Source of the DNA: a virus
Lineage: Duplodnaviria; Caudoviricetes
DNA: 64,000 nt
Direction: 5' to 3' (one strand)
IMG/VR virus record: IMGVR_UViG_3300030330_004160
Coordinates: 96,001-160,000 of that record
The notes under the pieces were generated by a model, which was given only the letters and a program-made list of their open reading frames with translations, made no database searches and was not told the DNA's origin. Each line of letters starts with the position of its first letter. The stretch's first letter is position 1. This document shows, one piece after another, positions 1 to 64,000 of this stretch. Both the position numbers and the translations under genes were made by a program.

Positions 1-1306
1 TGAACAAATTGAACAAATCCCTGCTGAGATCATTGACATAGATCAAGTCAAGAAAGACATAAGCGACAAAGAGCGTGAGATAAAAAACGTCCTGCGACAA
101 AATATCAAACTTCATGATAGTATAGCCCGTAGTAGGATTAAGATTGAAGATGTGGATGTTATTCTGGCTGGTATCGACCTGCAAAAACTCAAGAACCAGA
201 AAGAAGAATGGAACACAATGTCTAAAAAGCGCTCCACCGTTCAAGGACAATGCAACACTACCAATGCAAAGTTGCAAAACAACCAAGCAAAACTAAAACT
301 TCTTGATGATATTCCTTGCGGCGAAAAGTTTCCAAATTGTAAGTTCATTTGTGATGCCCACAAAGCCAAAAAAAACGTGGGCGGTCTCTCCCGTGAAATC
401 GCAAAATTTAACGAAACTTTATCCGAGGTGGATACTTGGTTAGGAAACGTTAAAATTTCGGCTGTAAATGCTTCGATTGATGAGTATGAGGCGTCAAAAA
501 ACATCAGAGTCACCATAAACAACAGCATTAAAGACGCTTCCTTGGCGATTGAGAAGAATAAAGCCAAGATTCAGAAGTTAAAAGCAAACATATTGGACTT
601 GCAAGAGAAAGAAACTCTTTACGAGGAGAATAGAGAAGTTATAGAAAATCTAGGCACCCTGCTCAGAGAAAAGCAATCCATTGAAAAGTTAATTAAAAAT
701 AAAACATCACAGAATAAAAAATGTCAAGATGCTTTACAAGAACTTTACATTGAGCAAGGTGCAACAAAACAAACGATTGAAAACCTTCTTGATAGCAAGA
801 AAGAGGTAGAAGACATTGAGAAAGAGTGGGTGGCTTACGATTTGTTTATGAGATGTATGCATCCCAATGGTATACCATACGATATCATCAAGAAAAAGTT
901 GCCTGTCATTAATGGCGAAATAGCCAAAGTTCTTGCTAACATCGTTGACTTTGAGGTTTCCTTTGAGAATAATGACAAGAAGTTAGACATTAACATAAAG
1001 CATCCAAATTATGACGCTAGGCCCCTGTCCATGGCATCGGGAGCGGAAAAGACCTTGGCTTCAATGGCGATACGATTGGCGTTAATTTCTATAACAAATT
1101 TGCCAAAATCAGAAATTTTCGTATTAGACGAACCAGCAACAGCCCTAGACCACGAACACATGGAAGGTTTTATTAGACTTCTTCAAATGATAAAAAATCA
1201 ATTTAAGACAGTTATTTTAATATCTCATCTGGATTCATTGAAAGATGTGGTCGATATGACAATTGATATTGAAAAAGTTGATGGCTATGCTAAAGTGAGG
1301 ATTTAA
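1..1306 (+). CDS. SbcC/Rad50-like recombination ATPase (T4 gp46-like), 5' truncated by window
   Basis: Frame open from position 2; long coiled coil, CxxxxPxC zinc-hook-like motif, ABC signature ASGAEK, Walker B/D-loop FVLDEPATALD, H-loop ISHL. Confidence 0.93.
   Translation, partial: EQIEQIPAEIIDIDQVKKDISDKEREIKNVLRQNIKLHDSIARSRIKIEDVDVILAGIDLQKLKNQKEEWNTMSKKRSTVQGQCNTTNAKLQNNQAKLKLLDDIPCGEKFPNCKFICDAHKAKKNVGGLSREIAKFNETLSEVDTWLGNVKISAVNASIDEYEASKNIRVTINNSIKDASLAIEKNKAKIQKLKANILDLQEKETLYEENREVIENLGTLLREKQSIEKLIKNKTSQNKKCQDALQELYIEQGATKQTIENLLDSKKEVEDIEKEWVAYDLFMRCMHPNGIPYDIIKKKLPVINGEIAKVLANIVDFEVSFENNDKKLDINIKHPNYDARPLSMASGAEKTLASMAIRLALISITNLPKSEIFVLDEPATALDHEHMEGFIRLLQMIKNQFKTVILISHLDSLKDVVDMTIDIEKVDGYAKVRI
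1127..1306 (+). repeat. Copy 1 of 180-bp direct repeat (3' end of SbcC gene, DEPAT...KVRI*)
   Basis: Aligns without gaps to 1984-2163; 26 mismatches by hand count (~86% identity), only 2 amino-acid changes. Confidence 0.97.
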
Positions 1307-1332
1307 TCCCCCCAGTATGTTTTTTCTTGATG

Positions 1333-1371
1333 AGCCACCTATTTATTTTAGACAGACTTAAATAGGTGGCT
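1333..1371 (+). promoter_or_regulatory. Perfect 13-bp hairpin sequestering the endonuclease RBS; 5' arm contains late-promoter motif CTATTTA
   Basis: AGCCACCTATTTA (1333-1345) / TAAATAGGTGGCT (1359-1371); SD AGGTGG 1364-1369, ATG 1376. Confidence 0.8.
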
Positions 1372-1375
1372 TTTT

Positions 1376-1969
1376 ATGACTTGTGGAATATATCAAATCA
1401 AAAATATTATCAATGGGATGATGTATATAGGCAGCAGTGTCAACATCCAAAAAAGATGGCAACAACATTTAAGGTTGCTCCGGAAAAACTCTCATGAGAA
1501 TTCACATCTTCAAAATTCTTTCAATAAACATGGCGAGAGTAATTTTGAATTTTCTGTTTTGATAGAAGTCGACAGAGAGCAACTACTCATTGAGGAGCAG
1601 AAATATATGGATGATACCAAGTGTTATGATCGCAATGTTGGCTTTAATAAATCTATAACAGCAGGGCACCCAACGAAAGGCAATAAAATATCTGAAGCAA
1701 CACGGGCAAAAATGAAAGAGGCCAAAAGAGGATACATACCAGTATGCGCGCATATGCCCATGTCAGAAGAAGGAAAAAAAAGAATTAGTGAAATAGCCAA
1801 AACAAGAACAGGACATAAGAATCCAAACTCCCGCCTAACACCGGAACAGATAACAGAGATGCGAAAAGATTTTAAGATCTGTAGCATGACTAATGGCGAA
1901 ATAGCAAAAAAATATGGAGTTTCTATTTCAACTATTAAGAGAATTAAGAGTGGAAAAACATACAAATAA
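1376..1969 (+). mobile_element. Free-standing GIY-YIG homing endonuclease (NUMOD3-like and C-terminal HTH DNA-binding modules)
   Basis: CGIYQI...YIGSS...RWQQH...H.N.HLQNSFNKHG...E; SEATRAKM and SEEGKKRISE repeats; HTH IAKKYGVSISTIKRI. Confidence 0.93.
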
Positions 1970-1971
1970 CG

Positions 1972-1979
1972 ACTATTTA
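1972..1979 (+). promoter_or_regulatory. Putative late promoter ACTATTTA at right end of endonuclease element
   Basis: Recurrent motif upstream of structural genes. Confidence 0.55.
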
Positions 1980-1983
1980 TATT

Positions 1984-2163
1984 GATGAGCCAGCAACAGC
2001 CCTAGACCATGAGCATATGGAGGGGCTCATAAGACTTCTTCAGATGATAAAAAATCAATTCAAAACAGTTATATTGATTTCACATTTAGATTCTTTGAAA
2101 GATGTGGTCGATATGACGATTGACATTGAGAAGGTTGATGGCTTTGCCAAAGTGAGGATTTAA
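1984..2163 (+). pseudogene. Displaced duplicate of the SbcC 3' end (copy 2 of 180-bp repeat)
   Basis: Encodes DEPATALDHEHMEGLIRLLQ...GFAKVRI* with no start or RBS at its 5' end; its TAA abuts the next ATG (2165). Confidence 0.9.
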
Positions 2164-2164
2164 A

Positions 2165-2542
2165 ATGAAAATAACAAAAGAAAGACTAAAGAAAATTATC
2201 AAAGAAGAACTTGCAAAAGTTATGAGCGAAGAATCAGGTCTAATGATGCCAGCCATGTCCCCAGCACAATTGGCTGCCGCTGTTAGCCAAGCCTTGGCTG
2301 ATGCTAATATGGCTATGTCTCCCAACGAGGCTATTGGTTTGGTTGACGTGGACAATACTGATGCTGACCATATAATCTATGCTCTGGATCTGGCTGTAGA
2401 TGCTGGTTCCGTTGAGAAAGAAGGCGACAGTTATGCACCAACAGGTATGCCTTACAATCCAGAAAAACATGCTGATTTGCAATGGGATGAAGACGGGCAA
2501 CCGGCTGCTTCCGGATATGCTAACATCGGCATGAAACTATAA
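2165..2542 (+). CDS. Acidic protein with N-terminal MKITKERLKKIIKEEL motif (probable internal head protein)
   Basis: Similar N-terminal amphipathic motif in ORFs at 2809 and 55103. Confidence 0.6.
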   Translation: MKITKERLKKIIKEELAKVMSEESGLMMPAMSPAQLAAAVSQALADANMAMSPNEAIGLVDVDNTDADHIIYALDLAVDAGSVEKEGDSYAPTGMPYNPEKHADLQWDEDGQPAASGYANIGMKL

Positions 2543-2554
2543 AGGAGAAGCACA

Positions 2555-2806
2555 ATGAGTGAAGAAACCTTAACAGAGAGCAGCGTAGATTGCGAAGGCG
2601 AGATTGACCAAGGCGCCGAGAAACTAGGTATTATCGACAGAATGCTTGAGAAGGCAATCTCTAGAAAACTTATCGTTTTTCTCACCGCCACTGGTTTATT
2701 GGCTTGGAGCGATTTAGACCCAGATACTTGGGGATTGATTGCTATTTGCTACATCGGCGGACAATCTGTGATTGATGCCGTTAAGACTTATAAGTATGGT
2801 GGATAG
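2555..2806 (+). CDS. Small two-TM membrane protein, probable holin
   Basis: SD AGGAG; SRKLIVFL... with two hydrophobic segments; upstream of spanin-like genes. Confidence 0.55.
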   Translation: MSEETLTESSVDCEGEIDQGAEKLGIIDRMLEKAISRKLIVFLTATGLLAWSDLDPDTWGLIAICYIGGQSVIDAVKTYKYGG

Positions 2807-2808
2807 AT

Positions 2809-3171
2809 ATGGAAATTAATGAACAAGCAATAAGAAAAATTATTAGAGAAGAGATAGAAGATCTTGAGTTTTTAAGATCTTCGATAATCCGTATAGTGAA
2901 CCAATACGGCTCCTTGGGTCTCACCCAAAGAGAACTTTACAATAAAGTCCAAGACCGACTTGTAGACTACAAAAGAGGAAACATGGCCGGGCCTGAAGAT
3001 AAGGAAATCTTCAAGCAAATGGTAAGAAGTCTCGGAGAAGAAGGTAAGGTTATCTTCAAGGGAGATAAGATACACTACCCATCCTCAGGCCATGCAACAG
3101 GCAAGTTAGGATCAGATTTTGATAATAGCAAACCTCCATGGTGGAAGAAAATGTTGGGAATGGGTGAGTGA
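2809..3171 (+). CDS. Hypothetical protein with MEINEQAIRKIIREEI motif (probable internal head protein)
   Basis: N-terminal motif family. Confidence 0.55.
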   Translation: MEINEQAIRKIIREEIEDLEFLRSSIIRIVNQYGSLGLTQRELYNKVQDRLVDYKRGNMAGPEDKEIFKQMVRSLGEEGKVIFKGDKIHYPSSGHATGKLGSDFDNSKPPWWKKMLGMGE

Positions 3172-3572
3172 GCCTTCTGGTTGCAAAGAAGTATTGGGGC
3201 AAGCTTAAGGTCTGGTGCTATTATCACTGGAAGTGGCTTGTTCTAATACTTGCCTTTGTGGTTATGTTCTTGTTGGGTCGTAAATCGAACAAAGGTTTGC
3301 TAAAACAAGCCGAAGGAGCACTGAAGTCTCAAAAATTAGAAAGCGCCGCAGTTGAAAGATCACATCGTTTAGAGATCAAGAAAAGAGAAAAGGCAAGAAA
3401 GAAGTACGAGTCCGCTATGGAAAGGATAGAAAAAGAACATTCCGAGGGCCAACAAAAACTTGACGAAGCCAAAAAGAAAGAATTGAAAAAGAATTTAAAA
3501 CTAGCCAAGAACAACCCAGATGAGATTGATAGAATCTTATCAGAACAGTTCGGCCTTAAGGAGACCAAATAA
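3168..3572 (+). CDS. Inner-membrane spanin-like protein (N-terminal TM plus coiled coil)
   Basis: TM WLVLILAFVVMFLLG followed by charged helical domain; GTGA overlap. Confidence 0.55.
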   Translation: MSLLVAKKYWGKLKVWCYYHWKWLVLILAFVVMFLLGRKSNKGLLKQAEGALKSQKLESAAVERSHRLEIKKREKARKKYESAMERIEKEHSEGQQKLDEAKKKELKKNLKLAKNNPDEIDRILSEQFGLKETK

Positions 3573-3805
3573 TGTTATTTTATTTATTTATGTTAACCGC
3601 CCACGCCGATGAGGGAGAAGAGGGCAAAATTACGTACAAGAAACAAACAGAGATCGACTTCGAAGCAATCGAACTTGAAGGAGAACTTGTTAAGCCTCAA
3701 GGTGCTCTGTTGCTTGAGAGAAAGAGGGCATCATTCAACCCTTTGATTACTTTGCGAAAAGACTTTAACAAGGAGATGAAAGAGTCCATCAAGGCGGTGG
3801 AATGA
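3572..3805 (+). CDS. cglF: CglF/GltF-like adventurous gliding motility protein (secreted)
   Basis: Signal peptide ending AHA; YKKQTEIDF..ELEGELVKPQG..ERKRASFNPLI.LRKDFNKE matches recalled CglF pattern (T.IDF..EGEL.KP.G..RK..F..LI..R..F..E). Confidence 0.75.
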   Translation: MLFYLFMLTAHADEGEEGKITYKKQTEIDFEAIELEGELVKPQGALLLERKRASFNPLITLRKDFNKEMKESIKAVE

Positions 3806-4200
3806 TATTGCTACTAATGTCTATGGCTCTAGCCGAAGAGCCCACATATGCCAACTTAAAGAAGGGAGACCCAGCGCCATTTGATGGTCGTTTGTTTAGC
3901 CCCGCAGCCGTCGCACAAGTTATAACGGAACATCGACTAAAAGATTTGGACTGCGATTTGGAGGTTGAATACCGCTTGGACAAAGCGGGAACAGAGGCGC
4001 AGTATACATATGATATACTTGAAGCCACTTGCAAGGCAGAGGCCCAGAAACTGCGTGATATTAATATTATCCGAGAGGAAGAACTCTCAATCTTAAGAGC
4101 CAGCAACAAACCACTGCGTCCTTATATATGGATGACTGGTGGCTTCATTATGGGCACAGCCACGTCTATTGCTATATTTAAAACGGTGAGTAATGAGTAA
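3802..4200 (+). CDS. Secreted/C-terminally anchored protein, possible spanin component
   Basis: Signal peptide, KGDPAPFDG motif, coiled coil, C-terminal TM. Confidence 0.45.
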   Translation: MILLLMSMALAEEPTYANLKKGDPAPFDGRLFSPAAVAQVITEHRLKDLDCDLEVEYRLDKAGTEAQYTYDILEATCKAEAQKLRDINIIREEELSILRASNKPLRPYIWMTGGFIMGTATSIAIFKTVSNE

Positions 4201-4576
4201 AAAAGATCAGAACTATGTTGCCAATGTAGAGAGAGCCATAGCAAAAAAATATGGCCAAGAAACGGTAAAGCACCCCAAAAGAGATTGGGATGATGAAAAA
4301 GAAAAAGAATATTTAAAACAAATAAAGGACCTCCACCACCTGGAACTTCGTGAAAGCGATGTCGATAAAGTTGAGGTAGATGGTGTTTTTGTTCCAAGAA
4401 AACTAATTAATAAGAACTCTGAGCGTTCTTGCCCGGTTTGCAATAAGTATTCTTTCAAATCTCAAGATGATGTTTATATGACAAAGTTTGAGTGCTGTTT
4501 TGGCTGCTATATACAATGGGTTGAAGGTCGTGAAGAAAGATGGAAAAAAGGATGGAGACCAAACAATGTCAACTGA
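4193..4576 (+). CDS. Hypothetical protein with zinc-finger (CPVC...CCFGC)
   Basis: Overlaps both neighbours; Cys motif. Confidence 0.7.
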   Translation: MSKKDQNYVANVERAIAKKYGQETVKHPKRDWDDEKEKEYLKQIKDLHHLELRESDVDKVEVDGVFVPRKLINKNSERSCPVCNKYSFKSQDDVYMTKFECCFGCYIQWVEGREERWKKGWRPNNVN

Positions 4577-5756
4577 AGGTTCAACAACATACAAAATTAT
4601 TCAAGGACTAGCACAGGCTGCTGCCAATGCTTATGATGGCGTGCATGATGAGAGATACACTCTGGATGGCCAAGTCAGAAACATGAAAATGAAAAGAGAA
4701 GAAGGCGAGCCCCTCATTGATAAAAGAGTCATTGACGGATTCAGCGTTAAGTTTTTTGGAGATAAGTTGTGTCTACACTATCACTCCGAGGTCATGCTAA
4801 AGCAAATCTACTCCGGCAACTTTGAAAACGACATCTCCGCAATGCTAAATGAAATCAAAAAGTTCCTTCAGAAAGAGTATAAAGCCATCACCGGAGAATC
4901 AGTAACCCTTACCAAATCAGGCGAAGTTAAAATTTATACTGCGTCGTCAAGTAGGGTTCGTTCATGGGTCCAAGCACACCAATTTTATAAAATATCTGGG
5001 ATCAAATCTGAACAATCCATCCAAGGGTCAGACGGCAGAACGGTTGATGATGCTATTAAATCATTCTTGGAATTAAACAATAAGAATAAGCGTCCCGAAA
5101 ATGATACAAGAAAGAAAGAAAAGATTGCTGAATCGCGAAATCAAAGAAGCCCAGAAGGTCAACTGGGTACATACGCCTTTTCCGGCATGACTGCTGCTCA
5201 ACGTGCTGCTCACCAAAATGCTACCATCGCTGACATGAAGGCCAAAGCAGCCCGAGGAGAGGCATTAAGCAATTTGGCAAAGAAATTCGAAAACAAACCA
5301 AGAGCCGCAGAAGTTGTAAAAGATCCATTGGAAAAGTTCTTAATTCTTAATCGTGCCTACGACGATTTTAGTGATATTCTTAATAATAAACTTGGACAGG
5401 CTTATGAACTTCCTTCTGGGTCTGATTTTAACAAGCACATAAAATATGATTTTGAAGGTCTTATGGCTAGGCTTGTAGCGGGGGCGCAAGGAAACAAAGA
5501 AGAGATAGGCAAGTTTTATAGAGACATAAGCCATGTTATTGGCGAATTAAAGCGTCTCCAACAAATGGTTAGTTCACCCAAACTTCGAAAAAGAGCAATA
5601 GAAGAACTTGGCCTCAAAAAGAAGCCCGGAATGGTCGGAAAAGCGATGAGTCGCTTAAAGAGTACGTTCGGCATGGAGGAAGATATTTCCCTCCCATCCA
5701 AGCAAAGCCGCCTCAAAGAAACCAAAACTAGAGTAAAAGTTAAAAAACAAAAGTAA
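4566..5756 (+). CDS. Hypothetical protein upstream of terminase
   Basis: Long ORF; ATG 4566 preceded by GGAG. Confidence 0.7.
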   Translation: MSTEGSTTYKIIQGLAQAAANAYDGVHDERYTLDGQVRNMKMKREEGEPLIDKRVIDGFSVKFFGDKLCLHYHSEVMLKQIYSGNFENDISAMLNEIKKFLQKEYKAITGESVTLTKSGEVKIYTASSSRVRSWVQAHQFYKISGIKSEQSIQGSDGRTVDDAIKSFLELNNKNKRPENDTRKKEKIAESRNQRSPEGQLGTYAFSGMTAAQRAAHQNATIADMKAKAARGEALSNLAKKFENKPRAAEVVKDPLEKFLILNRAYDDFSDILNNKLGQAYELPSGSDFNKHIKYDFEGLMARLVAGAQGNKEEIGKFYRDISHVIGELKRLQQMVSSPKLRKRAIEELGLKKKPGMVGKAMSRLKSTFGMEEDISLPSKQSRLKETKTRVKVKKQK

Positions 5757-5759
5757 TGA

Positions 5760-7343
5760 ATGGCTTACAAACTAACAAAAAAAGAAATTGTAAAAGAAAT
5801 ACTTAAGTCGGGCAAAGACCCGACATACTTTATTAATAACTATTGCCGCATTAGTCACCCAATGAAGGGGTTGATTCCTTTTAAGACGTATCCATATCAA
5901 GATGATTTACTACGTGATTTTAATGATTATCGCTTTAATGTAATCCTGAAGGCCCGACAGTTAGGAATCTCAACCATTTGCGCTGCTTATTGTGTGTGGT
6001 TTATGCTTTACCACAAAGAAAAGAACATTCTAGTTCTTGCGACAAAATTAAGTACAGCAACGAATCTTGTCCGAAAGGTTAAGGCTATTATGAAGGCGCT
6101 ACCAGATTGGTTAAGGATATCAGATATTATTGTTGACAACAGAACTTCATTTGAACTTTCAAACGGATCTATGATCAAAGCCGCCTCTACTTCCGGCGAT
6201 GCAGGTCGTTCAGAGGCCCTTTCGTTATTGGTGGTGGACGAGGCAGCACACATTGAGAGGATGAACGAAATATGGACTGCTATCTATCCCACACTATCGA
6301 CAGGTGGACGCTGCGTTGCTCTTTCCACTCCCTCCGGAGTTGGTAACTGGTTTCATAAAACATATATCGATGCGGTCGATGGGGACAATGATTTTCATCC
6401 CATAAACCTGCCGTGGGATGTACACCCAGAGAGAGACAAAGAGTGGTTCGAAAAAGAAACCAAGAACATGTCCCGTCGACAAATAGCGCAGGAACTAGAA
6501 TGTAACTTTAACACTTCCGGTGACACTGTCATCCACCCAGACGATATTGCTTGGATTAATGAAAGCATCAAAGAGCCCGATTACCGCACAGGCTATGATA
6601 GAAACTTTTGGATTTGGGAGAAATACATAGAGGAAGCGAGTTATTTATTAGTTGCTGACGTGGCCCGAGGGGATGGCGCTGACAACTCTGTCTTTCATAT
6701 TATAAAACTTGAAACGATGGAAGTTGTAGCCGAGTATCAAGGCAAGCCCAACTTAGACATGTATGCCACAATGTTAATGTCTGCTGGTCAAGAGTATGGC
6801 AACTGTTTGTTGGTTGTTGAGAATAATGGAATTGGCATTTCTATTTTAGAAAAGTTACAAACTCTTGGGTATCCAAATCTATACTATTCAATCAAAGCAA
6901 CGCACGAATATGTAAATGCCCACCAAGGTCAAGTAGATGACCGAGCAGTCGCTGGATTTACAACCTCAACTAAAACTAGGCCCCTTATTGTTGCAAAACT
7001 AGAAGAGTTCGTGAGAAATAAACTAATTAAAACGTACTCTAGCAGATTATTTCATGAGGTTAAAACTTTTATCTGGCATAATGGCAAGCCCCAAGCAATG
7101 CGTTCATATCATGATGATCTGATTATGTCACTGGCTATCGGATGCTGGGTTAGAGATACGGCATTGCAAGTCAACCAAAAAGATGTTGAATATAAGAAAG
7201 CGATGCTAGATGGGATTATTATGAATTCAACCAAAATGAATACAGCGATCAAAGGCATGGAAGGATACAACAAAGAGTTTCAGGAAAAATATAAAGATGA
7301 AATTGAACAAACAAAGGAATTTGTTTGGATTTTTAAAGGATAA
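5760..7343 (+). CDS. terL: Terminase large subunit (T4 gp17-like)
   Basis: YPYQ, LKARQLGIST Walker A, LVVDEAA Walker B, STPSG, QELEC, DVARGDG.D nuclease, HDDLIM. Confidence 0.97.
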   Translation: MAYKLTKKEIVKEILKSGKDPTYFINNYCRISHPMKGLIPFKTYPYQDDLLRDFNDYRFNVILKARQLGISTICAAYCVWFMLYHKEKNILVLATKLSTATNLVRKVKAIMKALPDWLRISDIIVDNRTSFELSNGSMIKAASTSGDAGRSEALSLLVVDEAAHIERMNEIWTAIYPTLSTGGRCVALSTPSGVGNWFHKTYIDAVDGDNDFHPINLPWDVHPERDKEWFEKETKNMSRRQIAQELECNFNTSGDTVIHPDDIAWINESIKEPDYRTGYDRNFWIWEKYIEEASYLLVADVARGDGADNSVFHIIKLETMEVVAEYQGKPNLDMYATMLMSAGQEYGNCLLVVENNGIGISILEKLQTLGYPNLYYSIKATHEYVNAHQGQVDDRAVAGFTTSTKTRPLIVAKLEEFVRNKLIKTYSSRLFHEVKTFIWHNGKPQAMRSYHDDLIMSLAIGCWVRDTALQVNQKDVEYKKAMLDGIIMNSTKMNTAIKGMEGYNKEFQEKYKDEIEQTKEFVWIFKG

Positions 7344-7347
7344 ATAA

Positions 7348-9261
7348 ATGGCTAAAGGTAAGAACCCGTACAATGACGAATCACAGTTGTTCAGAGCGCT
7401 AACCAGATTGTTCTCTGGGCCAATCGTCAATAGAAGAACGCAAACTGGGCGTCAATTAAAGAGAAGACATCTGGATACATATTCCAAGTGGTTTAAGTCT
7501 GCATCTGGGCAACAGTTCAAGAAAGCAGAATATAACCCAATGAATATCTTAAATGCGAATATGATTTCCAATCGCAACCGGTCAGAGAGATATATCGATT
7601 TTGATCAAATGGAGTATATGCCCGAGTTGGCTTCGGCACTTGATATTTATGCTGACGAGATGACCACACATTCGAATCTCCAGCCAATGCTTCATATTAA
7701 ATGCCCTAATGATGAGATCAAAGCTATATTAGACGCTCTATACCACAATGTTTTGAATATTGACTATAACTTGTTTGGTTGGTGTCGCACCATGTGCAAG
7801 TATGGGGATCTGTTTCTTTACTTGGATATTGACGATAAAATGGGCATTACTCATACAATAGGGCTTCCTTCGAATGAAGTTGAGCGTATGGAAGGGCAAG
7901 ATAAAAACAATCCAAATTATGTCCAGTTTCAGTGGAACTCTGCCGGTATGACTTTGGAAAACTGGCAAATGGCACACTTCCGCATCTTGGGTAATGACAA
8001 GCACATGCCCTATGGAACTTCTGTCTTAGAGCCAGCCCGTCGTATTTGGCGACAACTTACTCTTCTTGAGGATGCTATGATGGCTTATCGCATTGTTCGC
8101 TCCCCTGAGCGTAGGGTATTTTACGTCGATGTTGGGAACATTGCCCCACAAGACGTTGAGCAGTACATGCAGAAAGTCATGACTCAGATGAAGAGAAATC
8201 AGATTACAGACCCCACCACAGGTAAGGTCGATTTGCGATACAATCCAATGTCAATTGAAGAAGATTATTTTATTCCTGTGCGTGGCGGAACTTCAACAAA
8301 GATTGAAAACCTAGCAGGAGGGAACTTCACAGGCCAAGTAGACGATGTAAAGTATTTGAGAGATAAACTGTTCGCCGCTATCAAAATTCCCCAATCCTAT
8401 CTTACAATGGGTGAGGGAGCCACAGAAGACAAGACAACATTGGCTCAAAAAGATATTCGTTTTGCGAGAACCATTCAAAGACTCCAAAGAGTTGTGATAT
8501 CTGAACTTGAAAAGATTGGAATTATCCATCTTTACACTTTGGGTTTCCGCAACGACGACTTACTAAGTTTTAAACTTAAACTCAACAACCCATCCAAGAT
8601 AGCAGAACTTCAAGAATTGGAGCACTGGAAAACAAAGTTTGATGCTGCTGGTGCAGCCACTGAGGGCTTCTTTAGTAAGCGATGGATCGCTGAGCATATG
8701 CTTGGCATATCCGAAGAAGAGTTCCTTCGCAATCAAAGAGAAATGTTTTTTGATAAAAAGTTTGCTGCTGCTCTTGAGGCTACAACAGCGGGTGAAACCG
8801 GCGGTGCCGATGCCCTTGGTGGCGGAGGCGGAATGATCAGTGATGATTTCGGCGGAGGTCTAGATAAACCAGAAGATGATCTGGGTGGTGGCTTAGGCGA
8901 TGACCAAGGGGATGCCACTGCACCGCCTCCAGAGCCAGATAAAAAAGAAGATGATGTTCTTCTGGCTGAGCCTCCCGCAAAAAGAAACGATGGTACGACT
9001 TACGAGATGGATTCCACCAAAGTCCGTAGACCTCGGAGAGCACAAAGTTACAATGTACAGCCTGAGACCAACACTCATAGGACTAACAATTTGGGCTATG
9101 CTGGGCCTGGAAGTTTGAAGTCTTTGGCTCAAGGCTTTATGGAGAACCAAGATAGTAGTGATTTATTAGAAGAGCAAGAACTATTTAGTGTTAGCAGAGA
9201 AGTAACTAGTTTACTTGAGAGTCTCAAAATAATGGAGAATAAAGATGAAGATGAAGCATAA
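7348..9261 (+). CDS. Portal protein (T4 gp20-like)
   Basis: LLEDAMMAYRIVRSPERRVFYVDVGN, EDYFIP, DVKYLRDKLFAA. Confidence 0.96.
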   Translation: MAKGKNPYNDESQLFRALTRLFSGPIVNRRTQTGRQLKRRHLDTYSKWFKSASGQQFKKAEYNPMNILNANMISNRNRSERYIDFDQMEYMPELASALDIYADEMTTHSNLQPMLHIKCPNDEIKAILDALYHNVLNIDYNLFGWCRTMCKYGDLFLYLDIDDKMGITHTIGLPSNEVERMEGQDKNNPNYVQFQWNSAGMTLENWQMAHFRILGNDKHMPYGTSVLEPARRIWRQLTLLEDAMMAYRIVRSPERRVFYVDVGNIAPQDVEQYMQKVMTQMKRNQITDPTTGKVDLRYNPMSIEEDYFIPVRGGTSTKIENLAGGNFTGQVDDVKYLRDKLFAAIKIPQSYLTMGEGATEDKTTLAQKDIRFARTIQRLQRVVISELEKIGIIHLYTLGFRNDDLLSFKLKLNNPSKIAELQELEHWKTKFDAAGAATEGFFSKRWIAEHMLGISEEEFLRNQREMFFDKKFAAALEATTAGETGGADALGGGGGMISDDFGGGLDKPEDDLGGGLGDDQGDATAPPPEPDKKEDDVLLAEPPAKRNDGTTYEMDSTKVRRPRRAQSYNVQPETNTHRTNNLGYAGPGSLKSLAQGFMENQDSSDLLEEQELFSVSREVTSLLESLKIMENKDEDEA

Positions 9262-10057
9262 TAAGAAAAGAAATACCGCTTTTCTTTACGAATCATTGAT
9301 AAGAGAATATACATCATCAATAGTAAAGGAGAATGTTAAAAAACAAAATATTATTAAAAATATTTTAAAAGAGTTTTTCTCAAAGGATAAACCTCTAAAG
9401 AAAGAATTGGACGTTTACAACGCCCTGCTGGAGTATAGATCCAACAACAGATCAGAGTGTTATCGCATGATGTATGAAGTTAAAAAAGACTTCTTCTCTT
9501 TAGATCGGAAGAAAATCTTCAATGAGCAAACTAAACTAATAAAGACAATCAATGAAACATTGTCAAATAAATTTTTTGCTACTTTTCTTTCCAATTACAG
9601 AAACATAGCCACCATAGGACAATTTTTAAACGCAGATAATCTACAAGCCAAACAAAGAATTATATTGGAAGACAAAACGTTTAATCTCCTTTCTTCCACC
9701 AGAGAAAAACAAAAAGAAATACAGCACATTGACAATTTAACATTTAAGACTTTTATTGACAAATTTAATGAAACTTATGAAAACAGCCTAAGACAAGAGC
9801 AGAAAACATTGCTTACATATTATATAACTTCTTTTGCAAACAATGGTCTTGAACTTAAGTGCTACATTAATGAAGAACTAGGCAGGATTAAGACCAAGGT
9901 TGATTCAAATATAAAACAAGGACTGTTTGTTGAGAGGTTCAATCTTGTCTTAAAGAAGATAGAAGACTTCTCCAAGACGCCAGTCAATGAAGACATGATC
10001 AAAGAAGTGTTTTACTTGCAAGACTTAGTGTATGAGGTAAGCAAAAATGACAGTTAA
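9245..10057 (+). CDS. Hypothetical head-module protein
   Basis: 270-aa ORF overlapping portal end. Confidence 0.75.
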   Translation: MKMKHNKKRNTAFLYESLIREYTSSIVKENVKKQNIIKNILKEFFSKDKPLKKELDVYNALLEYRSNNRSECYRMMYEVKKDFFSLDRKKIFNEQTKLIKTINETLSNKFFATFLSNYRNIATIGQFLNADNLQAKQRIILEDKTFNLLSSTREKQKEIQHIDNLTFKTFIDKFNETYENSLRQEQKTLLTYYITSFANNGLELKCYINEELGRIKTKVDSNIKQGLFVERFNLVLKKIEDFSKTPVNEDMIKEVFYLQDLVYEVSKNDS

Positions 10058-10619
10058 TGTTGCAATCACACCACCACCTGTTCAAGTCAAGATACAGAAG
10101 AAAATAATAGCAGAGTTCCATCTAGACGCCAGAGAAGCGTTGAACGGCGACATTATGATATTTGATCACAAAGACATTGACATTATGTATCTTAAGGAGC
10201 AAAATAAAGTTGTCGCTTTTGCAAAAGACTTAATGAGCGAAGCAGTCTACGGCGCAGAGAATCGCTTGATGACTTTTTTGAGAAAAAAAGGAATCATCGC
10301 ATATGATTCAATTCAAGGAGGAAATGTATACGGCTCCATTGAAGCACAAGTGCTAAAGTCAGAATCAGTAAACTTGCTTCGTGTAACTCTTAAAAACATA
10401 TCTGAATGGATTGAAAGTGAAAGACCTTACTTTGAAGCCGCAGAGGATTATGAACAAGCGATAGAAGACAGCCTCGCCGATCCTCCCAATGACGAGACCA
10501 CCCCTCTAGGTAAAGTACCACAAGAGGCAGAGAAGGGCTCTATAAATCAAAAAGGTATGCACTCGCCATACTATTATGGGCAGTACCTTTATGAAAGCAA
10601 TGAGCCGGAGGTTAAGTGA
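10047..10619 (+). CDS. Hypothetical head-module protein
   Basis: SD GAGG; overlapping operon organisation. Confidence 0.75.
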   Translation: MTVNVAITPPPVQVKIQKKIIAEFHLDAREALNGDIMIFDHKDIDIMYLKEQNKVVAFAKDLMSEAVYGAENRLMTFLRKKGIIAYDSIQGGNVYGSIEAQVLKSESVNLLRVTLKNISEWIESERPYFEAAEDYEQAIEDSLADPPNDETTPLGKVPQEAEKGSINQKGMHSPYYYGQYLYESNEPEVK

Positions 10620-10963
10620 ACGTTCAATTTTTGGAGGTCGACATGGGACTGTTTTGGTTTATTTTAGCATGCTACGGCTTCACTCAAATATTAGTTTACG
10701 GAAAAATATTTGACTCCATTAGACCTAGTAAAGAAGCTTTTCGTGGATGGGGACTAGTCTTTCATTGTCCAATGTGCATGGGTTTCTGGGTTGGGATGCT
10801 TTTATTTTTCTTAAATGGCTTCACGGAACTATTTACATTTGAACTAACTATAGGCAATATGTTCATTTGCGGCTGGCTATCATCTGGAACATCTTACATC
10901 TTATCGATGCTATTTGATGATAACGGCCTAAGAATCAGCACAAAGGAGATTGATGATGAATAA
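10616..10963 (+). CDS. DUF1360-like membrane protein (start may be ATG 10643)
   Basis: Hydrophobic segments, CPMCMGFW motif. Confidence 0.65.
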   Translation: MNVQFLEVDMGLFWFILACYGFTQILVYGKIFDSIRPSKEAFRGWGLVFHCPMCMGFWVGMLLFFLNGFTELFTFELTIGNMFICGWLSSGTSYILSMLFDDNGLRISTKEIDDE

Positions 10964-11021
10964 TGCATGGACCCAGAAGTGGATGCTTCAACCAGTGCGT
11001 CATTGTTGCCGAGGATCTTAA
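10953..11021 (+). CDS. 22-aa micro-ORF MMNNAWTQKWMLQPVRHCCRGS
   Basis: SD AGGAG 10944-10948; fills gap before protease; followed by hairpin 11024-11040. Confidence 0.4.
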   Translation: MMNNAWTQKWMLQPVRHCCRGS

Positions 11022-11057
11022 CTCGGGCGGGTAGCGCCCGTATTATTAAGGAAAGTT

Positions 11058-11672
11058 ATGAAAAATTTATTAACAGAATATTTTGAATTGTGCCCTGATG
11101 GTATTTGTTTAGATCTTTTAACCGAGAGAGAAAAGCAAGAAGTTTCCATGGGTGCAATGTATCTAACAGGCATTCTTCAAGCCGCTGATAAGAAAAATGG
11201 TAATGGAAGGAAGTATCCCTACAAGACCCTTAAGAGAGAAATGGACAACTATGCTAAAATAGTACAAGATAGACGCGCCTGTGGTGAACTTGATCATCCA
11301 GATGATTCTGTTATTAACTTAAAAAATGTTTCTCACATGGTTACAGAAGTGTGGTGGGACGGCAAGAATGTAATGGGCAAGATCAAAATTCTTGATACCC
11401 CATCAGGCCGCACTGTTAAAGACTTGATCAATGCCGGCGTAAAGCTTGGGATCTCCTCTCGGGGCATGGGCTCTGTTAGAGAAATGATGGGCGAAACGGT
11501 TGTTGAAGATGATTTCCAACTCATATGTTTTGACATAGTATCAGAACCATCTACACCAGATGCATATGTGTATCCGGACAGTCAGAAAAAATCTACTATT
11601 TACCAAACTCGTATTGCCGAAAATAAACAAAACATTATTGATAATTTATTTAAAAAGATTCTTAAGGATTAA
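11058..11672 (+). CDS. Prohead protease (T4 gp21-like)
   Basis: N.NGR.YP, GELDHP, VSH, GISSRG.GS, FDIVSEPSTPDA. Confidence 0.96.
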   Translation: MKNLLTEYFELCPDGICLDLLTEREKQEVSMGAMYLTGILQAADKKNGNGRKYPYKTLKREMDNYAKIVQDRRACGELDHPDDSVINLKNVSHMVTEVWWDGKNVMGKIKILDTPSGRTVKDLINAGVKLGISSRGMGSVREMMGETVVEDDFQLICFDIVSEPSTPDAYVYPDSQKKSTIYQTRIAENKQNIIDNLFKKILKD

Positions 11673-11673
11673 A

Positions 11674-12093
11674 ATGAAGAAAGAAGAACTAAAAACGATT
11701 TTAAAGCCCTTGATTAAAGAGTGCATCAAGGAGGTGATTTTCGAAGATGGTACTCTTTCCACTGTCATTAGTGAGGTGGTTAAGGGACTCGGAAATCCTT
11801 TAACCGAGTCCCGCACCGCTCCTCCTATGCATGAAAATAAACATGTTAGAGAAACCGATGAACAATCCAAAACTCGTTTAAGCAAGATGAATGAGAAAAA
11901 AAGAAGAATGCTAGACGCCATTGGTAACGATGCCTACAATGGAGTAAATCTTTTTGAAGGCACAACACCAGCGCCTGCTCCGACTCAGCCGAGCCATGGC
12001 CCACTGTCGGGTGTTAGTTCTAATGACCCAGGCGTTGATATTTCATCTTTTTCGCAATCCTCAGAGATATGGAAAAAATTGGCAGGAAACTAA
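11674..12093 (+). CDS. Hypothetical head-associated protein
   Basis: ATG directly after protease stop; ACTATTTA at 11595. Confidence 0.75.
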   Translation: MKKEELKTILKPLIKECIKEVIFEDGTLSTVISEVVKGLGNPLTESRTAPPMHENKHVRETDEQSKTRLSKMNEKKRRMLDAIGNDAYNGVNLFEGTTPAPAPTQPSHGPLSGVSSNDPGVDISSFSQSSEIWKKLAGN

Positions 12094-12094
12094 T

Positions 12095-12328
12095 ATGGCT
12101 ACAAATTTAACAATCAAAAGAAGAAGAAATGAACCGGCCGACAAATTAGTCAAACGCTTCATTCGAAAAACTAAAAAATCAGGAATTATTGACGAAGTTA
12201 AAGAAAGAAGATACTTTAAAAAACCCTCTGAGAGAAAGCGTGAAGCGAGAAGGAGGGCTATAGCAAGGCAAAAGAAAGAGATTCTCAAAGCAAACAAACT
12301 GCAAAAAAGGTTAGGAAATGGCAAATAA
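12095..12328 (+). CDS. rpsU: Ribosomal protein bS21
   Basis: E..DKLVKRF.RK.KKSGIIDEVKERRYFKKPSERKRE.RRRA.AR. Confidence 0.92.
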   Translation: MATNLTIKRRRNEPADKLVKRFIRKTKKSGIIDEVKERRYFKKPSERKREARRRAIARQKKEILKANKLQKRLGNGK

Positions 12329-12773
12329 TATATACACAGCAGGTCTATGGAGCACCGGCCCTTATCAAGTTAGTGGAATGCCATTCATTAGTGGCAACAT
12401 TGATGTCAGCGCTGCTGGTCCTGATGGGATCAAGATTGAATTTCCATATGTGACTTCGTGGATACAGATTTACAATTTAGATGTAACTCCTGTAAACATT
12501 GCTTTTTCAAAAAATGGATTGCAAACTAACAACTTCTTTCAAGTCACTGATGCTTTTCGTCAAGGCCAAGGGGGCCGAGCAAAAAACTTCACTGGCCCAA
12601 TGAAACTTAAGGTTACTGAGATTTGGCTCTCAGCATCGGAAGGCATTAATATAGATCCTGCCTTGTGCAGAGATGTTGATATTGTTGCTGGGTTGACTTA
12701 TATACCGGTCAAGCAAGTTACCGCCATTTCCCCTTCGGGTTCCAACTGGTCAGGTTCAGTGGGGGTTGGGTAA
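12318..12773 (+). CDS. Small virion protein, paralogue 1 of 4
   Basis: MANNIY..YQVSG.PF, FPYVTSW, LKVTE.WLS, AGLT.IP, SPSGSNWSGSVGVG*. Confidence 0.8.
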   Translation: MANNIYTAGLWSTGPYQVSGMPFISGNIDVSAAGPDGIKIEFPYVTSWIQIYNLDVTPVNIAFSKNGLQTNNFFQVTDAFRQGQGGRAKNFTGPMKLKVTEIWLSASEGINIDPALCRDVDIVAGLTYIPVKQVTAISPSGSNWSGSVGVG

Positions 12774-13210
12774 TGGCAAACAATATTTATACAGTAGGGC
12801 TCAATCATGTTGGATCCTATCAGTCATCAGGCATGCCGTTTTGTTCGGGTAACATTGATGTAAATTCTTACGGCCCAGCGGGAGTTAAAATTGAGTTCCC
12901 GTATGTAACGAACTGGGTTAAGGTTGGCAATAATCACATTGAAGGTACATCTGGTGATTTTCCTTTATATGTCGGTTTTTCTCAAGAAGGGGTTCAAGGA
13001 ACAAATTATTACAAAGTGTTGAATCCAGAGGTAGCGCAAAGAAACTACCCATCTACAAACATTTGGAGAGTAAAAGTCACTGAAATATGGTTATCTGGTA
13101 GTTGTGCGACTGGCTCTATTATAGCCGGCCTAACAAACATTCCAACTAAACAGGTCACAGCAGTATCGCCTTCGGGATCTAACTGGTCTGGGTCTATAGG
13201 AGTAGGGTAA
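12773..13210 (+). CDS. Small virion protein, paralogue 2 of 4
   Basis: Same motifs; TAATG coupling. Confidence 0.8.
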   Translation: MANNIYTVGLNHVGSYQSSGMPFCSGNIDVNSYGPAGVKIEFPYVTNWVKVGNNHIEGTSGDFPLYVGFSQEGVQGTNYYKVLNPEVAQRNYPSTNIWRVKVTEIWLSGSCATGSIIAGLTNIPTKQVTAVSPSGSNWSGSIGVG

Positions 13211-13665
13211 TGGCAAAGAATATTTATACAGTGGGACTCAATCATGTTGGATCCTATCAAGTTAGTGGCGCACCATTCGCAACTGGCTCCATCGACATCA
13301 CGGCCGCAGGTTCTGCCGGTGTGCAAATACAATTTCCATATGTAACAAGTTGGATTCAAATAATCCAAATGAATACACTTGATTTGACTCAAAGAAATAT
13401 GCCTCTTTTTGTCGCTATGAATCAGAATGCGCTGGGAACCAATAATAGTTTTAGAGTACAATTATATGAAGGCGGACAAGGAAGTCCGATGAGTGATGTA
13501 TTGCCTTGGAAGATAACAGAACTTTGGCTTTCAGGGTCCGGAGAAACAGGACAACAGCAGATAACTGCTTATGTTGTCGCAGGGTTGACTAACATTCCGA
13601 CCAAGTACGTTACAGTAATATCGCCCTCTGGATCTAACTGGTCTGGCTCTGTTGGAGTGGGTTAA
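13210..13665 (+). CDS. Small virion protein, paralogue 3 of 4
   Basis: Same motifs; TAATG coupling. Confidence 0.8.
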   Translation: MAKNIYTVGLNHVGSYQVSGAPFATGSIDITAAGSAGVQIQFPYVTSWIQIIQMNTLDLTQRNMPLFVAMNQNALGTNNSFRVQLYEGGQGSPMSDVLPWKITELWLSGSGETGQQQITAYVVAGLTNIPTKYVTVISPSGSNWSGSVGVG

Positions 13666-13678
13666 AATAACAAATTTA

Positions 13679-13686
13679 ACTATTTA
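13679..13686 (+). promoter_or_regulatory. Putative late promoter ACTATTTA
   Basis: Intergenic, 18 nt before ATG 13705. Confidence 0.65.
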
Positions 13687-13704
13687 TTTTATTAGGAAAA
13701 AACA

Positions 13705-14124
13705 ATGGCAAACAATATATATCAAGCAGGATTAAATCAAGTAGGCTCCTACCAAGTCTCTGGGGTGCCTTATGTTACTGGAACTTTAAATCCAAATGCC
13801 GCTGGCCCGGCAGGATTAAAAATTGAATTTCCATATGTCACTTCATGGATAGAAATTTTAAATTATGATACTACAAGTCCAGTATCAGTTGGCTTTTCAT
13901 CACTTGGAGTTCAAGGGACAAATTATTTCAATGTAATAAGAAATAGCAACAACAGAGGTGATCCTACTAGTCATGTTTTACCTCTTAAGGTTACTGAACT
14001 GTATCTTTCTGGAGCGTCTCAAGATTGCGCTGTTATCGCAGGGTTAACTTATATTCCGATCAAACAGGTCACAGTTGTTTCTCCTTCTGGTTCTAACTGG
14101 TCTGGCTCCGTTGGAGTTGGCTAG
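13705..14124 (+). CDS. Small virion protein, paralogue 4 of 4
   Basis: Same motifs. Confidence 0.8.
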   Translation: MANNIYQAGLNQVGSYQVSGVPYVTGTLNPNAAGPAGLKIEFPYVTSWIEILNYDTTSPVSVGFSSLGVQGTNYFNVIRNSNNRGDPTSHVLPLKVTELYLSGASQDCAVIAGLTYIPIKQVTVVSPSGSNWSGSVGVG

Positions 14125-14142
14125 TAAAGTGAAGGAGTTAGT

Positions 14143-17100
14143 ATGTCAGAATTTGGTTGGGCATATGTAGGCGGCGAGATTGTAAGGCAGACCGGAGGGC
14201 CCTCTGGATCTGTTCAGTTAAAGGGATCAACGGACACGGAATTGACCGGTAGTCAATCTTTTGTGTTTGATGCTTCGACTAACACTTTAAACATCACAGG
14301 TACTGTGAATGTTTCTGGCACTCTTAACGCTAATGAATTCAACTTAAACGTTGTCAATAAATCAGTTTCTAATATTACCGTGTCTGGGTCTACTAATTTT
14401 GGTGATACCACCGATGACTTGCATAGACTGACCGGTAGTTTTATTGTCTCTGGTGCGGCCAACACATTAATAAGCGCCGATGCATCCACAGGCCGAATTG
14501 GAATAGGGCTGACAGGGTCTGAGGTTCCAAGTAAACTTCTTCATGTATATGGAGATGTAAAAATTGAGGGCACTTTGCATGGTGGGTCTCCTCTTCAAAT
14601 CGCTGGTGGTGTTACTCTGCAAGACGGCGCACTCAACGCACTCAACAGTTCGATTAGTGCAATCGCTTTTACGGGCTCCGGCGGTGCCTTAACAGATCTA
14701 CCTGTCCAGACGTATACAAATGCCGTTAACAATAGGCTGCTAACTTCCGCAGGCTCTGGCAGTGTCAACGCAGAAACAAACTTAACGTTTGATGGGTCTG
14801 TACTTAATGTATCCGGATCAAAGCAGACTTTGAACGTTGATACTAGTACTGGTAGAGTTGCAATAAACACAGGCAGTGCGAACTATGAGTTAGAAGTTGC
14901 TGGTGATATTGGCCTTGGTGCGACCTTGTTCCACAATGGGGACGAGGATACTAAGTTTGTATATCAGGACAATCGAATCACACTTCATGCTGGTGGAGTA
15001 TCGTCAATTGATATTCGTGGAGATTTGACTCCCAAGAGAATTGACATTGGAGATTACGATTTTAAGATTAGTGGCTCTGATGGAACGACGCTATATTCAG
15101 ATTATAGCGAAAGAAAAATTGGAATAAAAACAGAGTCTCCAACTCACGATTTATCAGTGTCAGGCACAATGGCTGTGTCTGGTAGCACTGTCTTTGAAAA
15201 CCAAGTTGCCATGTCGGGCAACTTAAATCTATATAGCACCCTGTCGTCATCCTCGCCAATCACAGCATCGTTCTTTATTGGAGACGGATCAAAAATAACA
15301 GGGGTTACCGGAGAGTGGGATGGCTCCCACAATGGAGATGGAGCAATAACTGGCTCTCTTGTGGTCTCTTCTTCGACCGGACTAATGATAGATGCTGATG
15401 CGTCCACCGGTAGAGTTGGGATAGGAACCTCAAGTCCTCAAAAGCTACTACATGTTGCAGGGGAGACTAGATTAGATGGCATACTATATGGGGGCACAAC
15501 TTTGGAGTTGGGCACCAATACTAATGTCACCGGCGCTTTCTCTGCAAGTCTAAATATTAGCGCATCGGGCTTTTTCGGATCAGGGACAGGACTGACCAGT
15601 CTCCCAGTCCAAACATATAATAATGCCTCCAACAACAGAATACTTACCTCAGTCGATGCCGATACGATTCAAGGCGAGGCCAACTTAACATTCGATGGGT
15701 CAATATTGAATGTATCAGGCACTGAACAGACATTAAATGTTAACACTTCTACTGGTCGCGTTGCGATCAATACAGGGAGTTCAAACTACGAACTTGAAGT
15801 CAATGGAGATATTGGTTTAGGTGCTAGTCTTTTTCACAATGGAGACGAAGACACGAAGTATGTATACCAAGACAATAGAATAACTTTGTTCGCCGGTGGA
15901 TCTAGTGCGATAGACATTCGTGGAGACACTAGTCCAAAAAGAATAACTTTTGGAGCCTTTGATTTACAGGTCACCGGATCCACCAGTATGTCTGGTAACG
16001 TGTCTTTGCAAAATAATCTAACCGCATCAGGCCATGTCTCTGCTTCTAACTTTTATGGAAACTTCTACGGCGACGGAACCAATATCACCGGAGTTACAGC
16101 AGAGTGGGATGGATCTCACACAGGAAGTGCCGGCATCTCTGGCTCCCTTAGCATATCTGGTAGCACTAACCCTTTAAGTCTATTCGGCCTCCAAGCAGGC
16201 ACAGCCACAACAAGTAGTTACTTAGCCGTGGCAGCAGACGGGACAATAGTAACAACCAGTTCAGTTGGGACTGATGAGATCGGAGCAGCGGAAGATGGAT
16301 CTTATGCTGATGGGCTATTCACAGATTTCACCAACAATACAAAAATAGGAACAGCGATTGATCGATTTAACGAAATATTGAAAGCCTTGGCTCCTTCTCC
16401 TGCTCCGTCTCTAGATGATATAAGTTGCACTGACACTGGACAATCGGGCAAGTTATCATTTGGATCAAGCCTAGCAATCGGCGGCTACACAAATGTCAGT
16501 ACGGCTGCTGGGTTTTCTGCTGTGGATGCGAACGGCACATACTCTACGAGCACTAGTAACAACAATTTAAGAAAAGGATTGTTTAATGGCTCAACAATAA
16601 TCAATGGAGTGTTAAATGCCGATGTCGTATCAAATGGCTCTAACCCGAATCATCCGGCTGATTCGTTCGGCGACGCTGACCAAGGAGCGCTAAGATTAGA
16701 GGTCAACGGTACAATAATACACACAGCCTCATTGACAGATGCTGCTGTAGGCTCTGGATCTCCTGGCTCCGGAGGAGGTACGTCTTTAAATTCATCAGGC
16801 TCTGGTTTCTTCAATCTTAGTCAAACCGCCAGTGCTCATTTTGACGATGGTACTGAACTTGATGTTTTCCAGCACAGAACAGGTGAATGGAAAGTCCACC
16901 CAGACGACCAAAGAAATGGCTGGAATTACGCTAGAATCTTACACACTATCTCTGGTGTTGATACCACAACTAATTATGTAGAATGGGTTAACGATCCGGA
17001 TAGCAATGCACTAGCGGAGAGCAATGCATCATTTACTGGTTTGAGTATGACCGGACTCCTTTATATTTCCGGAGTTAAATACTTTACGGGAGGAACAGCA

Positions 17101-18018
17101 ACTTATAACGTAGATGTCGCTAACGCTTATAAAAACACTTACTCAACCTCAAATGTAACTTTTACAACCGTAAAATGTTCCATTTCTGCTCAAGCGATGC
17201 CATCAATCGGCGGAGGAGAGAATTCAAGTAAAAATCTTCCAATCACTGGTGCAGCGACAATCACGTCAGACAATATATTTAATGGATCAATTTCCGCTCG
17301 TGCAGTTGTGTCTCATCCGCTTAAGAGCAATCTTTCAACCAGTAACCTGTCAATATCAAATATTTTATTGTACAATATAGGTAGCACCTCAACTGTGGTC
17401 TCAGAGACATTCCGCAGAGAAAATTATAGAATGGTTTCAGGCAGTTATGCAAACCAATCCAATGTGACCGACTCAGACAACAGTTGGAACTCATCTGGCT
17501 CTTTGGACAGTAATGATGGCTTAATGGTTTACAACTTCGCCCTTCGCTCTCCAAGTCAAGGTGCCAATAGTGGAAACTTTAGTACAATATCAAACGGCCC
17601 AGGAAGTAATGTAAATTATTCTGGTATAACTTCGGGTACGAGAACTTACTATAGGAAATTCCAGAACAACTCAGGAGGATCAAAAACTAATTTCGACCTA
17701 ACTATACAAGGTAGTGGAACTATAGTTTCACAAGGAACCTCCTTGAACTCCTCTAGAATTCACGTTTTGGTAAAACTCCCAACAACCAGCAACAGCCAAG
17801 AGACTGGGTGGATGGATCTGGCGACAGCCTTTTCCACAGGTCAGACTGGTGATGGTGATGGCTGCTTGGTGGGCTCACTTGACAGTTCTTTAAATGCCAC
17901 GAACGAAGTTACTTTCGGCACAGAATTTGCTAGTGCAAATGATTACATTATGGTGAAGATAGAGGCAGATGCATCTTGGACGGGGAACATCAGCGCAATG
18001 TCAGTGAGTTGGTCGTAG
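14143..18018 (+). CDS. Long Ser/Gly/Thr-rich fibre (tail or head fibre) protein
   Basis: GRVGIGTSSP..LLHV.G fibre repeats, NLTFDG motifs, internal duplication. Confidence 0.8.
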   Translation: MSEFGWAYVGGEIVRQTGGPSGSVQLKGSTDTELTGSQSFVFDASTNTLNITGTVNVSGTLNANEFNLNVVNKSVSNITVSGSTNFGDTTDDLHRLTGSFIVSGAANTLISADASTGRIGIGLTGSEVPSKLLHVYGDVKIEGTLHGGSPLQIAGGVTLQDGALNALNSSISAIAFTGSGGALTDLPVQTYTNAVNNRLLTSAGSGSVNAETNLTFDGSVLNVSGSKQTLNVDTSTGRVAINTGSANYELEVAGDIGLGATLFHNGDEDTKFVYQDNRITLHAGGVSSIDIRGDLTPKRIDIGDYDFKISGSDGTTLYSDYSERKIGIKTESPTHDLSVSGTMAVSGSTVFENQVAMSGNLNLYSTLSSSSPITASFFIGDGSKITGVTGEWDGSHNGDGAITGSLVVSSSTGLMIDADASTGRVGIGTSSPQKLLHVAGETRLDGILYGGTTLELGTNTNVTGAFSASLNISASGFFGSGTGLTSLPVQTYNNASNNRILTSVDADTIQGEANLTFDGSILNVSGTEQTLNVNTSTGRVAINTGSSNYELEVNGDIGLGASLFHNGDEDTKYVYQDNRITLFAGGSSAIDIRGDTSPKRITFGAFDLQVTGSTSMSGNVSLQNNLTASGHVSASNFYGNFYGDGTNITGVTAEWDGSHTGSAGISGSLSISGSTNPLSLFGLQAGTATTSSYLAVAADGTIVTTSSVGTDEIGAAEDGSYADGLFTDFTNNTKIGTAIDRFNEILKALAPSPAPSLDDISCTDTGQSGKLSFGSSLAIGGYTNVSTAAGFSAVDANGTYSTSTSNNNLRKGLFNGSTIINGVLNADVVSNGSNPNHPADSFGDADQGALRLEVNGTIIHTASLTDAAVGSGSPGSGGGTSLNSSGSGFFNLSQTASAHFDDGTELDVFQHRTGEWKVHPDDQRNGWNYARILHTISGVDTTTNYVEWVNDPDSNALAESNASFTGLSMTGLLYISGVKYFTGGTATYNVDVANAYKNTYSTSNVTFTTVKCSISAQAMPSIGGGENSSKNLPITGAATITSDNIFNGSISARAVVSHPLKSNLSTSNLSISNILLYNIGSTSTVVSETFRRENYRMVSGSYANQSNVTDSDNSWNSSGSLDSNDGLMVYNFALRSPSQGANSGNFSTISNGPGSNVNYSGITSGTRTYYRKFQNNSGGSKTNFDLTIQGSGTIVSQGTSLNSSRIHVLVKLPTTSNSQETGWMDLATAFSTGQTGDGDGCLVGSLDSSLNATNEVTFGTEFASANDYIMVKIEADASWTGNISAMSVSWS
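14698..15945 (+). repeat. Internal duplication in fibre gene (14698-15042 vs 15601-15945; 903-bp period)
   Basis: LPVQTY.NA.NNR.LTS...NLTFDGS.LNVSG...FHNGDEDTK.VYQDNRITL.AGG...PKRI occurs twice. Confidence 0.9.
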
Positions 18019-18019
18019 C

Positions 18020-19045
18020 ATGTCTTATTCTTCAACAACAGAAAGAAATATAGCACTCAAAAAGTTGCTTGGTAAGGCGCAAACCTCCAACGACAAAGGC
18101 TTGCCCAACGAAGCGATATCCTCTGGGATATCTCTAAAACATTCAACAATATTTGGCGAGACAGTACCAACAGGGTCGATTTCCACATCTTTGTATAGCA
18201 TAACCAACGCTACAGTTGAAAAGGTCAGGATGGTTGCTACCTTCATAGAAGGGTCGGACACCTCTGATGGGAGACATGCTTTCGCTCTAAGTCTGCCAAG
18301 CGATTATCAAGTTTCATCTTCAAATCCGTCCCGTGGGACTGGTTCTTATGTCAACAGTAGAAAGATCCACGAATCCAACGGAACATTGCAGTTGGTCCCT
18401 AATGCTTTCGCATCAGCCTACGAAGCCGTGCCCTATTATGGCGCTTCAGGGTCCCTAACTCAGATACCGGTGCTTGATGCAAGAGATTGGAATATGGATT
18501 ACTTCAATGGCATCTTATTCCAACAAGATCCACCAGGCACTGGAGATCATGCCAATAATCCAACTTTTGTTGATGTTTATTTATATATTGGTGATTATTT
18601 AGATACTGTTGTTTCATCTAGTTCTGGTGGTGCGGTTTCTAGTGTTGCAAACGGAGCAGACAACAGAGTAGCAACGTTCAGTGGCGCAAACACTTTAAAT
18701 GGCGAGGCCAATTTAACTTTTGATGGCTCAAAAATAGCTATAAATAGTGGCGTCGTCTTCAAAAGAACCGCAGTCACCACAACCATGACAGCGTCAGCCA
18801 GCGACTACATACTCGCAGTTTCTGCTTCTTCGAACATAATCGTGCAGTTACCAGACGCATCCAACCTTACTAGCGGACAAGCATATATCATCAAAGATGA
18901 GGGCGGGAACGCAGGTTCCAACCCAATACAAGTCAAAGCCTCTTCATCTCAAACCATCGATGGAGAAGCATCGGTAACTCTAGAGTCACCCTACGCAGCC
19001 ATAAATGTTTACACAAATGGCACAGATAAATTCTTTATCTACTGA
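18020..19045 (+). CDS. Fibre-associated structural protein
   Basis: GEANLTFDGS motif shared with upstream fibre; C-terminal LP.AS..G..IKD..TIDG domain. Confidence 0.75.
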   Translation: MSYSSTTERNIALKKLLGKAQTSNDKGLPNEAISSGISLKHSTIFGETVPTGSISTSLYSITNATVEKVRMVATFIEGSDTSDGRHAFALSLPSDYQVSSSNPSRGTGSYVNSRKIHESNGTLQLVPNAFASAYEAVPYYGASGSLTQIPVLDARDWNMDYFNGILFQQDPPGTGDHANNPTFVDVYLYIGDYLDTVVSSSSGGAVSSVANGADNRVATFSGANTLNGEANLTFDGSKIAINSGVVFKRTAVTTTMTASASDYILAVSASSNIIVQLPDASNLTSGQAYIIKDEGGNAGSNPIQVKASSSQTIDGEASVTLESPYAAINVYTNGTDKFFIY

Positions 19046-19158
19046 TCTGTTTTCACATATGGATGCTATGTAATGATGTATGTGTGCTTTGTTTCTTCTC
19101 TCTCGCCAACTGGTGACATAGAGGCATAAACAAAGTTTTCAAATGGAGGAAAATACAC

Positions 19159-21114
19159 ATGGCTTATAAATTTCAATTAGGATCTGCTGTGCTCAGTGGT
19201 TCCGTAACATTCAAACAGTCACCTGAAATGAGCGCAGGATTGAACTTGAGTGAACAAAACATTATCAACGTTGGGCAAGTTAGTGCTGACGTTCTTCAGC
19301 CAGACGACGCTGCCGTTGGGCTTGACATCCAGTTTGAGGGAAACACTGGATTAAATAAAATCTCCCTTACCGACAACCTTTCTGATGCTCTTAACATCAA
19401 CCAAGGTGGAACTTCTTACTTGAAGTTTGCTACCACCGACGGTCAGGAAATGATTACTGCTGGCAAGACTGTAATGATTGATGGCAATACCAATATCATG
19501 TTCCGCGACACTGACATTGGTATCAACTCTGATAATGATGGAAAACTTCGTCTTCTCGCAGATTCTGAAGTTCACACCTATGTAGATGGTGCTACTCGCG
19601 TTAGTGTTACCTCTGCTGGTGCTTCTGTAACTGGTGTTCTTTCTGCTTCTAGCAACCTTCAGGTTGGCGGAACCGTTCGTCTTGACGGTGCTGCTGACGC
19701 CTCTTTCGATGTTGGCGCTGATTCTCTTTATTTCATGGATGGCGATGCCCTCGTGAAAAAAGATGCATTCTCTGATATTGTCGGTAGTGCTATTGCCGCC
19801 CAAGGTGGTTTGGCCACAGTACCTGGTTCCGGTCAATTTAGACTCAGTGGCTCCAACATGCAGGCTGGCGTTGTGTCTCTTGCTGACGATGAAATCGCTT
19901 TCATTGATGCTGATGGATCCGTTAAAAGAGAAGCTATTGCTGACTTCATGGGTCTCGTTGCTGGTACCGTTACTTCTACCGGTCTTTCTGACTCAAATGG
20001 TGTGCTTAAAGTTGACATTACCAGCCTTAACGCTGACACCTCTGTTGAAGACAGTAACGTAGTTATGGTTGACACCGGTGGTGGTACATTGGTTAAGATG
20101 ACTCGTGCAAACTTCATTGAGTCTGCTGCTCTTGATGCAATTAACATCGACGGTGGTGCTATTGATGGTGTTACTCTTGGTACCAACTCTGCTGTTACCA
20201 ACTCTAACTTCAGCATCCTTACCGCTTCTCACGCACAAATCACCAATCTTGACGTTGTGACCATCAACAGTGTTTCTCAAACTGAGACCACTCTTGAGAT
20301 CTCTGACAAATTGATTGTTGCTGCCCTTTCTGCTTCTTCTGCCAACTCTGCTGGTGGTGGTATTAAAATCGGTGGTGGCGCTGAGGCTACCGGTCACGCT
20401 TCTATCCTTTGGGATCATGGCAACTCTGCTCTTGACTTCAATATCGGTGGTACCACTGAGATTCGTCTCGCTGATGGTGTTCTCCGTCCAGAGTCTGACA
20501 ACGATGTTGACCTTGGTGCTTCTGGTGCTGAGTTCAAAGATCTTTACATCGATGGTACCGCTTACCTTGATGCTATTGACTTCAACGGAACTGCTATCTC
20601 TGCAACTGCTGCTGAGATCAACTACTTAGACAACGATGATCTTACTGCTGCTGACATCACCAAGCTTGCTGCTATTGACGCTTCTGCCGCTGAGATCAAC
20701 TTGCTTGATTCCGGTGCAGGTTCCAGTGTTACTCTTGCTGGTGGTGACGGAGTTCTTATGTTCGATGCTAGTGATTCTAATGATTGTAAAAAAGTTCTTA
20801 TGTCTGACATTAAGACTTTCATTGGTGCTGGTGTTGAGGCTGTTGCTTCTGGAAGTGACGGTGTAGTTCTTTCCGAAGGTCTTAACTTCTTTGGCGACCA
20901 TGGCGGAGCGATTTCTGCTACCATGCTTGACACTTCTACCGCAGGAACCAAGGTTCGTATCAAGGCTGGTTCTGACTGTAGTTCGACAAACACCTTGACC
21001 ATTAGTATGCAGGCTGCAAACACAGTTGACGGTGCTTCAAGCATTATTCTTGAATCCCCATTTGCTGCTGTTGAATGTGTATTAATCGCAAGTGGTTCTT
21101 GGAGAGTGTTCTAA
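19159..21114 (+). CDS. Abundant fibre-like structural protein
   Basis: Strong SD GGAGG; codon bias like the major capsid gene; A.AAEIN.LD repeats; C-terminal TVDG..LESPFAA domain. Confidence 0.8.
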   Translation: MAYKFQLGSAVLSGSVTFKQSPEMSAGLNLSEQNIINVGQVSADVLQPDDAAVGLDIQFEGNTGLNKISLTDNLSDALNINQGGTSYLKFATTDGQEMITAGKTVMIDGNTNIMFRDTDIGINSDNDGKLRLLADSEVHTYVDGATRVSVTSAGASVTGVLSASSNLQVGGTVRLDGAADASFDVGADSLYFMDGDALVKKDAFSDIVGSAIAAQGGLATVPGSGQFRLSGSNMQAGVVSLADDEIAFIDADGSVKREAIADFMGLVAGTVTSTGLSDSNGVLKVDITSLNADTSVEDSNVVMVDTGGGTLVKMTRANFIESAALDAINIDGGAIDGVTLGTNSAVTNSNFSILTASHAQITNLDVVTINSVSQTETTLEISDKLIVAALSASSANSAGGGIKIGGGAEATGHASILWDHGNSALDFNIGGTTEIRLADGVLRPESDNDVDLGASGAEFKDLYIDGTAYLDAIDFNGTAISATAAEINYLDNDDLTAADITKLAAIDASAAEINLLDSGAGSSVTLAGGDGVLMFDASDSNDCKKVLMSDIKTFIGAGVEAVASGSDGVVLSEGLNFFGDHGGAISATMLDTSTAGTKVRIKAGSDCSSTNTLTISMQAANTVDGASSIILESPFAAVECVLIASGSWRVF

Positions 21115-21136
21115 TCAATACTTCTTGTATATTTGT

Positions 21137-21168
21137 GGCGGGTGTCTTCGGGCACTCGCCCTTTTTTT
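21137..21168 (+). terminator. Rho-independent terminator (cUUCGg loop)
   Basis: GGCGGGTGTC TTCG GGCACTCGCC then CT7. Confidence 0.85.
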
Positions 21169-21196
21169 ATCTATTTACTACAAAAGGAGAAACAAT

Positions 21197-22045
21197 ATGG
21201 CTTTTGGATTTTCAAAAGGTGAGACAGTACAAGGCGACATTAAAGGTGCCGATGATGCTAACCGAGACACAAAGATTGACTTTGAAGAAGACCAAATCAA
21301 ACTAGTCACAGGGGGAGCGGATACCTTTCAAGTATCAGGCTCCACTGTTGTGTCGAAGGCCATGGTTATCACAGGAAGTGAAGTTCCAAATACATTTGCC
21401 ACCACTACATCAACGGCTTTGGTCACCTATGGATCAATTGAGATTAAAACCACAGGCAATACCGAGGCATTGAGAATAACAAAAGAAAACAATAGTGATG
21501 TTAGAGAGATAGTATTTGAAAATGCCGGTACCGACGCCCAAGAGATCTACACTACAGGAGATGCCTTGGTCATTAGAAATGGCATCAACAATGAAGATAT
21601 CGTGTTTCGACTTAAAAGCAACGGGTCCAACACGAATATGTTCCGCCTTGATGCATCTGCTAAAAACATTTCCATTAACAACCCGCCAGTCATACTTGAC
21701 CAATGCATCACTAACAACGGCGGCTATGCTGGGAGGGTTACCAGTGTAACCAGCACATATACAGTGGCTGATGGTGATTGGCTGTTGGCCTGTAGTGGAG
21801 ACTCTACAAAGACGATCAATCTTCCAGCGGCCTCCAGCAATACCGGCAGGGTTCTTCATATTAAAGATATTGACGGTAATGCAAACTCTTATAACATAAC
21901 GCTAGATGGAAACGGCTCAGAGACTATTGACGGAAGTACAACATATACAATCACACAAAATAGAGCATCAGTGACAATAGTGTGCACCGGTGTGACATGG
22001 GCTATAGTCTCAATGTACAGCGGACCTCCCCCAGGTGGGCCATAG
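21197..22045 (+). CDS. Fibre-like structural protein
   Basis: SD AGGAG; CTATTTA at 21171; D.DTKI.F motif; C-terminal LPAA..GR..IKD..TIDG domain. Confidence 0.75.
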   Translation: MAFGFSKGETVQGDIKGADDANRDTKIDFEEDQIKLVTGGADTFQVSGSTVVSKAMVITGSEVPNTFATTTSTALVTYGSIEIKTTGNTEALRITKENNSDVREIVFENAGTDAQEIYTTGDALVIRNGINNEDIVFRLKSNGSNTNMFRLDASAKNISINNPPVILDQCITNNGGYAGRVTSVTSTYTVADGDWLLACSGDSTKTINLPAASSNTGRVLHIKDIDGNANSYNITLDGNGSETIDGSTTYTITQNRASVTIVCTGVTWAIVSMYSGPPPGGP

Positions 22046-22082
22046 CCTAATTAAATCCAATTGTCCTTTTCTACGTAATCCT

Positions 22083-22090
22083 ACTATTTA
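22083..22090 (+). promoter_or_regulatory. Putative late promoter ACTATTTA (scaffold/capsid operon)
   Basis: Intergenic recurrent motif. Confidence 0.7.
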
Positions 22091-22123
22091 TTGTAGAATA
22101 TTATTACTTTAGGAGATAAATGA

Positions 22124-23326
22124 ATGTCGTCTATGTTAGAACAAGCGATCATTGATGCTGCTGCACTTCGTGAAGCGGCTCTTAAAAATGCAGAGCAAGC
22201 CATCATTGAGAAATACGCCCCAGAGGTCAAAGCCGCTGTGGCACAACTTTTAGAATCTGATGGTTCTCGGTTCACAAAAGGCCAGACCGTTAATTACGAA
22301 GGTCGCCAAGCCACCGTCACCGTTGAAAGCGAAGAAGGCCAAGTGGGCATCAAAGAAGAAAATGGAAAGACCTACTTGGTACAAGAATCTGATCTCCAAG
22401 AAGTTAGCGATTCAATACTTGAAGAAGAGTCTGATGTTGTTGAGGAAGAAGATAAGTCATCTGGTATCCCCATGGCGGCTGTTGATTTGACTGGAGAAGG
22501 TCTGGAAGAAGGCGAGCAAGTTATTTTTGAATTTACCGCTGATGATTTTCTTGAAGAAGAAAAAGACCAACCAGCAGGTGAAAGCGGTCTAGACGCAATG
22601 TCTGGTGAATCCACCGCCGCTGTCGAACCAGCAGAGCCAGAAACAACTCAGCCTGGTGAGGGAGCAAAAGAGCCCGACGATGTCTTGAACCTTACTGAGG
22701 AAGAAGACACGCTTCAAGAACTTATTGATATTTTAAACGAATTTAATGAAGAAGAGACCCTTGAGGAAGAAACCTTAGAAGAAGAACTGGTTGTTGATAT
22801 GGCCGGAGAGCACAAAGATGGCACATTTCAAACAGACGAGGGAACTCTTGAATATTACCAAGAGATGGAGTTGGCCAAGCAAGAAGCCACAAAAGCCAAA
22901 GAGGACAATGAAGAACTGTCTAAAAAGCTTGAGGAACTTGACGAAGTTAAGAAAAACTTCGAAGAAAAAAACAACCAACTTTTATCTGTCATTGAAGATT
23001 TAAATGAGAAGTTACAAAGTACACTTCTCTCAAACGCAAAGTTACTTTACTCTAATCGTGCATTAAATGATGCCTCCTTGAATGAGCGACAAAAAACGAA
23101 AATTGTCGAAGCCATCAATAAAGCACAATCCGTAGAAGAAGCCAAGAACCTCCATGAAACTCTCAGAGTTACAGTGGGACAAACTCAACGAAGAGGTCCG
23201 CAATCACTTAACGAGACCGTATCTAGACGTTCAAATCTTTCTTCTATGATGACAAGCAAAAAACAAAATTCCGCTCCAACTGACAACTTCTCCGAAAGAA
23301 TGCGTCGTTTGGCCGGGATTAAATAA
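22124..23326 (+). CDS. Prohead scaffolding/core protein (gp22-like)
   Basis: Very acidic coiled coil directly upstream of capsid; many L-x-E sites; C-terminal RMRRLAGI. Confidence 0.85.
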   Translation: MSSMLEQAIIDAAALREAALKNAEQAIIEKYAPEVKAAVAQLLESDGSRFTKGQTVNYEGRQATVTVESEEGQVGIKEENGKTYLVQESDLQEVSDSILEEESDVVEEEDKSSGIPMAAVDLTGEGLEEGEQVIFEFTADDFLEEEKDQPAGESGLDAMSGESTAAVEPAEPETTQPGEGAKEPDDVLNLTEEEDTLQELIDILNEFNEEETLEEETLEEELVVDMAGEHKDGTFQTDEGTLEYYQEMELAKQEATKAKEDNEELSKKLEELDEVKKNFEEKNNQLLSVIEDLNEKLQSTLLSNAKLLYSNRALNDASLNERQKTKIVEAINKAQSVEEAKNLHETLRVTVGQTQRRGPQSLNETVSRRSNLSSMMTSKKQNSAPTDNFSERMRRLAGIK

Positions 23327-23352
23327 TATAAAATACTTTAGGAGGTATTATA

Positions 23353-25206
23353 ATGTCTGTATTAAATAAACTTACTGAAGGCATCGTAAACCGCAACATG
23401 GCTCAAGAAGGCCAAGCACTTCTTGACAAATGGTCTCAAACCGGTCTACTTGAAGGTCTTCAAACAGAGCATGATCGTCATAACATGGCGCGCCTGCTTG
23501 AAAACCAAGCAAAAGAACTTCTTCGTGAATCTTCCAGCATGACCGCTGGTGATGTTGAAGGTTTCGCTGCTGTTGCTTTCCCAATCGTTCGTCGTGTATT
23601 CGCCGGACTTATTGCTAACGATCTTGTTAGCGTTCAGCCCATGAGTCTTCCTTCTGGTCTGATTTTCTTCCTTGACTTCACCTACTCCGGTGAACTTGGA
23701 ACCGGTAGTCAACTTTCCCGCATGGGTAACAAAGCCGGAAACTCCATCTATGGTACCGACCGTGTTGGTTCTGGCATCATCAATGGTGTTAACCTTGCTG
23801 ATAGTAAAGGTGGAGACCAGTCTGGTCTGCTTCGTGCAGGTGCTACTGGTTATGCTTACGGTTCTCCAACCGGCTCTAGCGCTGAGGCTACTAGTGGTTT
23901 GGGCAACGCTGCTGTTGTTGCTACCATTAACTTGGACGGTTCTCTGACCGAGACCCAGCAGGCTCTTCTGGAATTTGATCCTGATCTTATTTCTAAAAGC
24001 GCTGGATCTGTCATTGTCCTGGATATCGCAGAATCCAAGTTCACCAACATGGATTATGAAAATCTTTCTGCCATGTCTCTTGTAGACTGCGCCGACCAAG
24101 CTAACACAACCGGTCTTGCTGCTGACCTGAATGCAAGTGCTAACACCACAGTTACCGCCATTAGCAACATTCAGCAGGTTCGTCGTCTGACTAAGCGAGT
24201 TTCTACCGATACTCGTGGTGCTCCTTACCAGTCTGGGCTTACTTCTCAGGCTGCTGCTGTTCGATTCTTCATTGCTTCTGATGAGACTCAAGTAGAATCA
24301 CTAACTGCCGTTGTTGTTGGTGCTGCTCTTCCAGCAGGAACTGTTAAGCATCCAGTAGAAGACACCATTGGTGTTAAGTCAAGTGGTGGTGGTGCTTTGG
24401 ATACCTACACTAACCTTCTGGAAGGAGTTGCTGATATTCCTGAGATCGACATCAAAGTTGATTCCAGTGCAATCACCGCTCAGACCAAGAAGTTGAAAGC
24501 TAAGTGGACCCCTGAACTTGGACAAGATCTTCAGGCTTATCACAACCTTGATGCCGAGGTTGAGTTGACCTCTATTCTTTCCGAGCAGATCGCTCTTGAG
24601 ATTGATCGTGAGATCCTTGCTGATCTTGTAAACGGTGCAACTGCTTCTACCTTTTACTGGAGTCGTTCACCTGGTATTTTCGTTAATCGTACAACTGGTG
24701 CACAACTTGGAGCGTCTTCTGGTGTTCCTGATTTCACCGGTACTGTTTCCGAATGGTACGAGACCCTTATTGAAACCATCAACGATGTTTCTGCTCAGAT
24801 CCATCGTAAGACCCTTCGTGGTGGTGCTAACTTCGTTGTCTGTGGACCTGAAGTTGCCAACATCATGGAGTTCACCGCTGGTTTCCGTGCTAACGTTACC
24901 GCTGACGCTGACAAAGGCGACATCGGAGCCGTTAACGTAGGTAATCTCAACCGTAAGTTCGACGTTGTTGTTGATCCTTACTTCCCACGTAACGTTGTAC
25001 TTGTAGGACGTCGTGGTAACTCTTTCCTTGAGAGTGGATATGTGTATGCGCCTTACGTGCCTCTCCAGACCACTCCTACCATCTTCGGGCCAGAGGACTT
25101 TGTACCTCGTAAGGGTGTTATGACCCGTTATGCCAAGAAAATGGTTCGTCCAGATATGTACGGTCTTGTTATCGTTCGTGGACTTCTTGGAGAAGAGATT
25201 CCATAA
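23353..25206 (+). CDS. Major capsid protein (T4 gp23-like) with large insertion
   Basis: KW...LLEG, LLENQ, PIVRR...VQPM..PSGLIF, LKAKWTPELGQDLQAYH.LDAE.EL, YAPYVPL, P.KGVMTRY. Confidence 0.98.
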   Translation: MSVLNKLTEGIVNRNMAQEGQALLDKWSQTGLLEGLQTEHDRHNMARLLENQAKELLRESSSMTAGDVEGFAAVAFPIVRRVFAGLIANDLVSVQPMSLPSGLIFFLDFTYSGELGTGSQLSRMGNKAGNSIYGTDRVGSGIINGVNLADSKGGDQSGLLRAGATGYAYGSPTGSSAEATSGLGNAAVVATINLDGSLTETQQALLEFDPDLISKSAGSVIVLDIAESKFTNMDYENLSAMSLVDCADQANTTGLAADLNASANTTVTAISNIQQVRRLTKRVSTDTRGAPYQSGLTSQAAAVRFFIASDETQVESLTAVVVGAALPAGTVKHPVEDTIGVKSSGGGALDTYTNLLEGVADIPEIDIKVDSSAITAQTKKLKAKWTPELGQDLQAYHNLDAEVELTSILSEQIALEIDREILADLVNGATASTFYWSRSPGIFVNRTTGAQLGASSGVPDFTGTVSEWYETLIETINDVSAQIHRKTLRGGANFVVCGPEVANIMEFTAGFRANVTADADKGDIGAVNVGNLNRKFDVVVDPYFPRNVVLVGRRGNSFLESGYVYAPYVPLQTTPTIFGPEDFVPRKGVMTRYAKKMVRPDMYGLVIVRGLLGEEIP

Positions 25207-25231
25207 ACTTAAGTTTAGGATAATAAAAAAT

Positions 25232-25260
25232 GCCCTCGGTGAATTTTCACCGGGGGTTTT
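25232..25260 (+). terminator. Rho-independent terminator after capsid gene
   Basis: GCCCTCGGTGAA..TTCACCGGGGGT followed by T-run. Confidence 0.8.
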
Positions 25261-25272
25261 CTATTTGAGACT

Positions 25273-25280
25273 ACTATTTA
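25273..25280 (+). promoter_or_regulatory. Putative late promoter ACTATTTA
   Basis: Between terminator and next gene. Confidence 0.65.
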
Positions 25281-25329
25281 CTTTTGATTACACACTAAGA
25301 AGTGTTAAAATTTTAAGGAGATTTTTAAT

Positions 25330-25812
25330 ATGCCAACGCCAGGAAGATCAGCATTTAATTCATCAAAGATGAGAGTCGAAACTGTTGCTGCTGACAAAAC
25401 AATCGCAGGGAGCGAAACCGGGGAGTTTTATCTACTCGGAGACGTAAAAGGAAACACGATCACCCTACCACCACCCGTTCAAGGAAGGTATGTGTCTTTC
25501 AAGTTCATTGAAGAACTGAGAATCACTGCGGTGACTACGACACACTTTACCCTTCAGACCGCTACAGGGTCAGTTCATCTCAAAGGTGCTTGTACTATGA
25601 TTTCTGCTTCTCACAATCATGATGTGGGCTCTCCATATTCTCAAGGTTCGAAAAGTACCGCCAATGATTACAAATTTGTTATCGGTGGAAATGGAAACCA
25701 TGACCTTGCTCATGGAAGCACGATTGACTGTATCTCTGATGGTAGCCATTGGTACTTGGATTCTCACCTTGTAGTTACCAATCTCGCCGTATCAGGTGCA
25801 TTCGCACAATAA
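25330..25812 (+). CDS. Hypothetical virion (capsid decoration-like) protein
   Basis: Own promoter and terminator next to capsid; ITLP..G...I...DG..W pattern resembles fibre C-terminal domain. Confidence 0.6.
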   Translation: MPTPGRSAFNSSKMRVETVAADKTIAGSETGEFYLLGDVKGNTITLPPPVQGRYVSFKFIEELRITAVTTTHFTLQTATGSVHLKGACTMISASHNHDVGSPYSQGSKSTANDYKFVIGGNGNHDLAHGSTIDCISDGSHWYLDSHLVVTNLAVSGAFAQ

Positions 25813-25836
25813 TATATTCAAACATATTTTGTTATT

Positions 25837-25858
25837 AGCCCACATTTGTGGGCTTTTT
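25837..25858 (+). terminator. Rho-independent terminator
   Basis: AGCCCACA TT TGTGGGCT TTTT. Confidence 0.75.
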
Positions 25859-25896
25859 GTTTTTGAACTATTTATATTATAAACCAAAGGTGATAC

Positions 25897-26205
25897 ATGG
25901 CAAGAAGAAGAAGAATGATCCGTCGGGCAAGAAGACAAGCAAGACTGGCTCAAATCGCAGCAGAGAAAAGTCAATCAACAGTTACCGTTGCAGAGATTAA
26001 AGTAGAAGCAACCCCAGAACCTGTTGTAGAAACTAAAGTAGAAGCAACCCCAGAACCCGTTGTGGAAGAGAAAGTACAAACCGCTCAGACAAAGCCCAAG
26101 GCTAAGACAACTAGAAAACCAAGAGCAACCAAAAAAAGTACAACTACCACTCGCAAGAAAAGAGCGACTAAGAAAGAAAAGTCTTTAACTACCAAAGAAG
26201 ACTAG
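25897..26205 (+). CDS. Small basic low-complexity protein (Arg-rich N-terminus, Lys/Thr-rich C-terminus)
   Basis: MARRRRMIRRARR; ACTATTTA at 25867; SD AGGTG. Confidence 0.7.
   Translation: MARRRRMIRRARRQARLAQIAAEKSQSTVTVAEIKVEATPEPVVETKVEATPEPVVEEKVQTAQTKPKAKTTRKPRATKKSTTTTRKKRATKKEKSLTTKED
25998..26067 (+). repeat. 36-bp-period tandem repeat (KVEATPEPVVE x2)
   Basis: TAAAGTAGAAGCAACCCCAGAACC at 25998 and 26034. Confidence 0.9.
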
Positions 26206-26229
26206 TTATAGTGATCGGAGATTTTATGT

Positions 26230-27519
26230 ATGGCTTTCCCCACACTTACACCCACTAGTCAAACTAGTGCAGTTATATTGCCTGCGACAGGCACTTATGA
26301 CGATGTTGCATCAACATTGCCCGTCGGAGTATACTCAGAGTCAGAGGATTTTTTGTCTGGTGCCGCTGCACAAGTTAATTACACTTATAGAAAACTTGGC
26401 GGGGATGTATTAGATATTGAACTTAAGGCAGAAAATGTTTATGCCAACTATGAAGAGGCAGTCTTAGAGTATTCTTATTTGTTAAATATCCATCAGTCTA
26501 AAAATGCACTAGGATCAGCGCTTGGAAATACCACAGGGTCCTTCTCTCACACAGGACAGTTTTCTGGATCTCTTACAGAAGATGGTCAATTTGTATCTGG
26601 GAGTGCTTCTAACAAAAGCGCTAATGTCAAATTTCCTAAAATGAAGTTTGAAATGACCACCAGAGCAGCGGATTTTTACTCCAACCAAGCGTCTATTGGC
26701 GGCATTGAGCCCATATATTCTGCTTCCTTTGATAGTGTGAGGGATAAGCAAGATTATGATTTACAATCTATTGTTGAAACCGCTGCAACTGATGAGTCCT
26801 CTCCATTTTACAACAAGGTTGATAATAAAAGAATATTCATCAAGCAGGTCTTCTATAGAACACCGCAAGCAATGTGGAGATTCTATGGATATTATGGAGG
26901 TTTGAACGTAGTAGGCGACTTATACACCTACGGACAGTACGCAGACGATAGCACCTTTCAAGTTGTGCCAACTTGGCAAAATAAGATACAAGCAGTGATG
27001 TTTGAGGACCACTTGTACACTAGAACTTCACATTACTCTTACGAGGTTATCAACAATAAGTTAAGATTGTTTCCAATCCCAACCTCCGAGAGCCCAGATA
27101 AGTTTTGGATTAAGTTCTCAATCAAGTCTGATGCTTTTGAGGCTAACGATGACTTTGATGATGGCATCAACGGCGTTAACAACATGGGCAACTTACCCTT
27201 TGAAAACATTCCATATGTATCAATAAACTCCATAGGTAAGCAATGGATACGTAGATTCGCCTTGGCTTTGTCCAAGGAGACACTTGGCCAAATTAGAGGA
27301 AAATTCGGAGGAAACATCCCAATCCCAGGAGACTCGGTTACCCTAAACTCCTCAGATCTGCTTTCCCAAGCGAAAGATGAGCAAAATGCCTTGAGAGATG
27401 AACTAAAAACCATATTAGACGAGATGACATATGATAAGGTTGCCGAAAGAGACGTTGCTTTGAACGACAGTGTGAACAAAGTACAAGAAAAGATTCCTCT
27501 TCCGGTATTCGTGGGGTAG
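26230..27519 (+). CDS. Neck protein (T4 gp13-like)
   Basis: RKLGG.VLDIEL; W...ALAL.KE.LG..RGKF...P.PG..V.LN...L. Confidence 0.85.
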   Translation: MAFPTLTPTSQTSAVILPATGTYDDVASTLPVGVYSESEDFLSGAAAQVNYTYRKLGGDVLDIELKAENVYANYEEAVLEYSYLLNIHQSKNALGSALGNTTGSFSHTGQFSGSLTEDGQFVSGSASNKSANVKFPKMKFEMTTRAADFYSNQASIGGIEPIYSASFDSVRDKQDYDLQSIVETAATDESSPFYNKVDNKRIFIKQVFYRTPQAMWRFYGYYGGLNVVGDLYTYGQYADDSTFQVVPTWQNKIQAVMFEDHLYTRTSHYSYEVINNKLRLFPIPTSESPDKFWIKFSIKSDAFEANDDFDDGINGVNNMGNLPFENIPYVSINSIGKQWIRRFALALSKETLGQIRGKFGGNIPIPGDSVTLNSSDLLSQAKDEQNALRDELKTILDEMTYDKVAERDVALNDSVNKVQEKIPLPVFVG

Positions 27520-27523
27520 ATAA

Positions 27524-28015
27524 ATGGCTGACAATAGATGGAAAAAGCCCGGAACTCCTCCTCCTCCGTTGTTTTTTGGAGATAAAGAAAGAGATCTTGT
27601 AAAGCAAGTTAATGATGAAATAATCGAAAGGGTTATTGGTCAACAAGTTCTTTATTTTCCAATTGATATGGCCCATACAAACTTTCACCCCCTATATGGT
27701 GAGGCAATAGAAAAAACTTTTTTGTCACCCATTAGAGTCTTTGCCTTAGTTGAGTTCGCAGGGACGGAAACAGACCACCTAGACAATGTTGGTGTTGACC
27801 GGACGTATGGCGTCACGGTTCACTTTCATAACAGACGCCTAACTGAGGATCAAGATTTATACGTTCGTGAGGGTGACTTCATTAGATATGGCGATACTTA
27901 CTATGAGATAGTTAGTTGGCAGTTAAACAGACAGTTATTCGGCCAAATACAACATACATTTGAAATCACAGCCGAATGTATAAGAGCAAGGGACGGACTT
28001 TTCAATGGCTTATAG
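27524..28015 (+). CDS. Neck/head-closure protein (gp14-like)
   Basis: E.IE...GQ.V.Y...LYGE; EGDFI....YYEI; synteny. Confidence 0.8.
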   Translation: MADNRWKKPGTPPPPLFFGDKERDLVKQVNDEIIERVIGQQVLYFPIDMAHTNFHPLYGEAIEKTFLSPIRVFALVEFAGTETDHLDNVGVDRTYGVTVHFHNRRLTEDQDLYVREGDFIRYGDTYYEIVSWQLNRQLFGQIQHTFEITAECIRARDGLFNGL

Positions 28016-28991
28016 ATCAATAGGACCACCAGGTCCTCCCCCCGGAGCACCACCAGTTGGCAGCGACAGCCCAAGCACAAGCAATACAAGCGGAAAAGAT
28101 AGCAAATCAGCGGACTGCAATGATGCTTCAAAAGATGCCTGTGGTGGTGCTAGTTTAATGCACCCGTCAACCTTGGAAACCATCGACACAGGTTTTTACA
28201 GTTTTATTGATGAAAAGTTTGACATCTCAACTGAAACTAACGACGGATGGAAAAAGGTTCCGGTTATTTGGGTGGGTGCTGAAAGAGCATTTCAAATCAA
28301 GAACGACTGGAGAATCAGAACTTCTGACGGTCAGGTAATATTGCCTGTTGTAACGATAGAGAGGACCTCAGTCACTAAAGACCCAACCTTTAAGGGTGGC
28401 GTCCAAGCAAATGTTTTAAATAATATCTTAGAACCTAGGGGCTATCGTGGTGGTGGGTTGCCTATTTCACAAAGAATAAATCAAGAGCGAACTAGAAATT
28501 TTGCAAATGCCGATCAAAAAAGAAGATTCGGCGCAAATGATAATATTGACAAGAAATTTGAAAAACAAAACAAAAAGATTGTATATGAAACAGTTTATAT
28601 GCCGGTGCCTACATATATAAACATAATATATTCCATAACGCTGAGGTCAGAATACCAACAGCAACTAAATACTATGCTAACACCATTTATCACAAGGACA
28701 GGACAGATCAATTCCTTCTCCTTTACACAAGATGGCCATAGATTTGAAGCCTTCATTCAACAAGACTTCTCACAAAACAACAACCTCTCCAATCTTGGCT
28801 CAGATGAGAGAATGTTTATGTCTAAAGTAGACATCAAGGTACTTGGATACTTGATTGGCGATGGGAAGAACAACGCAGAGCCGCAAACAACAGTTCAAGA
28901 AACTGTTGTTGAAATTAAGACTATTAGAGAGAGAACTATTTTCGGTGATGAAAAACCATGGAGAACCGATAATAAGAAATATAGAGAGTAG
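28005..28991 (+). CDS. Tail terminator/sheath stabiliser (gp15-like)
   Basis: KVPVIW...ER; ILPV..I.R; PVP.Y..I.Y.I; between neck and sheath. Confidence 0.75.
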   Translation: MAYRSIGPPGPPPGAPPVGSDSPSTSNTSGKDSKSADCNDASKDACGGASLMHPSTLETIDTGFYSFIDEKFDISTETNDGWKKVPVIWVGAERAFQIKNDWRIRTSDGQVILPVVTIERTSVTKDPTFKGGVQANVLNNILEPRGYRGGGLPISQRINQERTRNFANADQKRRFGANDNIDKKFEKQNKKIVYETVYMPVPTYINIIYSITLRSEYQQQLNTMLTPFITRTGQINSFSFTQDGHRFEAFIQQDFSQNNNLSNLGSDERMFMSKVDIKVLGYLIGDGKNNAEPQTTVQETVVEIKTIRERTIFGDEKPWRTDNKKYRE

Positions 28992-29014
28992 ATAGTGTTT
29001 TAGTACATTTTCAT

Positions 29015-29022
29015 ACTATTTA
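29015..29022 (+). promoter_or_regulatory. Putative late promoter ACTATTTA (sheath)
   Basis: Intergenic recurrent motif. Confidence 0.7.
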
Positions 29023-29058
29023 TTACGAGAAATAACATATTTAAGGAGAGTTGCTTTA

Positions 29059-31890
29059 ATGCCTACGAAATTTGATTTTATATCCCCCGGAGTCCTTCTC
29101 CGTGAAATTGACCAGTCTACATTGCCACCAGCAGTAGAAGAAGAGGGCCCGATTATCATCGGTAGAACCCGAAAAGGTCCAGCAATGAAGCCTATCAAGG
29201 TTAGAAGTTTAGACGATTTTATTGCTACGTTTGGGCGCCCAGTGCCAGGAGGCGCCACCAACCTCGGAGACGTTTGGAGAGACGGAAATACCGTTGGTCC
29301 AACTTATGCCTCATATGCAGCACAATCTTGGCTTGCTTCTGGCAATTCACCAGTCACAATGGTTAGGCTGTTGGGAGAAGAACTTGTCGCTGGTACGGCT
29401 GGATGGAAAACATCTGGTAGTGCCAACTCTGTTCTGGCTCAAAACGGTGGTGCTTACGGGCTGTTTTTGATTAACTCCGGTACCGCTGGTACTGAAATGA
29501 CCGGTACATTGGGTGCTGTCTTTTATATAGATAGTGGCGAACTTAAGTTGAATGGTAATGACATGCACGGCCATCCCTTCGAAGGATCAGCCGGGTTTGT
29601 AAAAAGTAGCAACACCAACGAGTTTAGAATCGACATCGAAAATGCTTCTGGTAATAATGTAGACAAAATAGTTTTCAACTTCAACAGAAATGATGAAAAA
29701 TACATCAGAAACGTTTTTAATACTAACCCAATGCTTGTTAACAGCGCAATGAACGCTTCGCCAAAAACATACTGGCTTGGAGAGTCTTACGAAAGATCAG
29801 TTTCTTCTAAGGTTTCCTCAACAGGCGCAGGGAATCAGTATGCTATCTTGCTTCCACTGGAAAGTGGTTCTGCTAACTGGGGTCACAACAAGCAGGGAAT
29901 GAAATGCGCCTACAGTGGTTGGACTTTCTCTCAAGACTTTGGTGATGCTGGGAGTTATCAGCCTGAAGATTGTCAGCGTCTTTTCCGAGCAATCGCTCTC
30001 CACGAAGGAGAAGAGATTCAAAAAGAAGTCGTTATTGCGATTGAAAATCTTAAACTTCCAAGCAACCCGTCTGTGGATAACTTTAGTACCTTCACTCTCA
30101 AAGTGCTAGACTTTAACTCAGGGCTGATGCTTGAAGAATACAGCAATCTGAATATGAACCCTGCATCTCCAGATTATATTTTGGCAAGAATTGGAGATAT
30201 GTATCAAGAGTGGGACAACACTAACAGAAGATATAAAATGTATGGAGACTTCCCAAATGTTTCCGATTACATCAGAATTGAAGTCAATAGCGCCATTAGC
30301 GAAGAAGGCCCAGATAACAAGCAGGCTCTGCCGTTTGGATTCTACGGACCACCGAAGCCAAGAGGCTTTATGCTCGCGTCTGGTTCTCAAGCCGCAAGAT
30401 TTGAAGCGGGTTCACCTGATGATCCTCACGTATGGGTTGAGGGAATTGGAAGCACTCCCACTACCCCTGGTGATGGTTCCGATAACTTCATCACCGGAAC
30501 AATGACCGCATATTCCGCAGCATTTGAATGGCCAACGATTCCTTTGAGGACGAATGGTAGTGATGGATATTCCAACAATCCTTACAAGGTTTACTGGGGG
30601 ATTCGACCCACTATTGATGCTAACTCAACCTTAAAAGACCCTGATTATGTTGACTATATTAGAAGATGGAATGCTCCAAACTACAGTTACACCACAGGTC
30701 TTGCCACAGAATACAGTTTTGTTTTCTCTTTGGATGACATTATTGTTGATAGTTCTGCTGGCACCGTTACCTATACCTCTGGTTCTAGAAAAGCCGGAAC
30801 TTCACAAACTGCTCTCAAGGGAGTTACCAATAGTTCCACTAACGATGGACTTATCGATCTCAACGTCAAGCAGTTTGTTATGCCACTGTTCGGTGGATTT
30901 GAAGGGCTTGACATCACAGAGAAAGAGCCTTTCCGCAATGCAATAGTTGCTGACGGAACTGAGTCAACAAACTATCTTCTTTACACCGTTAATAAAGCGA
31001 TTGACAGTGTGGCAGACCCAGAGGTCGCACCAGCCAACCTGATGTTGATTCCTGGTATTCACCAAGCAGCAATCACAAACCGCTTGATCAATACTTGTGA
31101 GAGAAGAAAAGACTGCTTGGCCATTATTGACCTCCAAGGCGACTACGTCCCAGCAGTTGAATCAACTGACACAGCGGCTACTCGCAGAGGTTCTGTGCAG
31201 ACGGCAGTATCTACTCTTAGGGGAAGAAACTTGAACACAAGTTATGCTTGTTGTTTCTATCCATGGGTTCAGATTACCGACAATCTCAATGCTAGCGAAA
31301 GAGTTTGGATTCCTTCCTCCGTCGCAGGACTTGGGGCAATGGCTCAGTCAGAAGCAAAGAGTGAAGTTTGGTTTGCACCGGCTGGGTTTAACCGAGGAGG
31401 TCTTGGAAACCTCGGTGGCGCTCGTGGCCCAAGAGTTGTACAAGCAAGACAAAGACTTGATTCAAGCGAAAGAGATGATCTTTATGAAATAAACATCAAT
31501 CCAATCGCAACCTTCCCGAATGAAGGGGTTGTTATCTTCGGACAGAAGACACTTCAAGTTACCCCATCTGCTTTAGACAGAATCAATGTGCGTCGTCTGC
31601 TGCTGTTCCTCAAGAGCAAGGTTAACGTTATTTCTAGAAATCTTCTGTTCGACCAGAACGTTTCTTCCACATGGGCAAGATTCACCTCACAGGTTGAACC
31701 CCTTCTCTCAGATGTTCAAGCAAGGTTTGGTATCACGGAGTACAAACTGGTTCTTGACGAAACCACTACAACGCCTGATTTGATCGACAGAAACATTATG
31801 TATGCTAAGATTTTCCTTAAGCCTGCACGAGCGATTGAGTACATTGTTGTTGACTTTATCATTACAAGATCTGGTGCGGATTTCGCCTAG
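29059..31890 (+). CDS. Contractile tail sheath protein (gp18-like)
   Basis: SPGV..REID.S, KGP, WFAPAG..RG, INPI, FGQKTL, DRINVRRL. Confidence 0.97.
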   Translation: MPTKFDFISPGVLLREIDQSTLPPAVEEEGPIIIGRTRKGPAMKPIKVRSLDDFIATFGRPVPGGATNLGDVWRDGNTVGPTYASYAAQSWLASGNSPVTMVRLLGEELVAGTAGWKTSGSANSVLAQNGGAYGLFLINSGTAGTEMTGTLGAVFYIDSGELKLNGNDMHGHPFEGSAGFVKSSNTNEFRIDIENASGNNVDKIVFNFNRNDEKYIRNVFNTNPMLVNSAMNASPKTYWLGESYERSVSSKVSSTGAGNQYAILLPLESGSANWGHNKQGMKCAYSGWTFSQDFGDAGSYQPEDCQRLFRAIALHEGEEIQKEVVIAIENLKLPSNPSVDNFSTFTLKVLDFNSGLMLEEYSNLNMNPASPDYILARIGDMYQEWDNTNRRYKMYGDFPNVSDYIRIEVNSAISEEGPDNKQALPFGFYGPPKPRGFMLASGSQAARFEAGSPDDPHVWVEGIGSTPTTPGDGSDNFITGTMTAYSAAFEWPTIPLRTNGSDGYSNNPYKVYWGIRPTIDANSTLKDPDYVDYIRRWNAPNYSYTTGLATEYSFVFSLDDIIVDSSAGTVTYTSGSRKAGTSQTALKGVTNSSTNDGLIDLNVKQFVMPLFGGFEGLDITEKEPFRNAIVADGTESTNYLLYTVNKAIDSVADPEVAPANLMLIPGIHQAAITNRLINTCERRKDCLAIIDLQGDYVPAVESTDTAATRRGSVQTAVSTLRGRNLNTSYACCFYPWVQITDNLNASERVWIPSSVAGLGAMAQSEAKSEVWFAPAGFNRGGLGNLGGARGPRVVQARQRLDSSERDDLYEININPIATFPNEGVVIFGQKTLQVTPSALDRINVRRLLLFLKSKVNVISRNLLFDQNVSSTWARFTSQVEPLLSDVQARFGITEYKLVLDETTTTPDLIDRNIMYAKIFLKPARAIEYIVVDFIITRSGADFA

Positions 31891-31925
31891 GCAACTATAT
31901 ATTATTAAAAAGGAGAATTTTATAA

Positions 31926-32489
31926 ATGGCATTTTGGACTACAGAAGCGCAGATGAGCACCAAGGATCCTAAAAGAGGATTTCGTTTTAGAGTGCAATTT
32001 GACGGGTTGGTTGTTGGACCTATCGTATGGTTTGCAAAGAAAGTAACTAAGCCCAACTTTACGATTACGGAATCTAAGCATTCTTTCCTTAATCACAACT
32101 TTTACTACCCTGGTAGAGTAGAATGGCAGGAGATTTCTCTTACTTTGGTTGACCCTGTTTCAGTTGACGCTGTTAGAAACACCAACGACATGATTCAAAA
32201 AGCCGGCTATAGAGTACCAAATACTCCCCAAGACTATGAAACAATGTCCAAAGGTAAAGCAAAGTCAGCCATGGGCCCAGTTGAGATTGTACAACTAGAT
32301 TCTGATGGCAATGCTTTGGAAACTTGGAAACTTAAGAACTCCTTTATTAAGTCTGTTAAATATGGAGAACTTTCGTATGAAGATGATAACCTTACCGAGA
32401 TTGAACTTGGCCTGCGTTATGACTGGGCTGTTTGTGTCACCAACAACGGTGTTAACGCCTCAGAATCCTTCTTCGATACGCAAGCATAG
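31926..32489 (+). CDS. Tail tube protein (gp19-like)
   Basis: PK..FRF, YYPGR.EW..I.LT..D, LD..G...E.W.L...F...GEL.Y....I.L.LRYDWA. Confidence 0.92.
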   Translation: MAFWTTEAQMSTKDPKRGFRFRVQFDGLVVGPIVWFAKKVTKPNFTITESKHSFLNHNFYYPGRVEWQEISLTLVDPVSVDAVRNTNDMIQKAGYRVPNTPQDYETMSKGKAKSAMGPVEIVQLDSDGNALETWKLKNSFIKSVKYGELSYEDDNLTEIELGLRYDWAVCVTNNGVNASESFFDTQA

Positions 32490-32495
32490 TGAATA

Positions 32496-33443
32496 ATGCC
32501 TTGGTGGGATAGTACTGTAAATCAGCCAAAGACAAAGTCACGTTTTATCGTGTTCTTTGGCGATTTCTTTCTACCAAATATTAAAAGCGTTACCAAACCA
32601 ACAGTACAGTTTGAGACGAAAAGTTACAAGTTGATGAATCATCACTATAACTACCCAGGCACAGTGAAGTGGGATCCGATACAGATCAAGATGGTTTGTA
32701 TGAATCCTTTCGATGTTAGAGATAGCGATGGAGATATTCGCAAAAAAGGTCTAGATACAGCGGATATGTTGTGGGAAATGATCAAGAATACTGGCTATTA
32801 CTATCCCGACACAAAAGAGCACAGCCTTTCCAGAACTGGTAGAGAAAGGACTACAATTTCAACACCAGAAAAAGCATCATCTATTGCTAATGGCTTCGGC
32901 GCTGGTCTGTATGGCGGAACAGGATATCAACCAGGCGGTGCACCATCAAATACTTTTCAAAGAGTCAAGATTATACAAATGTCTACTGGAACCAACCTTT
33001 TTGATATTGAAGGCGCTGTTCCCTTCAAACCAAACAGAAAAACTCCAATAAATCCAGTTGAGCAATGGGAGTTGATAAACCCCCTGATAAAGTCGATTAA
33101 CTTTGGCGATTTGTCGTATGATGATGATGGTTTCGTTGAATATACGATTGACATAGTGTATGATTATGCCAAATACAACAAAGATGATCTAGAGGGAGCG
33201 ATACCTGTTGCTTTTTACGAAGAGTGGCAGTCCTTCTCTTCTGGTCAAGCGCAAGCACTCCAAGAGCAAGCCCAAGCGTTAGCAGGAACAGCCGCTGTGG
33301 CAGAAGATATCGAATCCGCTCCGACCACCCAGCGCAGAGCAGCCCAAAGCGAAGTTGACGCACTGACTGATGATATCTTCGGCGATACATCTGATATTTT
33401 AGGCAGTGGTCCTCCCACAGATTTAAACATTCAATATCCTTAA
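32496..33443 (+). CDS. Second tail-tube-fold protein (tube initiator-like) with acidic tail
   Basis: Paralogous to gp19 (YNYPG.V.W, W.L.NP.I.S..FGDLSY, YDYA). Confidence 0.8.
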   Translation: MPWWDSTVNQPKTKSRFIVFFGDFFLPNIKSVTKPTVQFETKSYKLMNHHYNYPGTVKWDPIQIKMVCMNPFDVRDSDGDIRKKGLDTADMLWEMIKNTGYYYPDTKEHSLSRTGRERTTISTPEKASSIANGFGAGLYGGTGYQPGGAPSNTFQRVKIIQMSTGTNLFDIEGAVPFKPNRKTPINPVEQWELINPLIKSINFGDLSYDDDGFVEYTIDIVYDYAKYNKDDLEGAIPVAFYEEWQSFSSGQAQALQEQAQALAGTAAVAEDIESAPTTQRRAAQSEVDALTDDIFGDTSDILGSGPPTDLNIQYP

Positions 33444-33469
33444 ATAAACTTTTTTTCATAGAGGTGTAA

Positions 33470-34306
33470 ATGAGAAACAATGAACTCCGCTCCGGTGCTA
33501 GGCCAAGCACTGAAAGCGATGGACCTAAGATGCCAAATCCAATGGATTTCATCACACCAACACAGTTCGTAGATCTGCCCTCAGAAGGCAGACTCTATCC
33601 TGTGGGCCACCCACTACACAATCAAGAAACGATTGAGATTCGCTTCATGACAGCAAAAGACGAAGATATTCTGACTTCAAGATCTCTTTTAAAGAAGGGT
33701 ATCGCAATTGATCGTCTGATCGCTAATCTTGTTGTTGATGAAAATATCAACCCATCGTCTTTGCTAGTCGGAGACAGATACGCAATACTTGTTGCCGCTA
33801 GAGCATCAGCATATGGACATTTTTATGAAACAACAGTTAACTGTCCAGCCTGCAATGAGTCATCCGATTACACTTTTAACCTTTTAGAACCGAAAGTCTA
33901 TAATGGTGATGATTATGAAGATTACAGTATCACAAAAAATGATATTGGCAATTATGTAGTTACATTGCCATACACTAAATTACTAGTTGAAGTAAGAATG
34001 TTGACCGGGCATGATGAGGTCAATATGATAAAAAAAATACAAAAAATAAATAAAAACAAAACCGATATTTCTATCTCTGACCAAATGACATCATATGTCG
34101 TTGCGGTCAATGGTTACAAAGAAGCCAATGTTATTAATCATGTTATTAAAAACATTACAGCAACCGAGTCTCGTTACCTTAGAAATGCCTACAAAAGCGT
34201 TACACCCGACCTTAAGGTTAGTGGTGACTTTGAGTGCCCGTCCTGTGGCCATGAACAGGACTTGGAGGTGCCCTTCGGGGCGGACTTTTTTTGGCCTGAC
34301 CGATGA
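33470..34306 (+). CDS. Baseplate hub/tail assembly chaperone (gp26-like)
   Basis: LPS.G..Y, MTAKDEDIL, CPAC and CPSC, ends ...DFFWPDR. Confidence 0.85.
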   Translation: MRNNELRSGARPSTESDGPKMPNPMDFITPTQFVDLPSEGRLYPVGHPLHNQETIEIRFMTAKDEDILTSRSLLKKGIAIDRLIANLVVDENINPSSLLVGDRYAILVAARASAYGHFYETTVNCPACNESSDYTFNLLEPKVYNGDDYEDYSITKNDIGNYVVTLPYTKLLVEVRMLTGHDEVNMIKKIQKINKNKTDISISDQMTSYVVAVNGYKEANVINHVIKNITATESRYLRNAYKSVTPDLKVSGDFECPSCGHEQDLEVPFGADFFWPDR

Positions 34307-34481
34307 TTACATGGAATATGTTTATGAGCAGTTCTTTCTGTTAAAGCACCATGGTGGTTGGTCTATTTTTGAACTTTACAACCTTCCTATAGGGCTACGC
34401 AAGTGGTTTCTTAATCGAATGATTAAAGAATTTGAGAAAGAGAAGGAAAAAGTTGAAGAGGCCAAAAACAACAGGAGATAG
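34284..34481 (+). CDS. gp51-like chaperone extension, probably expressed by frameshift from upstream gene
   Basis: F.L.HHGGWS..ELYNLP..LR.W motif; overlaps upstream ORF at T7 run 34286-34292; no SD before ATG 34311. Confidence 0.7.
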   Translation, partial: TFFGLTDDYMEYVYEQFFLLKHHGGWSIFELYNLPIGLRKWFLNRMIKEFEKEKEKVEEAKNNRR

Positions 34482-34484
34482 GTG

Positions 34485-34512
34485 ATGCCCAAGGGAAACC
34501 TTGGGCATTTTT
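34485..34512 (+). terminator. Rho-independent terminator (GAAA loop)
   Basis: ATGCCCAAGG GAAA CCTTGGGCAT TTTT. Confidence 0.85.
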
Positions 34513-34520
34513 ATTTATAA

Positions 34521-34528
34521 ACTATTTA
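34521..34528 (+). promoter_or_regulatory. Putative late promoter ACTATTTA (tape measure)
   Basis: Immediately after terminator. Confidence 0.7.
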
Positions 34529-34553
34529 TTTCAAGAAAGCATGAGGGCTAGAT

Positions 34554-37043
34554 ATGTCGCAAGGTGACGGAACGCAAACTCCCACTATTGAAGTATCAGA
34601 AGCACAAGTCGAATCGATTCAGGAAATGAATCGTAACCTGAACATCGGCATTGAGCGAATGATCGAACAAAAGAAGATCGAACAAGAACGCTTGAAGATC
34701 TCTGGGGATTTATTAGAACAAAGAAAGGTTGAACTTGATATTGCCGATGGCATTGTAAAAAAGCTACAAGCCGGATTGGAAGAAATTAAGAAAACCGCTC
34801 CACTAAATAAAGATTCCATCAAACAAATGAAAGATGGTGTAGAAGCATTGGCTCAATATGCACCAAAATACGCAGCAGCGGTCACCGCACAGGCCGACGC
34901 CATTCAAGACCATATAGAGCAGATGCTGGAATTAAAAGAGAACTCTGAGGAAAGACTTGCGGCGGAGAAAAAATTAAGAGATATGTACAAAGAAATGGAC
35001 GATCTCTTAGAAGAGTCTGGTGCCAAACTTGATGATGCGTCAAAGAACGCACGATCACTTACGAGTGAACTGTCAGGTGTTGCGAAGTTTTTAGGAATCA
35101 GCGCAAAACACTCAGAAAATGTTAGTGGTAAAATCTTCGACATGATCGTTGACCTTTCCACTGCGGATAGTGAAGAAAAGATAAAAAATATGGGAAAGGC
35201 TCTGAGGAATATGGTGAGACCTTTGAACTTGATCACCTTTGCCATTGATAAGTTTTTCAAACTTGCGATAGATATCGACGATGCAGGAAGGGCATTTCAA
35301 TCAGCAACCGGTTTCACAGGAAACTTTAATGAAGTTTTAAATGAATCTTTGGCTAACACAGCCAAGATGGGAGCCACAATAGCAGATCAATCTGCCGCTT
35401 TGAAGTCTTTAGCCGACAACTACACTGGATTTGAAAAATCGAATAATACTCTAAACGCAGCCTTGATGGAAAATGTTGTAACTATGAGCAAGTTTGGCGT
35501 TACAATGGACACAACAGCCGAAAATATAAACTTTTTTGATCAAGTGATGGGAATGGGCACTGATGCTGCGATGAAAATGTCACAGGAAGTTGTTGCTGCT
35601 GGAAATGCGATAGATGTCTCTCTTACAACAATGGCCGAGAACCTCAAGGCAAATCAAAATCTAATAGCGGAGTTTGGATCTCAAGGGGTCGCACAGTTTA
35701 AAGATTTGGCCGCTCAGTCAAAACTAACTGGTCTAGCCATGGGAGATTTAATCAGAGTCGCAGAAAACTTTGATACTTTTGCAGACGCTGCGACTCATAC
35801 AGCAAAGTTAAATGCTGTCTTGGGGACAAACCTGAGCGCTGTGGGCATGATCAATGCCTCTCATAGTGATCGAATCAACATGTTGAGAGAAGAGATAAAC
35901 TTCCAAGTTGGAGCATTTGAAAATCTAGATCGATACACCAAGAAACTTATCGCCCAACAAATGGGAGTCAACAGTGTAGCCGAAGCCCAAAGACTGTTGA
36001 ATATGGATACGGGCAAATATCTAGAATATCAAAACAATTTAGAAGACTTTACCGCTACACAAGAAGAACTAGCGCAAGTTGCCATGAAGTTTGTTCCTGT
36101 GTTGAAGCAGATAGAAGCAGCCTTGAATGCTGCATTTGCCGAAAATCCAGATTTGATAAAGAATGTCGCTGCTGCCGTACAAGCATTGGTTGACGTCGTC
36201 GTGTTTTTCGTCGACACTGTAATACCAGTGCTTTTAGATTACTGGCCTCTTGTGATAGGCGGCTTCATTTTATTTAAAGGTGTTGGAACAATGGTGGCAG
36301 GAGTCTTCGCAGTAATGTCCTCAGCACTGGGGGCGTTTATTACATCGTCAGCCGCCGCTCCGGCTGCTGCTGGGACTGTGGGAGCATCCATAGAGGGCTT
36401 GGGTGTTGCAATTGGATCCGCAGGAACTGCGGCACTCGCTGGGGCAAAAGGGCTAGCCATAGCAGCCGCTGCGTTTGGCGTGATTGGTGGAGTTGTTGCT
36501 CTTATATTGCCATCAATGGTTGAAATGTTTACATTGATTGTGGAATCACCTCTTGCGCTGTTCGAAGCCGCTGCCGCTTTTGCGGTTATGTCTGGTGCAT
36601 TTGGGATAATGGGAGGAGCCGCTCTATTGGCCATTATCCCAGTTACTGGTTTCTTGGCAGTTTTAACTGGATTTCTTTTGCAAAGCAAAGTACTCAACTT
36701 CAGCAGCGTGGCGCAAGACCTTAGAATTCTTGGAACCAGTTTCAGAGATATAGGGGAAGGTGCCGAAAAATATACTCAAGCATTAGGCGCGATTATGTCA
36801 CTTAAGAGTACAATTGGTGACTGGGGCGGTGATATTTTAATGGCCTCCTCCGAGGGAGACAGAACATCAATATTTGCTGGTAGTTCTGATGTGTTTAATA
36901 ACCTGACTGGTGTGAACAATGTCAATGTAAAAGTTGACATGCCGCAACTTAACCTACCAGATATCAAAGTTGAGGTAAAGATCGACGGCACCCTGCTGGA
37001 TGACAGACTAGCCAGAGTGTCAGCAAACTGGACCAAGCAATGA
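34554..37043 (+). CDS. Tape measure protein
   Basis: Long helical Ala/Gly-rich protein with hydrophobic C-terminal third, following tail chaperone. Confidence 0.88.
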   Translation: MSQGDGTQTPTIEVSEAQVESIQEMNRNLNIGIERMIEQKKIEQERLKISGDLLEQRKVELDIADGIVKKLQAGLEEIKKTAPLNKDSIKQMKDGVEALAQYAPKYAAAVTAQADAIQDHIEQMLELKENSEERLAAEKKLRDMYKEMDDLLEESGAKLDDASKNARSLTSELSGVAKFLGISAKHSENVSGKIFDMIVDLSTADSEEKIKNMGKALRNMVRPLNLITFAIDKFFKLAIDIDDAGRAFQSATGFTGNFNEVLNESLANTAKMGATIADQSAALKSLADNYTGFEKSNNTLNAALMENVVTMSKFGVTMDTTAENINFFDQVMGMGTDAAMKMSQEVVAAGNAIDVSLTTMAENLKANQNLIAEFGSQGVAQFKDLAAQSKLTGLAMGDLIRVAENFDTFADAATHTAKLNAVLGTNLSAVGMINASHSDRINMLREEINFQVGAFENLDRYTKKLIAQQMGVNSVAEAQRLLNMDTGKYLEYQNNLEDFTATQEELAQVAMKFVPVLKQIEAALNAAFAENPDLIKNVAAAVQALVDVVVFFVDTVIPVLLDYWPLVIGGFILFKGVGTMVAGVFAVMSSALGAFITSSAAAPAAAGTVGASIEGLGVAIGSAGTAALAGAKGLAIAAAAFGVIGGVVALILPSMVEMFTLIVESPLALFEAAAAFAVMSGAFGIMGGAALLAIIPVTGFLAVLTGFLLQSKVLNFSSVAQDLRILGTSFRDIGEGAEKYTQALGAIMSLKSTIGDWGGDILMASSEGDRTSIFAGSSDVFNNLTGVNNVNVKVDMPQLNLPDIKVEVKIDGTLLDDRLARVSANWTKQ

Positions 37044-38371
37044 TCAACACATACGCAAAGGAAAAGAACGCTCAGATCTACTTCGCCTCCGACAAAATGG
37101 GCAGCGTGTCTTTCCCAGCGTTTATAAACTCTTACTCAATAGAGGCAGATTACTCAGTGTCTTTGGAAAAAAAAGCAAGTACAAGTAATATACCGTCGGT
37201 TTCACAAGGGGTGACCCTTTTTAGATACAAGGTGGCACTAGATATTCCCTGTGCATCCGTCAGCGAGGCGATGACTAACTACAAAAACTTACAAAACTTA
37301 TTAGATTACATCAAGCACCCAAACAACCCAACTAGTTGGAGAGATTACACATCTTACACCTATGTTCTGCTGTCCAATCTAATACACAATGGCCTATATA
37401 CTGGCCCGACAAGCAGAACTGCAACTTCAGCGGCTTCTATTAAAAAATATGGTGCAAAATGCATCATAAAAACAATGGAGTTCAACCCGGATGTTGAATC
37501 GGGCTTTTTTGACTACAAAGATGGCAAAACCGGCATGTTTTACCCAAAAGCGTATACCGTGAGCCTAGACTTATTATTGATACCTAATTTTGTAAGCAAA
37601 GAGCAGCAAAAACTATCAATCACAGCAATGAATAAACAAGAAACCAATGGCAAAGTTGCTTTTGCGGATAAAGATACAAGATATTGGCCTTTTGGAATCA
37701 AGGTATTTTCTCTAAACACCTCAAATGATATCACAAGAGGAAAAAATGGAACAGATTCATCGGAAAAATATGCTGTGGAGAAAGGTGCAATGATCGGCAT
37801 AGCCCATAAGGAGTATGATTACCACACTGTTTTTGAGGCTTTCTTGAGAGACTACAATTTTAAACGAGAAGCGCAGATCAAACCAGTGATCAATGAGAAT
37901 GGCCAAGTAACACAGTTCAATATCGGGTCAGGTCTAAAGGATTCTACTTATAGTTTAAATTTTGACTGTGTTGCTCACTCTGTTAATGAGGCGCTAACAA
38001 ACTTGGTTAAACTCCAGTACCTTGTGCGCTTTCCAATCAAAGACAAGGAAAAAAAACTAGGTGGCGAGGTCATCGTGTACTTCCAAAATCTAATATCTAA
38101 AAAGCACAGACCGGCATTTGGCAAACGTCTAACATTAGACAAGATACAAAAATATGGTGTAATGTGCGCTGTGACTGGGTTTACTGTCGCTGTTGATAAT
38201 GACATGGGCTATTTTGATTACAAAGGTTTCTTTCTGCCGAAGGTGTTGACTGTTTCGCTTAGTTTGGTTATCACAGACCCTAAAGCAGTAAACGAGCCAA
38301 TGGGCTCAAGCGGGAGTGGAAAATTCAAGAAGTGCAAAGACCCGAAAACTGGTCGTTGGAAAAAATGTTAA
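37040..38371 (+). CDS. Baseplate/tube-initiator-like protein made of two homologous domains
   Basis: YA.EK.A.I...F.AF...S..EA.TN...LQ.L...NLI...I.KYG..C...G.FDYK...PK..TVSL occurs twice. Confidence 0.7.
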   Translation: MINTYAKEKNAQIYFASDKMGSVSFPAFINSYSIEADYSVSLEKKASTSNIPSVSQGVTLFRYKVALDIPCASVSEAMTNYKNLQNLLDYIKHPNNPTSWRDYTSYTYVLLSNLIHNGLYTGPTSRTATSAASIKKYGAKCIIKTMEFNPDVESGFFDYKDGKTGMFYPKAYTVSLDLLLIPNFVSKEQQKLSITAMNKQETNGKVAFADKDTRYWPFGIKVFSLNTSNDITRGKNGTDSSEKYAVEKGAMIGIAHKEYDYHTVFEAFLRDYNFKREAQIKPVINENGQVTQFNIGSGLKDSTYSLNFDCVAHSVNEALTNLVKLQYLVRFPIKDKEKKLGGEVIVYFQNLISKKHRPAFGKRLTLDKIQKYGVMCAVTGFTVAVDNDMGYFDYKGFFLPKVLTVSLSLVITDPKAVNEPMGSSGSGKFKKCKDPKTGRWKKC

Positions 38372-38386
38372 GGAGTACAATAAAAG

Positions 38387-38713
38387 ATGCCAAAATATGT
38401 AAAAAGAACAAAAGCGTTGAATAATGACGAACTGTATGAAGAAATGTTTGAGGATAGAAACATCACAGGCGGAATCACCCAATACAAGACTAAACTAATC
38501 GGACAAGATTTTAAAAATATTAAAACAGAAACCATTAGGCATGTTTGGTCAATGGGTGATCGGTTCTTTAAGTTGTCCCACAAGCACTATGGAACCTATG
38601 ACTTTTGGTGGGTTATTGCGCTATTTAATAGCGTTCCAACTGAGGCCCATTTAAACTACGGAGATGTTATCTACATCCCGGTAAGACCATTGCAGTTGGT
38701 AGCAGAGGTATAA
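38387..38713 (+). CDS. Baseplate wedge LysM-like protein (gp53-like)
   Basis: GDR..KLS..HYG....WWVIA.FN......GD.IYIP. Confidence 0.85.
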   Translation: MPKYVKRTKALNNDELYEEMFEDRNITGGITQYKTKLIGQDFKNIKTETIRHVWSMGDRFFKLSHKHYGTYDFWWVIALFNSVPTEAHLNYGDVIYIPVRPLQLVAEV

Positions 38714-38714
38714 A

Positions 38715-41700
38715 GTGGCAGACGAAAACATATTACAATTAAATAGCGTACAATACAACAAAGATATTAAACGATTTGTCGATAGAGTGAGCAGAAATAA
38801 ACCTGTCTTGAGGCGACAATATAAAGATTTGTTTGAAAAATACAGCCAATATGACAAAGTAGTGTCAGTATACACTTCTCTTATCACGGGAGAGCAGGAC
38901 ATCGACACAAGTACGGAAGTATCGCCTAGAGATCTGCTATCGAAAGCAGAGACAATCGCAAGTTCTATTTCTAATGATGAAAATTTAAAAAAAAGCTTTA
39001 TAGAATGGTTCAAAAGAAGTAATCCTGCCCCCGGTATGACTGAGGAGCAGGCGGGAATTGTTTACACCGCATATTCTAAAGAAAATAGTCAATATGTATC
39101 GAAATGGTATTTTGGCGGAGATGACTACGACACCGCAACAGCAGCAAGTACAGGAACGCTAATGAAGATACCAGAAGGGAGCCCTCTTTGGCTCCTTCGA
39201 TGGAAGGAAGTGCCGATTGATATCATTATCGCCGGAAGTGGATTACACTATCCCCCAGATGATGCCAGCACTTTAGAGATGGTGATACCTTTTTGGGATG
39301 CAAAGGCACCTGGTAATGCTACGGCGAACGGAAACAGATTAATACAAGAATTCACAACAGAGCGAGGTATTCAAGATGATCTAGATGCACTGGACAATGT
39401 CCCAGAGGATCAACTGCCATATGAAGACGCCGAAGCCAACGCAGAGTTTTTGCAACAACAAAAAGCAGCCCTATATGCTCAAGCGGCAACCGGTGCTCAA
39501 GGTTTAAATGAATATGTTGCTAACATACCTAAAGATAAAATAGAAAAGAAAGTCCAATGGTGGGCCACTCATAAGCAATGTATCTTACTTTCTGGCTTGG
39601 AGAAACTGTCCCAAGGCGTTTCTGTCCCGGCCAGACAAGCACTTATCGACAGTGGCATCCAACCCTATCAAGGAAAATTGTTCCCAGTCAAAGCCGGCAA
39701 GGCAGAAAGGTTTATAAACGAACTAACTTTATCAGACAAGATTAACAATTACCTAGGTCCGGATTGGCCTGCTGATTGGTTTACTTTCGTATTGCCAAAG
39801 GTTAGGCTAAGTCTGATCAAGGCAGAAGGAGCCGGCCTCAGAGAGTGGGACTTTACCTCCATTAATGATGATAGCAATGTCAGCAGCCTAGGCTGCGATA
39901 TAACTGCTGATAGATTGGCCCAAAATGCTGCCATCTTGGGAGAAGAGGGAGCCGGCCAGCACGTTATTTTTGAATCTTTTACATACACAATGAACGGTTC
40001 CGACCCTTCAACTTCCAGAAAAGATATATCTGCAACATTAAAAATTAAACTAACCAGTTTAGAATGGCTTAATACCGGCATCTTAGTTGACTCCCTCGGA
40101 CCAGATGGAGAAATGAGTAAGAAAGAATTTAAAGTAGTTGATCTTTTGCTCTACCCAAGCAGTAGAAAAAATGCAAGAGGCTATGGCCAAGCGTTTAAAA
40201 ATCAATATGATCCTTCATATAATAGATTGCGTGCTGTAATATTCAACGAATTGGACAAGCCAAAAGCAAAAATGGTTATGTCCGAAGAGGAACTATCAGA
40301 TCACGAAAAAATGTTTAATGATACTACGATGGTTTTAGACTTGGCACTGGTGGATCATGAATTGTCAATAGATAAATCAAAAGATGAAATCTCTGTCTCT
40401 TTATCTATTGAGTATGCCGGATATTTTGAAACAACATTTTCTGCTCCGTATATGGACGGGCTTGCAAGCCCTGAGATTATCAAAGAGAGAAAGAGAAGAC
40501 AAAGTAAATTAGATGAAGCCGTCGATCTTGAGTGTACAATTTCACAGTTAAACGCTATACAGAGAAACCTTCAAAGGGCTGTAAGGGCAGAAGCAATTTT
40601 GGCAAGAAGATCTATTATGGAAAGATTGATCGAAAGAAAGAAGATATATAAAATTAATTTTAATATTGCAAACATTGCATCATATCTTTTGTCCTCGGAC
40701 GAAGTCCCAGATGATATTGAAAGAGTATGGCAAGAAGCCGAGGTTGAACTTAGTTCCGTGGGATCAGACACCGATATTACTTCACCCACAGACGATTCCG
40801 GAACAGACATTGAAGCATCCACCTCTCCTGCTGGTAAAGTAGAAGAAATACAGAAAGCAACTCAGAGAGGCCAAGCCGGAGAAGACGCTATAGAGGAAAT
40901 CTATTATTTCTTCTTGGGCGATCTAATAGAAATCATATCTGATGTTATGTATGCCCACACTGAAACTGTGAAGTTTGGTAAAGGAGTCCCAATGGCTGAT
41001 GAAATTAGTATGTTAAATGCTAGATTTATCACATCAACATTCAACTATAGAAAGTTGGTGACCGATTATTCTCCAAGCACAAGCGCAGCAGAAGACGACG
41101 ACGGAGCCTTAGGAACCGGAACAGCCGCAGAATCAGGCGAAGAAGCCGAGCCTGATGGCGATACTCCTGCCTCTCCCAAGAAGACTGGTGGAGGTAAAAC
41201 TGTTGGAGAAGAATTGCATGAAATCAACATTGCTGATATTCCTATTTCGGTCGATTATTTCAAGGCATGGTTTAAACAAACTGTTATCGACAAAGAGAGA
41301 ACATATTATCCTGTCATGACCATGGTACGAGATTTAGCCGAAGTTGTTATAACAAACATGTTAAACGAGGTATGCTTTGGAGCCAGAGGGGCCGGTGCTA
41401 AACTAAAGTTTAGAGTGTCTCACCACTCATCTGCTGAAAGAGTGATTGAGCGTGCGTACACTGGTCAGAGAAAAGCCACCTTAAGTTTCAACGGACTATC
41501 TAAGCCTGTTTTGGTCAAGAATCCATTCGCACACGCCATGGACTATTGGAACTATATAGTTTTATATTGCCACGAACACAACATATATGACCCAGAGTTT
41601 GGACGAGATAGTTATGACGTTGGCGGCAAAATCGATTATCACTATAAAGAGTTTATCCCCCACCTTCTTGTCGGAGAGAATGTTGATGGAGCAGTTATTT

Positions 41701-42242
41701 CTGCCAACTTCTCAAAGACAGACACTCCTTTTCTGAAGGAGGCAAGATATTTTGACAGTTCAGGAGGAAGTTTGATCCAATTGGCAAATGTTTATGATGT
41801 AGGTGGAATGAAACTGCATCATAATACTTTTTGCTACCCTGGACAAATGACATGGATTGAGTTCCAAGAACTTCTATATTGTGGGGGCGGACCAAGCACG
41901 AGAGGATCAATAGCAAACCAGTTGGGACTTGGAGGTTATCACCTTATGAAAAAAGTTACTGGGACTCTGTACCCTAACAACAAAGGTGAAACCACAGTAG
42001 ATGCTACTTGGGCTTACTCTGGTGCTGACCCTGTTAGAAGAAAGACTGGAGATGCGACTTCTATCTCTGCCAATCCAAAATGCGATGAAAACATTGAGGT
42101 AACGGATCAAGAGGCAACTGAGTTAGAACTTGAAGCCAGTAACCAACAAACACAAGATTACCCAACTGGAGTTCCGGAATCAGCCGGAGGTGGAGGCGTT
42201 CCGGATATCACTAGTGCACCAGATGTGACAGGAGGACCATAA
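38715..42242 (+). CDS. Large virion protein, probable baseplate hub component
   Basis: 1175 aa, GTG start, follows gp53-like gene; C-terminal YPGQ...LGLGGYH..KV hub-like pattern. Confidence 0.6.
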   Translation: MADENILQLNSVQYNKDIKRFVDRVSRNKPVLRRQYKDLFEKYSQYDKVVSVYTSLITGEQDIDTSTEVSPRDLLSKAETIASSISNDENLKKSFIEWFKRSNPAPGMTEEQAGIVYTAYSKENSQYVSKWYFGGDDYDTATAASTGTLMKIPEGSPLWLLRWKEVPIDIIIAGSGLHYPPDDASTLEMVIPFWDAKAPGNATANGNRLIQEFTTERGIQDDLDALDNVPEDQLPYEDAEANAEFLQQQKAALYAQAATGAQGLNEYVANIPKDKIEKKVQWWATHKQCILLSGLEKLSQGVSVPARQALIDSGIQPYQGKLFPVKAGKAERFINELTLSDKINNYLGPDWPADWFTFVLPKVRLSLIKAEGAGLREWDFTSINDDSNVSSLGCDITADRLAQNAAILGEEGAGQHVIFESFTYTMNGSDPSTSRKDISATLKIKLTSLEWLNTGILVDSLGPDGEMSKKEFKVVDLLLYPSSRKNARGYGQAFKNQYDPSYNRLRAVIFNELDKPKAKMVMSEEELSDHEKMFNDTTMVLDLALVDHELSIDKSKDEISVSLSIEYAGYFETTFSAPYMDGLASPEIIKERKRRQSKLDEAVDLECTISQLNAIQRNLQRAVRAEAILARRSIMERLIERKKIYKINFNIANIASYLLSSDEVPDDIERVWQEAEVELSSVGSDTDITSPTDDSGTDIEASTSPAGKVEEIQKATQRGQAGEDAIEEIYYFFLGDLIEIISDVMYAHTETVKFGKGVPMADEISMLNARFITSTFNYRKLVTDYSPSTSAAEDDDGALGTGTAAESGEEAEPDGDTPASPKKTGGGKTVGEELHEINIADIPISVDYFKAWFKQTVIDKERTYYPVMTMVRDLAEVVITNMLNEVCFGARGAGAKLKFRVSHHSSAERVIERAYTGQRKATLSFNGLSKPVLVKNPFAHAMDYWNYIVLYCHEHNIYDPEFGRDSYDVGGKIDYHYKEFIPHLLVGENVDGAVISANFSKTDTPFLKEARYFDSSGGSLIQLANVYDVGGMKLHHNTFCYPGQMTWIEFQELLYCGGGPSTRGSIANQLGLGGYHLMKKVTGTLYPNNKGETTVDATWAYSGADPVRRKTGDATSISANPKCDENIEVTDQEATELELEASNQQTQDYPTGVPESAGGGGVPDITSAPDVTGGP

Positions 42243-43541
42243 ATGGCGAGAGACTTTAAAGGTAAAAACAATTTCAAATCGGCAAAATCCCTATGGGTAA
42301 CTCGCTTAGATTATTTGGCGAATGCATACCCAGAAGGAAACGGCAGAGGCGGAATACAAGTCAAAGATTTAGACTTCTTTGAGCAAACCTATTATGGAAT
42401 GATAGACACCAGAGATCAATCGATAATACCAAATGAAGACTTTATTGTACCAATCGATGTAACTTCTTCTAGAGCAGCGGCTTCTGCTCCTCGGGCTATG
42501 GATTTTGTTGTCAATGCCTTTAATGATTTAAAAAATCTTTTTGAAAGGGCTTGCCGTGCTCAAATATTATCTAAGAGGAATTCATTGTTTGCTCCTTTGC
42601 AAGCCACAAGGGCCTATACCCCTCCCAAAAAAGACTATGAAAAGTTCTTAAAGAGAGTCTTGACTAGATTTAATTCTGAAATCATACCTAAAATGTATGA
42701 TATTAAAAAGATAATCACATTTGATGATTATGTCAAGACATTTATAAATTATTTATCAAACAATCCAAATGATCATGTTATAACCCTGAGTAAATGGTGT
42801 CGCTCAAGCCTCTCCGGAGTACTACACTCCGGGCTTGCGATTGATATAGCGGGGCTAAGTTTTGGGGACGATCAACCAAAGATATCTTCGATCATAGACG
42901 ATGAAATGTTTCCTTTTTACAAAAACGCTGTTTTGAATGGCGGCTTTGCTATGATGAGAAACAATCCAGGCATATTGATTGCTGATTTGCAATCTCCGGC
43001 TATGACACCTTATTTGTCAAATAATCTTGGGATAACAGATCTAACTTCTTTATTTAATACAAAGTATATTAATACTGTATATATTGAAAGAAATATATTA
43101 AGTTTATTATTATATAGATATTATAATTTCTTTGTTATTACAAATCCTATGTCTAAAGAATTGACTGTATGTAATGGTATAACTACTCAATCATACACTA
43201 TGAGACCACAAATGCCACTACAACAAATGATAGAAACTTACAAGGAAGATTATTGGATGGACGTTCAGATAGAACTTAAAAACATAGAGGACAAGACTGG
43301 TTTCTCCAGAGGAAAAATAAACCATATTAAGAAAAAAGCAAAAAACCTTCTCAAAACAGTTGACAGTCAGAGAGCCTCAGGTTATATTATTAAGGAATTC
43401 GGAAATCAGACTTGGAATAAGCCATATGGCTATGGAGATTATTTAAAAGATAAAAGGTCCCAAGGTAGAGAGGCGCCACAACCGTCATCCCAACCAACAG
43501 GACCCGGAGGATCATCAGGAGGTGGTGGTTCTTCATACTAA
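42243..43541 (+). CDS. Hypothetical protein (end of tail module)
   Basis: 432-aa ORF abutting upstream stop. Confidence 0.7.
   Translation: MARDFKGKNNFKSAKSLWVTRLDYLANAYPEGNGRGGIQVKDLDFFEQTYYGMIDTRDQSIIPNEDFIVPIDVTSSRAAASAPRAMDFVVNAFNDLKNLFERACRAQILSKRNSLFAPLQATRAYTPPKKDYEKFLKRVLTRFNSEIIPKMYDIKKIITFDDYVKTFINYLSNNPNDHVITLSKWCRSSLSGVLHSGLAIDIAGLSFGDDQPKISSIIDDEMFPFYKNAVLNGGFAMMRNNPGILIADLQSPAMTPYLSNNLGITDLTSLFNTKYINTVYIERNILSLLLYRYYNFFVITNPMSKELTVCNGITTQSYTMRPQMPLQQMIETYKEDYWMDVQIELKNIEDKTGFSRGKINHIKKKAKNLLKTVDSQRASGYIIKEFGNQTWNKPYGYGDYLKDKRSQGREAPQPSSQPTGPGGSSGGGGSSY
43360..43388 (+). promoter_or_regulatory. Sigma70-type early promoter for polymerase operon
   Basis: TTGACA-N17-TATATT. Confidence 0.65.
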
Positions 43542-43551
43542 CGGAGGACAA

Positions 43552-44751
43552 ATGACACCATTTCAGATTATTGATGATAAGAGAGATTGTTTTGGAGTAT
43601 ACACAAATGGCAACTTTATATACGATGTATCCGACCTTCCTTTCGATGGGGGAGTTACATGGAGTTGGTCTAGCCATCTCAGCGGTCGCTCTCATTATTA
43701 TGGTTATATACTTAGCGGCGGAAAGACTATTTCCGAGGCATGCCCAGAACATCTTAAAGAAAGGCTCACGCTCAGACAAAGAAAAATAAAATCTTTTATC
43801 AATTCGTTTATCCAAGCCAAGATAAAGATTGATGACGCTTGTCTTTTTGACCTGATTCCCTCTCAGCATCTCAAGCACTACCTTGAGGTCAAGAATCAGA
43901 TTTGCCATGAGGTTTTCACAAATTCAAAGGCTCCAAAAAACTATTCTCTTCTGCATGACATTTATGAGATGATCAACGATATTTCGCTTCATCCTTTAAG
44001 GCTAGATTGGGAACTTTTAGAGCGGCTGGCGCTGAAAGATATGAAAGCAAAATCGTTGTTATCCCGCTTTAAAGGCAGCAGACCAACGATCAAGTATGAC
44101 CTCTATGGGACGGTCACTGGCAGACTGAGTATACAAGAAGGTAGTTTCCCAATATTGAATGTTAAGACTGAAAACAGAGGAATTCTTACCCCTTGTAATG
44201 ATGCCTTCCTTGAGTTGGACTACAATGCAGAACAAATCAGAACTTTGTTGTCTCTTTCCAAAAAAGAGCAACCAAATGAGGATATACATGAGTGGAATCG
44301 CAAAAATGTGTACCGAGGCTTTGGCACACGAGACAAAGCAAAGAAAAGATTCTTCGCTTGGCTTTATGACGACAATTCCGATGATCATCTTACCGAGAGG
44401 TTCTACGACAGAGATAGCGTCTTAGAAAGGCACTACCATCAAGGCGTTATTAGCACCCCATTCGGCAGAGAAATAGAGTGTGACAAATTCCACGCTCTAA
44501 ACTATTTAATACAGAGCACAGCATCGGATAACTGCCTATCTCAGGTAAGCAAAATCCATCGATTTTTGAAGAATAAAAAGACGAGAATAGCATTTGTTAT
44601 CCACGACTCAGTTGTTATTGATTTAGCCAAGGATGAAACTTACTTGATACCTCAAATAAAAGAGATTTTTGAGGATACAAGTCTCGGGAAGTTTCCCGTC
44701 AACATGAAGTTGGGTAAGAACTATGGCTATTTGAAGGAGTTCTCATGGTAA
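43552..44751 (+). CDS. Short family-A DNA polymerase-like protein
   Basis: GTVTGRLS, motif A LDYNAEQIR, DIH, motif B RDKAKKRFFAWLY, NYLIQSTASD, motif C IHDS; SD GGAGG. Confidence 0.85.
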   Translation: MTPFQIIDDKRDCFGVYTNGNFIYDVSDLPFDGGVTWSWSSHLSGRSHYYGYILSGGKTISEACPEHLKERLTLRQRKIKSFINSFIQAKIKIDDACLFDLIPSQHLKHYLEVKNQICHEVFTNSKAPKNYSLLHDIYEMINDISLHPLRLDWELLERLALKDMKAKSLLSRFKGSRPTIKYDLYGTVTGRLSIQEGSFPILNVKTENRGILTPCNDAFLELDYNAEQIRTLLSLSKKEQPNEDIHEWNRKNVYRGFGTRDKAKKRFFAWLYDDNSDDHLTERFYDRDSVLERHYHQGVISTPFGREIECDKFHALNYLIQSTASDNCLSQVSKIHRFLKNKKTRIAFVIHDSVVIDLAKDETYLIPQIKEIFEDTSLGKFPVNMKLGKNYGYLKEFSW

Positions 44752-45545
44752 TAATAGGATTAGGTGGTTCTGGTAGGGCTATTAGCAAAGAGTTCAAGAA
44801 ATGGGAACAATATAGAGTTATTACACCCAAAATACCCGAATATCAGACTGCTGAGGAGTACGAAAAAAATACTCCCAACTTTAAGCAATCATTTAAAGGA
44901 GTCAAAGATGAGATATGGTTTATCGTTTGTGGAACTTCGAAGGAAGCGGCATGCTCTCTACGCATCATGGAACAAATCAAGCATTGCAAGATCAAGGTAC
45001 TTTATGTCTACCCTGAGGTCGATTTTCTATCTCCCGGAGCCCAAAAGAGACACAGAGTGGTATTTGGTGTCCTCCAAGAATATGCAAGATCAGGTTTGTT
45101 GGATTCTATGTATATCGTCTCTAACGAAACAATTGAAAAGATGCATGGAGGAGGCACAATAAGCAATCATTATGGTAGAATTAATGAGACAATAGCTAGC
45201 ACAGTGCACTATTACAATATTTATAGAAATACTGACCCTGTCATGGGATCAACCCATCAGCCAAGACATATTGATCGAATCAGAACATTTGGTTTGCTTG
45301 ATATGAATAAAAATGAAGAAATCTTTCTATTTCCCCTTGACAAGCCGACAGGAATATGCTATATTTATAATATAACGAGGGATGATTTGGACAACAACAA
45401 TACACTTCTTACTAATATGAAAGAGAAGACCAAAATTAATGTTATAAACAACATCAATTCTTCGTTTTCGATATATGAGACCGAATATGATCAAAACTTC
45501 TGTCATATGGTAGCATATACACACTTTGTTCAAGAAGAAAAATAA
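44745..45545 (+). CDS. Divergent tubulin/FtsZ-fold protein
   Basis: N-terminal IIGLGGSGRAI (T1 loop), downstream P...N spacing like FtsZ/PhuZ; T4 GGGTGSG signature degenerate. Confidence 0.55.
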   Translation: MVIIGLGGSGRAISKEFKKWEQYRVITPKIPEYQTAEEYEKNTPNFKQSFKGVKDEIWFIVCGTSKEAACSLRIMEQIKHCKIKVLYVYPEVDFLSPGAQKRHRVVFGVLQEYARSGLLDSMYIVSNETIEKMHGGGTISNHYGRINETIASTVHYYNIYRNTDPVMGSTHQPRHIDRIRTFGLLDMNKNEEIFLFPLDKPTGICYIYNITRDDLDNNNTLLTNMKEKTKINVINNINSSFSIYETEYDQNFCHMVAYTHFVQEEK

Positions 45546-45554
45546 ACTTTTTTC

Positions 45555-45582
45555 TTGACAATATAGCCAAATCGGTTATATT
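45555..45582 (+). promoter_or_regulatory. Sigma70-type promoter
   Basis: TTGACA-N16-TATATT, intergenic. Confidence 0.7.
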
Positions 45583-45630
45583 ATTAAAGAGAGACAAACT
45601 CTCACCTATTCTAAACAACATGGAGGATAT

Positions 45631-45879
45631 ATGAATAGCAACTACACAACTTACACTGGCACCTTTCTTACTCGCTCTGGTCGTTCACGCAAGATGACCT
45701 TTATTAAAGGTGCTGATATCCCTGCGGGATTTGCTACTGGCAAAGCCCCACGCATCGCTGAGGGATCTGAGATTGTATATGACATCGAACACAATGGATT
45801 TCGTGTGTTCAACTGGAATACGGTACAAGGTTCCGTAACTGAAGGAAAAATTAATTATTCGTTTGACAATAAACGTTAA
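45631..45879 (+). CDS. Small SH3/WYL-like beta-barrel protein
   Basis: F.T.SG..R.M ... VYD....FR.FNW; SD GGAGG. Confidence 0.6.
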   Translation: MNSNYTTYTGTFLTRSGRSRKMTFIKGADIPAGFATGKAPRIAEGSEIVYDIEHNGFRVFNWNTVQGSVTEGKINYSFDNKR

Positions 45880-45891
45880 ACACATTATATT
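45863..45891 (+). promoter_or_regulatory. Sigma70-type promoter for SSB
   Basis: TTGACA-N17-TATATT. Confidence 0.65.
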
Positions 45892-45974
45892 GCAATTAGC
45901 GGGGGGCGATATTTGGCCCCCCGACTTTAGGGTGTATCCCCATAATGACCATTAAAACATAGGAGAAAACAAAA

Positions 45975-46742
45975 ATGGCACTTAATATCGAAAAAATGAG
46001 ACAAAAACTTGAAGCATCCCGCAATGGTGGGAAAGTAAAGAATACTGGATTCAAATGGCGCCCTTCTGAAGGCGACCAAACCGTCCGCATTCTACCAACC
46101 TCAGATGGAGATTCTTTCCGAGAGTTTCACTTCCACTACAATGTAGGGAGGAACCCTGGCATCCTCTGCCCAAAACGAAACTACGGAGAAGAATGTCCTA
46201 TTTGTGATTTTGCATCCAAACTATGGCGTGAAGGTGTTGAAAACAACAACGAAACAGCCAAAAAAGAAGCAAAGAAATTGTTCGCTCGCAAGCGATACTA
46301 TTCTCCAATCATTGTACGTGGAGAAGAGAGTTCTGGTGTCCGAGTGTGGGCCTACGGCAAAACTGCCTATGAAACCCTCCTTGGATACGTTTTAGATCCC
46401 GATTATGGTGACATTACAGACCCAGAAACTGGAACTGATATTGTTCTTAACTACACAGTGCCTGGAACCCCTGGTTCATTCCCCAAAACAGCACTCAAGC
46501 CCCGTCGTCGTCCCTCAATTTTATGTGATGATATGGTAGATGACTGCGCTGCACTTCTTGATAGTGTCCCAGACGTTGAAACCCTTTTTGAACGAAAGTC
46601 CACTCAGGATATCCAAGGTCTGCTGGATGAATACCTGTCCTCCGATTCCTCCTCCGAAGCCTCCTCCAGAGAGACACACAAATATAAGAGTAACGCAACC
46701 TCAAAGGTAGACGCTGCTTATGCTGAACTGATGAATGACTAG
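45975..46742 (+). CDS. Single-stranded DNA-binding protein (T4 gp32-like)
   Basis: W.P..G...VRILP, H...CP....E.CPIC, YGK..Y..L, D..G.D, acidic C-terminus. Confidence 0.9.
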   Translation: MALNIEKMRQKLEASRNGGKVKNTGFKWRPSEGDQTVRILPTSDGDSFREFHFHYNVGRNPGILCPKRNYGEECPICDFASKLWREGVENNNETAKKEAKKLFARKRYYSPIIVRGEESSGVRVWAYGKTAYETLLGYVLDPDYGDITDPETGTDIVLNYTVPGTPGSFPKTALKPRRRPSILCDDMVDDCAALLDSVPDVETLFERKSTQDIQGLLDEYLSSDSSSEASSRETHKYKSNATSKVDAAYAELMND

Positions 46743-46764
46743 CATCTATGCGTGTAGAGTCTAT

Positions 46765-46795
46765 GGCCCCGAGACTTAAAACTAGGGGCTTTTTT
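46765..46795 (+). terminator. Probable Rho-independent terminator
   Basis: GGCCCC...GGGGCT followed by T-run. Confidence 0.6.
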
Positions 46796-46811
46796 AATTT
46801 CGGAGGACAAT

Positions 46812-47297
46812 ATGGGAGCGACACACTTATCTGATAGAAGTAATTGGCAGAAAGGCGCAAGGATAGTAGGAGACGCAGGAGAGAATGATTTTATATATCA
46901 TCTACGTCCCTTGTTACCTTCTTCTTATGTGATTAGACACAAGCCAGAAAAGCTTGTAATCTACAGTAGCAACAAAGGGATTAAACTTGATTCTAAAATA
47001 GTAAATACCGAGACAGGAAAATGTCTCTTTATTGAGAAAAAGACTGGTAATAACGGTGGCAATGCTCATGAGAGAGTCTACAAGTTTATGTCTCCATCTT
47101 TAAAAAGAAAAATTATAAAAGAACACAATGCTGTAGATCAACCTTTTTTTCTTGTTTTTTCTGGTAAGACTTTCCAAGGACAAAAATATCAAGATGAACT
47201 TGAGTTGCTCCTTGAGGAAGAGAACTATATCATAATGGAACAAGGCTTCAGCAATATAGCAGAAGCAGCAAATAAAATCACGGAGGTGCTAGGATGA
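46812..47297 (+). CDS. MunI-like type II restriction endonuclease
   Basis: MG...LS.R.NWQ N-terminus, D...EKK catalytic motif, GNAHER, PF..VF.G as recalled for R.MunI. Confidence 0.75.
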   Translation: MGATHLSDRSNWQKGARIVGDAGENDFIYHLRPLLPSSYVIRHKPEKLVIYSSNKGIKLDSKIVNTETGKCLFIEKKTGNNGGNAHERVYKFMSPSLKRKIIKEHNAVDQPFFLVFSGKTFQGQKYQDELELLLEEENYIIMEQGFSNIAEAANKITEVLG

Positions 47298-48154
47298 AAC
47301 CATTATTTATGTGGGCAGGTGGCAAGAATAAAATGCTAAAGAAATATGCAAAGCATTTACCAACCAGCGTAGAACATTATGTTGAGCCATTTCTTGGTGG
47401 CGGCGCAATGTTTATTTGGGCGTATAAACTCAACCCAGAAGCAGAGTTTGTACTTAATGATTATAACGAATCAGTTATGGCTGTCTATCGGGCGATTAAG
47501 AATGATATTAATCCATTTATTAAGAGAATGGACGAACTCCAAGAGAAGTATATGCCGTTAGATAAGGCAGCCAGAAAAAAGTTTTATTATGACTTGCGAG
47601 AAGAACACGCATTTGATTATAAAAAGTGGACGAGAACAGAAGAGGCAGCAAGTCTGTACTTCTTGATGAAGACCGGATTCAACGGAATCTGGCAGATTAA
47701 CAAAAACACAGGTGGAAGGTTTGGAACTCCATCTGGTCTTCTCAATCAGAAGACGAAGGTGTATGATAAGGACAATGTCCTTGCTTGGCACAAGGCGCTA
47801 CAAAGGTGTAAACTTATGAGCGGAGATTATAAAGAAACATTCCCCGAGGTTAAATCAAACTCTTACGTATTTCTAGACCCACCATACAGAGGCTCATTCA
47901 CTCAATACGGAGTAGACTTTGACGACAAGATGCAGAATGGAGTTATTAAATATCTTAATGATTCAACCGCTTTGGGAGCATATGCCTTGATGTCCAATCG
48001 TGATGTTGGCGATGGTTTCTTCGAAGCCAGAGTTGGCAAAAATGACATCGTTTATTTCGATGTAACTTATACAGCAGGTCGTCGCAAAAAAGAAGCAGAC
48101 GGTAGCCATAGTGCAAAAAAAGCAAGAGAAATCTTGATGATAGGAAAGCAATAG
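47294..48154 (+). CDS. Dam-family (D12 class) N6-adenine DNA methyltransferase
   Basis: WAGGK, YVEPFLGGGA, LND.N, GFNG, LDPPY, MSN; ATGA overlap with endonuclease. Confidence 0.93.
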   Translation: MKPLFMWAGGKNKMLKKYAKHLPTSVEHYVEPFLGGGAMFIWAYKLNPEAEFVLNDYNESVMAVYRAIKNDINPFIKRMDELQEKYMPLDKAARKKFYYDLREEHAFDYKKWTRTEEAASLYFLMKTGFNGIWQINKNTGGRFGTPSGLLNQKTKVYDKDNVLAWHKALQRCKLMSGDYKETFPEVKSNSYVFLDPPYRGSFTQYGVDFDDKMQNGVIKYLNDSTALGAYALMSNRDVGDGFFEARVGKNDIVYFDVTYTAGRRKKEADGSHSAKKAREILMIGKQ

Positions 48155-48162
48155 GAGGTAGA

Positions 48163-48534
48163 ATGACAGCACAAGCACATATGAAAGAAACTTATTATAA
48201 CGATGAAACAGAGGAAACTTACAATACATTTCAAGAGTTTCTAGAGTCAGTGGACAAGTATTGGTGGTATCACAATATTGGCACAAGCGATTCTTGTGAT
48301 GACGACCGGTACTTTAAATTAGTCCACGAAGAAGTCCTTGAATCGTACCTTGATTTTAAAAGAGGTTATAAAATGATCCAATATATATACGAAGCCTTAG
48401 ATGGCTCTTATTGGGGAATTGAATTAACCAACTATCATCATGGTGAAAATGATTTGGACCACAACACAACTGTCTGGAAACAGTTTAACAAAACCAAAAG
48501 AAGAGTAACTATTACCGAATGGAAGGAGGTATAA
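48163..48534 (+). CDS. Hypothetical protein
   Basis: Strong SD AGGAGG. Confidence 0.7.
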   Translation: MTAQAHMKETYYNDETEETYNTFQEFLESVDKYWWYHNIGTSDSCDDDRYFKLVHEEVLESYLDFKRGYKMIQYIYEALDGSYWGIELTNYHHGENDLDHNTTVWKQFNKTKRRVTITEWKEV

Positions 48535-49647
48535 TTGGGAAAAGTATTACAAATGGCGGTTAAGCCGGGAAAGATTGACATTTCAGCAATGAAAAAGTTT
48601 GTCAATAAGAAAGTGGGACTTGACGTAGCACACGACCTACGACAGGACAATCCCACAACAGTGAAACAGTGGATCCCCACGGGATCTAGATGGTTAGACT
48701 CTATTATATGTAGAGGGAGATATGCGGGTATCCCCGTTGGGAAGATTACCGAGATTGCCGGACTCAGTTCAGCAGGTAAATCTTTCATGGCTGTACAAGT
48801 AGCAGCCAACGCCCAGAAGATGGGCATGTTCGTGGTGTATTTCGACGCAGAGAGTGCTATTGATCCAATGTTCCTGACCGATGCTGGTGTGGACATTAAT
48901 GAGAACTTTCTCTATATCCAAGCAGTATCTGTGGAAAAGACACTTGAGACTATTGAAGACATGATGAGCGAATGGCCAGATCAGCAGTTTCTGTTTATTT
49001 GGGACAGTATCGCAGCAACGACAGCGGAAAAAGACCTTGAGGGAGACTTCAACCCTCAGTCAAGTATGGCGATGAAGCCGAGAATTTTCTCCAAAGCATT
49101 TCCAAAATTGACGATTCCTTTGGCGAACCAGCAAAGTTCCCTTCTTCTGATCAATCAGTTGAAGACGAATATCACAAGCAATGTAGCAGAGGCCATGACG
49201 ACACCTTACATCGCACCAGGTGGAAAGGCTATCGAATACTTCAGTTCATTGCGGATTTGGCTCACCAAGCGGAAAGCAAAGGCTTCTTTCGTTACTGATG
49301 ACTCAGGGTACCGTGTAGGTTCCGAGGTTAAAGTAAAAGTTCAAAAGTCTCGCTTCGGCTCCGAAGGTCGGGAATGTACATTCAAGATTCTTTGGGGTCA
49401 CCATGTAGGTATCCAAGATGAAGAGAGTTGGCTTACAGCGATTCGTATGGCCAAGTCAGATAGATATAGAACCGCAGGTGCATGGAACTATATCAAAGAC
49501 AAAGACGGCAAAGAGTACAAATTTCAAGCGAAAGATTGGAAGAGTAAACTCACTGATGAGAAGTTCAGACAAGCCGTGTTTGATATCATGGATGAAGAAA
49601 TCATTATGAAGTTCGACTCGCAAGAGAAGGACATTACAGTAGAGTGA
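48535..49647 (+). CDS. recA: RecA/UvsX recombinase
   Basis: IPTGS..LD, GLSSAGKS, FDAE, WDSIA, INQL, PGGKA, VKV.K.R; TTG start with AGGAGG SD. Confidence 0.95.
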   Translation: MGKVLQMAVKPGKIDISAMKKFVNKKVGLDVAHDLRQDNPTTVKQWIPTGSRWLDSIICRGRYAGIPVGKITEIAGLSSAGKSFMAVQVAANAQKMGMFVVYFDAESAIDPMFLTDAGVDINENFLYIQAVSVEKTLETIEDMMSEWPDQQFLFIWDSIAATTAEKDLEGDFNPQSSMAMKPRIFSKAFPKLTIPLANQQSSLLLINQLKTNITSNVAEAMTTPYIAPGGKAIEYFSSLRIWLTKRKAKASFVTDDSGYRVGSEVKVKVQKSRFGSEGRECTFKILWGHHVGIQDEESWLTAIRMAKSDRYRTAGAWNYIKDKDGKEYKFQAKDWKSKLTDEKFRQAVFDIMDEEIIMKFDSQEKDITVE

Positions 49648-49669
49648 GCCCATGTGGCTCCTCATTTTT

Positions 49670-49696
49670 GCCCCTCGGGAAACCGAGGGGTTTTTT
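49670..49696 (+). terminator. Rho-independent terminator (GAAA loop)
   Basis: GCCCCTCGG GAAA CCGAGGGGT TTTTT. Confidence 0.85.
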
Positions 49697-49698
49697 AT

Positions 49699-49726
49699 TT
49701 GACAAATGCGGAGGATATGTTATATT
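49699..49726 (+). promoter_or_regulatory. Sigma70-type promoter
   Basis: TTGACA-N16-TATATT with extended TG, right after terminator. Confidence 0.7.
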
Positions 49727-49745
49727 ATAAGGACAAGGAGGACTT

Positions 49746-50717
49746 ATGGAAGAGAGAAAAAATAGAGTAATCTTAATTGATGCTCTTAACATGTTTATAC
49801 GATCTTATGTGATCAACCCTACCTTGGATGCCAAGGGTAGGCCGATAGGTGGAGTAATCGGCTTTATGAAGTCATTACAGAAGGTTTGCAGGGAACTACG
49901 ACCTCATGAGGTTATTGTTTGCTGGGATGGCCTAGGAGGCTCGCAGAAGAGAAAGGCACAAAACAAGAACTACAAGGCTGGACGTAAGCCACTACGATTC
50001 AACCGTAGAATGATTGAACTTGACCCCGAGGCTCAAGAACAAAATAGAATTTATCAACTCATAAGACTTCATGAGTATCTCAATGAGATGCCTGTGATAC
50101 AGTTGACAGTTGATGGAGTTGAGGCTGATGATATTATTGCCCACGCCGTAAACCACAGCAAATACACAGATTGGGAGCGAATCATTATATCTAGCGACAG
50201 AGATTTCTTTCAGTTATGCAATGCTGGCACAGTGGTGTATCGCCCAATACAAAACGAGGTCATCACCAGAGGGATGCTTACAATGAAAGAGGGCATCCAC
50301 CCATGCAACTACGCTCTAGCGAGAGCCATTGTTGGAGACAAGTCAGATAACCTTCCAGGGATCAACAGAGTCGGTATGAAGACGGTCGCTAAAATATTTT
50401 CATTCCTTGAGGAAGCGAAGCAGTACGACGTTGAAGATATCATCAATCACTGCGAATCTGTTGAGAAAAAGGCAGCAACACATAGGAACATTATAGAAGG
50501 CAAAGAAATCATTCAAAAGAACTACAACCTGATGCAGTTGTATAGCCCTTTGATTTCCTACACAAACAAAAAATCTATTGATTACAACATCAATGAGTTT
50601 GAGCCCGAGTTCAATAAAACAAATATTTTTAAGATGTTGATTGAAGACGGACATGCATCATTTAAGTTAGACAATCTTTATGCTATCATGAAAAGTATCA
50701 CAAGGAGGAAAAAATGA
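49746..50717 (+). CDS. 5'-3' exonuclease / flap endonuclease (T4 RNase H-like)
   Basis: LIDA.N, WDG, YKAGR, EADDII, SSDRDF.QL, GDKSDNLPGI..VG.KT. Confidence 0.95.
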   Translation: MEERKNRVILIDALNMFIRSYVINPTLDAKGRPIGGVIGFMKSLQKVCRELRPHEVIVCWDGLGGSQKRKAQNKNYKAGRKPLRFNRRMIELDPEAQEQNRIYQLIRLHEYLNEMPVIQLTVDGVEADDIIAHAVNHSKYTDWERIIISSDRDFFQLCNAGTVVYRPIQNEVITRGMLTMKEGIHPCNYALARAIVGDKSDNLPGINRVGMKTVAKIFSFLEEAKQYDVEDIINHCESVEKKAATHRNIIEGKEIIQKNYNLMQLYSPLISYTNKKSIDYNINEFEPEFNKTNIFKMLIEDGHASFKLDNLYAIMKSITRRKK

Positions 50718-51316
50718 AAGCAATTCTTAAAGTATCGCCACTTATCAAAGATTATGAGTTACGATATAAACCAGTAATTATTACGGTTAATGAGTTTACC
50801 GAAAAATCAGCATTAGAATTTTCAACAAAGATGACGTTGGCACATAACACAGGCCAACCACTTATACCAATTGTTATTGATTCGTATGGAGGTCAAGTTT
50901 ACTCGCTAATGTCTATGATAGCCGAGATACGCTCCGCTAGCCTTCCAATCGCCACTATAGTGCAAGGTAAAGCAATGTCCTGCGGGGCCGTGCTGACAAC
51001 CTTTGGAGCACCAGGGATGCGATATATGGATCCTGATGCGACATTCATGATTCATGATGTTAGTTCTATGGCTTGGGGCAAGATTGCGGAGATGAAAGCA
51101 GATGTTGAGGAAGCCGGCAGGTTAAATGAAAAAATCTTTACTATGATGGATAGAAACTGCGGCCAGCCTGATGGCTTTTTTATGAAAAAGTTAAAAAAGA
51201 AAGACAGAGCAGATTGGTATCTTGATGCCAAAAAATGTAAAAAATATGGTATTATTAATCATTTAAAGATGCCAACTATGAAAATCAGTGTAAACTGCGA
51301 CATCACGGTGAAATAA
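50714..51316 (+). CDS. clpP: ClpP-family protease
   Basis: IDSYGG.V, GKAMSCGA, FMIHD, D.Y.DA. Confidence 0.9.
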   Translation: MKAILKVSPLIKDYELRYKPVIITVNEFTEKSALEFSTKMTLAHNTGQPLIPIVIDSYGGQVYSLMSMIAEIRSASLPIATIVQGKAMSCGAVLTTFGAPGMRYMDPDATFMIHDVSSMAWGKIAEMKADVEEAGRLNEKIFTMMDRNCGQPDGFFMKKLKKKDRADWYLDAKKCKKYGIINHLKMPTMKISVNCDITVK

Positions 51317-51381
51317 ATAAAAGTACTGCTTGACAGAGGTCAGCCAATCAGTTAATAGTTATATATGCTTAGGAGGAAACT

Positions 51382-52737
51382 ATGGAGAGAAAGAACGAGA
51401 CAATGATGAGGTTCGGAACGACGTTTCAAGAGAACCTATGTCAACTTATTTTAGAGGATCGCCCATTTTGTGATCAAATAGAGGAGGTGTTAGATGTTGA
51501 GTTTTTGGAGTTGCGGTATTTGCAAGTTTTTGCGAAGACAATATTTAACTATCGATTGAAATACGGAACTCATCCAACTTATGATATAACTGCTACTATG
51601 TTGAAGTCTGACCTTAAAGCAGAGAACGAGGCTGTAAAAAAGCAAGTGCGAGATTACTTTACTCGCATCATGTCCGGCGAAGTCAAGGGAACTGAGTATA
51701 TTAAAGACCGTTCCCTTGACTTTTGTCGTAAGCAAGTGTTGAAAGGCGCCATGATGAAGTCGATTGGTCTTTTGAAAACCTCGTCCTTTGACGAGATTCA
51801 GAAAATTATCGATGACGCACTTAAGTTAGGCACTGATAACAATTTCGGTCACGATTTCCTTAAAGATTTTGAACAAAGATTTCTTGTTAAGTCCCGAGAC
51901 CCCATATCCACAGGTTGGAAAAGAATCGACGAGATTTGCAAAGGAGGTATTGGCAAAAGAGAACTTGGTGTCGTTATCGCACCCACTGGTGCTGGTAAAT
52001 CTATGGTGCTCTGCCATCTCGGAACACAGGCACTAAAAGAAGGAAAGACTGTTATACACTATACTCTAGAACTCGCAGATTCTGTTGTAGGCACTCGTTA
52101 TGATTGCTGTCTGTCGGGCGTTTCTCTACGTGACCACAAAATAAATAAAGAAAAAATATTTGATGTGGTATCTGAAGTAGATGGTCATCTAATTATTAAG
52201 GAATACCCGACGAAGTCTGCTTCGACTAACACAATCAAAACTCATATCGAAAAACTGAAGAAACGTGGTATTGAGCCTGATATGATTATTGTCGATTACG
52301 CTGACTTACTGAGACCAGTCAGAAACACAAGCGAAAAGAGGCATGATTTGGAGAATATTTATGAAGAACTTAGAGCGATTGCTCAAGTTTATGATTGTCC
52401 CTTATGGACTGCTTCGCAAACAAACCGCTCTGGTTTAAATGCTGAAGTTATTACCATGGAAGCAATATCTGAAGCATTTAATAAATGTTTTGTTGCGGAT
52501 TTCATTTGTTCTCTATCAAGAACAGTTGAAGACAAGAATGCCAATACAGGCAGAGTGTTCATAGCGAAAAACAGAAACGGACCAGATGGCTTGGTATTTC
52601 CAGCATTCGTGGATTGGTCTAATATTCGTATCAAGATACTAGAGAGAAACAACGGGGAAGAGGGCGCTCCTGTTGAGTCAACAAAAGAAGCCCTTGATTT
52701 TCTTAAGAAAAAATACAAAGACATGAGGAATAAATAA
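51382..52737 (+). CDS. dnaB: Replicative DnaB-like helicase (gp41-like)
   Basis: APTGAGKS, YTLEL, IIVDYADLL, TASQTNR, AKNRNG. Confidence 0.95.
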   Translation: MERKNETMMRFGTTFQENLCQLILEDRPFCDQIEEVLDVEFLELRYLQVFAKTIFNYRLKYGTHPTYDITATMLKSDLKAENEAVKKQVRDYFTRIMSGEVKGTEYIKDRSLDFCRKQVLKGAMMKSIGLLKTSSFDEIQKIIDDALKLGTDNNFGHDFLKDFEQRFLVKSRDPISTGWKRIDEICKGGIGKRELGVVIAPTGAGKSMVLCHLGTQALKEGKTVIHYTLELADSVVGTRYDCCLSGVSLRDHKINKEKIFDVVSEVDGHLIIKEYPTKSASTNTIKTHIEKLKKRGIEPDMIIVDYADLLRPVRNTSEKRHDLENIYEELRAIAQVYDCPLWTASQTNRSGLNAEVITMEAISEAFNKCFVADFICSLSRTVEDKNANTGRVFIAKNRNGPDGLVFPAFVDWSNIRIKILERNNGEEGAPVESTKEALDFLKKKYKDMRNK

Positions 52738-54593
52738 TGGACGTAGCAAGTAAAATTTTATCAGACATCACAGTGCATATGAAATATGCAAGATACTTAG
52801 ACGATGACAACAGAAGAGAGAATTGGAATGAGTTGGTTACTAGAAATATGCAAATGCATATCAAGAAGTATCCGCACTTACAAGACGAAATAGAATCAGC
52901 GTATCAATACGTATACGACAGGAAGATACTGCCTTCAATGAGATCAATGCAGTTCGCCGGCAAACCAATATCAGTCAGCCCTAATCGTGTGTTCAACTGT
53001 GCATATGCTCCTGCTGATGATCTCCGAGTATTTGGAGAGATTATGTTTCTTCTGCTTGGGGGAACTGGTGTTGGATTCTCTGTACAAAAACATCACGTTG
53101 AGAAACTCCCTCCAATACGCAAGCCGAATGCGAAAAGGTCGCGACGTTTCTTGGTTGGGGATTCAATCGAAGGATGGGCAGACTCTATCACAGCGCTTAT
53201 TAAGTCTTATTTTAAGGGCACATCAAAAGTTCGTTTTGATTTTTCTGATATCCGTCCCAAAGGTGCACGCCTAGTTACAAGTGGAGGCAAAGCACCCGGC
53301 CCACAGCCACTTCGTGAGTGCCTCGTTAAGATTGAGGGCCTTCTTGATGCAAAAGAAAGCGGAGACCAACTTAAACCAATTGAAGTTCACGATATTGTCT
53401 GTCACGTTGCAGATGCTGTCTTGGCTGGCGGTATCCGTCGTGCTGCTCTTATTTCTTTGTTTAGTGTCGATGATGAAGATATGCTTGCGGCTAAAGCAGG
53501 AAATTGGTGGGAGACTAACCCGCAGAGAGGTCGTGCTAATAACTCTGTTGTTGTTATGCGTCATAGGGCTGACCAAGAACTGTTTCTAAATCTTTGGGAA
53601 AGAATAAAGGCATCCGGCGCAGGAGAGCCTGGCATCTACTTTACGAACGATAAGGAGTGGGGCTGTAATCCGTGCTGCGAGATTGCCCTCCGTCCCTTCC
53701 AGTTTTGTAATCTTACGGAAGTAAATGTTAGCAACGTTGAGACACAAGAGGAATATAACGCTCGTGCAAAAGCAGCCTCCTTCGTCGGAACACTCCAGGC
53801 TTCCTATACTGATTTTCACTATCTAAGACCAGTATGGCAGAGAAACACTGAAAAAGATTATCTGATTGGAGTTTCCATGACCGGAATAGCCTCGGGTAAA
53901 GTATTGGAACTTAACATGAAAGAGGCCGCTAACGTTGTTAAGAAAGAAAATGAGCGTGTGGCTACAATGCTTGATATCAAGCCGGCTGCTCGCTGCACCA
54001 CAACCAAACCTGCTGGTACAACTTCGCTTGTTTTGGGAACTTCATCGGGTATCCACGCTTGGCATAATGATTACTATATCCGTCGCATTAGAGTGGGTAA
54101 AAATGAAGCAATATACAAATATCTAGAGCAGAACCACCCTTCTTTGATTGAGGACGAGTTCTTCAGGCCACACGATACAGCGATCATCTCAGTGCCACAA
54201 AAATCACCAGAAAACGCAATAACTCGCAACGAAAGCGCACTTGATTTACTTGAGAGAGTCAAAAAAGTTCACACCGAGTGGGTAAAAACAGGCCACAGAA
54301 AAGGACAGAACTCTAATAATGTTTCTGCAACTGTGACAGTTAAGCCTGATGAGTGGAGTAGTGTTGGTGAATGGATGTGGAAAAATAAAAAGTTTTATAA
54401 TGGATTGTCTATCCTGCCACACTCCGACCACACCTATAAGCAAGCACCGTTTGAGGACTGCACAGAAGAGGTGTATGAAAAAATGTTAGCCACTTTAATT
54501 GAGGTTGATTTAGACCAAGTGGTAGAGATGGAAGACGAAACAGATCTTAAAGGAGAGATTGCTTGTGCCGGAGGTGCGTGCGAAATCTTTTAA
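52737..54593 (+). CDS. nrdJ: Class II (B12-dependent) ribonucleotide reductase
   Basis: LPSMR, FNC, GTGVGFS, GGIRRAA, NPCCEI, CNLTE, KPAGT.S, C-terminal ACAGGACE; no adjacent nrdB. Confidence 0.9.
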   Translation: MDVASKILSDITVHMKYARYLDDDNRRENWNELVTRNMQMHIKKYPHLQDEIESAYQYVYDRKILPSMRSMQFAGKPISVSPNRVFNCAYAPADDLRVFGEIMFLLLGGTGVGFSVQKHHVEKLPPIRKPNAKRSRRFLVGDSIEGWADSITALIKSYFKGTSKVRFDFSDIRPKGARLVTSGGKAPGPQPLRECLVKIEGLLDAKESGDQLKPIEVHDIVCHVADAVLAGGIRRAALISLFSVDDEDMLAAKAGNWWETNPQRGRANNSVVVMRHRADQELFLNLWERIKASGAGEPGIYFTNDKEWGCNPCCEIALRPFQFCNLTEVNVSNVETQEEYNARAKAASFVGTLQASYTDFHYLRPVWQRNTEKDYLIGVSMTGIASGKVLELNMKEAANVVKKENERVATMLDIKPAARCTTTKPAGTTSLVLGTSSGIHAWHNDYYIRRIRVGKNEAIYKYLEQNHPSLIEDEFFRPHDTAIISVPQKSPENAITRNESALDLLERVKKVHTEWVKTGHRKGQNSNNVSATVTVKPDEWSSVGEWMWKNKKFYNGLSILPHSDHTYKQAPFEDCTEEVYEKMLATLIEVDLDQVVEMEDETDLKGEIACAGGACEIF

Positions 54594-54609
54594 GTAAAAT
54601 AGTTACTGT

Positions 54610-54825
54610 ATGGGGAAACTATACAGGACTGTTAAGAGAGGCGATTTAATAAGGTTCACTGCTCGGGGATATAGAAAACAAAAGATATTGGCTCTAGTAA
54701 TAGAGGCATACCATTATCATGACATTCCCGAGAAGTTTGAGTCGCTTTTTTATGTATATCTGATAACTTTTGATGATATGATGTTCATTGAACCACAGGA
54801 TTTTTTAGACTTGGAGGTATTGTGA
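54610..54825 (+). CDS. Hypothetical protein
   Basis: ORF filling gap, GTGA overlap with next gene. Confidence 0.55.
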   Translation: MGKLYRTVKRGDLIRFTARGYRKQKILALVIEAYHYHDIPEKFESLFYVYLITFDDMMFIEPQDFLDLEVL

Positions 54826-55106
54826 AATTTAGTCCTAAAAACAGACATTTGTGGGTTACCCCACACGAAGAAAAGCAAGAGGAAGGTGAAAATCTTAAGA
54901 TTTTAGTACCGACTGACTATGAGAAGCCAAAGTCCCCATATGTTATGGCCACGGTAATGAAGGCTTCGGATGACTGCACTATACTTGGAATTGCTCCCGG
55001 CAATAGAGTTGTTGTTGAGAGAAGAATGTTGCATAATCTTGAAATTGAAGGCAAAAACATCTATTTAGTATTGGAAAACTACGTTTATGGGAGGATTGAT
55101 AAATGA
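54822..55106 (+). CDS. groES: GroES-like co-chaperonin (gp31-like)
   Basis: MKF.P.NRHL.V...ILVP...V...G.RVV......IEG...YLV.E..VYG. Confidence 0.75.
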   Translation: MKFSPKNRHLWVTPHEEKQEEGENLKILVPTDYEKPKSPYVMATVMKASDDCTILGIAPGNRVVVERRMLHNLEIEGKNIYLVLENYVYGRIDK

Positions 55107-55810
55107 AATTGAATAAACAAACACTAAAAAATATGATACAGGAAGTGATCGAAGAAGGAAGTATGAGAAGCATGCTATTGGAAAGTCCAATCCTCACAGA
55201 AACAACTTTCAATAGAATTAAGGATAAAATTGACAACAGCGATATCCCTTTTATCGTAATTTCTGCTGATCGTCACGAATATGATCGCATTGAGAATAAC
55301 AAAAGATACAAAAGCTTGAAAAAAGATCTTAAAGCTTTGGGTATCCCATTCGCTGAGGTTCAAGGTTCTTGGATTGAAAAAGCAGAAGATGGAAGCGAAC
55401 ATAGAGTTATTGAGAAATCTGTTGTCGCTTACGAAGAAGACAGAGCAGATGTAGACCCAGTCAATATTGACCTCTGGACAGTTGGCAAAGAGTTGTGTGC
55501 TAAGTATAAGCAAGATGCTTTTATTTATGGTGAGGTTTCTAATAAAACCAAGCAGCGCCACATTAATGCCTATGATGAAAACGGACAACCAGTTCAGTAT
55601 GGCGGCCCATGGAACACACTCCAGCCAATTGAGAAAGATGCATCATTCTGGTCAAAGGTCAGAGGCTCAACCTTTGTGTTCGATCAAGGACCAAAGATTC
55701 AGGAAGTTGTTGAAGTTGAGGCTCCGAACTCTGTAATTGAAGCATATGCACTTGCCGCTCAGTATGGCAAGAATGTCAAGTTTGTCCGGAGGGCAAATGA
55801 AGAAAGTTGA
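55103..55810 (+). CDS. Protein with MKLNKQTLKNMIQEVIEE leader (probable internal head protein; DUF3293-like core)
   Basis: Leader motif, LLE/LTE sites, upstream CTATTTA at 55061; ISA.R..N..R...L...G.W.E...KYKQD. Confidence 0.65.
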   Translation: MKLNKQTLKNMIQEVIEEGSMRSMLLESPILTETTFNRIKDKIDNSDIPFIVISADRHEYDRIENNKRYKSLKKDLKALGIPFAEVQGSWIEKAEDGSEHRVIEKSVVAYEEDRADVDPVNIDLWTVGKELCAKYKQDAFIYGEVSNKTKQRHINAYDENGQPVQYGGPWNTLQPIEKDASFWSKVRGSTFVFDQGPKIQEVVEVEAPNSVIEAYALAAQYGKNVKFVRRANEES

Positions 55811-56507
55811 ACTTTATGGAGATGATATAGGATATGTTGAGTATATTGACCATATGGGCACCGATACTACTGTCGTTAATGCTGCTCGTGTATCTTTTGG
55901 TAAACATAAGGAAGTAATGGACGAGAAGGATGAGAAACTGATAAAGTATCTCATCAAGCACCGTCACACTTCTCCATTCGAACATTGCTCGGTGACCTTT
56001 CGGTTCACCGTTCCTTTGTTTGTGAGATCTCAACACCACAGACACAGAACATGGGCGTATAACGAAATTAGTCGGAGGTATACAAGTTATGACATTCAAT
56101 TCTATGAACCAAAACAATTCAGGGCCCAACATAAGTCTAACCGACAGGCTAGTGTACTTGACAGTGGCGTTAATCCTGTCCTATACCCTGATTTGGCTGA
56201 TATGGACTTCGGCGTAAAGGCATCCGATGTTGTAAAAACACACCATAAAAAGTCTCTTGGTCTTTATCAACTACTTATTAATAGAGGTGTGTGTCGGGAG
56301 CAGGCTCGTGGAGTCCTGCCTCAAAATATGTACACTCAATATTACGGAACGGTAAACATGTCAAATCTTTTGAAGTTTGTTGACTTGAGAACTCATGAGG
56401 GAGCACAATGGGAGATAGCAAAAGTAGGAAAAGCCTGCCTTGATATCGCGATGGATCTATGGCCAGTTTCCATTTCCGCTTGGAGTGAGATGCGAGGTGG
56501 ATCCTAG
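55797..56507 (+). CDS. thyX: Flavin-dependent thymidylate synthase
   Basis: VNAARVS, H.SPFEH, RHRTWAYNEISRRY, EQAR.VLP, AQWEI. Confidence 0.97.
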   Translation: MKKVELYGDDIGYVEYIDHMGTDTTVVNAARVSFGKHKEVMDEKDEKLIKYLIKHRHTSPFEHCSVTFRFTVPLFVRSQHHRHRTWAYNEISRRYTSYDIQFYEPKQFRAQHKSNRQASVLDSGVNPVLYPDLADMDFGVKASDVVKTHHKKSLGLYQLLINRGVCREQARGVLPQNMYTQYYGTVNMSNLLKFVDLRTHEGAQWEIAKVGKACLDIAMDLWPVSISAWSEMRGGS

Positions 56508-56778
56508 ATTTAAGAAGGGAGACCTTGTTTATTTAAATCGGTTCGGCAAAGTTATGCTGTACCCATCATACCAAGATGTCGTAAGTATTGGCCTAATAAT
56601 GACCGATGCCTACGACATTTTTTATCCAGATGCTTATGATGAGAATTATTTAGAGTATTGGGGATATGATATAATGTTTGGAGACAAACTAATTACATTA
56701 ATACCTGAAGAGTTTATTATTAGACCGGGAGAAGTAGATGAAACGGATACTGAAGAATTGGAAGACCTATTTAAATGA
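56497..56778 (+). CDS. Hypothetical protein
   Basis: GTG start overlapping thyX; FKKGDLV motif. Confidence 0.55.
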   Translation: MDPRFKKGDLVYLNRFGKVMLYPSYQDVVSIGLIMTDAYDIFYPDAYDENYLEYWGYDIMFGDKLITLIPEEFIIRPGEVDETDTEELEDLFK

Positions 56779-57274
56779 AGGCGGTGTAACGATACAAAAA
56801 CACACAGGTCGTGGCGGAAGATTTTCTAGAGAGGTTTTTAGAGATCATTTGAACTTTTATCTCGGCGGAACATATCAACAGTTTCAAGATATTGGTGAGA
56901 TCTTGCAAAAAATTAAAGCAAGTGACCAAGAAAAACAAGCAATGGCCGATGATCTTGGTGGTATGATAAACTATTATAATACCAGAGGAGCGATTGAGTA
57001 TTTCGATGGAGAACCTTTAGAGGTAGTATCTGTGGCTAGAATACGTGAACTTCTGAATATTCTGGCTGCACAAGGCTTCGAAGCCATCAATCCAACCAAC
57101 CCAAAAACAATCGAAGAGTTTTATGTTATGGGCAAAGACTTGACCGCACCACGATCCCAACCCCTCCCGCAAGCACCCTCATCAAAGACAGAGCCACAGA
57201 AAAGTCGCTTGGGCCAGACAGCAGCCATGAGTTACGATGACATTATGAAGTTGCAGCAAAAGAGGAAGCGTTGA
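56738..57274 (+). CDS. Protein with MKRILKNWKTYLNE leader (probable internal head protein)
   Basis: Leader ends in L-x-E; ACTAATTA at 56688. Confidence 0.6.
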   Translation: MKRILKNWKTYLNEGGVTIQKHTGRGGRFSREVFRDHLNFYLGGTYQQFQDIGEILQKIKASDQEKQAMADDLGGMINYYNTRGAIEYFDGEPLEVVSVARIRELLNILAAQGFEAINPTNPKTIEEFYVMGKDLTAPRSQPLPQAPSSKTEPQKSRLGQTAAMSYDDIMKLQQKRKR

Positions 57275-58068
57275 GGGGCCATGTTTACCAATACGATACT
57301 TTGGTATGTGGCGGCGGGATTAACACTTTGCTATATTGTTTCCATACGGCATCGCCATTAGTGTTAACAAGCCCGTGTAACATTTTCCATTTTGAGACAA
57401 TCAAAGGAGATTTTTCATTCTTAGGACTGTCTGATAAAGAGGTTCTGTCTGTTGAGTTGTGGAATAGGTTGTACATGATATTGTCCTTGTCTGGCAAGAT
57501 AGTCAACCCTATACCAGCACAGAATCTCCGTATGGAACGAGGCAAGATGGTGTACATCACAGATAGAAATAAAAGAATCACAGCAGAATATAACAAGATG
57601 CTCAAATTTGAGCAAGAACAGAAAGAGTGTATGGTATACGATTGGTTTGCCGTCAAATCTGGTGGAAAACATGACTTTGAAAAACTCAAAGACCCTGAAA
57701 ATTTTTTCGTTCAACTTTTGAGATTTCACCCCTCAATGAGGAAAAATGTAAATGGCATCAAAGATGTGGTCGCTGTGTCCAAGGTAAACAAAGAAAGCAT
57801 CACAGATTTTGACCATTCAGAGACAATGGCCCGACTTAAAGCCACCAAGATGATGAAAGCCGCCGGTATTCGCGGCAGAAGCAATGGCACCAATAAGAGG
57901 GGCCACAAACTTCACTATGCGATAAAGTTAGAACACTCACACAGAGAAATAATCCCGAAAATTAAATATCGCATGTCGATAAAGAAAATATTAGAAATAA
58001 AACCCAACAAGGGGGAGATGTGGAATTTGACGAAAAACCTTTTCATTCGGAAAACTCGTTCCATTTAG
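57271..58068 (+). CDS. Hypothetical protein with degenerate Rossmann N-terminus
   Basis: YDTLVCGGGI. Confidence 0.55.
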   Translation: MRGHVYQYDTLVCGGGINTLLYCFHTASPLVLTSPCNIFHFETIKGDFSFLGLSDKEVLSVELWNRLYMILSLSGKIVNPIPAQNLRMERGKMVYITDRNKRITAEYNKMLKFEQEQKECMVYDWFAVKSGGKHDFEKLKDPENFFVQLLRFHPSMRKNVNGIKDVVAVSKVNKESITDFDHSETMARLKATKMMKAAGIRGRSNGTNKRGHKLHYAIKLEHSHREIIPKIKYRMSIKKILEIKPNKGEMWNLTKNLFIRKTRSI

Positions 58069-58934
58069 CCGGAGTGATACCAATAGCCGGACAGCCACTG
58101 GAATACAACATGGATTGGCCCGACTGTATGATGCCAATAGCACCGAACTATACCATGATTGAGGCTTCAATATATGAGTGTGCTATGGCGGGATGTGAAA
58201 CAATCTGGTTGATTTGCAATGATGACATTTCGCCACTCATTCGCTATAGAATCGGAGACTATGTCGAAGACCCAGTATGGGCATCTAGAAAATTTGAAAA
58301 AAATCCAAGAATGGTTCGCTCACAAATTCCAATATTCTATGTCCCTGTGCATCCGAAAGACCGAGACAAAAGAGATTGTTTAGCATGGAGTGTTATTTAC
58401 GGTGCTCTCTCTGCTTTAAAAGTGTCTTCAAAAATAAGCAAATGGTTGATTCCCGATAAATATTATGTCTCATTTCCATACAGCATATATCCCGTTGAGG
58501 AGATCCGAGAACACAGAAAAAAGATTTCTTCAAAAAAGAATTTTTACATGCGTTTTGACCAAAACACGGTAGAAAATAATAAATTTATGTCATTTACTTT
58601 CGGAAAAGATGAATTTATTAAATATAGGAGAGTAATTAGAAAAGAGGGTACTGGCTTATATACTTCGGATTTGAACGAAAAAGGCATGCCCCACGCCAAA
58701 CTTCCAATAGAAGAAAGGTGGTCCGCAAGGTTTTTTGAGTTAGAGCAAGTGTTTAGAGATTTAGATTTAGAAAACGCAACAGTTTTTGAGCCTAGTTGGT
58801 ATTACAACTTGGGCTCTTGGGAGGAGTATAAGCACTTTTTGGGTTCTAATGAGTCACATCAAGTGAAAAGACCTTGGGAGAGGATATTGAAATATAGAGA
58901 ATTTAATCCAATAGGAGTTGATCGGGAGGACTAG
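58020..58934 (+). CDS. Nucleotidyltransferase-like (NTP-transferase fold) protein
   Basis: AGVIPIAG...P..MMPI....I...I......AG...IW.I. Confidence 0.55.
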   Translation: MEFDEKPFHSENSFHLAGVIPIAGQPLEYNMDWPDCMMPIAPNYTMIEASIYECAMAGCETIWLICNDDISPLIRYRIGDYVEDPVWASRKFEKNPRMVRSQIPIFYVPVHPKDRDKRDCLAWSVIYGALSALKVSSKISKWLIPDKYYVSFPYSIYPVEEIREHRKKISSKKNFYMRFDQNTVENNKFMSFTFGKDEFIKYRRVIRKEGTGLYTSDLNEKGMPHAKLPIEERWSARFFELEQVFRDLDLENATVFEPSWYYNLGSWEEYKHFLGSNESHQVKRPWERILKYREFNPIGVDRED

Positions 58935-58936
58935 TA

Positions 58937-64000: not shown

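What the first reader, a model, noticed from the sequence alone, without database searches (positions are those of the whole stretch)
1127..2163. Homing endonuclease cassette that swaps in its own copy of the target gene's 3' end
Seen: the last 180 bp of the SbcC/gp46 gene, starting exactly at the Walker B DEP codons, occur on both sides of a GIY-YIG gene. The copies differ at 26 positions, nearly all synonymous (2 aa changes), and the downstream copy has no start but is still stop-free and joined to the next gene. Inference: the mobile unit is [recoded 3' end + hairpin + endonuclease + late promoter]. It inserts in the most conserved motif of an essential gene without splicing, repairs the gene with an immune foreign allele and leaves the resident 3' end as an orphan. 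Known precedent is fungal mitochondrial GIY-YIG elements in atp6/atp9; I do not recall it being characterised for phage gp46.
Basis: partly seen in the sequence, partly recalled or inferred. Interest (0 to 1): 0.85.

Follow-up and report, generated by a model that had tools for sequence, protein, structure and literature searches.

The report
Phage homing endonuclease swaps gene end
A selfish endonuclease gene in an uncultured marine phage sits inside the essential Mre11-Rad50 repair gene, supplies its own replacement copy of that gene's last 60 codons and leaves the original end stranded downstream, a strategy described so far for fungal mitochondria and yeast rather than for phages.

Summary
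Bases 1127-1306 and 1984-2163 are a 180-nt direct repeat with 26 differences (24 synonymous, 2 amino-acid; dN/dS 0.009). They flank an I-TevI-like GIY-YIG gene (1376-1969). Five independent assemblies are 100% identical across both junctions, so it is not a chimera.

- The closest endonuclease-free relatives have one gene end. Its stop overlaps the start of an orf2165-like gene, exactly as copy 2 does, so copy 2 is the resident end.
- Copy 1 is followed by a spacer and hairpin found only in loci that carry, or once carried, the endonuclease.
- The endonuclease family lies 58-70 nt after this gene in every locus sampled.
- Two other lineages carry decayed orphan ends.
- All 48 loci with no sign of the endonuclease encode SELFIL just before the Walker B Asp. 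Every endonuclease-bearing lineage encodes something else.

Corrections:
- The host gene is a 1043-aa Mre11-Rad50 fusion.
- The orphan starts about 12 nt upstream of the DEP codons (1972).
- The recoded patch starts near 1109.
- The "late promoter" (CTATTTA) belongs to the resident gene.

Cleavage specificity, immunity and current activity are inferred, not tested. This is a new phage variant of a kind known from fungal mitochondrial mobile ORFs and yeast WHO elements.

The parts
2..1306 (+). 3' 1305 nt of the functional Mre11-Rad50 (gp47-gp46) fusion gene. The whole ORF is 1043 aa and starts 1825 nt before the window.
   Evidence: ORF L003:2176-5307. Pfam SMC_N. Metallophos + AAA_23 + SMC_N on the 1043-aa product.
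1109..1126 (+). Recoded patch (codons SEIFVL) just before the Walker B Asp. This is the likely left part of the imported tract and of the endonuclease target.
   Evidence: 9 of 18 nt differ from the sequence shared by all 7 near-clade endonuclease-free relatives, while the preceding 42 nt differ at 3 positions from L033. 48 of 48 loci with no sign of the endonuclease encode SELFIL here, and every endonuclease-bearing lineage differs.
1127..1306 (+). Copy 1: the in-frame, functional last 59 codons plus stop (Walker B / D-loop region), inferred to be imported with the endonuclease.
   Evidence: Sister to L039 in the 3' tree (83/91). L039 matches copy 1 at 19 of the 26 diagnostic sites and copy 2 at 1. 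The downstream context is that of endonuclease-bearing loci.
1326..1337 (+). 12-mer CTTGATGAGCCA, identical to the Walker B site of endonuclease-free L034/L036/L038. It is a target look-alike (operator-like, or a scar) directly before and overlapping the hairpin.
   Evidence: Related versions lie before the hairpin in L073, L087, L090, L092 and L093.
1332..1372 (+). 14-bp hairpin with a 13-nt loop, followed by a T-run. CTATTTA promoter-like motif in the 5' arm (1339-1345) and Shine-Dalgarno AGGTGG in the 3' arm (1364-1369), 6 nt before the endonuclease ATG.
   Evidence: Fold gives -22 to -25 kcal/mol, z -4. Conserved in 7 endonuclease-bearing loci with 3 compensatory pairs and 1 broken cell of 84. 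Motif statistics.
1376..1969 (+). I-TevI-like GIY-YIG homing endonuclease, 197 aa.
   Evidence: Pfam GIY-YIG. PHROG homing endonuclease, 3e-28. PDB I-TevI, 1.6e-16. Catalytic positions invariant in the family alignment, but 34 aa of NUMOD3-like linker are missing relative to relatives.
1972..1983 (+). Head of the orphan: native positions -13 to -1 (codons L-F-I-L) with one base missing. It contains a CTATTTA motif at 1973-1979.
   Evidence: Local alignment to the native L038 allele starts at 1972. Sequence comparison. The same head follows the endonuclease in L093 (16 of 17) and, too short to test, in L090/L091.
1984..2163 (+). Copy 2: the displaced resident gene end (orphan). It is stop-free, has no usable start, and carries the Shine-Dalgarno (GAGG) of orf2165 in its last codons.
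   Evidence: Same stop/ATG junction as endonuclease-free L033 and L035. Matches L034/L036/L038 at diagnostic sites 3, 6, 27, 30 and 33.
2165..2542 (+). orf2165: a small gene of a variable family with a conserved N-terminus (MK-I/L-TK..LK..IKEEL). It is the native downstream neighbour of the resident gene end.
   Evidence: No Pfam or PHROG match.

Best explanation
This is a homing element that replaces a gene end. An I-TevI-like GIY-YIG endonuclease gene travels together with (a) its own version of the last ~65 codons of the phage's essential Mre11-Rad50 fusion gene and (b) a regulatory hairpin.

Inferred mechanism:
- The enzyme cuts endonuclease-free alleles in or next to the codons S-E-L-F-I-L-D-E-P (Walker B).
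- The break is repaired from a filled genome, using the 5' part of the gene as the left homology.
- The right homology is either the orphan itself or, in the founding event, a short microhomology (one-sided repair).
- The recipient gains [recoded gene end + spacer + hairpin + endonuclease] about 13 nt upstream of the Asp codon.
- Its own gene end is pushed downstream. There it stays attached to its native neighbour orf2165, together with that gene's ribosome-binding site and a CTATTTA promoter-like motif.
- The imported gene end differs from the resident type at many synonymous sites and at two residues just before Walker B. This presumably makes it uncuttable. The orphan lacks the left half of the site.
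- Endonuclease expression is probably held back until late. The hairpin buries its Shine-Dalgarno, and a CTATTTA motif in the 5' arm would start transcripts that cannot form the hairpin.

Shown here: the anatomy, that the assembly is real, the native context of copy 2, the strict linkage of this endonuclease family to this gene, decaying orphans elsewhere, and the association between variant alleles and endonuclease presence. Inferred: cleavage site, immunity, repair route and timing of expression.
For: - Divergence between the copies is almost purely synonymous (dN/dS 0.009, P 7e-15). They therefore diverged as two working alleles in different genomes.
- It is not a chimera. MEGAHIT k127, a TARA scaffold, a SPAdes node and Logan contigs from two runs are 100% identical across both junctions. 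The longest exact run shared by the copies is 23 nt.
- About 50 related loci have a single gene end.
- Endonuclease-free L033-L036 have the stop/ATG junction of copy 2 with an orf2165-like gene.
- The 5' part of the window's gene groups with L033, L034, L036 and L038 at 99/96.
- At diagnostic sites 3, 6, 27, 30 and 33, copy 2 equals L034/L036/L038 and copy 1 equals L039. Copy 1 is sister to L039 (83/91), which lies outside that group in the 5' tree.
- Family members at 44-54% identity sit 58-70 nt after the same 1043-1050-aa gene in every locus examined.
- The hairpin is conserved with 3 compensatory pairs and occurs only with the endonuclease or with a locus (L006/L084/L086) that keeps the last ~50 nt of it.
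- Orphan remnants follow the endonuclease in L093/L094 (native -13 to +4 plus the last ~35-45 nt) and twice in L095-L097.
- L084 and L086 are otherwise identical genomes that differ only in a ~170-nt patch starting about 20 nt before the Asp codon.
- All 48 loci with no sign of the endonuclease encode SELFIL before DEP. None of the 5 endonuclease-bearing lineages does.
- CTATTTA is strand-biased (18 versus 3). It lies 13-56 nt upstream of ORF starts, including tail sheath and a tape-measure-like gene.
- Published precedents: hairpin-plus-late-promoter control, operator mimicry and one-sided illegitimate repair in T4 (PMC2988022).
Against: - No enzymology was possible. The target, the cut position and the immunity of copy 1 are all inferred.
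- AU tests on the 177-nt segment do not reject copy 1 + copy 2 as sisters (p 0.21) or copy 1 with the close relatives (p 0.16).
- Close relatives are about equally distant from both copies overall (152/153, 157/159 and 149/154 of 180).
- This endonuclease lacks 34 aa of linker present in all relatives. Its nearest relative is only 54% identical. It may therefore be inactive or retargeted, and there is no sign that this exact element has spread recently.
- L073 and L087 carry the endonuclease without any detectable orphan, so an orphan is not obligatory.
- Raw reads could not be examined, so filled and empty alleles in one population were not shown.
Confidence: 0.78

Rival explanations
1. This is an ordinary free-standing intergenic endonuclease (intronless homing as for T4 SegF/SegG), and the orphan is a one-off accident. 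A single one-sided, microhomology-joined repair happened to keep the recipient's gene end. The orphan plays no part in the element's spread.
For: L073 and L087 have gene, hairpin, endonuclease and next gene with no orphan. The sequence just before the orphan head matches the terminator flank of distant endonuclease-free loci at 24 positions. This fits a junction formed at the shared CTATTTA. One-sided illegitimate repair is documented in T4 (PMC2988022).
Against: The same orphan head (ACTATTTATA-TTGATG) follows endonucleases that are only ~50% identical in L093, and apparently in L090. L095-L097 have an orphan followed by an orf2165-like gene, plus a second relic. Recurrence at one junction argues for a regular outcome, or for a junction inherited as part of the element.
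Confidence: 0.14
2. The orphan is kept by selection, not merely because it is young. It carries a CTATTTA promoter-like motif, the Shine-Dalgarno and the stop/start overlap needed to express orf2165 and downstream genes. It might also be translated as a 48-aa peptide from ATG 2017. This is compatible with the best explanation and concerns only why the orphan is intact.
For: GAGG lies 7 nt before the orf2165 ATG, inside the last codons of copy 2. CTATTTA at 1973-1979 sits at the same place inside the native gene of all 7 near-clade relatives, conserved at synonymous sites. The orphan head and tail are the parts that survive in L093 and L090. T4 endonuclease genes are known to be retained because they hold promoters for downstream genes (PMC2988022).
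Against: Only the two ends would need to be kept, yet all 180 nt are intact here, with one unique residue change (F15L). Relics elsewhere have lost the middle, which suggests it is dispensable. No expression data are available.
Confidence: 0.3
3. A tandem duplication of the gene end arose within this genome, the copies then diverged, and an endonuclease gene inserted between them.
For: The copies are in direct orientation and in register. The AU test does not reject them as sisters.
Against: A start-less copy should accumulate about 79% nonsynonymous changes, but 2 of 26 are observed. The copies have different downstream contexts, each matching a different set of relatives. They show opposite affinities to L039 (19 versus 1) and to L034/L036 (10 versus 15) at diagnostic sites.
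Confidence: 0.03
4. The structure is an assembly chimera of two co-occurring strains, one with and one without the endonuclease.
For: The source is a metagenome-assembled virus contig. Logan contigs of run ERR594344 break at 1996-2016.
Against: Four assemblers and at least three samples give identical sequence through both junctions, including a k=127 assembly and single Logan contigs spanning 536-2025 and 1052-2016. The copies share no exact run longer than 23 nt.
Confidence: 0.01

Closest known systems
Yeast WHO elements (Torulaspora; target FBA1)
   Same: The element is an endonuclease gene plus an alternative 3' part of an essential host gene. Integration replaces the 3' part instead of interrupting the gene. 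Displaced 3' fragments lie downstream and decay or are deleted. The target region diversifies, including at the protein level. The two halves of the host gene show different affinities (bioRxiv 10.64898/2026.08.13.744650).
   Different: WHO enzymes are LAGLIDADG plus zinc-finger proteins in a eukaryotic nuclear genome and replace half of the gene. Here the enzyme is a GIY-YIG protein in a phage, only ~65 codons are replaced, and phage-style control (hairpin, promoter motif) is present. No clusters of several endonuclease genes were seen. Allele-specific cleavage is proven for WHO and untested here.
Fungal mitochondrial mobile ORFs carrying a foreign C-terminus (Allomyces atp6; Glomus atp6, atp9, cox2, nad3)
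   Same: A GIY-YIG or LAGLIDADG ORF is inserted in a gene with an imported C-terminal segment upstream and the native C-terminal segment displaced downstream. The native segment resembles close relatives. Differences are mostly synonymous (PMC3630166).
   Different: In several fungal cases the ORF is fused in frame to the host gene. Here the host gene ends with its own stop, and a spacer and hairpin precede a separate ORF. The genetic system (organelle versus virus) and the host gene also differ.
Free-standing GIY-YIG/HNH endonucleases of T4-like phages (SegB, SegF, SegG, MobE; intronless homing) and I-TevI
   Same: It has an I-TevI-like catalytic domain. It is a separate ORF beside a conserved gene. 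It shows presence/absence polymorphism with localized allele replacement of the flank. A hairpin sequesters the ribosome-binding site with a promoter motif inside it, and a target look-alike lies upstream of the ORF, as with the I-TevI operator (PMC2988022).
   Different: In the papers searched, no T4-type element was described as leaving a displaced duplicate of the target gene's end. Those elements either sit cleanly between genes or split the gene (Aeh1 nrdA, gene 60/mobA). The target here is the Mre11-Rad50 nuclease gene itself.

Membership tests
GIY-YIG homing endonucleases (I-TevI-like) | GIY-YIG catalytic domain with the conserved Tyr, Arg, His, Glu and Asn positions | tested here: met
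   Pfam PF01541 at 3.6e-10, above cutoff. I-TevI catalytic-domain structures at E 1.6e-16. Y6, Y17, R27, H31, H40, E74 and N91 are invariant in the family alignment.
GIY-YIG homing endonucleases (I-TevI-like) | Linker (NUMOD3 or zinc finger) plus a C-terminal helix-turn-helix DNA-binding domain | tested here: inconclusive
   Sigma70_r4 (0.0016) and NUMOD3 (0.0085) both score below the Pfam cutoffs. There is a PHROG helix-turn-helix hit at 1.4e-4. Relatives carry PF07460, but this protein lacks 34 aa of that region.
GIY-YIG homing endonucleases (I-TevI-like) | Site-specific cleavage of the endonuclease-free allele and not of its own allele | not testable with these tools
   Only indirect evidence exists: SELFIL in 48 of 48 loci with no sign of the endonuclease, against variant hexapeptides in all 5 endonuclease-bearing lineages.
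Free-standing phage homing endonucleases (intronless homing) | Own ORF outside any intron or intein, present or absent at one conserved site among related genomes | tested here: met
   No intron family matched. The host ORF ends with its own stop. About 50 loci are empty and at least 6 filled lineages have the endonuclease at the same place.
Free-standing phage homing endonucleases (intronless homing) | Localized replacement (co-conversion) of flanking host sequence | tested here: met
   L084 and L086 are identical except for a ~170-nt patch over the Walker B region. The window's recoded patch begins sharply near 1109.
Free-standing phage homing endonucleases (intronless homing) | Hairpin that sequesters the ribosome-binding site, with a late promoter inside it | tested here: inconclusive
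   The hairpin with the Shine-Dalgarno in its 3' arm is present and covaries. The CTATTTA motif in the 5' arm is enriched upstream of structural genes. No transcript data are available.
Gene-end-replacing homing elements (fungal mobile ORFs, WHO) | The element carries an alternative copy of the host gene's 3' part, in frame with the resident 5' part | tested here: met
   Copy 1 completes the 1043-aa ORF. Its flank is the type seen at endonuclease-bearing loci.
Gene-end-replacing homing elements (fungal mobile ORFs, WHO) | The displaced native 3' fragment lies downstream of the endonuclease, in its native context and resembling empty relatives | tested here: met
Gene-end-replacing homing elements (fungal mobile ORFs, WHO) | The 5' and 3' parts of the host gene have different phylogenies | tested here: inconclusive
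   In the 5' tree the window groups with L033/L034/L036/L038 (99/96). In the 3' tree copy 1 groups with L039 (83/91). The AU tests are not significant (p 0.16-0.21).
Gene-end-replacing homing elements (fungal mobile ORFs, WHO) | Older relics decay or are deleted in other lineages | tested here: met
   L093/L094 keep a head and a tail. L095-L097 keep two frame-broken relics. L073 and L087 keep none.

The most novel reading that the evidence does not exclude
Marine T4-like phages harbour a third class of homing element besides introns/inteins and clean intergenic endonuclease genes. This class replaces a gene end, as yeast WHO elements do. It is locked in an arms race with the Walker B-coding site of the Mre11-Rad50 nuclease, the enzyme that processes the very breaks the element makes. 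Each invasion leaves a relic of the previous gene end. That relic then serves as the downstream homology arm and as the promoter and ribosome-site carrier for the next gene.
Probability: 0.55. Interest if true: 0.8.

Novelty: new variant of a known kind. Interest (0 to 1): 0.72.

Why it matters
It would extend gene-end-replacement homing, so far documented in fungal mitochondria and one yeast genus, to bacteriophages. That suggests it is a general solution for invading essential genes without an intron or intein.

It gives a concrete, testable target (about 35 bp around S-E-L-F-I-L-D-E-P), with natural sensitive and presumably resistant alleles already in hand. It also provides a series of loci at different stages of relic decay.

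It explains a local hot spot of mosaicism in a core phage replication and recombination gene. Such mosaicism can mislead phylogenies and gene calling: annotators call the orphan as a 48-aa gene.

It also points to a candidate late-promoter motif (CTATTTA) for an uncultured phage group.

Tried and rejected
- **Known phages.** A DNA search of the region against 50,697 phage records found nothing. The protein search reached only ≤30% identity, so no cultured relative could be used.
- **Sequencing runs.** No reads could be laid, and the population test for empty alleles was not done.
- **Other GIY-YIG relatives.** Relatives from the viral collection (L017-L032) showed no flanking duplications comparable to the window's. 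Two short matches were seen, in L022/L023 and L027. These are more distant enzymes at other sites.
- **The 11-12-mer before the hairpin.** I first read it as part of a native terminator, because endonuclease-free L006 has it. I rejected that reading when L006 proved to keep the last ~50 nt of the endonuclease ORF.
- **The sequence after the endonuclease stop.** I first read it as a remnant of the terminator arm seen in distant endonuclease-free loci (AATAACGACCTATTTAG…). I then found that the CTATTTATA-TT part continues the native coding sequence. Both may be true if the junction formed at the shared CTATTTA.
- **TATAAATA at 1974-1981.** This T4 late-promoter consensus is on the minus strand, where there are no genes, so I rejected it as a promoter. 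The plus-strand CTATTTA is the better candidate.
- **Intron.** No Rfam intron family was found in 900-2400.
- **Further relics in L095.** No endonuclease pseudogene was found between the two relics (only hits at E ≥ 0.005 on the opposite strand).
- **L090/L091.** The post-endonuclease motif is too short to score above shuffles.
Full report
**The observation**

The window is bases 96001-160000 of a 185,386-bp IMG/VR virus record rated complete. Bases 1127-1306 and 1984-2163 form a 180-nt direct repeat at 86% identity.
- The copies differ at 26 positions: 23 at codon position 3, and 19 transitions.
- Only two residues change, F15L and Y54F.
- Nei-Gojobori counts give 24 synonymous and 2 nonsynonymous differences, dS about 1.6 and dN/dS 0.009. 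Two or fewer nonsynonymous changes among 26 has probability 7e-15 if one copy had drifted freely.

The two copies therefore diverged while each was part of a working gene. This already argues for two alleles from two genomes.

Between the copies lies a 197-aa ORF (1376-1969). It has a GIY-YIG domain, matches phage homing-endonuclease families and resembles the I-TevI catalytic domain (E 1.6e-16). The host gene is not a plain gp46. It is a single 1043-aa ORF with an Mre11-type phosphoesterase N-terminus fused to Rad50/SbcC.

**Not an artefact**

The exact endonuclease protein and orf2165 are encoded on contigs from four assemblers and at least three samples. These are a MEGAHIT k127 contig of 139 kb, a TARA scaffold, a SPAdes node and Logan contigs from ERR599337 and ERR594344. 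All are 100% identical to the window.
- Three cover the whole structure.
- Single Logan contigs span 536-2025 and 1052-2016, that is copy 1, the endonuclease gene and the start of copy 2.
- The copies share no exact run longer than 23 nt, so no k-mer graph could have joined them by mistake.

**Which copy is resident**

No cultured phage is close. The viral and metagenome collections gave about 60 loci with the same gene. The closest are L038 (90% aa), L036, L033 and L034.

All endonuclease-free loci have one gene end. In L033-L036 the stop overlaps the ATG of a small gene whose N-terminus matches orf2165. The junction reads the same as copy 2 to orf2165.

In a tree of the 480 nt before the repeat, the window groups with L033, L034, L036 and L038 (99/96), with L039 outside. 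At the first five diagnostic sites (repeat positions 3, 6, 27, 30 and 33) copy 2 reads TGTGT like L034/L036/L038, and copy 1 reads CACAC like L039. Over all 26 sites L039 agrees with copy 1 at 19 and with copy 2 at 1. In the 177-nt tree copy 1 is sister to L039 (83/91).

The segment is too short for formal proof. AU tests do not reject copy 1 + copy 2 as sisters (p 0.21) or copy 1 with the close relatives (p 0.16). The context evidence is stronger than the tree. Copy 2 sits where an endonuclease-free allele's end sits. Copy 1 is followed by a spacer and a hairpin that occur only with the endonuclease.

**The true boundaries**

All seven near-clade endonuclease-free relatives share the same 18 nt before the Asp codon (codons S-E-L-F-I-L), identical even at synonymous sites. 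The window's working gene differs there at 9 of 18 nt (S-E-I-F-V-L). The preceding 42 nt differ from L033 at only 3 positions. The imported tract therefore begins near 1109.

On the other side, the orphan's homology to the native allele starts at 1972, which is native position -13, with one base missing. The inserted block is thus roughly 1114-1971. The sequence just before the orphan head (ending …ACAAATAACGAC) matches the flank after the stop codon in distant endonuclease-free loci (24 matched bases; no shuffle reached the score). Both that flank and the native coding sequence contain CTATTTA. A junction formed at this microhomology is therefore plausible, as in the one-sided illegitimate repair described for T4 intron homing (PMC2988022).

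**The endonuclease family and its control region**

A database search found 39 related proteins. The nearest is 54% identical. In every locus examined the gene lies 58-70 nt after the same 1043-1050-aa fusion gene. These loci are L073, L087/L088, L090-L097 and two places listed without DNA.

Features of the control region:
- **Hairpin.** A 14-bp hairpin (1332-1372; -22 to -25 kcal/mol, z -4) precedes the ATG. Its 3' arm holds the Shine-Dalgarno AGGTGG, 6 nt before the start.
- **Conservation.** Across seven endonuclease-bearing loci the hairpin is kept through three compensatory pair changes, with one broken cell of 84.
- **An apparent exception.** One set of endonuclease-free loci (L006/L084/L086) also has the hairpin. 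It still carries the last ~50 nt of the endonuclease ORF, followed by sequence identical to that downstream of the L073 gene. It is therefore a locus that lost the gene.
- **Target look-alike.** Directly before and overlapping the hairpin lies CTTGATGAGCCA (1326-1337), identical to the Walker B site of L034/L036/L038. Related versions occur in the other endonuclease-bearing loci. This resembles the I-TevI operator that mimics its homing site (PMC2988022). An old junction scar is an alternative reading.
- **Promoter-like motif.** CTATTTA occurs 18 times on the plus strand and 3 times on the minus strand (about 5.5 per strand expected). Eight of the plus-strand copies lie 13-56 nt before ORF starts, including the tail sheath and a tape-measure-like gene. 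One copy sits in the 5' arm of the hairpin, 37 nt before the endonuclease ATG. Transcripts started there could not form the hairpin. This is the late-expression logic known for I-TevI, SegB and MobE.
- **A second copy.** Another CTATTTA (1973-1979) lies in the orphan head, at the same place as in the native gene of the endonuclease-free relatives.

**Recurrence**
- In L093/L094 (endonuclease 49% identical) the stop is followed by ACTATTTATAATTGATG, which is native -13 to +4 at 16 of 17. Then comes the last ~35-45 nt of a gene end, which runs straight into the next gene.
- In L095-L097 (three independent contigs; endonuclease 44% identical) the endonuclease gene is followed by a frame-broken orphan of about 110 nt and then an orf2165-like gene. 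Further on lies a second relic abutting the orf2555 homologue.
- L073 and L087 have no detectable relic.
- L084 and L086 are otherwise identical genomes that differ only in a ~170-nt patch starting about 20 nt before the Asp codon.
- All 48 loci with no sign of the endonuclease encode SELFIL before DEP. The five endonuclease-bearing lineages encode SEIFVL, GSTFIL, SDIMCL, STLMVL and STMFIM. The only endonuclease-free exceptions are the three loci that lost the gene, plus L056, whose gene end groups with L073.

This pattern is what an arms race at the recognition site would produce.

**Mechanism, and what is not shown**

The best reading is a homing element that replaces a gene end. The enzyme cuts naive alleles in or near the SELFIL-DEP codons. 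Repair copies the donor's recoded gene end, hairpin and endonuclease gene. The recipient's own end remains downstream, where it keeps the ribosome-binding site (GAGG in its last codons) and perhaps the promoter of orf2165.

Not shown:
- the cut site, the immunity of copy 1 and the timing of expression;
- whether this particular enzyme still works. It lacks 34 aa of NUMOD3-like linker present in all relatives, although its catalytic residues are intact;

**Comparison with what is known**

Fungal mitochondrial mobile ORFs (Allomyces atp6; Glomus atp6, atp9, cox2 and nad3) show the same anatomy of imported C-terminus, endonuclease and native C-terminus (PMC3630166). Yeast WHO elements replace the 3' half of FBA1, leave 3' fragments that decay, and drive diversification of the site (bioRxiv 10.64898/2026.08.13.744650).

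Phage literature covers intronless homing, genes split by endonuclease genes, regulatory hairpins and one-sided repair (PMC2988022; PMC10448857). Seven full-text searches found no phage case with a displaced duplicate gene end. Subscription-only papers were not searchable.

I therefore rate this as a new variant of a known kind. I tested it only by comparative sequence analysis.

Noticed in passing
L003:1638-2183 (G000:C1:93637-94182, about 1.8-2.4 kb before the window start): A second GIY-YIG ORF (181 aa) has a cysteine-rich N-terminus that matches endonuclease VII / Lar-like PHROGs and a C-terminal GIY-YIG domain. It overlaps the start codon of the Mre11-Rad50 gene, so the gene is bracketed by two endonuclease genes. 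Homologues lie upstream of the gene in L037 and L066.
   Followed up: partly
L003:2176-5307; window 2-1306: Mre11 (gp47-like) and Rad50 (gp46-like) are fused in one 1043-aa ORF. Products of the same size (1043-1050 aa), with Metallophos + SMC_N domains, occur in distant relatives.
   Followed up: partly
L003:370-1404: A 344-aa ORF looks like an ATP-dependent phosphoenolpyruvate carboxykinase by eye, a possible auxiliary metabolic gene. It is preceded by a related 5' piece in another frame and by a masked run of N. No family search was run.
   Followed up: no
window, plus strand: 13680, 21171, 22084, 25274, 25868, 29016, 34522, 55061, 60539, 62706 and others: CTATTTA is strongly strand-biased (18 versus 3). 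It often lies 13-56 nt upstream of ORF starts, after T-rich terminator-like runs, including before the tail sheath and tape-measure-like genes. It is a candidate late-promoter motif for this phage group.
   Followed up: partly
L084 (minus strand) versus L086, about 55-225 nt before the hairpin: Two otherwise identical phage genomes differ only in a ~170-nt patch covering the Walker B region of the same gene. This is a clean natural example of localized allele replacement.
   Followed up: yes
L095:3200-4100 (also L096, L097): The locus holds layered relics after the endonuclease gene: a frame-broken gene-end orphan, an orf2165-like gene, a truncated copy of the orf2555 start with its upstream junction, a second gene-end relic, and then the intact orf2555 homologue. 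This suggests at least two successive rearrangements.
   Followed up: partly
window 911-929 and 1892-1910: A 19-mer (TAATGGCGAAATAGC-C/A-AAA) is shared at 18 of 19 between the Rad50 part of the host gene and the helix-turn-helix region of the endonuclease gene. Both encode NGEIAK. Chance or a recombination footprint was not resolved.
   Followed up: no
window 1996-2016: Logan contigs of run ERR594344 end at 2016 and restart at 1996, inside the start of copy 2. This could reflect a variant in that population or low coverage.
   Followed up: no
window 2165-2542 and the stretch between the host gene and the orf2555 homologue in many loci: This interval is a variable hot spot, from 27 nt to about 2.8 kb across loci. 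It often holds small genes that share only the N-terminal motif MK-I/L-TK..LK..IKEEL. These have no Pfam or PHROG match.
   Followed up: partly

What the first reader, a model, noticed from the sequence alone, without database searches (positions are those of the whole stretch)
3572..3805. Phage-encoded CglF/GltF gliding-motility homologue inside the lysis-like cassette
Seen: 77-aa ORF with signal peptide, translationally coupled between a spanin-like gene and a secreted protein. From memory its mature part matches the myxobacterial/Bdellovibrio CglF (GltF) pattern, a small periplasmic/outer-membrane component of the Agl-Glt gliding machinery. I know of no described phage carrying a Glt component. 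Inference: it may jam or tune host gliding (receptor exclusion, altering dispersal of infected cells) or engage the trans-envelope Glt complex during lysis. It is also the best host clue in the window.
Basis: partly seen in the sequence, partly recalled or inferred. Interest (0 to 1): 0.85.

Follow-up and report, generated by a model that had tools for sequence, protein, structure and literature searches.

The report
Phage copy of gliding-machine linker GltF
A 185-kb uncultured T4-like phage carries its own well-preserved copy of GltF/CglF, the small periplasmic linker of the envelope-spanning gliding machine of myxobacteria, which points to aquatic Myxococcota as hosts and suggests the phage acts on that machine during infection.

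Summary
The 77-aa ORF at 3572-3805 is real. It overlaps both neighbouring genes (TAATG upstream, ATGA downstream). It matches NCBIfam NF033764 (CglF) at E 1.2e-13 and 50.9 bits, below the 90-bit equivalog cut-off.

Its closest cellular relatives are 60-72% identical. They lie in aquatic Myxococcota MAGs in the order gltC, gltD-like, gltE, gltF, gltG, and they score equally low against the model (53 and 41 bits). The low score therefore reflects lineage, not non-homology.

- The phage genome has no other Glt gene.
- At least 112 IMG/VR contigs carry a copy; none of 50,697 GenBank phage records does.
- Viral copies form at least 4 clusters on a weakly resolved tree and are under strong purifying selection (dN/dS 0.01-0.18).
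- They keep every conserved position of the bacterial protein, including the strand and C-terminal helix that a published model docks onto GltG and GltC.

The placement "inside a lysis cassette" is incidental. A sister phage (TerL 75% identical) has the same Rz-like/132-aa cassette without gltF and carries its copy about 70 kb away.

I found no paper describing this. Earlier reports of this scan reached the same reading on other phage genomes.

Whether the phage copy sustains or jams the machine is unresolved. I lean towards sustaining.

The parts
3572..3805 (+). gltF/cglF-like gene, 77 aa
   Evidence: ORF. NF033764 E 1.2e-13, 50.9 bits. 60-72% identical to syntenic gltF of Myxococcota MAGs. 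dN/dS 0.01-0.18 among phage copies.
3572..3607 (+). short N-terminal signal-peptide-like segment (12 aa, ends AHA before DEG)
   Evidence: Read from the sequence. Homologues have canonical AxA signal peptides. AlphaFold2 gives a helix at residues 3-8. No predictor was run.
3629..3694 (+). extended conserved core (residues 20-41; Y22, K23, TEIDF 26-30, G37, L39, KP 41-42), equivalent to the strand that docks on the GltG TonB-like domain in the published model
   Evidence: Column conservation is the same in 65 viral and 73 bacterial sequences. Extended in the AF2 monomer. The docking role comes from PMC11761067. The mapping onto this copy is by inference.
3764..3799 (+). C-terminal amphipathic helix (residues 65-76), equivalent to the helix that sits in the GltC crevice in the published model
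   Evidence: AF2 helix at 65-76. Conserved F65, E68 and S72. Role from PMC11761067.
3168..3572 (+). upstream 134-aa protein with an N-terminal TM segment and a charged coiled-coil tail (Rz-like, weak match)
   Evidence: phrog_739 Rz-like spanin, E 4.4e-5, plus four weaker Rz-like PHROGs. Conserved in 7 sister contigs and in G406.
3802..4200 (+). downstream 132-aa protein with a short signal peptide, two conserved Cys and a C-terminal TM helix; function unknown
   Evidence: Sequences of relatives. Virus-only clusters in the Atlas. No Pfam, NCBIfam or PHROG match.
2555..2806 (+). 83-aa protein with two predicted TM segments (holin-like by shape only), first gene of the conserved cassette
   Evidence: Sequence. 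Conserved in L002, L010, L022 and G406. No family match.
62045..62119 (+). tRNA-Arg(TCT), the only tRNA of the phage; a weak host clue
   Evidence: ARAGORN on the whole genome. AGA makes up 52% of phage Arg codons but 6% in glt genes of candidate host-type MAGs.

Best explanation
The gene is a host-derived copy of gltF. GltF is the small periplasmic linker of the Agl-Glt-type envelope-spanning machine of Myxococcota.

Shown:
- It is homologous to GltF.
- Its closest cellular relatives are the syntenic gltF genes of aquatic Myxococcota.
- It is kept under strong purifying selection in many phages.
- It keeps all conserved positions of the bacterial protein.

Inferred:
- After export to the periplasm of an infected Myxococcota cell, it docks on the host machine exactly as host GltF does.
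- Its extended strand adds to the TonB-like C-terminal domain of the inner-membrane protein GltG. Its C-terminal helix sits in the crevice of the outer-membrane-proximal TPR protein GltC.
- The phage thereby controls the coupling between the proton-driven motor and the outer-membrane platform.

My preferred reading is that it stands in for a small, largely unfolded and probably short-lived host subunit once host gene expression stops. That would keep the machine, and with it gliding, surface feeding or envelope function, working until lysis. This is the logic of cyanophage psbA. The direction of the effect (sustain or jam) is not shown.
For: - Family match: NF033764, E 1.2e-13.
- Cellular relatives: 145 bacterial loci encode a relative, of which the best 80 were fetched; most bear Myxococcota or Deltaproteobacteria MAG titles, the rest look like database mislabels.
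- Context: in L029 the order is GltC (NF033756), TPR GltD-like, GltE (NF033758), CglF (53.2 bits), GltG (NF033760, 345 bits). CglE/GltH follows GltG in L049. gltG follows gltF in at least 45 loci.
- Distribution: 191 of 401 genomes of that phylum match the phage protein, the best at 62-72% identity.
- Conservation: conserved columns are the same in viral and bacterial copies. dN/dS is 0.01-0.18 where dS is not saturated.
- Fold: the AF2 monomer is extended with a C-terminal helix at 65-76 (mean pLDDT 79, pTM 0.24). This agrees with the description of M. xanthus GltF as largely disordered with a C-terminal helix binding GltC and a strand adding to the GltG TonB-CTD (PMC11761067).
- Domain fusions: a CglF-like module lies directly before an AgmX/PglI (GltG/GltJ-type) C-terminal domain in VIT-VWA proteins P0218 and P0224. 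This independently links the two modules.
- Complex prediction: phage GltF residues 13-77 with the GltG C-terminal domain of L029 gave weak support. ipSAE was 0.43 (runs 0.43, 0.45, 0.32) against a best control of 0.00. The runs agree in at least 44% of contacts, and partner pLDDT was at least 49. The mark was reached by 58 of 80 solved complexes and 2 of 110 mismatched pairs, but a pass at 0.60 or under was seen in only 7 of those 80 and in both mismatches that passed, so it is weak.
- Known function: GltF is essential for gliding, localises to focal adhesions, and GltD clusters need it (PMC3169522).
Against: - Nothing shows the direction of the effect.
- No host is proven. The phage is about 40% GC, against 48-70% for the bacterial loci. 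Such gaps are usual for T4-like phages (my own knowledge).
- The signal peptide of this copy is very short, with no charged n-region.
- The score is below the curated equivalog cut-off.
- The complex prediction is only weak, the partner's own fold in it is uncertain, and the GltG used is a stand-in from a MAG that may not be the host.
- The function of the Glt-type cluster in planktonic Myxococcota (gliding, an Nfs-like role or other) is unknown.
Confidence: 0.6

Rival explanations
1. Interference or exclusion. The phage copy is made in excess and acts as a decoy. By occupying GltG and GltC on separate molecules it uncouples motor and outer-membrane platform. The infected cell stops gliding, or a Glt-dependent, proton-driven entry route is closed to superinfecting phages.
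For: - It has the same binding elements as host GltF. An excess of a two-ended linker can break the bridge it normally forms (inference).
- Phages are known to block host surface-motility machines and TonB/Tol-dependent entry routes, for example pilus inhibitors of Pseudomonas phages (my own knowledge).
- The phage also carries a choice-of-anchor D plus MIDAS-VWA protein with weak CglD-like and Bdellovibrio-adhesin-like matches. This suggests wider surface remodelling.
Against: - Both docking elements are kept at host-like conservation. A pure decoy would need only one.
- No phage-specific substitutions occur at conserved positions.
- No expression-level data exist.
Confidence: 0.3
2. Lysis accessory. 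In this phage lineage the GltF copy works with the Rz-like protein and the 132-aa membrane protein. It tethers a spanin-like inner-membrane complex to the host's outer-membrane Glt platform in place of a lipoprotein o-spanin.
For: - The gene overlaps both neighbours.
- The upstream gene has Rz-like PHROG matches.
- No lipobox-bearing o-spanin candidate is seen in or after the Rz-like gene.
- gltF is followed by the 132-aa gene in all 7 sister contigs: directly in most, with a gap of about 450 nt in L022.
Against: - G406 (TerL 75% identical) has the same cassette (83-aa, Rz-like, 132-aa). In the slot it carries a phrog_15610-like 116-aa gene, and its gltF lies about 70 kb away.
- In L004, L010 and L022 other genes separate the Rz-like gene from gltF.
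- About 70 other viral contigs carry gltF in unrelated contexts.
- The Rz-like match is weak, and no endolysin was identified nearby.
Confidence: 0.07
3. A general TonB-like-domain ligand that is not specific to Glt. The module binds AgmX/PglI-type C-terminal domains of other envelope proteins (for example VIT-VWA proteins or GltJ/PglI paralogues), and the phage targets one of those systems.
For: - CglF-like modules occur inside VIT-VWA proteins and other large proteins next to AgmX/PglI C-terminal domains.
- Several Myxococcota genomes have 2-5 matches to the phage protein.
Against: - The closest cellular relatives (60-72% identity) are the stand-alone gltF genes next to gltG. The fused modules score far lower: 24-42 bits against the CglF model and 49-60 bits against the phage protein, versus 84-92 bits for the stand-alone genes.
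- Size and architecture match stand-alone GltF.
Confidence: 0.1
4. Not a phage gene at all: bacterial DNA misassembled or misbinned into viral contigs, or a decaying passenger.
For: IMG/VR contigs can include cellular fragments. One 'Myxococcota MAG' contig (L096, 48% GC) groups with the phage clade.
Against: - The gene lies 2 kb from the T4-like terminase and portal in a 185-kb record rated 100% complete.
- Its GC and codon style match the phage.
- None of 80 viral loci has GltC, D, E or G within 4 kb.
- Synteny is conserved in 7 sister contigs.
- Purifying selection is strong.
Confidence: 0.02

Closest known systems
GltF = CglF of Myxococcus xanthus (MXAN_4868; NCBIfam NF033764)
   Same: - Small exported protein with the same conserved core, strand region and C-terminal helix.
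- Significant HMM match.
- Extended fold with a C-terminal helix, as described in PMC11761067.
   Different: - Encoded by a phage with no other glt gene.
- Scores 50.9 bits against a 90-bit cut-off.
- Belongs to the subfamily of aquatic uncultured Myxococcota, not the Myxococcus type.
- Shorter signal peptide.
Syntenic gltF of aquatic Myxococcota MAGs (e.g. UBA796-type L029, L035, L049)
   Same: - 60-72% identity.
- Same mature length (about 62-66 aa).
- Same sub-cut-off HMM score (53 and 41 bits).
- Identical conserved columns.
   Different: - The bacterial copies lie between gltE and gltG, in genomes of 52-70% GC.
- The phage copy lies near the terminase, in a genome of about 40% GC.
Host-derived subunit genes of phages such as cyanophage psbA (my own knowledge)
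   Same: A single small, probably labile subunit of a large host machine, carried by many phage lineages and kept host-like under purifying selection.
   Different: It is not a metabolic enzyme or photosystem part but a structural linker of a motility/envelope machine. A benefit to the phage is not shown.
Phage inhibitors of host surface motility, e.g. type IV pilus inhibitors of Pseudomonas phages (my own knowledge)
   Same: A phage protein aimed at a host surface-motility apparatus, possibly giving superinfection exclusion.
   Different: Those are phage-invented inhibitors acting in the cytoplasm. This is a near-copy of a host periplasmic component.
CglF-like module inside VIT-VWA / AgmX-PglI C-terminal domain proteins (P0218, P0224, P0227, P0247)
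   Same: Same sequence module, detected by the same HMM.
   Different: There it is an internal domain of 630-770 aa proteins and scores lower (28-32 bits). The phage protein is stand-alone.

Membership tests
GltF/CglF (NCBIfam NF033764) | Significant match to the family profile over most of its length | tested here: met
   E 1.2e-13, 50.9 bits, residues 12-74 against profile 24-86 of 88. Six-frame search of the genome gave 5.1e-14.
GltF/CglF (NCBIfam NF033764) | Score above the curated equivalog cut-off (90 bits) | tested here: not met
   50.9 bits. The syntenic gltF genes of aquatic Myxococcota also fail, at 53.2 and 41.2 bits. The cut-off therefore separates the Myxococcus type from this subfamily rather than GltF from non-GltF.
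GltF/CglF (NCBIfam NF033764) | Small protein with an N-terminal type I signal peptide | tested here: inconclusive
   77 aa. The hydrophobic N-terminus ends AHA before DEG, but is only 12 aa with no charged n-region. Relatives have canonical signal peptides. No predictor was available.
GltF/CglF (NCBIfam NF033764) | Conserved core residues shared with bacterial GltF | tested here: met
   Y22, K23, TEIDF 26-30, G37, L39, K41, P42, R50, F55, N56, R62, D64, F65, E68 and S72 are all kept.
GltF/CglF (NCBIfam NF033764) | Gene lies in a glt cluster next to gltE and gltG | tested here: not met
   The phage genome has no GltG, GltC, CglE or AgmX/PglI C-terminal domain. This is expected for a captured gene. 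The closest bacterial relatives do meet the feature.
GltF/CglF (NCBIfam NF033764) | Largely extended chain with a C-terminal helix (published model of M. xanthus GltF) | tested here: met
   AF2: helix at 65-76, the rest extended, mean pLDDT 79, pTM 0.24. Compared with PMC11761067.
GltF/CglF (NCBIfam NF033764) | Binds the GltG TonB-like C-terminal domain and GltC | tested here: inconclusive
   Weak support only: ipSAE 0.43 against a best control of 0.00, with partner pLDDT about 50. Passes at 0.60 or under are more often wrong than right unless the guess was likely beforehand. GltC was not tested.
GltF/CglF (NCBIfam NF033764) | Required for gliding and recruited to focal adhesions | not testable with these tools
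   Needs genetics and microscopy. Known for M. xanthus GltF (PMC3169522).
Two-component spanin (Rz/Rz1) for the flanking cassette | i-spanin with an N-terminal TM segment and a periplasmic coiled coil | tested here: inconclusive
   The 134-aa upstream protein has that shape and a weak phrog_739 match, E 4.4e-5.
Two-component spanin (Rz/Rz1) for the flanking cassette | Partner o-spanin: small outer-membrane lipoprotein with a lipobox Cys | tested here: not met
   The 77-aa protein has no Cys at all. In the 132-aa protein and its relatives the signal peptide is followed by EEP/AEP with no lipobox Cys. The only ORF of 40 aa or more inside the Rz-like gene lies on the minus strand.

The most novel reading that the evidence does not exclude
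Many lineages of large aquatic phages have repeatedly captured one subunit of the host's gliding-type envelope machine. They use it to take control of force transmission across the envelope of planktonic Myxococcota, either keeping the machine running or switching it off as exclusion. This would be the first case of a phage-borne structural part of a bacterial gliding or focal-adhesion apparatus. It would also give a marker gene that assigns over a hundred orphan viral contigs to Myxococcota hosts.
Probability: 0.5. Interest if true: 0.75.

Novelty: new variant of a known kind. Interest (0 to 1): 0.6.

Why it matters
- GltF is the least understood essential piece of the myxobacterial gliding machine. 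A natural set of phage-borne versions, pared to the minimal mature protein, marks which parts matter. It also offers a ready tool for testing the proposed GltC-GltF-GltG bridge.
- It would extend the idea of host-derived phage genes from metabolism to a mechanical envelope machine.
- It gives a sequence marker linking more than 100 uncultured, mostly large aquatic phages to Myxococcota. A recent CRISPR-based survey recovered few viruses for the UBA796-type classes.

Tried and rejected
- Pfam and PHROGs gave no match for the 77-aa protein.
- The first genome-contig scan with a 113-row alignment failed for lack of a conserved stretch. It was redone with 13 rows.
- Taxon names of genomes reached through loci are withheld. 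The phylum tally therefore rests on record titles for the name Myxococcota, and I could not search Bdellovibrionota separately.
- I looked for low-GC bacterial carriers. Low-GC-looking relatives that could be traced were phage-like (P0097) or too short to tell (P0136, 617 bp).
- A T4-type late promoter (TATAAATA) and sigma-70/terminator scans around the gene gave nothing usable.
- No tmRNA was found in this phage. That host clue, used in an earlier report on another genome, is not available here.
- Contig L096, labelled a Myxococcota MAG, groups with the phage clade but shares only this gene with any phage locus. Its nature is unresolved.
- Single-linkage clustering of contexts merged 70 contigs into one component, so I do not claim a number of independent phage families from it.
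- The reading of the gene as a spanin partner was considered and set aside.

Full report
**What is there**

The window is bases 96001-160000 of a 185,386-bp IMG/VR virus record rated 100% complete. GC is about 39-44%.

- The terminase large subunit (5760-7343) is T4-like. It is 45% identical to that of Flavobacterium phage immuto and 34% to cyanomyoviruses. A portal gene follows at 7348-9261.
- ORF 3572-3805 (+) encodes 77 aa.
- Its ATG overlaps the stop of a 134-aa ORF (TAATG), and its stop overlaps the start of a 132-aa ORF (ATGA). GGAG lies upstream.
- The N-terminus is hydrophobic and ends AHA before an acidic mature end. It is only 12 residues long and has no charged n-region. Sister copies have normal signal peptides.

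**Identity**

- The protein matches NCBIfam NF033764 (adventurous gliding motility protein CglF) at E 1.2e-13 and 50.9 bits, over residues 12-74. The curated cut-off is 90 bits.
- Pfam and PHROGs have no model that matches.
- A word-indexed search found 541 unnamed relatives, mostly from marine metagenomes.
- An exhaustive HMMER search found 486 clusters at E <= 0.001.
- A scan of one genome per prokaryote species found 145 loci. The best 80 are MAGs mostly titled Myxococcota or Deltaproteobacteria. The remaining titles (Enterobacterales, Klebsiella and others) look like database mislabels.

**Bacterial context**

- In the UBA796-type MAG locus L029 the order is GltC (NF033756), a large TPR protein (GltD-like), GltE (NF033758), the CglF-like gene, then GltG (NF033760, 345 bits, with an AgmX/PglI C-terminal domain).
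- In L049 a CglE/GltH homologue follows GltG.
- gltG follows the gene in at least 45 loci.
- These syntenic bacterial genes score 53.2 and 41.2 bits against the CglF model, no better than the phage protein. The sub-cut-off score therefore marks a lineage of GltF, not a different family.
- In a sample of 401 genomes of that phylum, 191 match the phage protein, the best at 62-72% identity.

**Phage side**

- The phage genome has a single copy. It has no GltG, GltC, CglE or AgmX/PglI domain.
- A first scan found 27 viral contigs with a relative. A profile-based scan found 112, of which 80 were fetched.
  - These have GC 33-57% (median 39%) and contig sizes up to 316 kb.
  - None has GltC, D, E or G within 4 kb.
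- Flanking genes in other contigs are phage-like: HNH endonuclease, thymidylate synthase, polynucleotide kinase/MazG-like, PhoH.
- None of 50,697 GenBank phage records has a relative at E <= 0.001.
- On a 60-column tree the viral label needs at least four changes.
  - The window's clade is one cluster of 8 viral sequences plus one unresolved MAG contig.
  - A second cluster of 13 viral sequences nests, with starred support, among marine UBA796/UBA2957-type MAG sequences.
  - With so few columns this shows interleaving, not an exact count of transfers.
- dN/dS among phage copies is 0.01-0.18 wherever dS is not saturated.
- Column by column, 65 viral and 73 bacterial sequences conserve the same positions.

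**Is it part of a lysis cassette?**

- The upstream protein has an N-terminal TM segment, a charged helical tail and a weak Rz-like spanin match (phrog_739, E 4.4e-5).
- The downstream protein has a signal peptide and a C-terminal TM helix, and belongs to virus-only clusters.
- An 83-aa two-TM protein starts the conserved block.
- Seven sister contigs share the order 83-aa, Rz-like, gltF, 132-aa, then terminase. In three of them other genes sit between the Rz-like gene and gltF.
- Genome G406 is decisive.
  - It is 187 kb, and its TerL is 75% identical to ours.
  - It has the same block, but the slot between the Rz-like and 132-aa genes holds a 116-aa phrog_15610-like gene.
  - Its only gltF copy lies at 25.2 kb, about 70 kb from the terminase.
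- The slot is therefore a variable insertion point, and the gene's function does not depend on the cassette.

**How it probably works**

- M. xanthus GltF (MXAN_4868) is essential for gliding, sits at focal adhesions, and is needed for GltD clustering (PMC3169522).
- A 2025 structural model describes it as largely disordered. It is proposed to bridge GltC, through a C-terminal helix in a crevice, with the TonB-like C-terminal domain of GltG, through strand addition, touching GltD on the way (PMC11761067).
- The phage protein folds in AlphaFold2 as an extended chain with a C-terminal helix at 65-76 (mean pLDDT 79, pTM 0.24). It keeps both conserved segments.
- Independent support for the GltF/TonB-like pairing comes from domain fusions. 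In VIT-VWA proteins a CglF-like module lies directly before an AgmX/PglI C-terminal domain.
- A complex prediction of phage GltF (residues 13-77) with the GltG C-terminal domain of L029 gave weak support.
  - ipSAE was 0.43 against a best control of 0.00.
  - The runs agree in at least 44% of contacts, and partner pLDDT was at least 49.
  - By the tool's calibration, such a low pass is more often wrong than right unless the guess was likely beforehand.
- I therefore infer that the exported phage protein docks on the host machine like host GltF.
- Because both docking elements are kept host-like, I lean to a stand-in role that keeps the machine coupled after host shut-off.
- A decoy or exclusion role remains a serious rival.

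**Host**

- The gene can only be useful in a cell that has GltG and GltC, and the nearest cellular copies are in aquatic Myxococcota.
- The only phage tRNA is Arg(TCT). AGA makes up 52% of phage Arg codons but 6% in glt genes of L029 and L049. This fits a low-GC phage in a higher-GC host, although it fits any such host.
- No tmRNA is present.

**What is known**

- Papers holding GltF or CglF do not mention a phage copy.
- A September 2026 preprint on 790 myxophages has no mention of glt or cgl, and notes that few viruses were recovered for UBA796-type classes.
- No paper combines 'adventurous gliding motility' with 'virome'.
- Earlier follow-up reports of this scan on at least eight other phage genomes reached the same reading. 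Those are AI notes, not independent evidence.
- What this window adds is the placement in a variable slot of a conserved envelope cassette, and the sister genome that shows the placement to be incidental.

**Verdict**

The gene is a new variant of a known kind: a host-derived phage gene that encodes a structural linker of a motility machine. Its mechanism is inferred, not shown.

Noticed in passing
window 2-2163: The SbcC/gp46-like gene (2-1306) is followed by a GIY-YIG endonuclease gene (1376-1969) and a second, start-less copy of the last 48 codons of SbcC (2017-2163). Sister contigs L002, L010 and L022 have a single 3' end at that place.
   Followed up: partly
window 58937-60538: A 533-aa protein with two choice-of-anchor D domains and a VWA/MIDAS region. 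It gives weak partial matches to the gliding lipoprotein CglD and to a Bdellovibrio MIDAS adhesin. A choice-of-anchor D protein also lies just after the glt cluster in L029.
   Followed up: partly
window 62045-62119: The single phage tRNA is Arg(TCT). The phage uses AGA for 52% of Arg codons, against 6% in candidate host-type glt genes.
   Followed up: yes
L191 6696-7046 (G406); L006-L008 6234-6587: A 116-117 aa membrane protein with an HETIHY motif (phrog_15610, annotated 'protease') fills the slot that gltF occupies in the window. In other phages it lies directly downstream of gltF. The two accessory genes seem to travel in the same neighbourhoods.
   Followed up: partly
P0218, P0224, P0227, P0247 (bacterial proteins): VIT-VWA proteins of 630-770 aa carry an internal CglF-like module. 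In P0218 and P0224 an AgmX/PglI TonB-like C-terminal domain follows it. This natural fusion links the two modules.
   Followed up: partly
window 2165, 2809; L005-L025 and L191 many ORFs: Unrelated proteins begin with similar short leaders (MKITKE..LKKIIKEE in the window's lineage; MKLLLENWRKY in other gltF-bearing phages).
   Followed up: no
L096 (4.4-kb contig of a 'Myxococcota' MAG, GC 48%): Its GltF-like gene groups with the window's phage clade on a long branch, but the contig shares nothing else with any phage locus. It may be a misbinned viral contig or a divergent host copy.
   Followed up: partly
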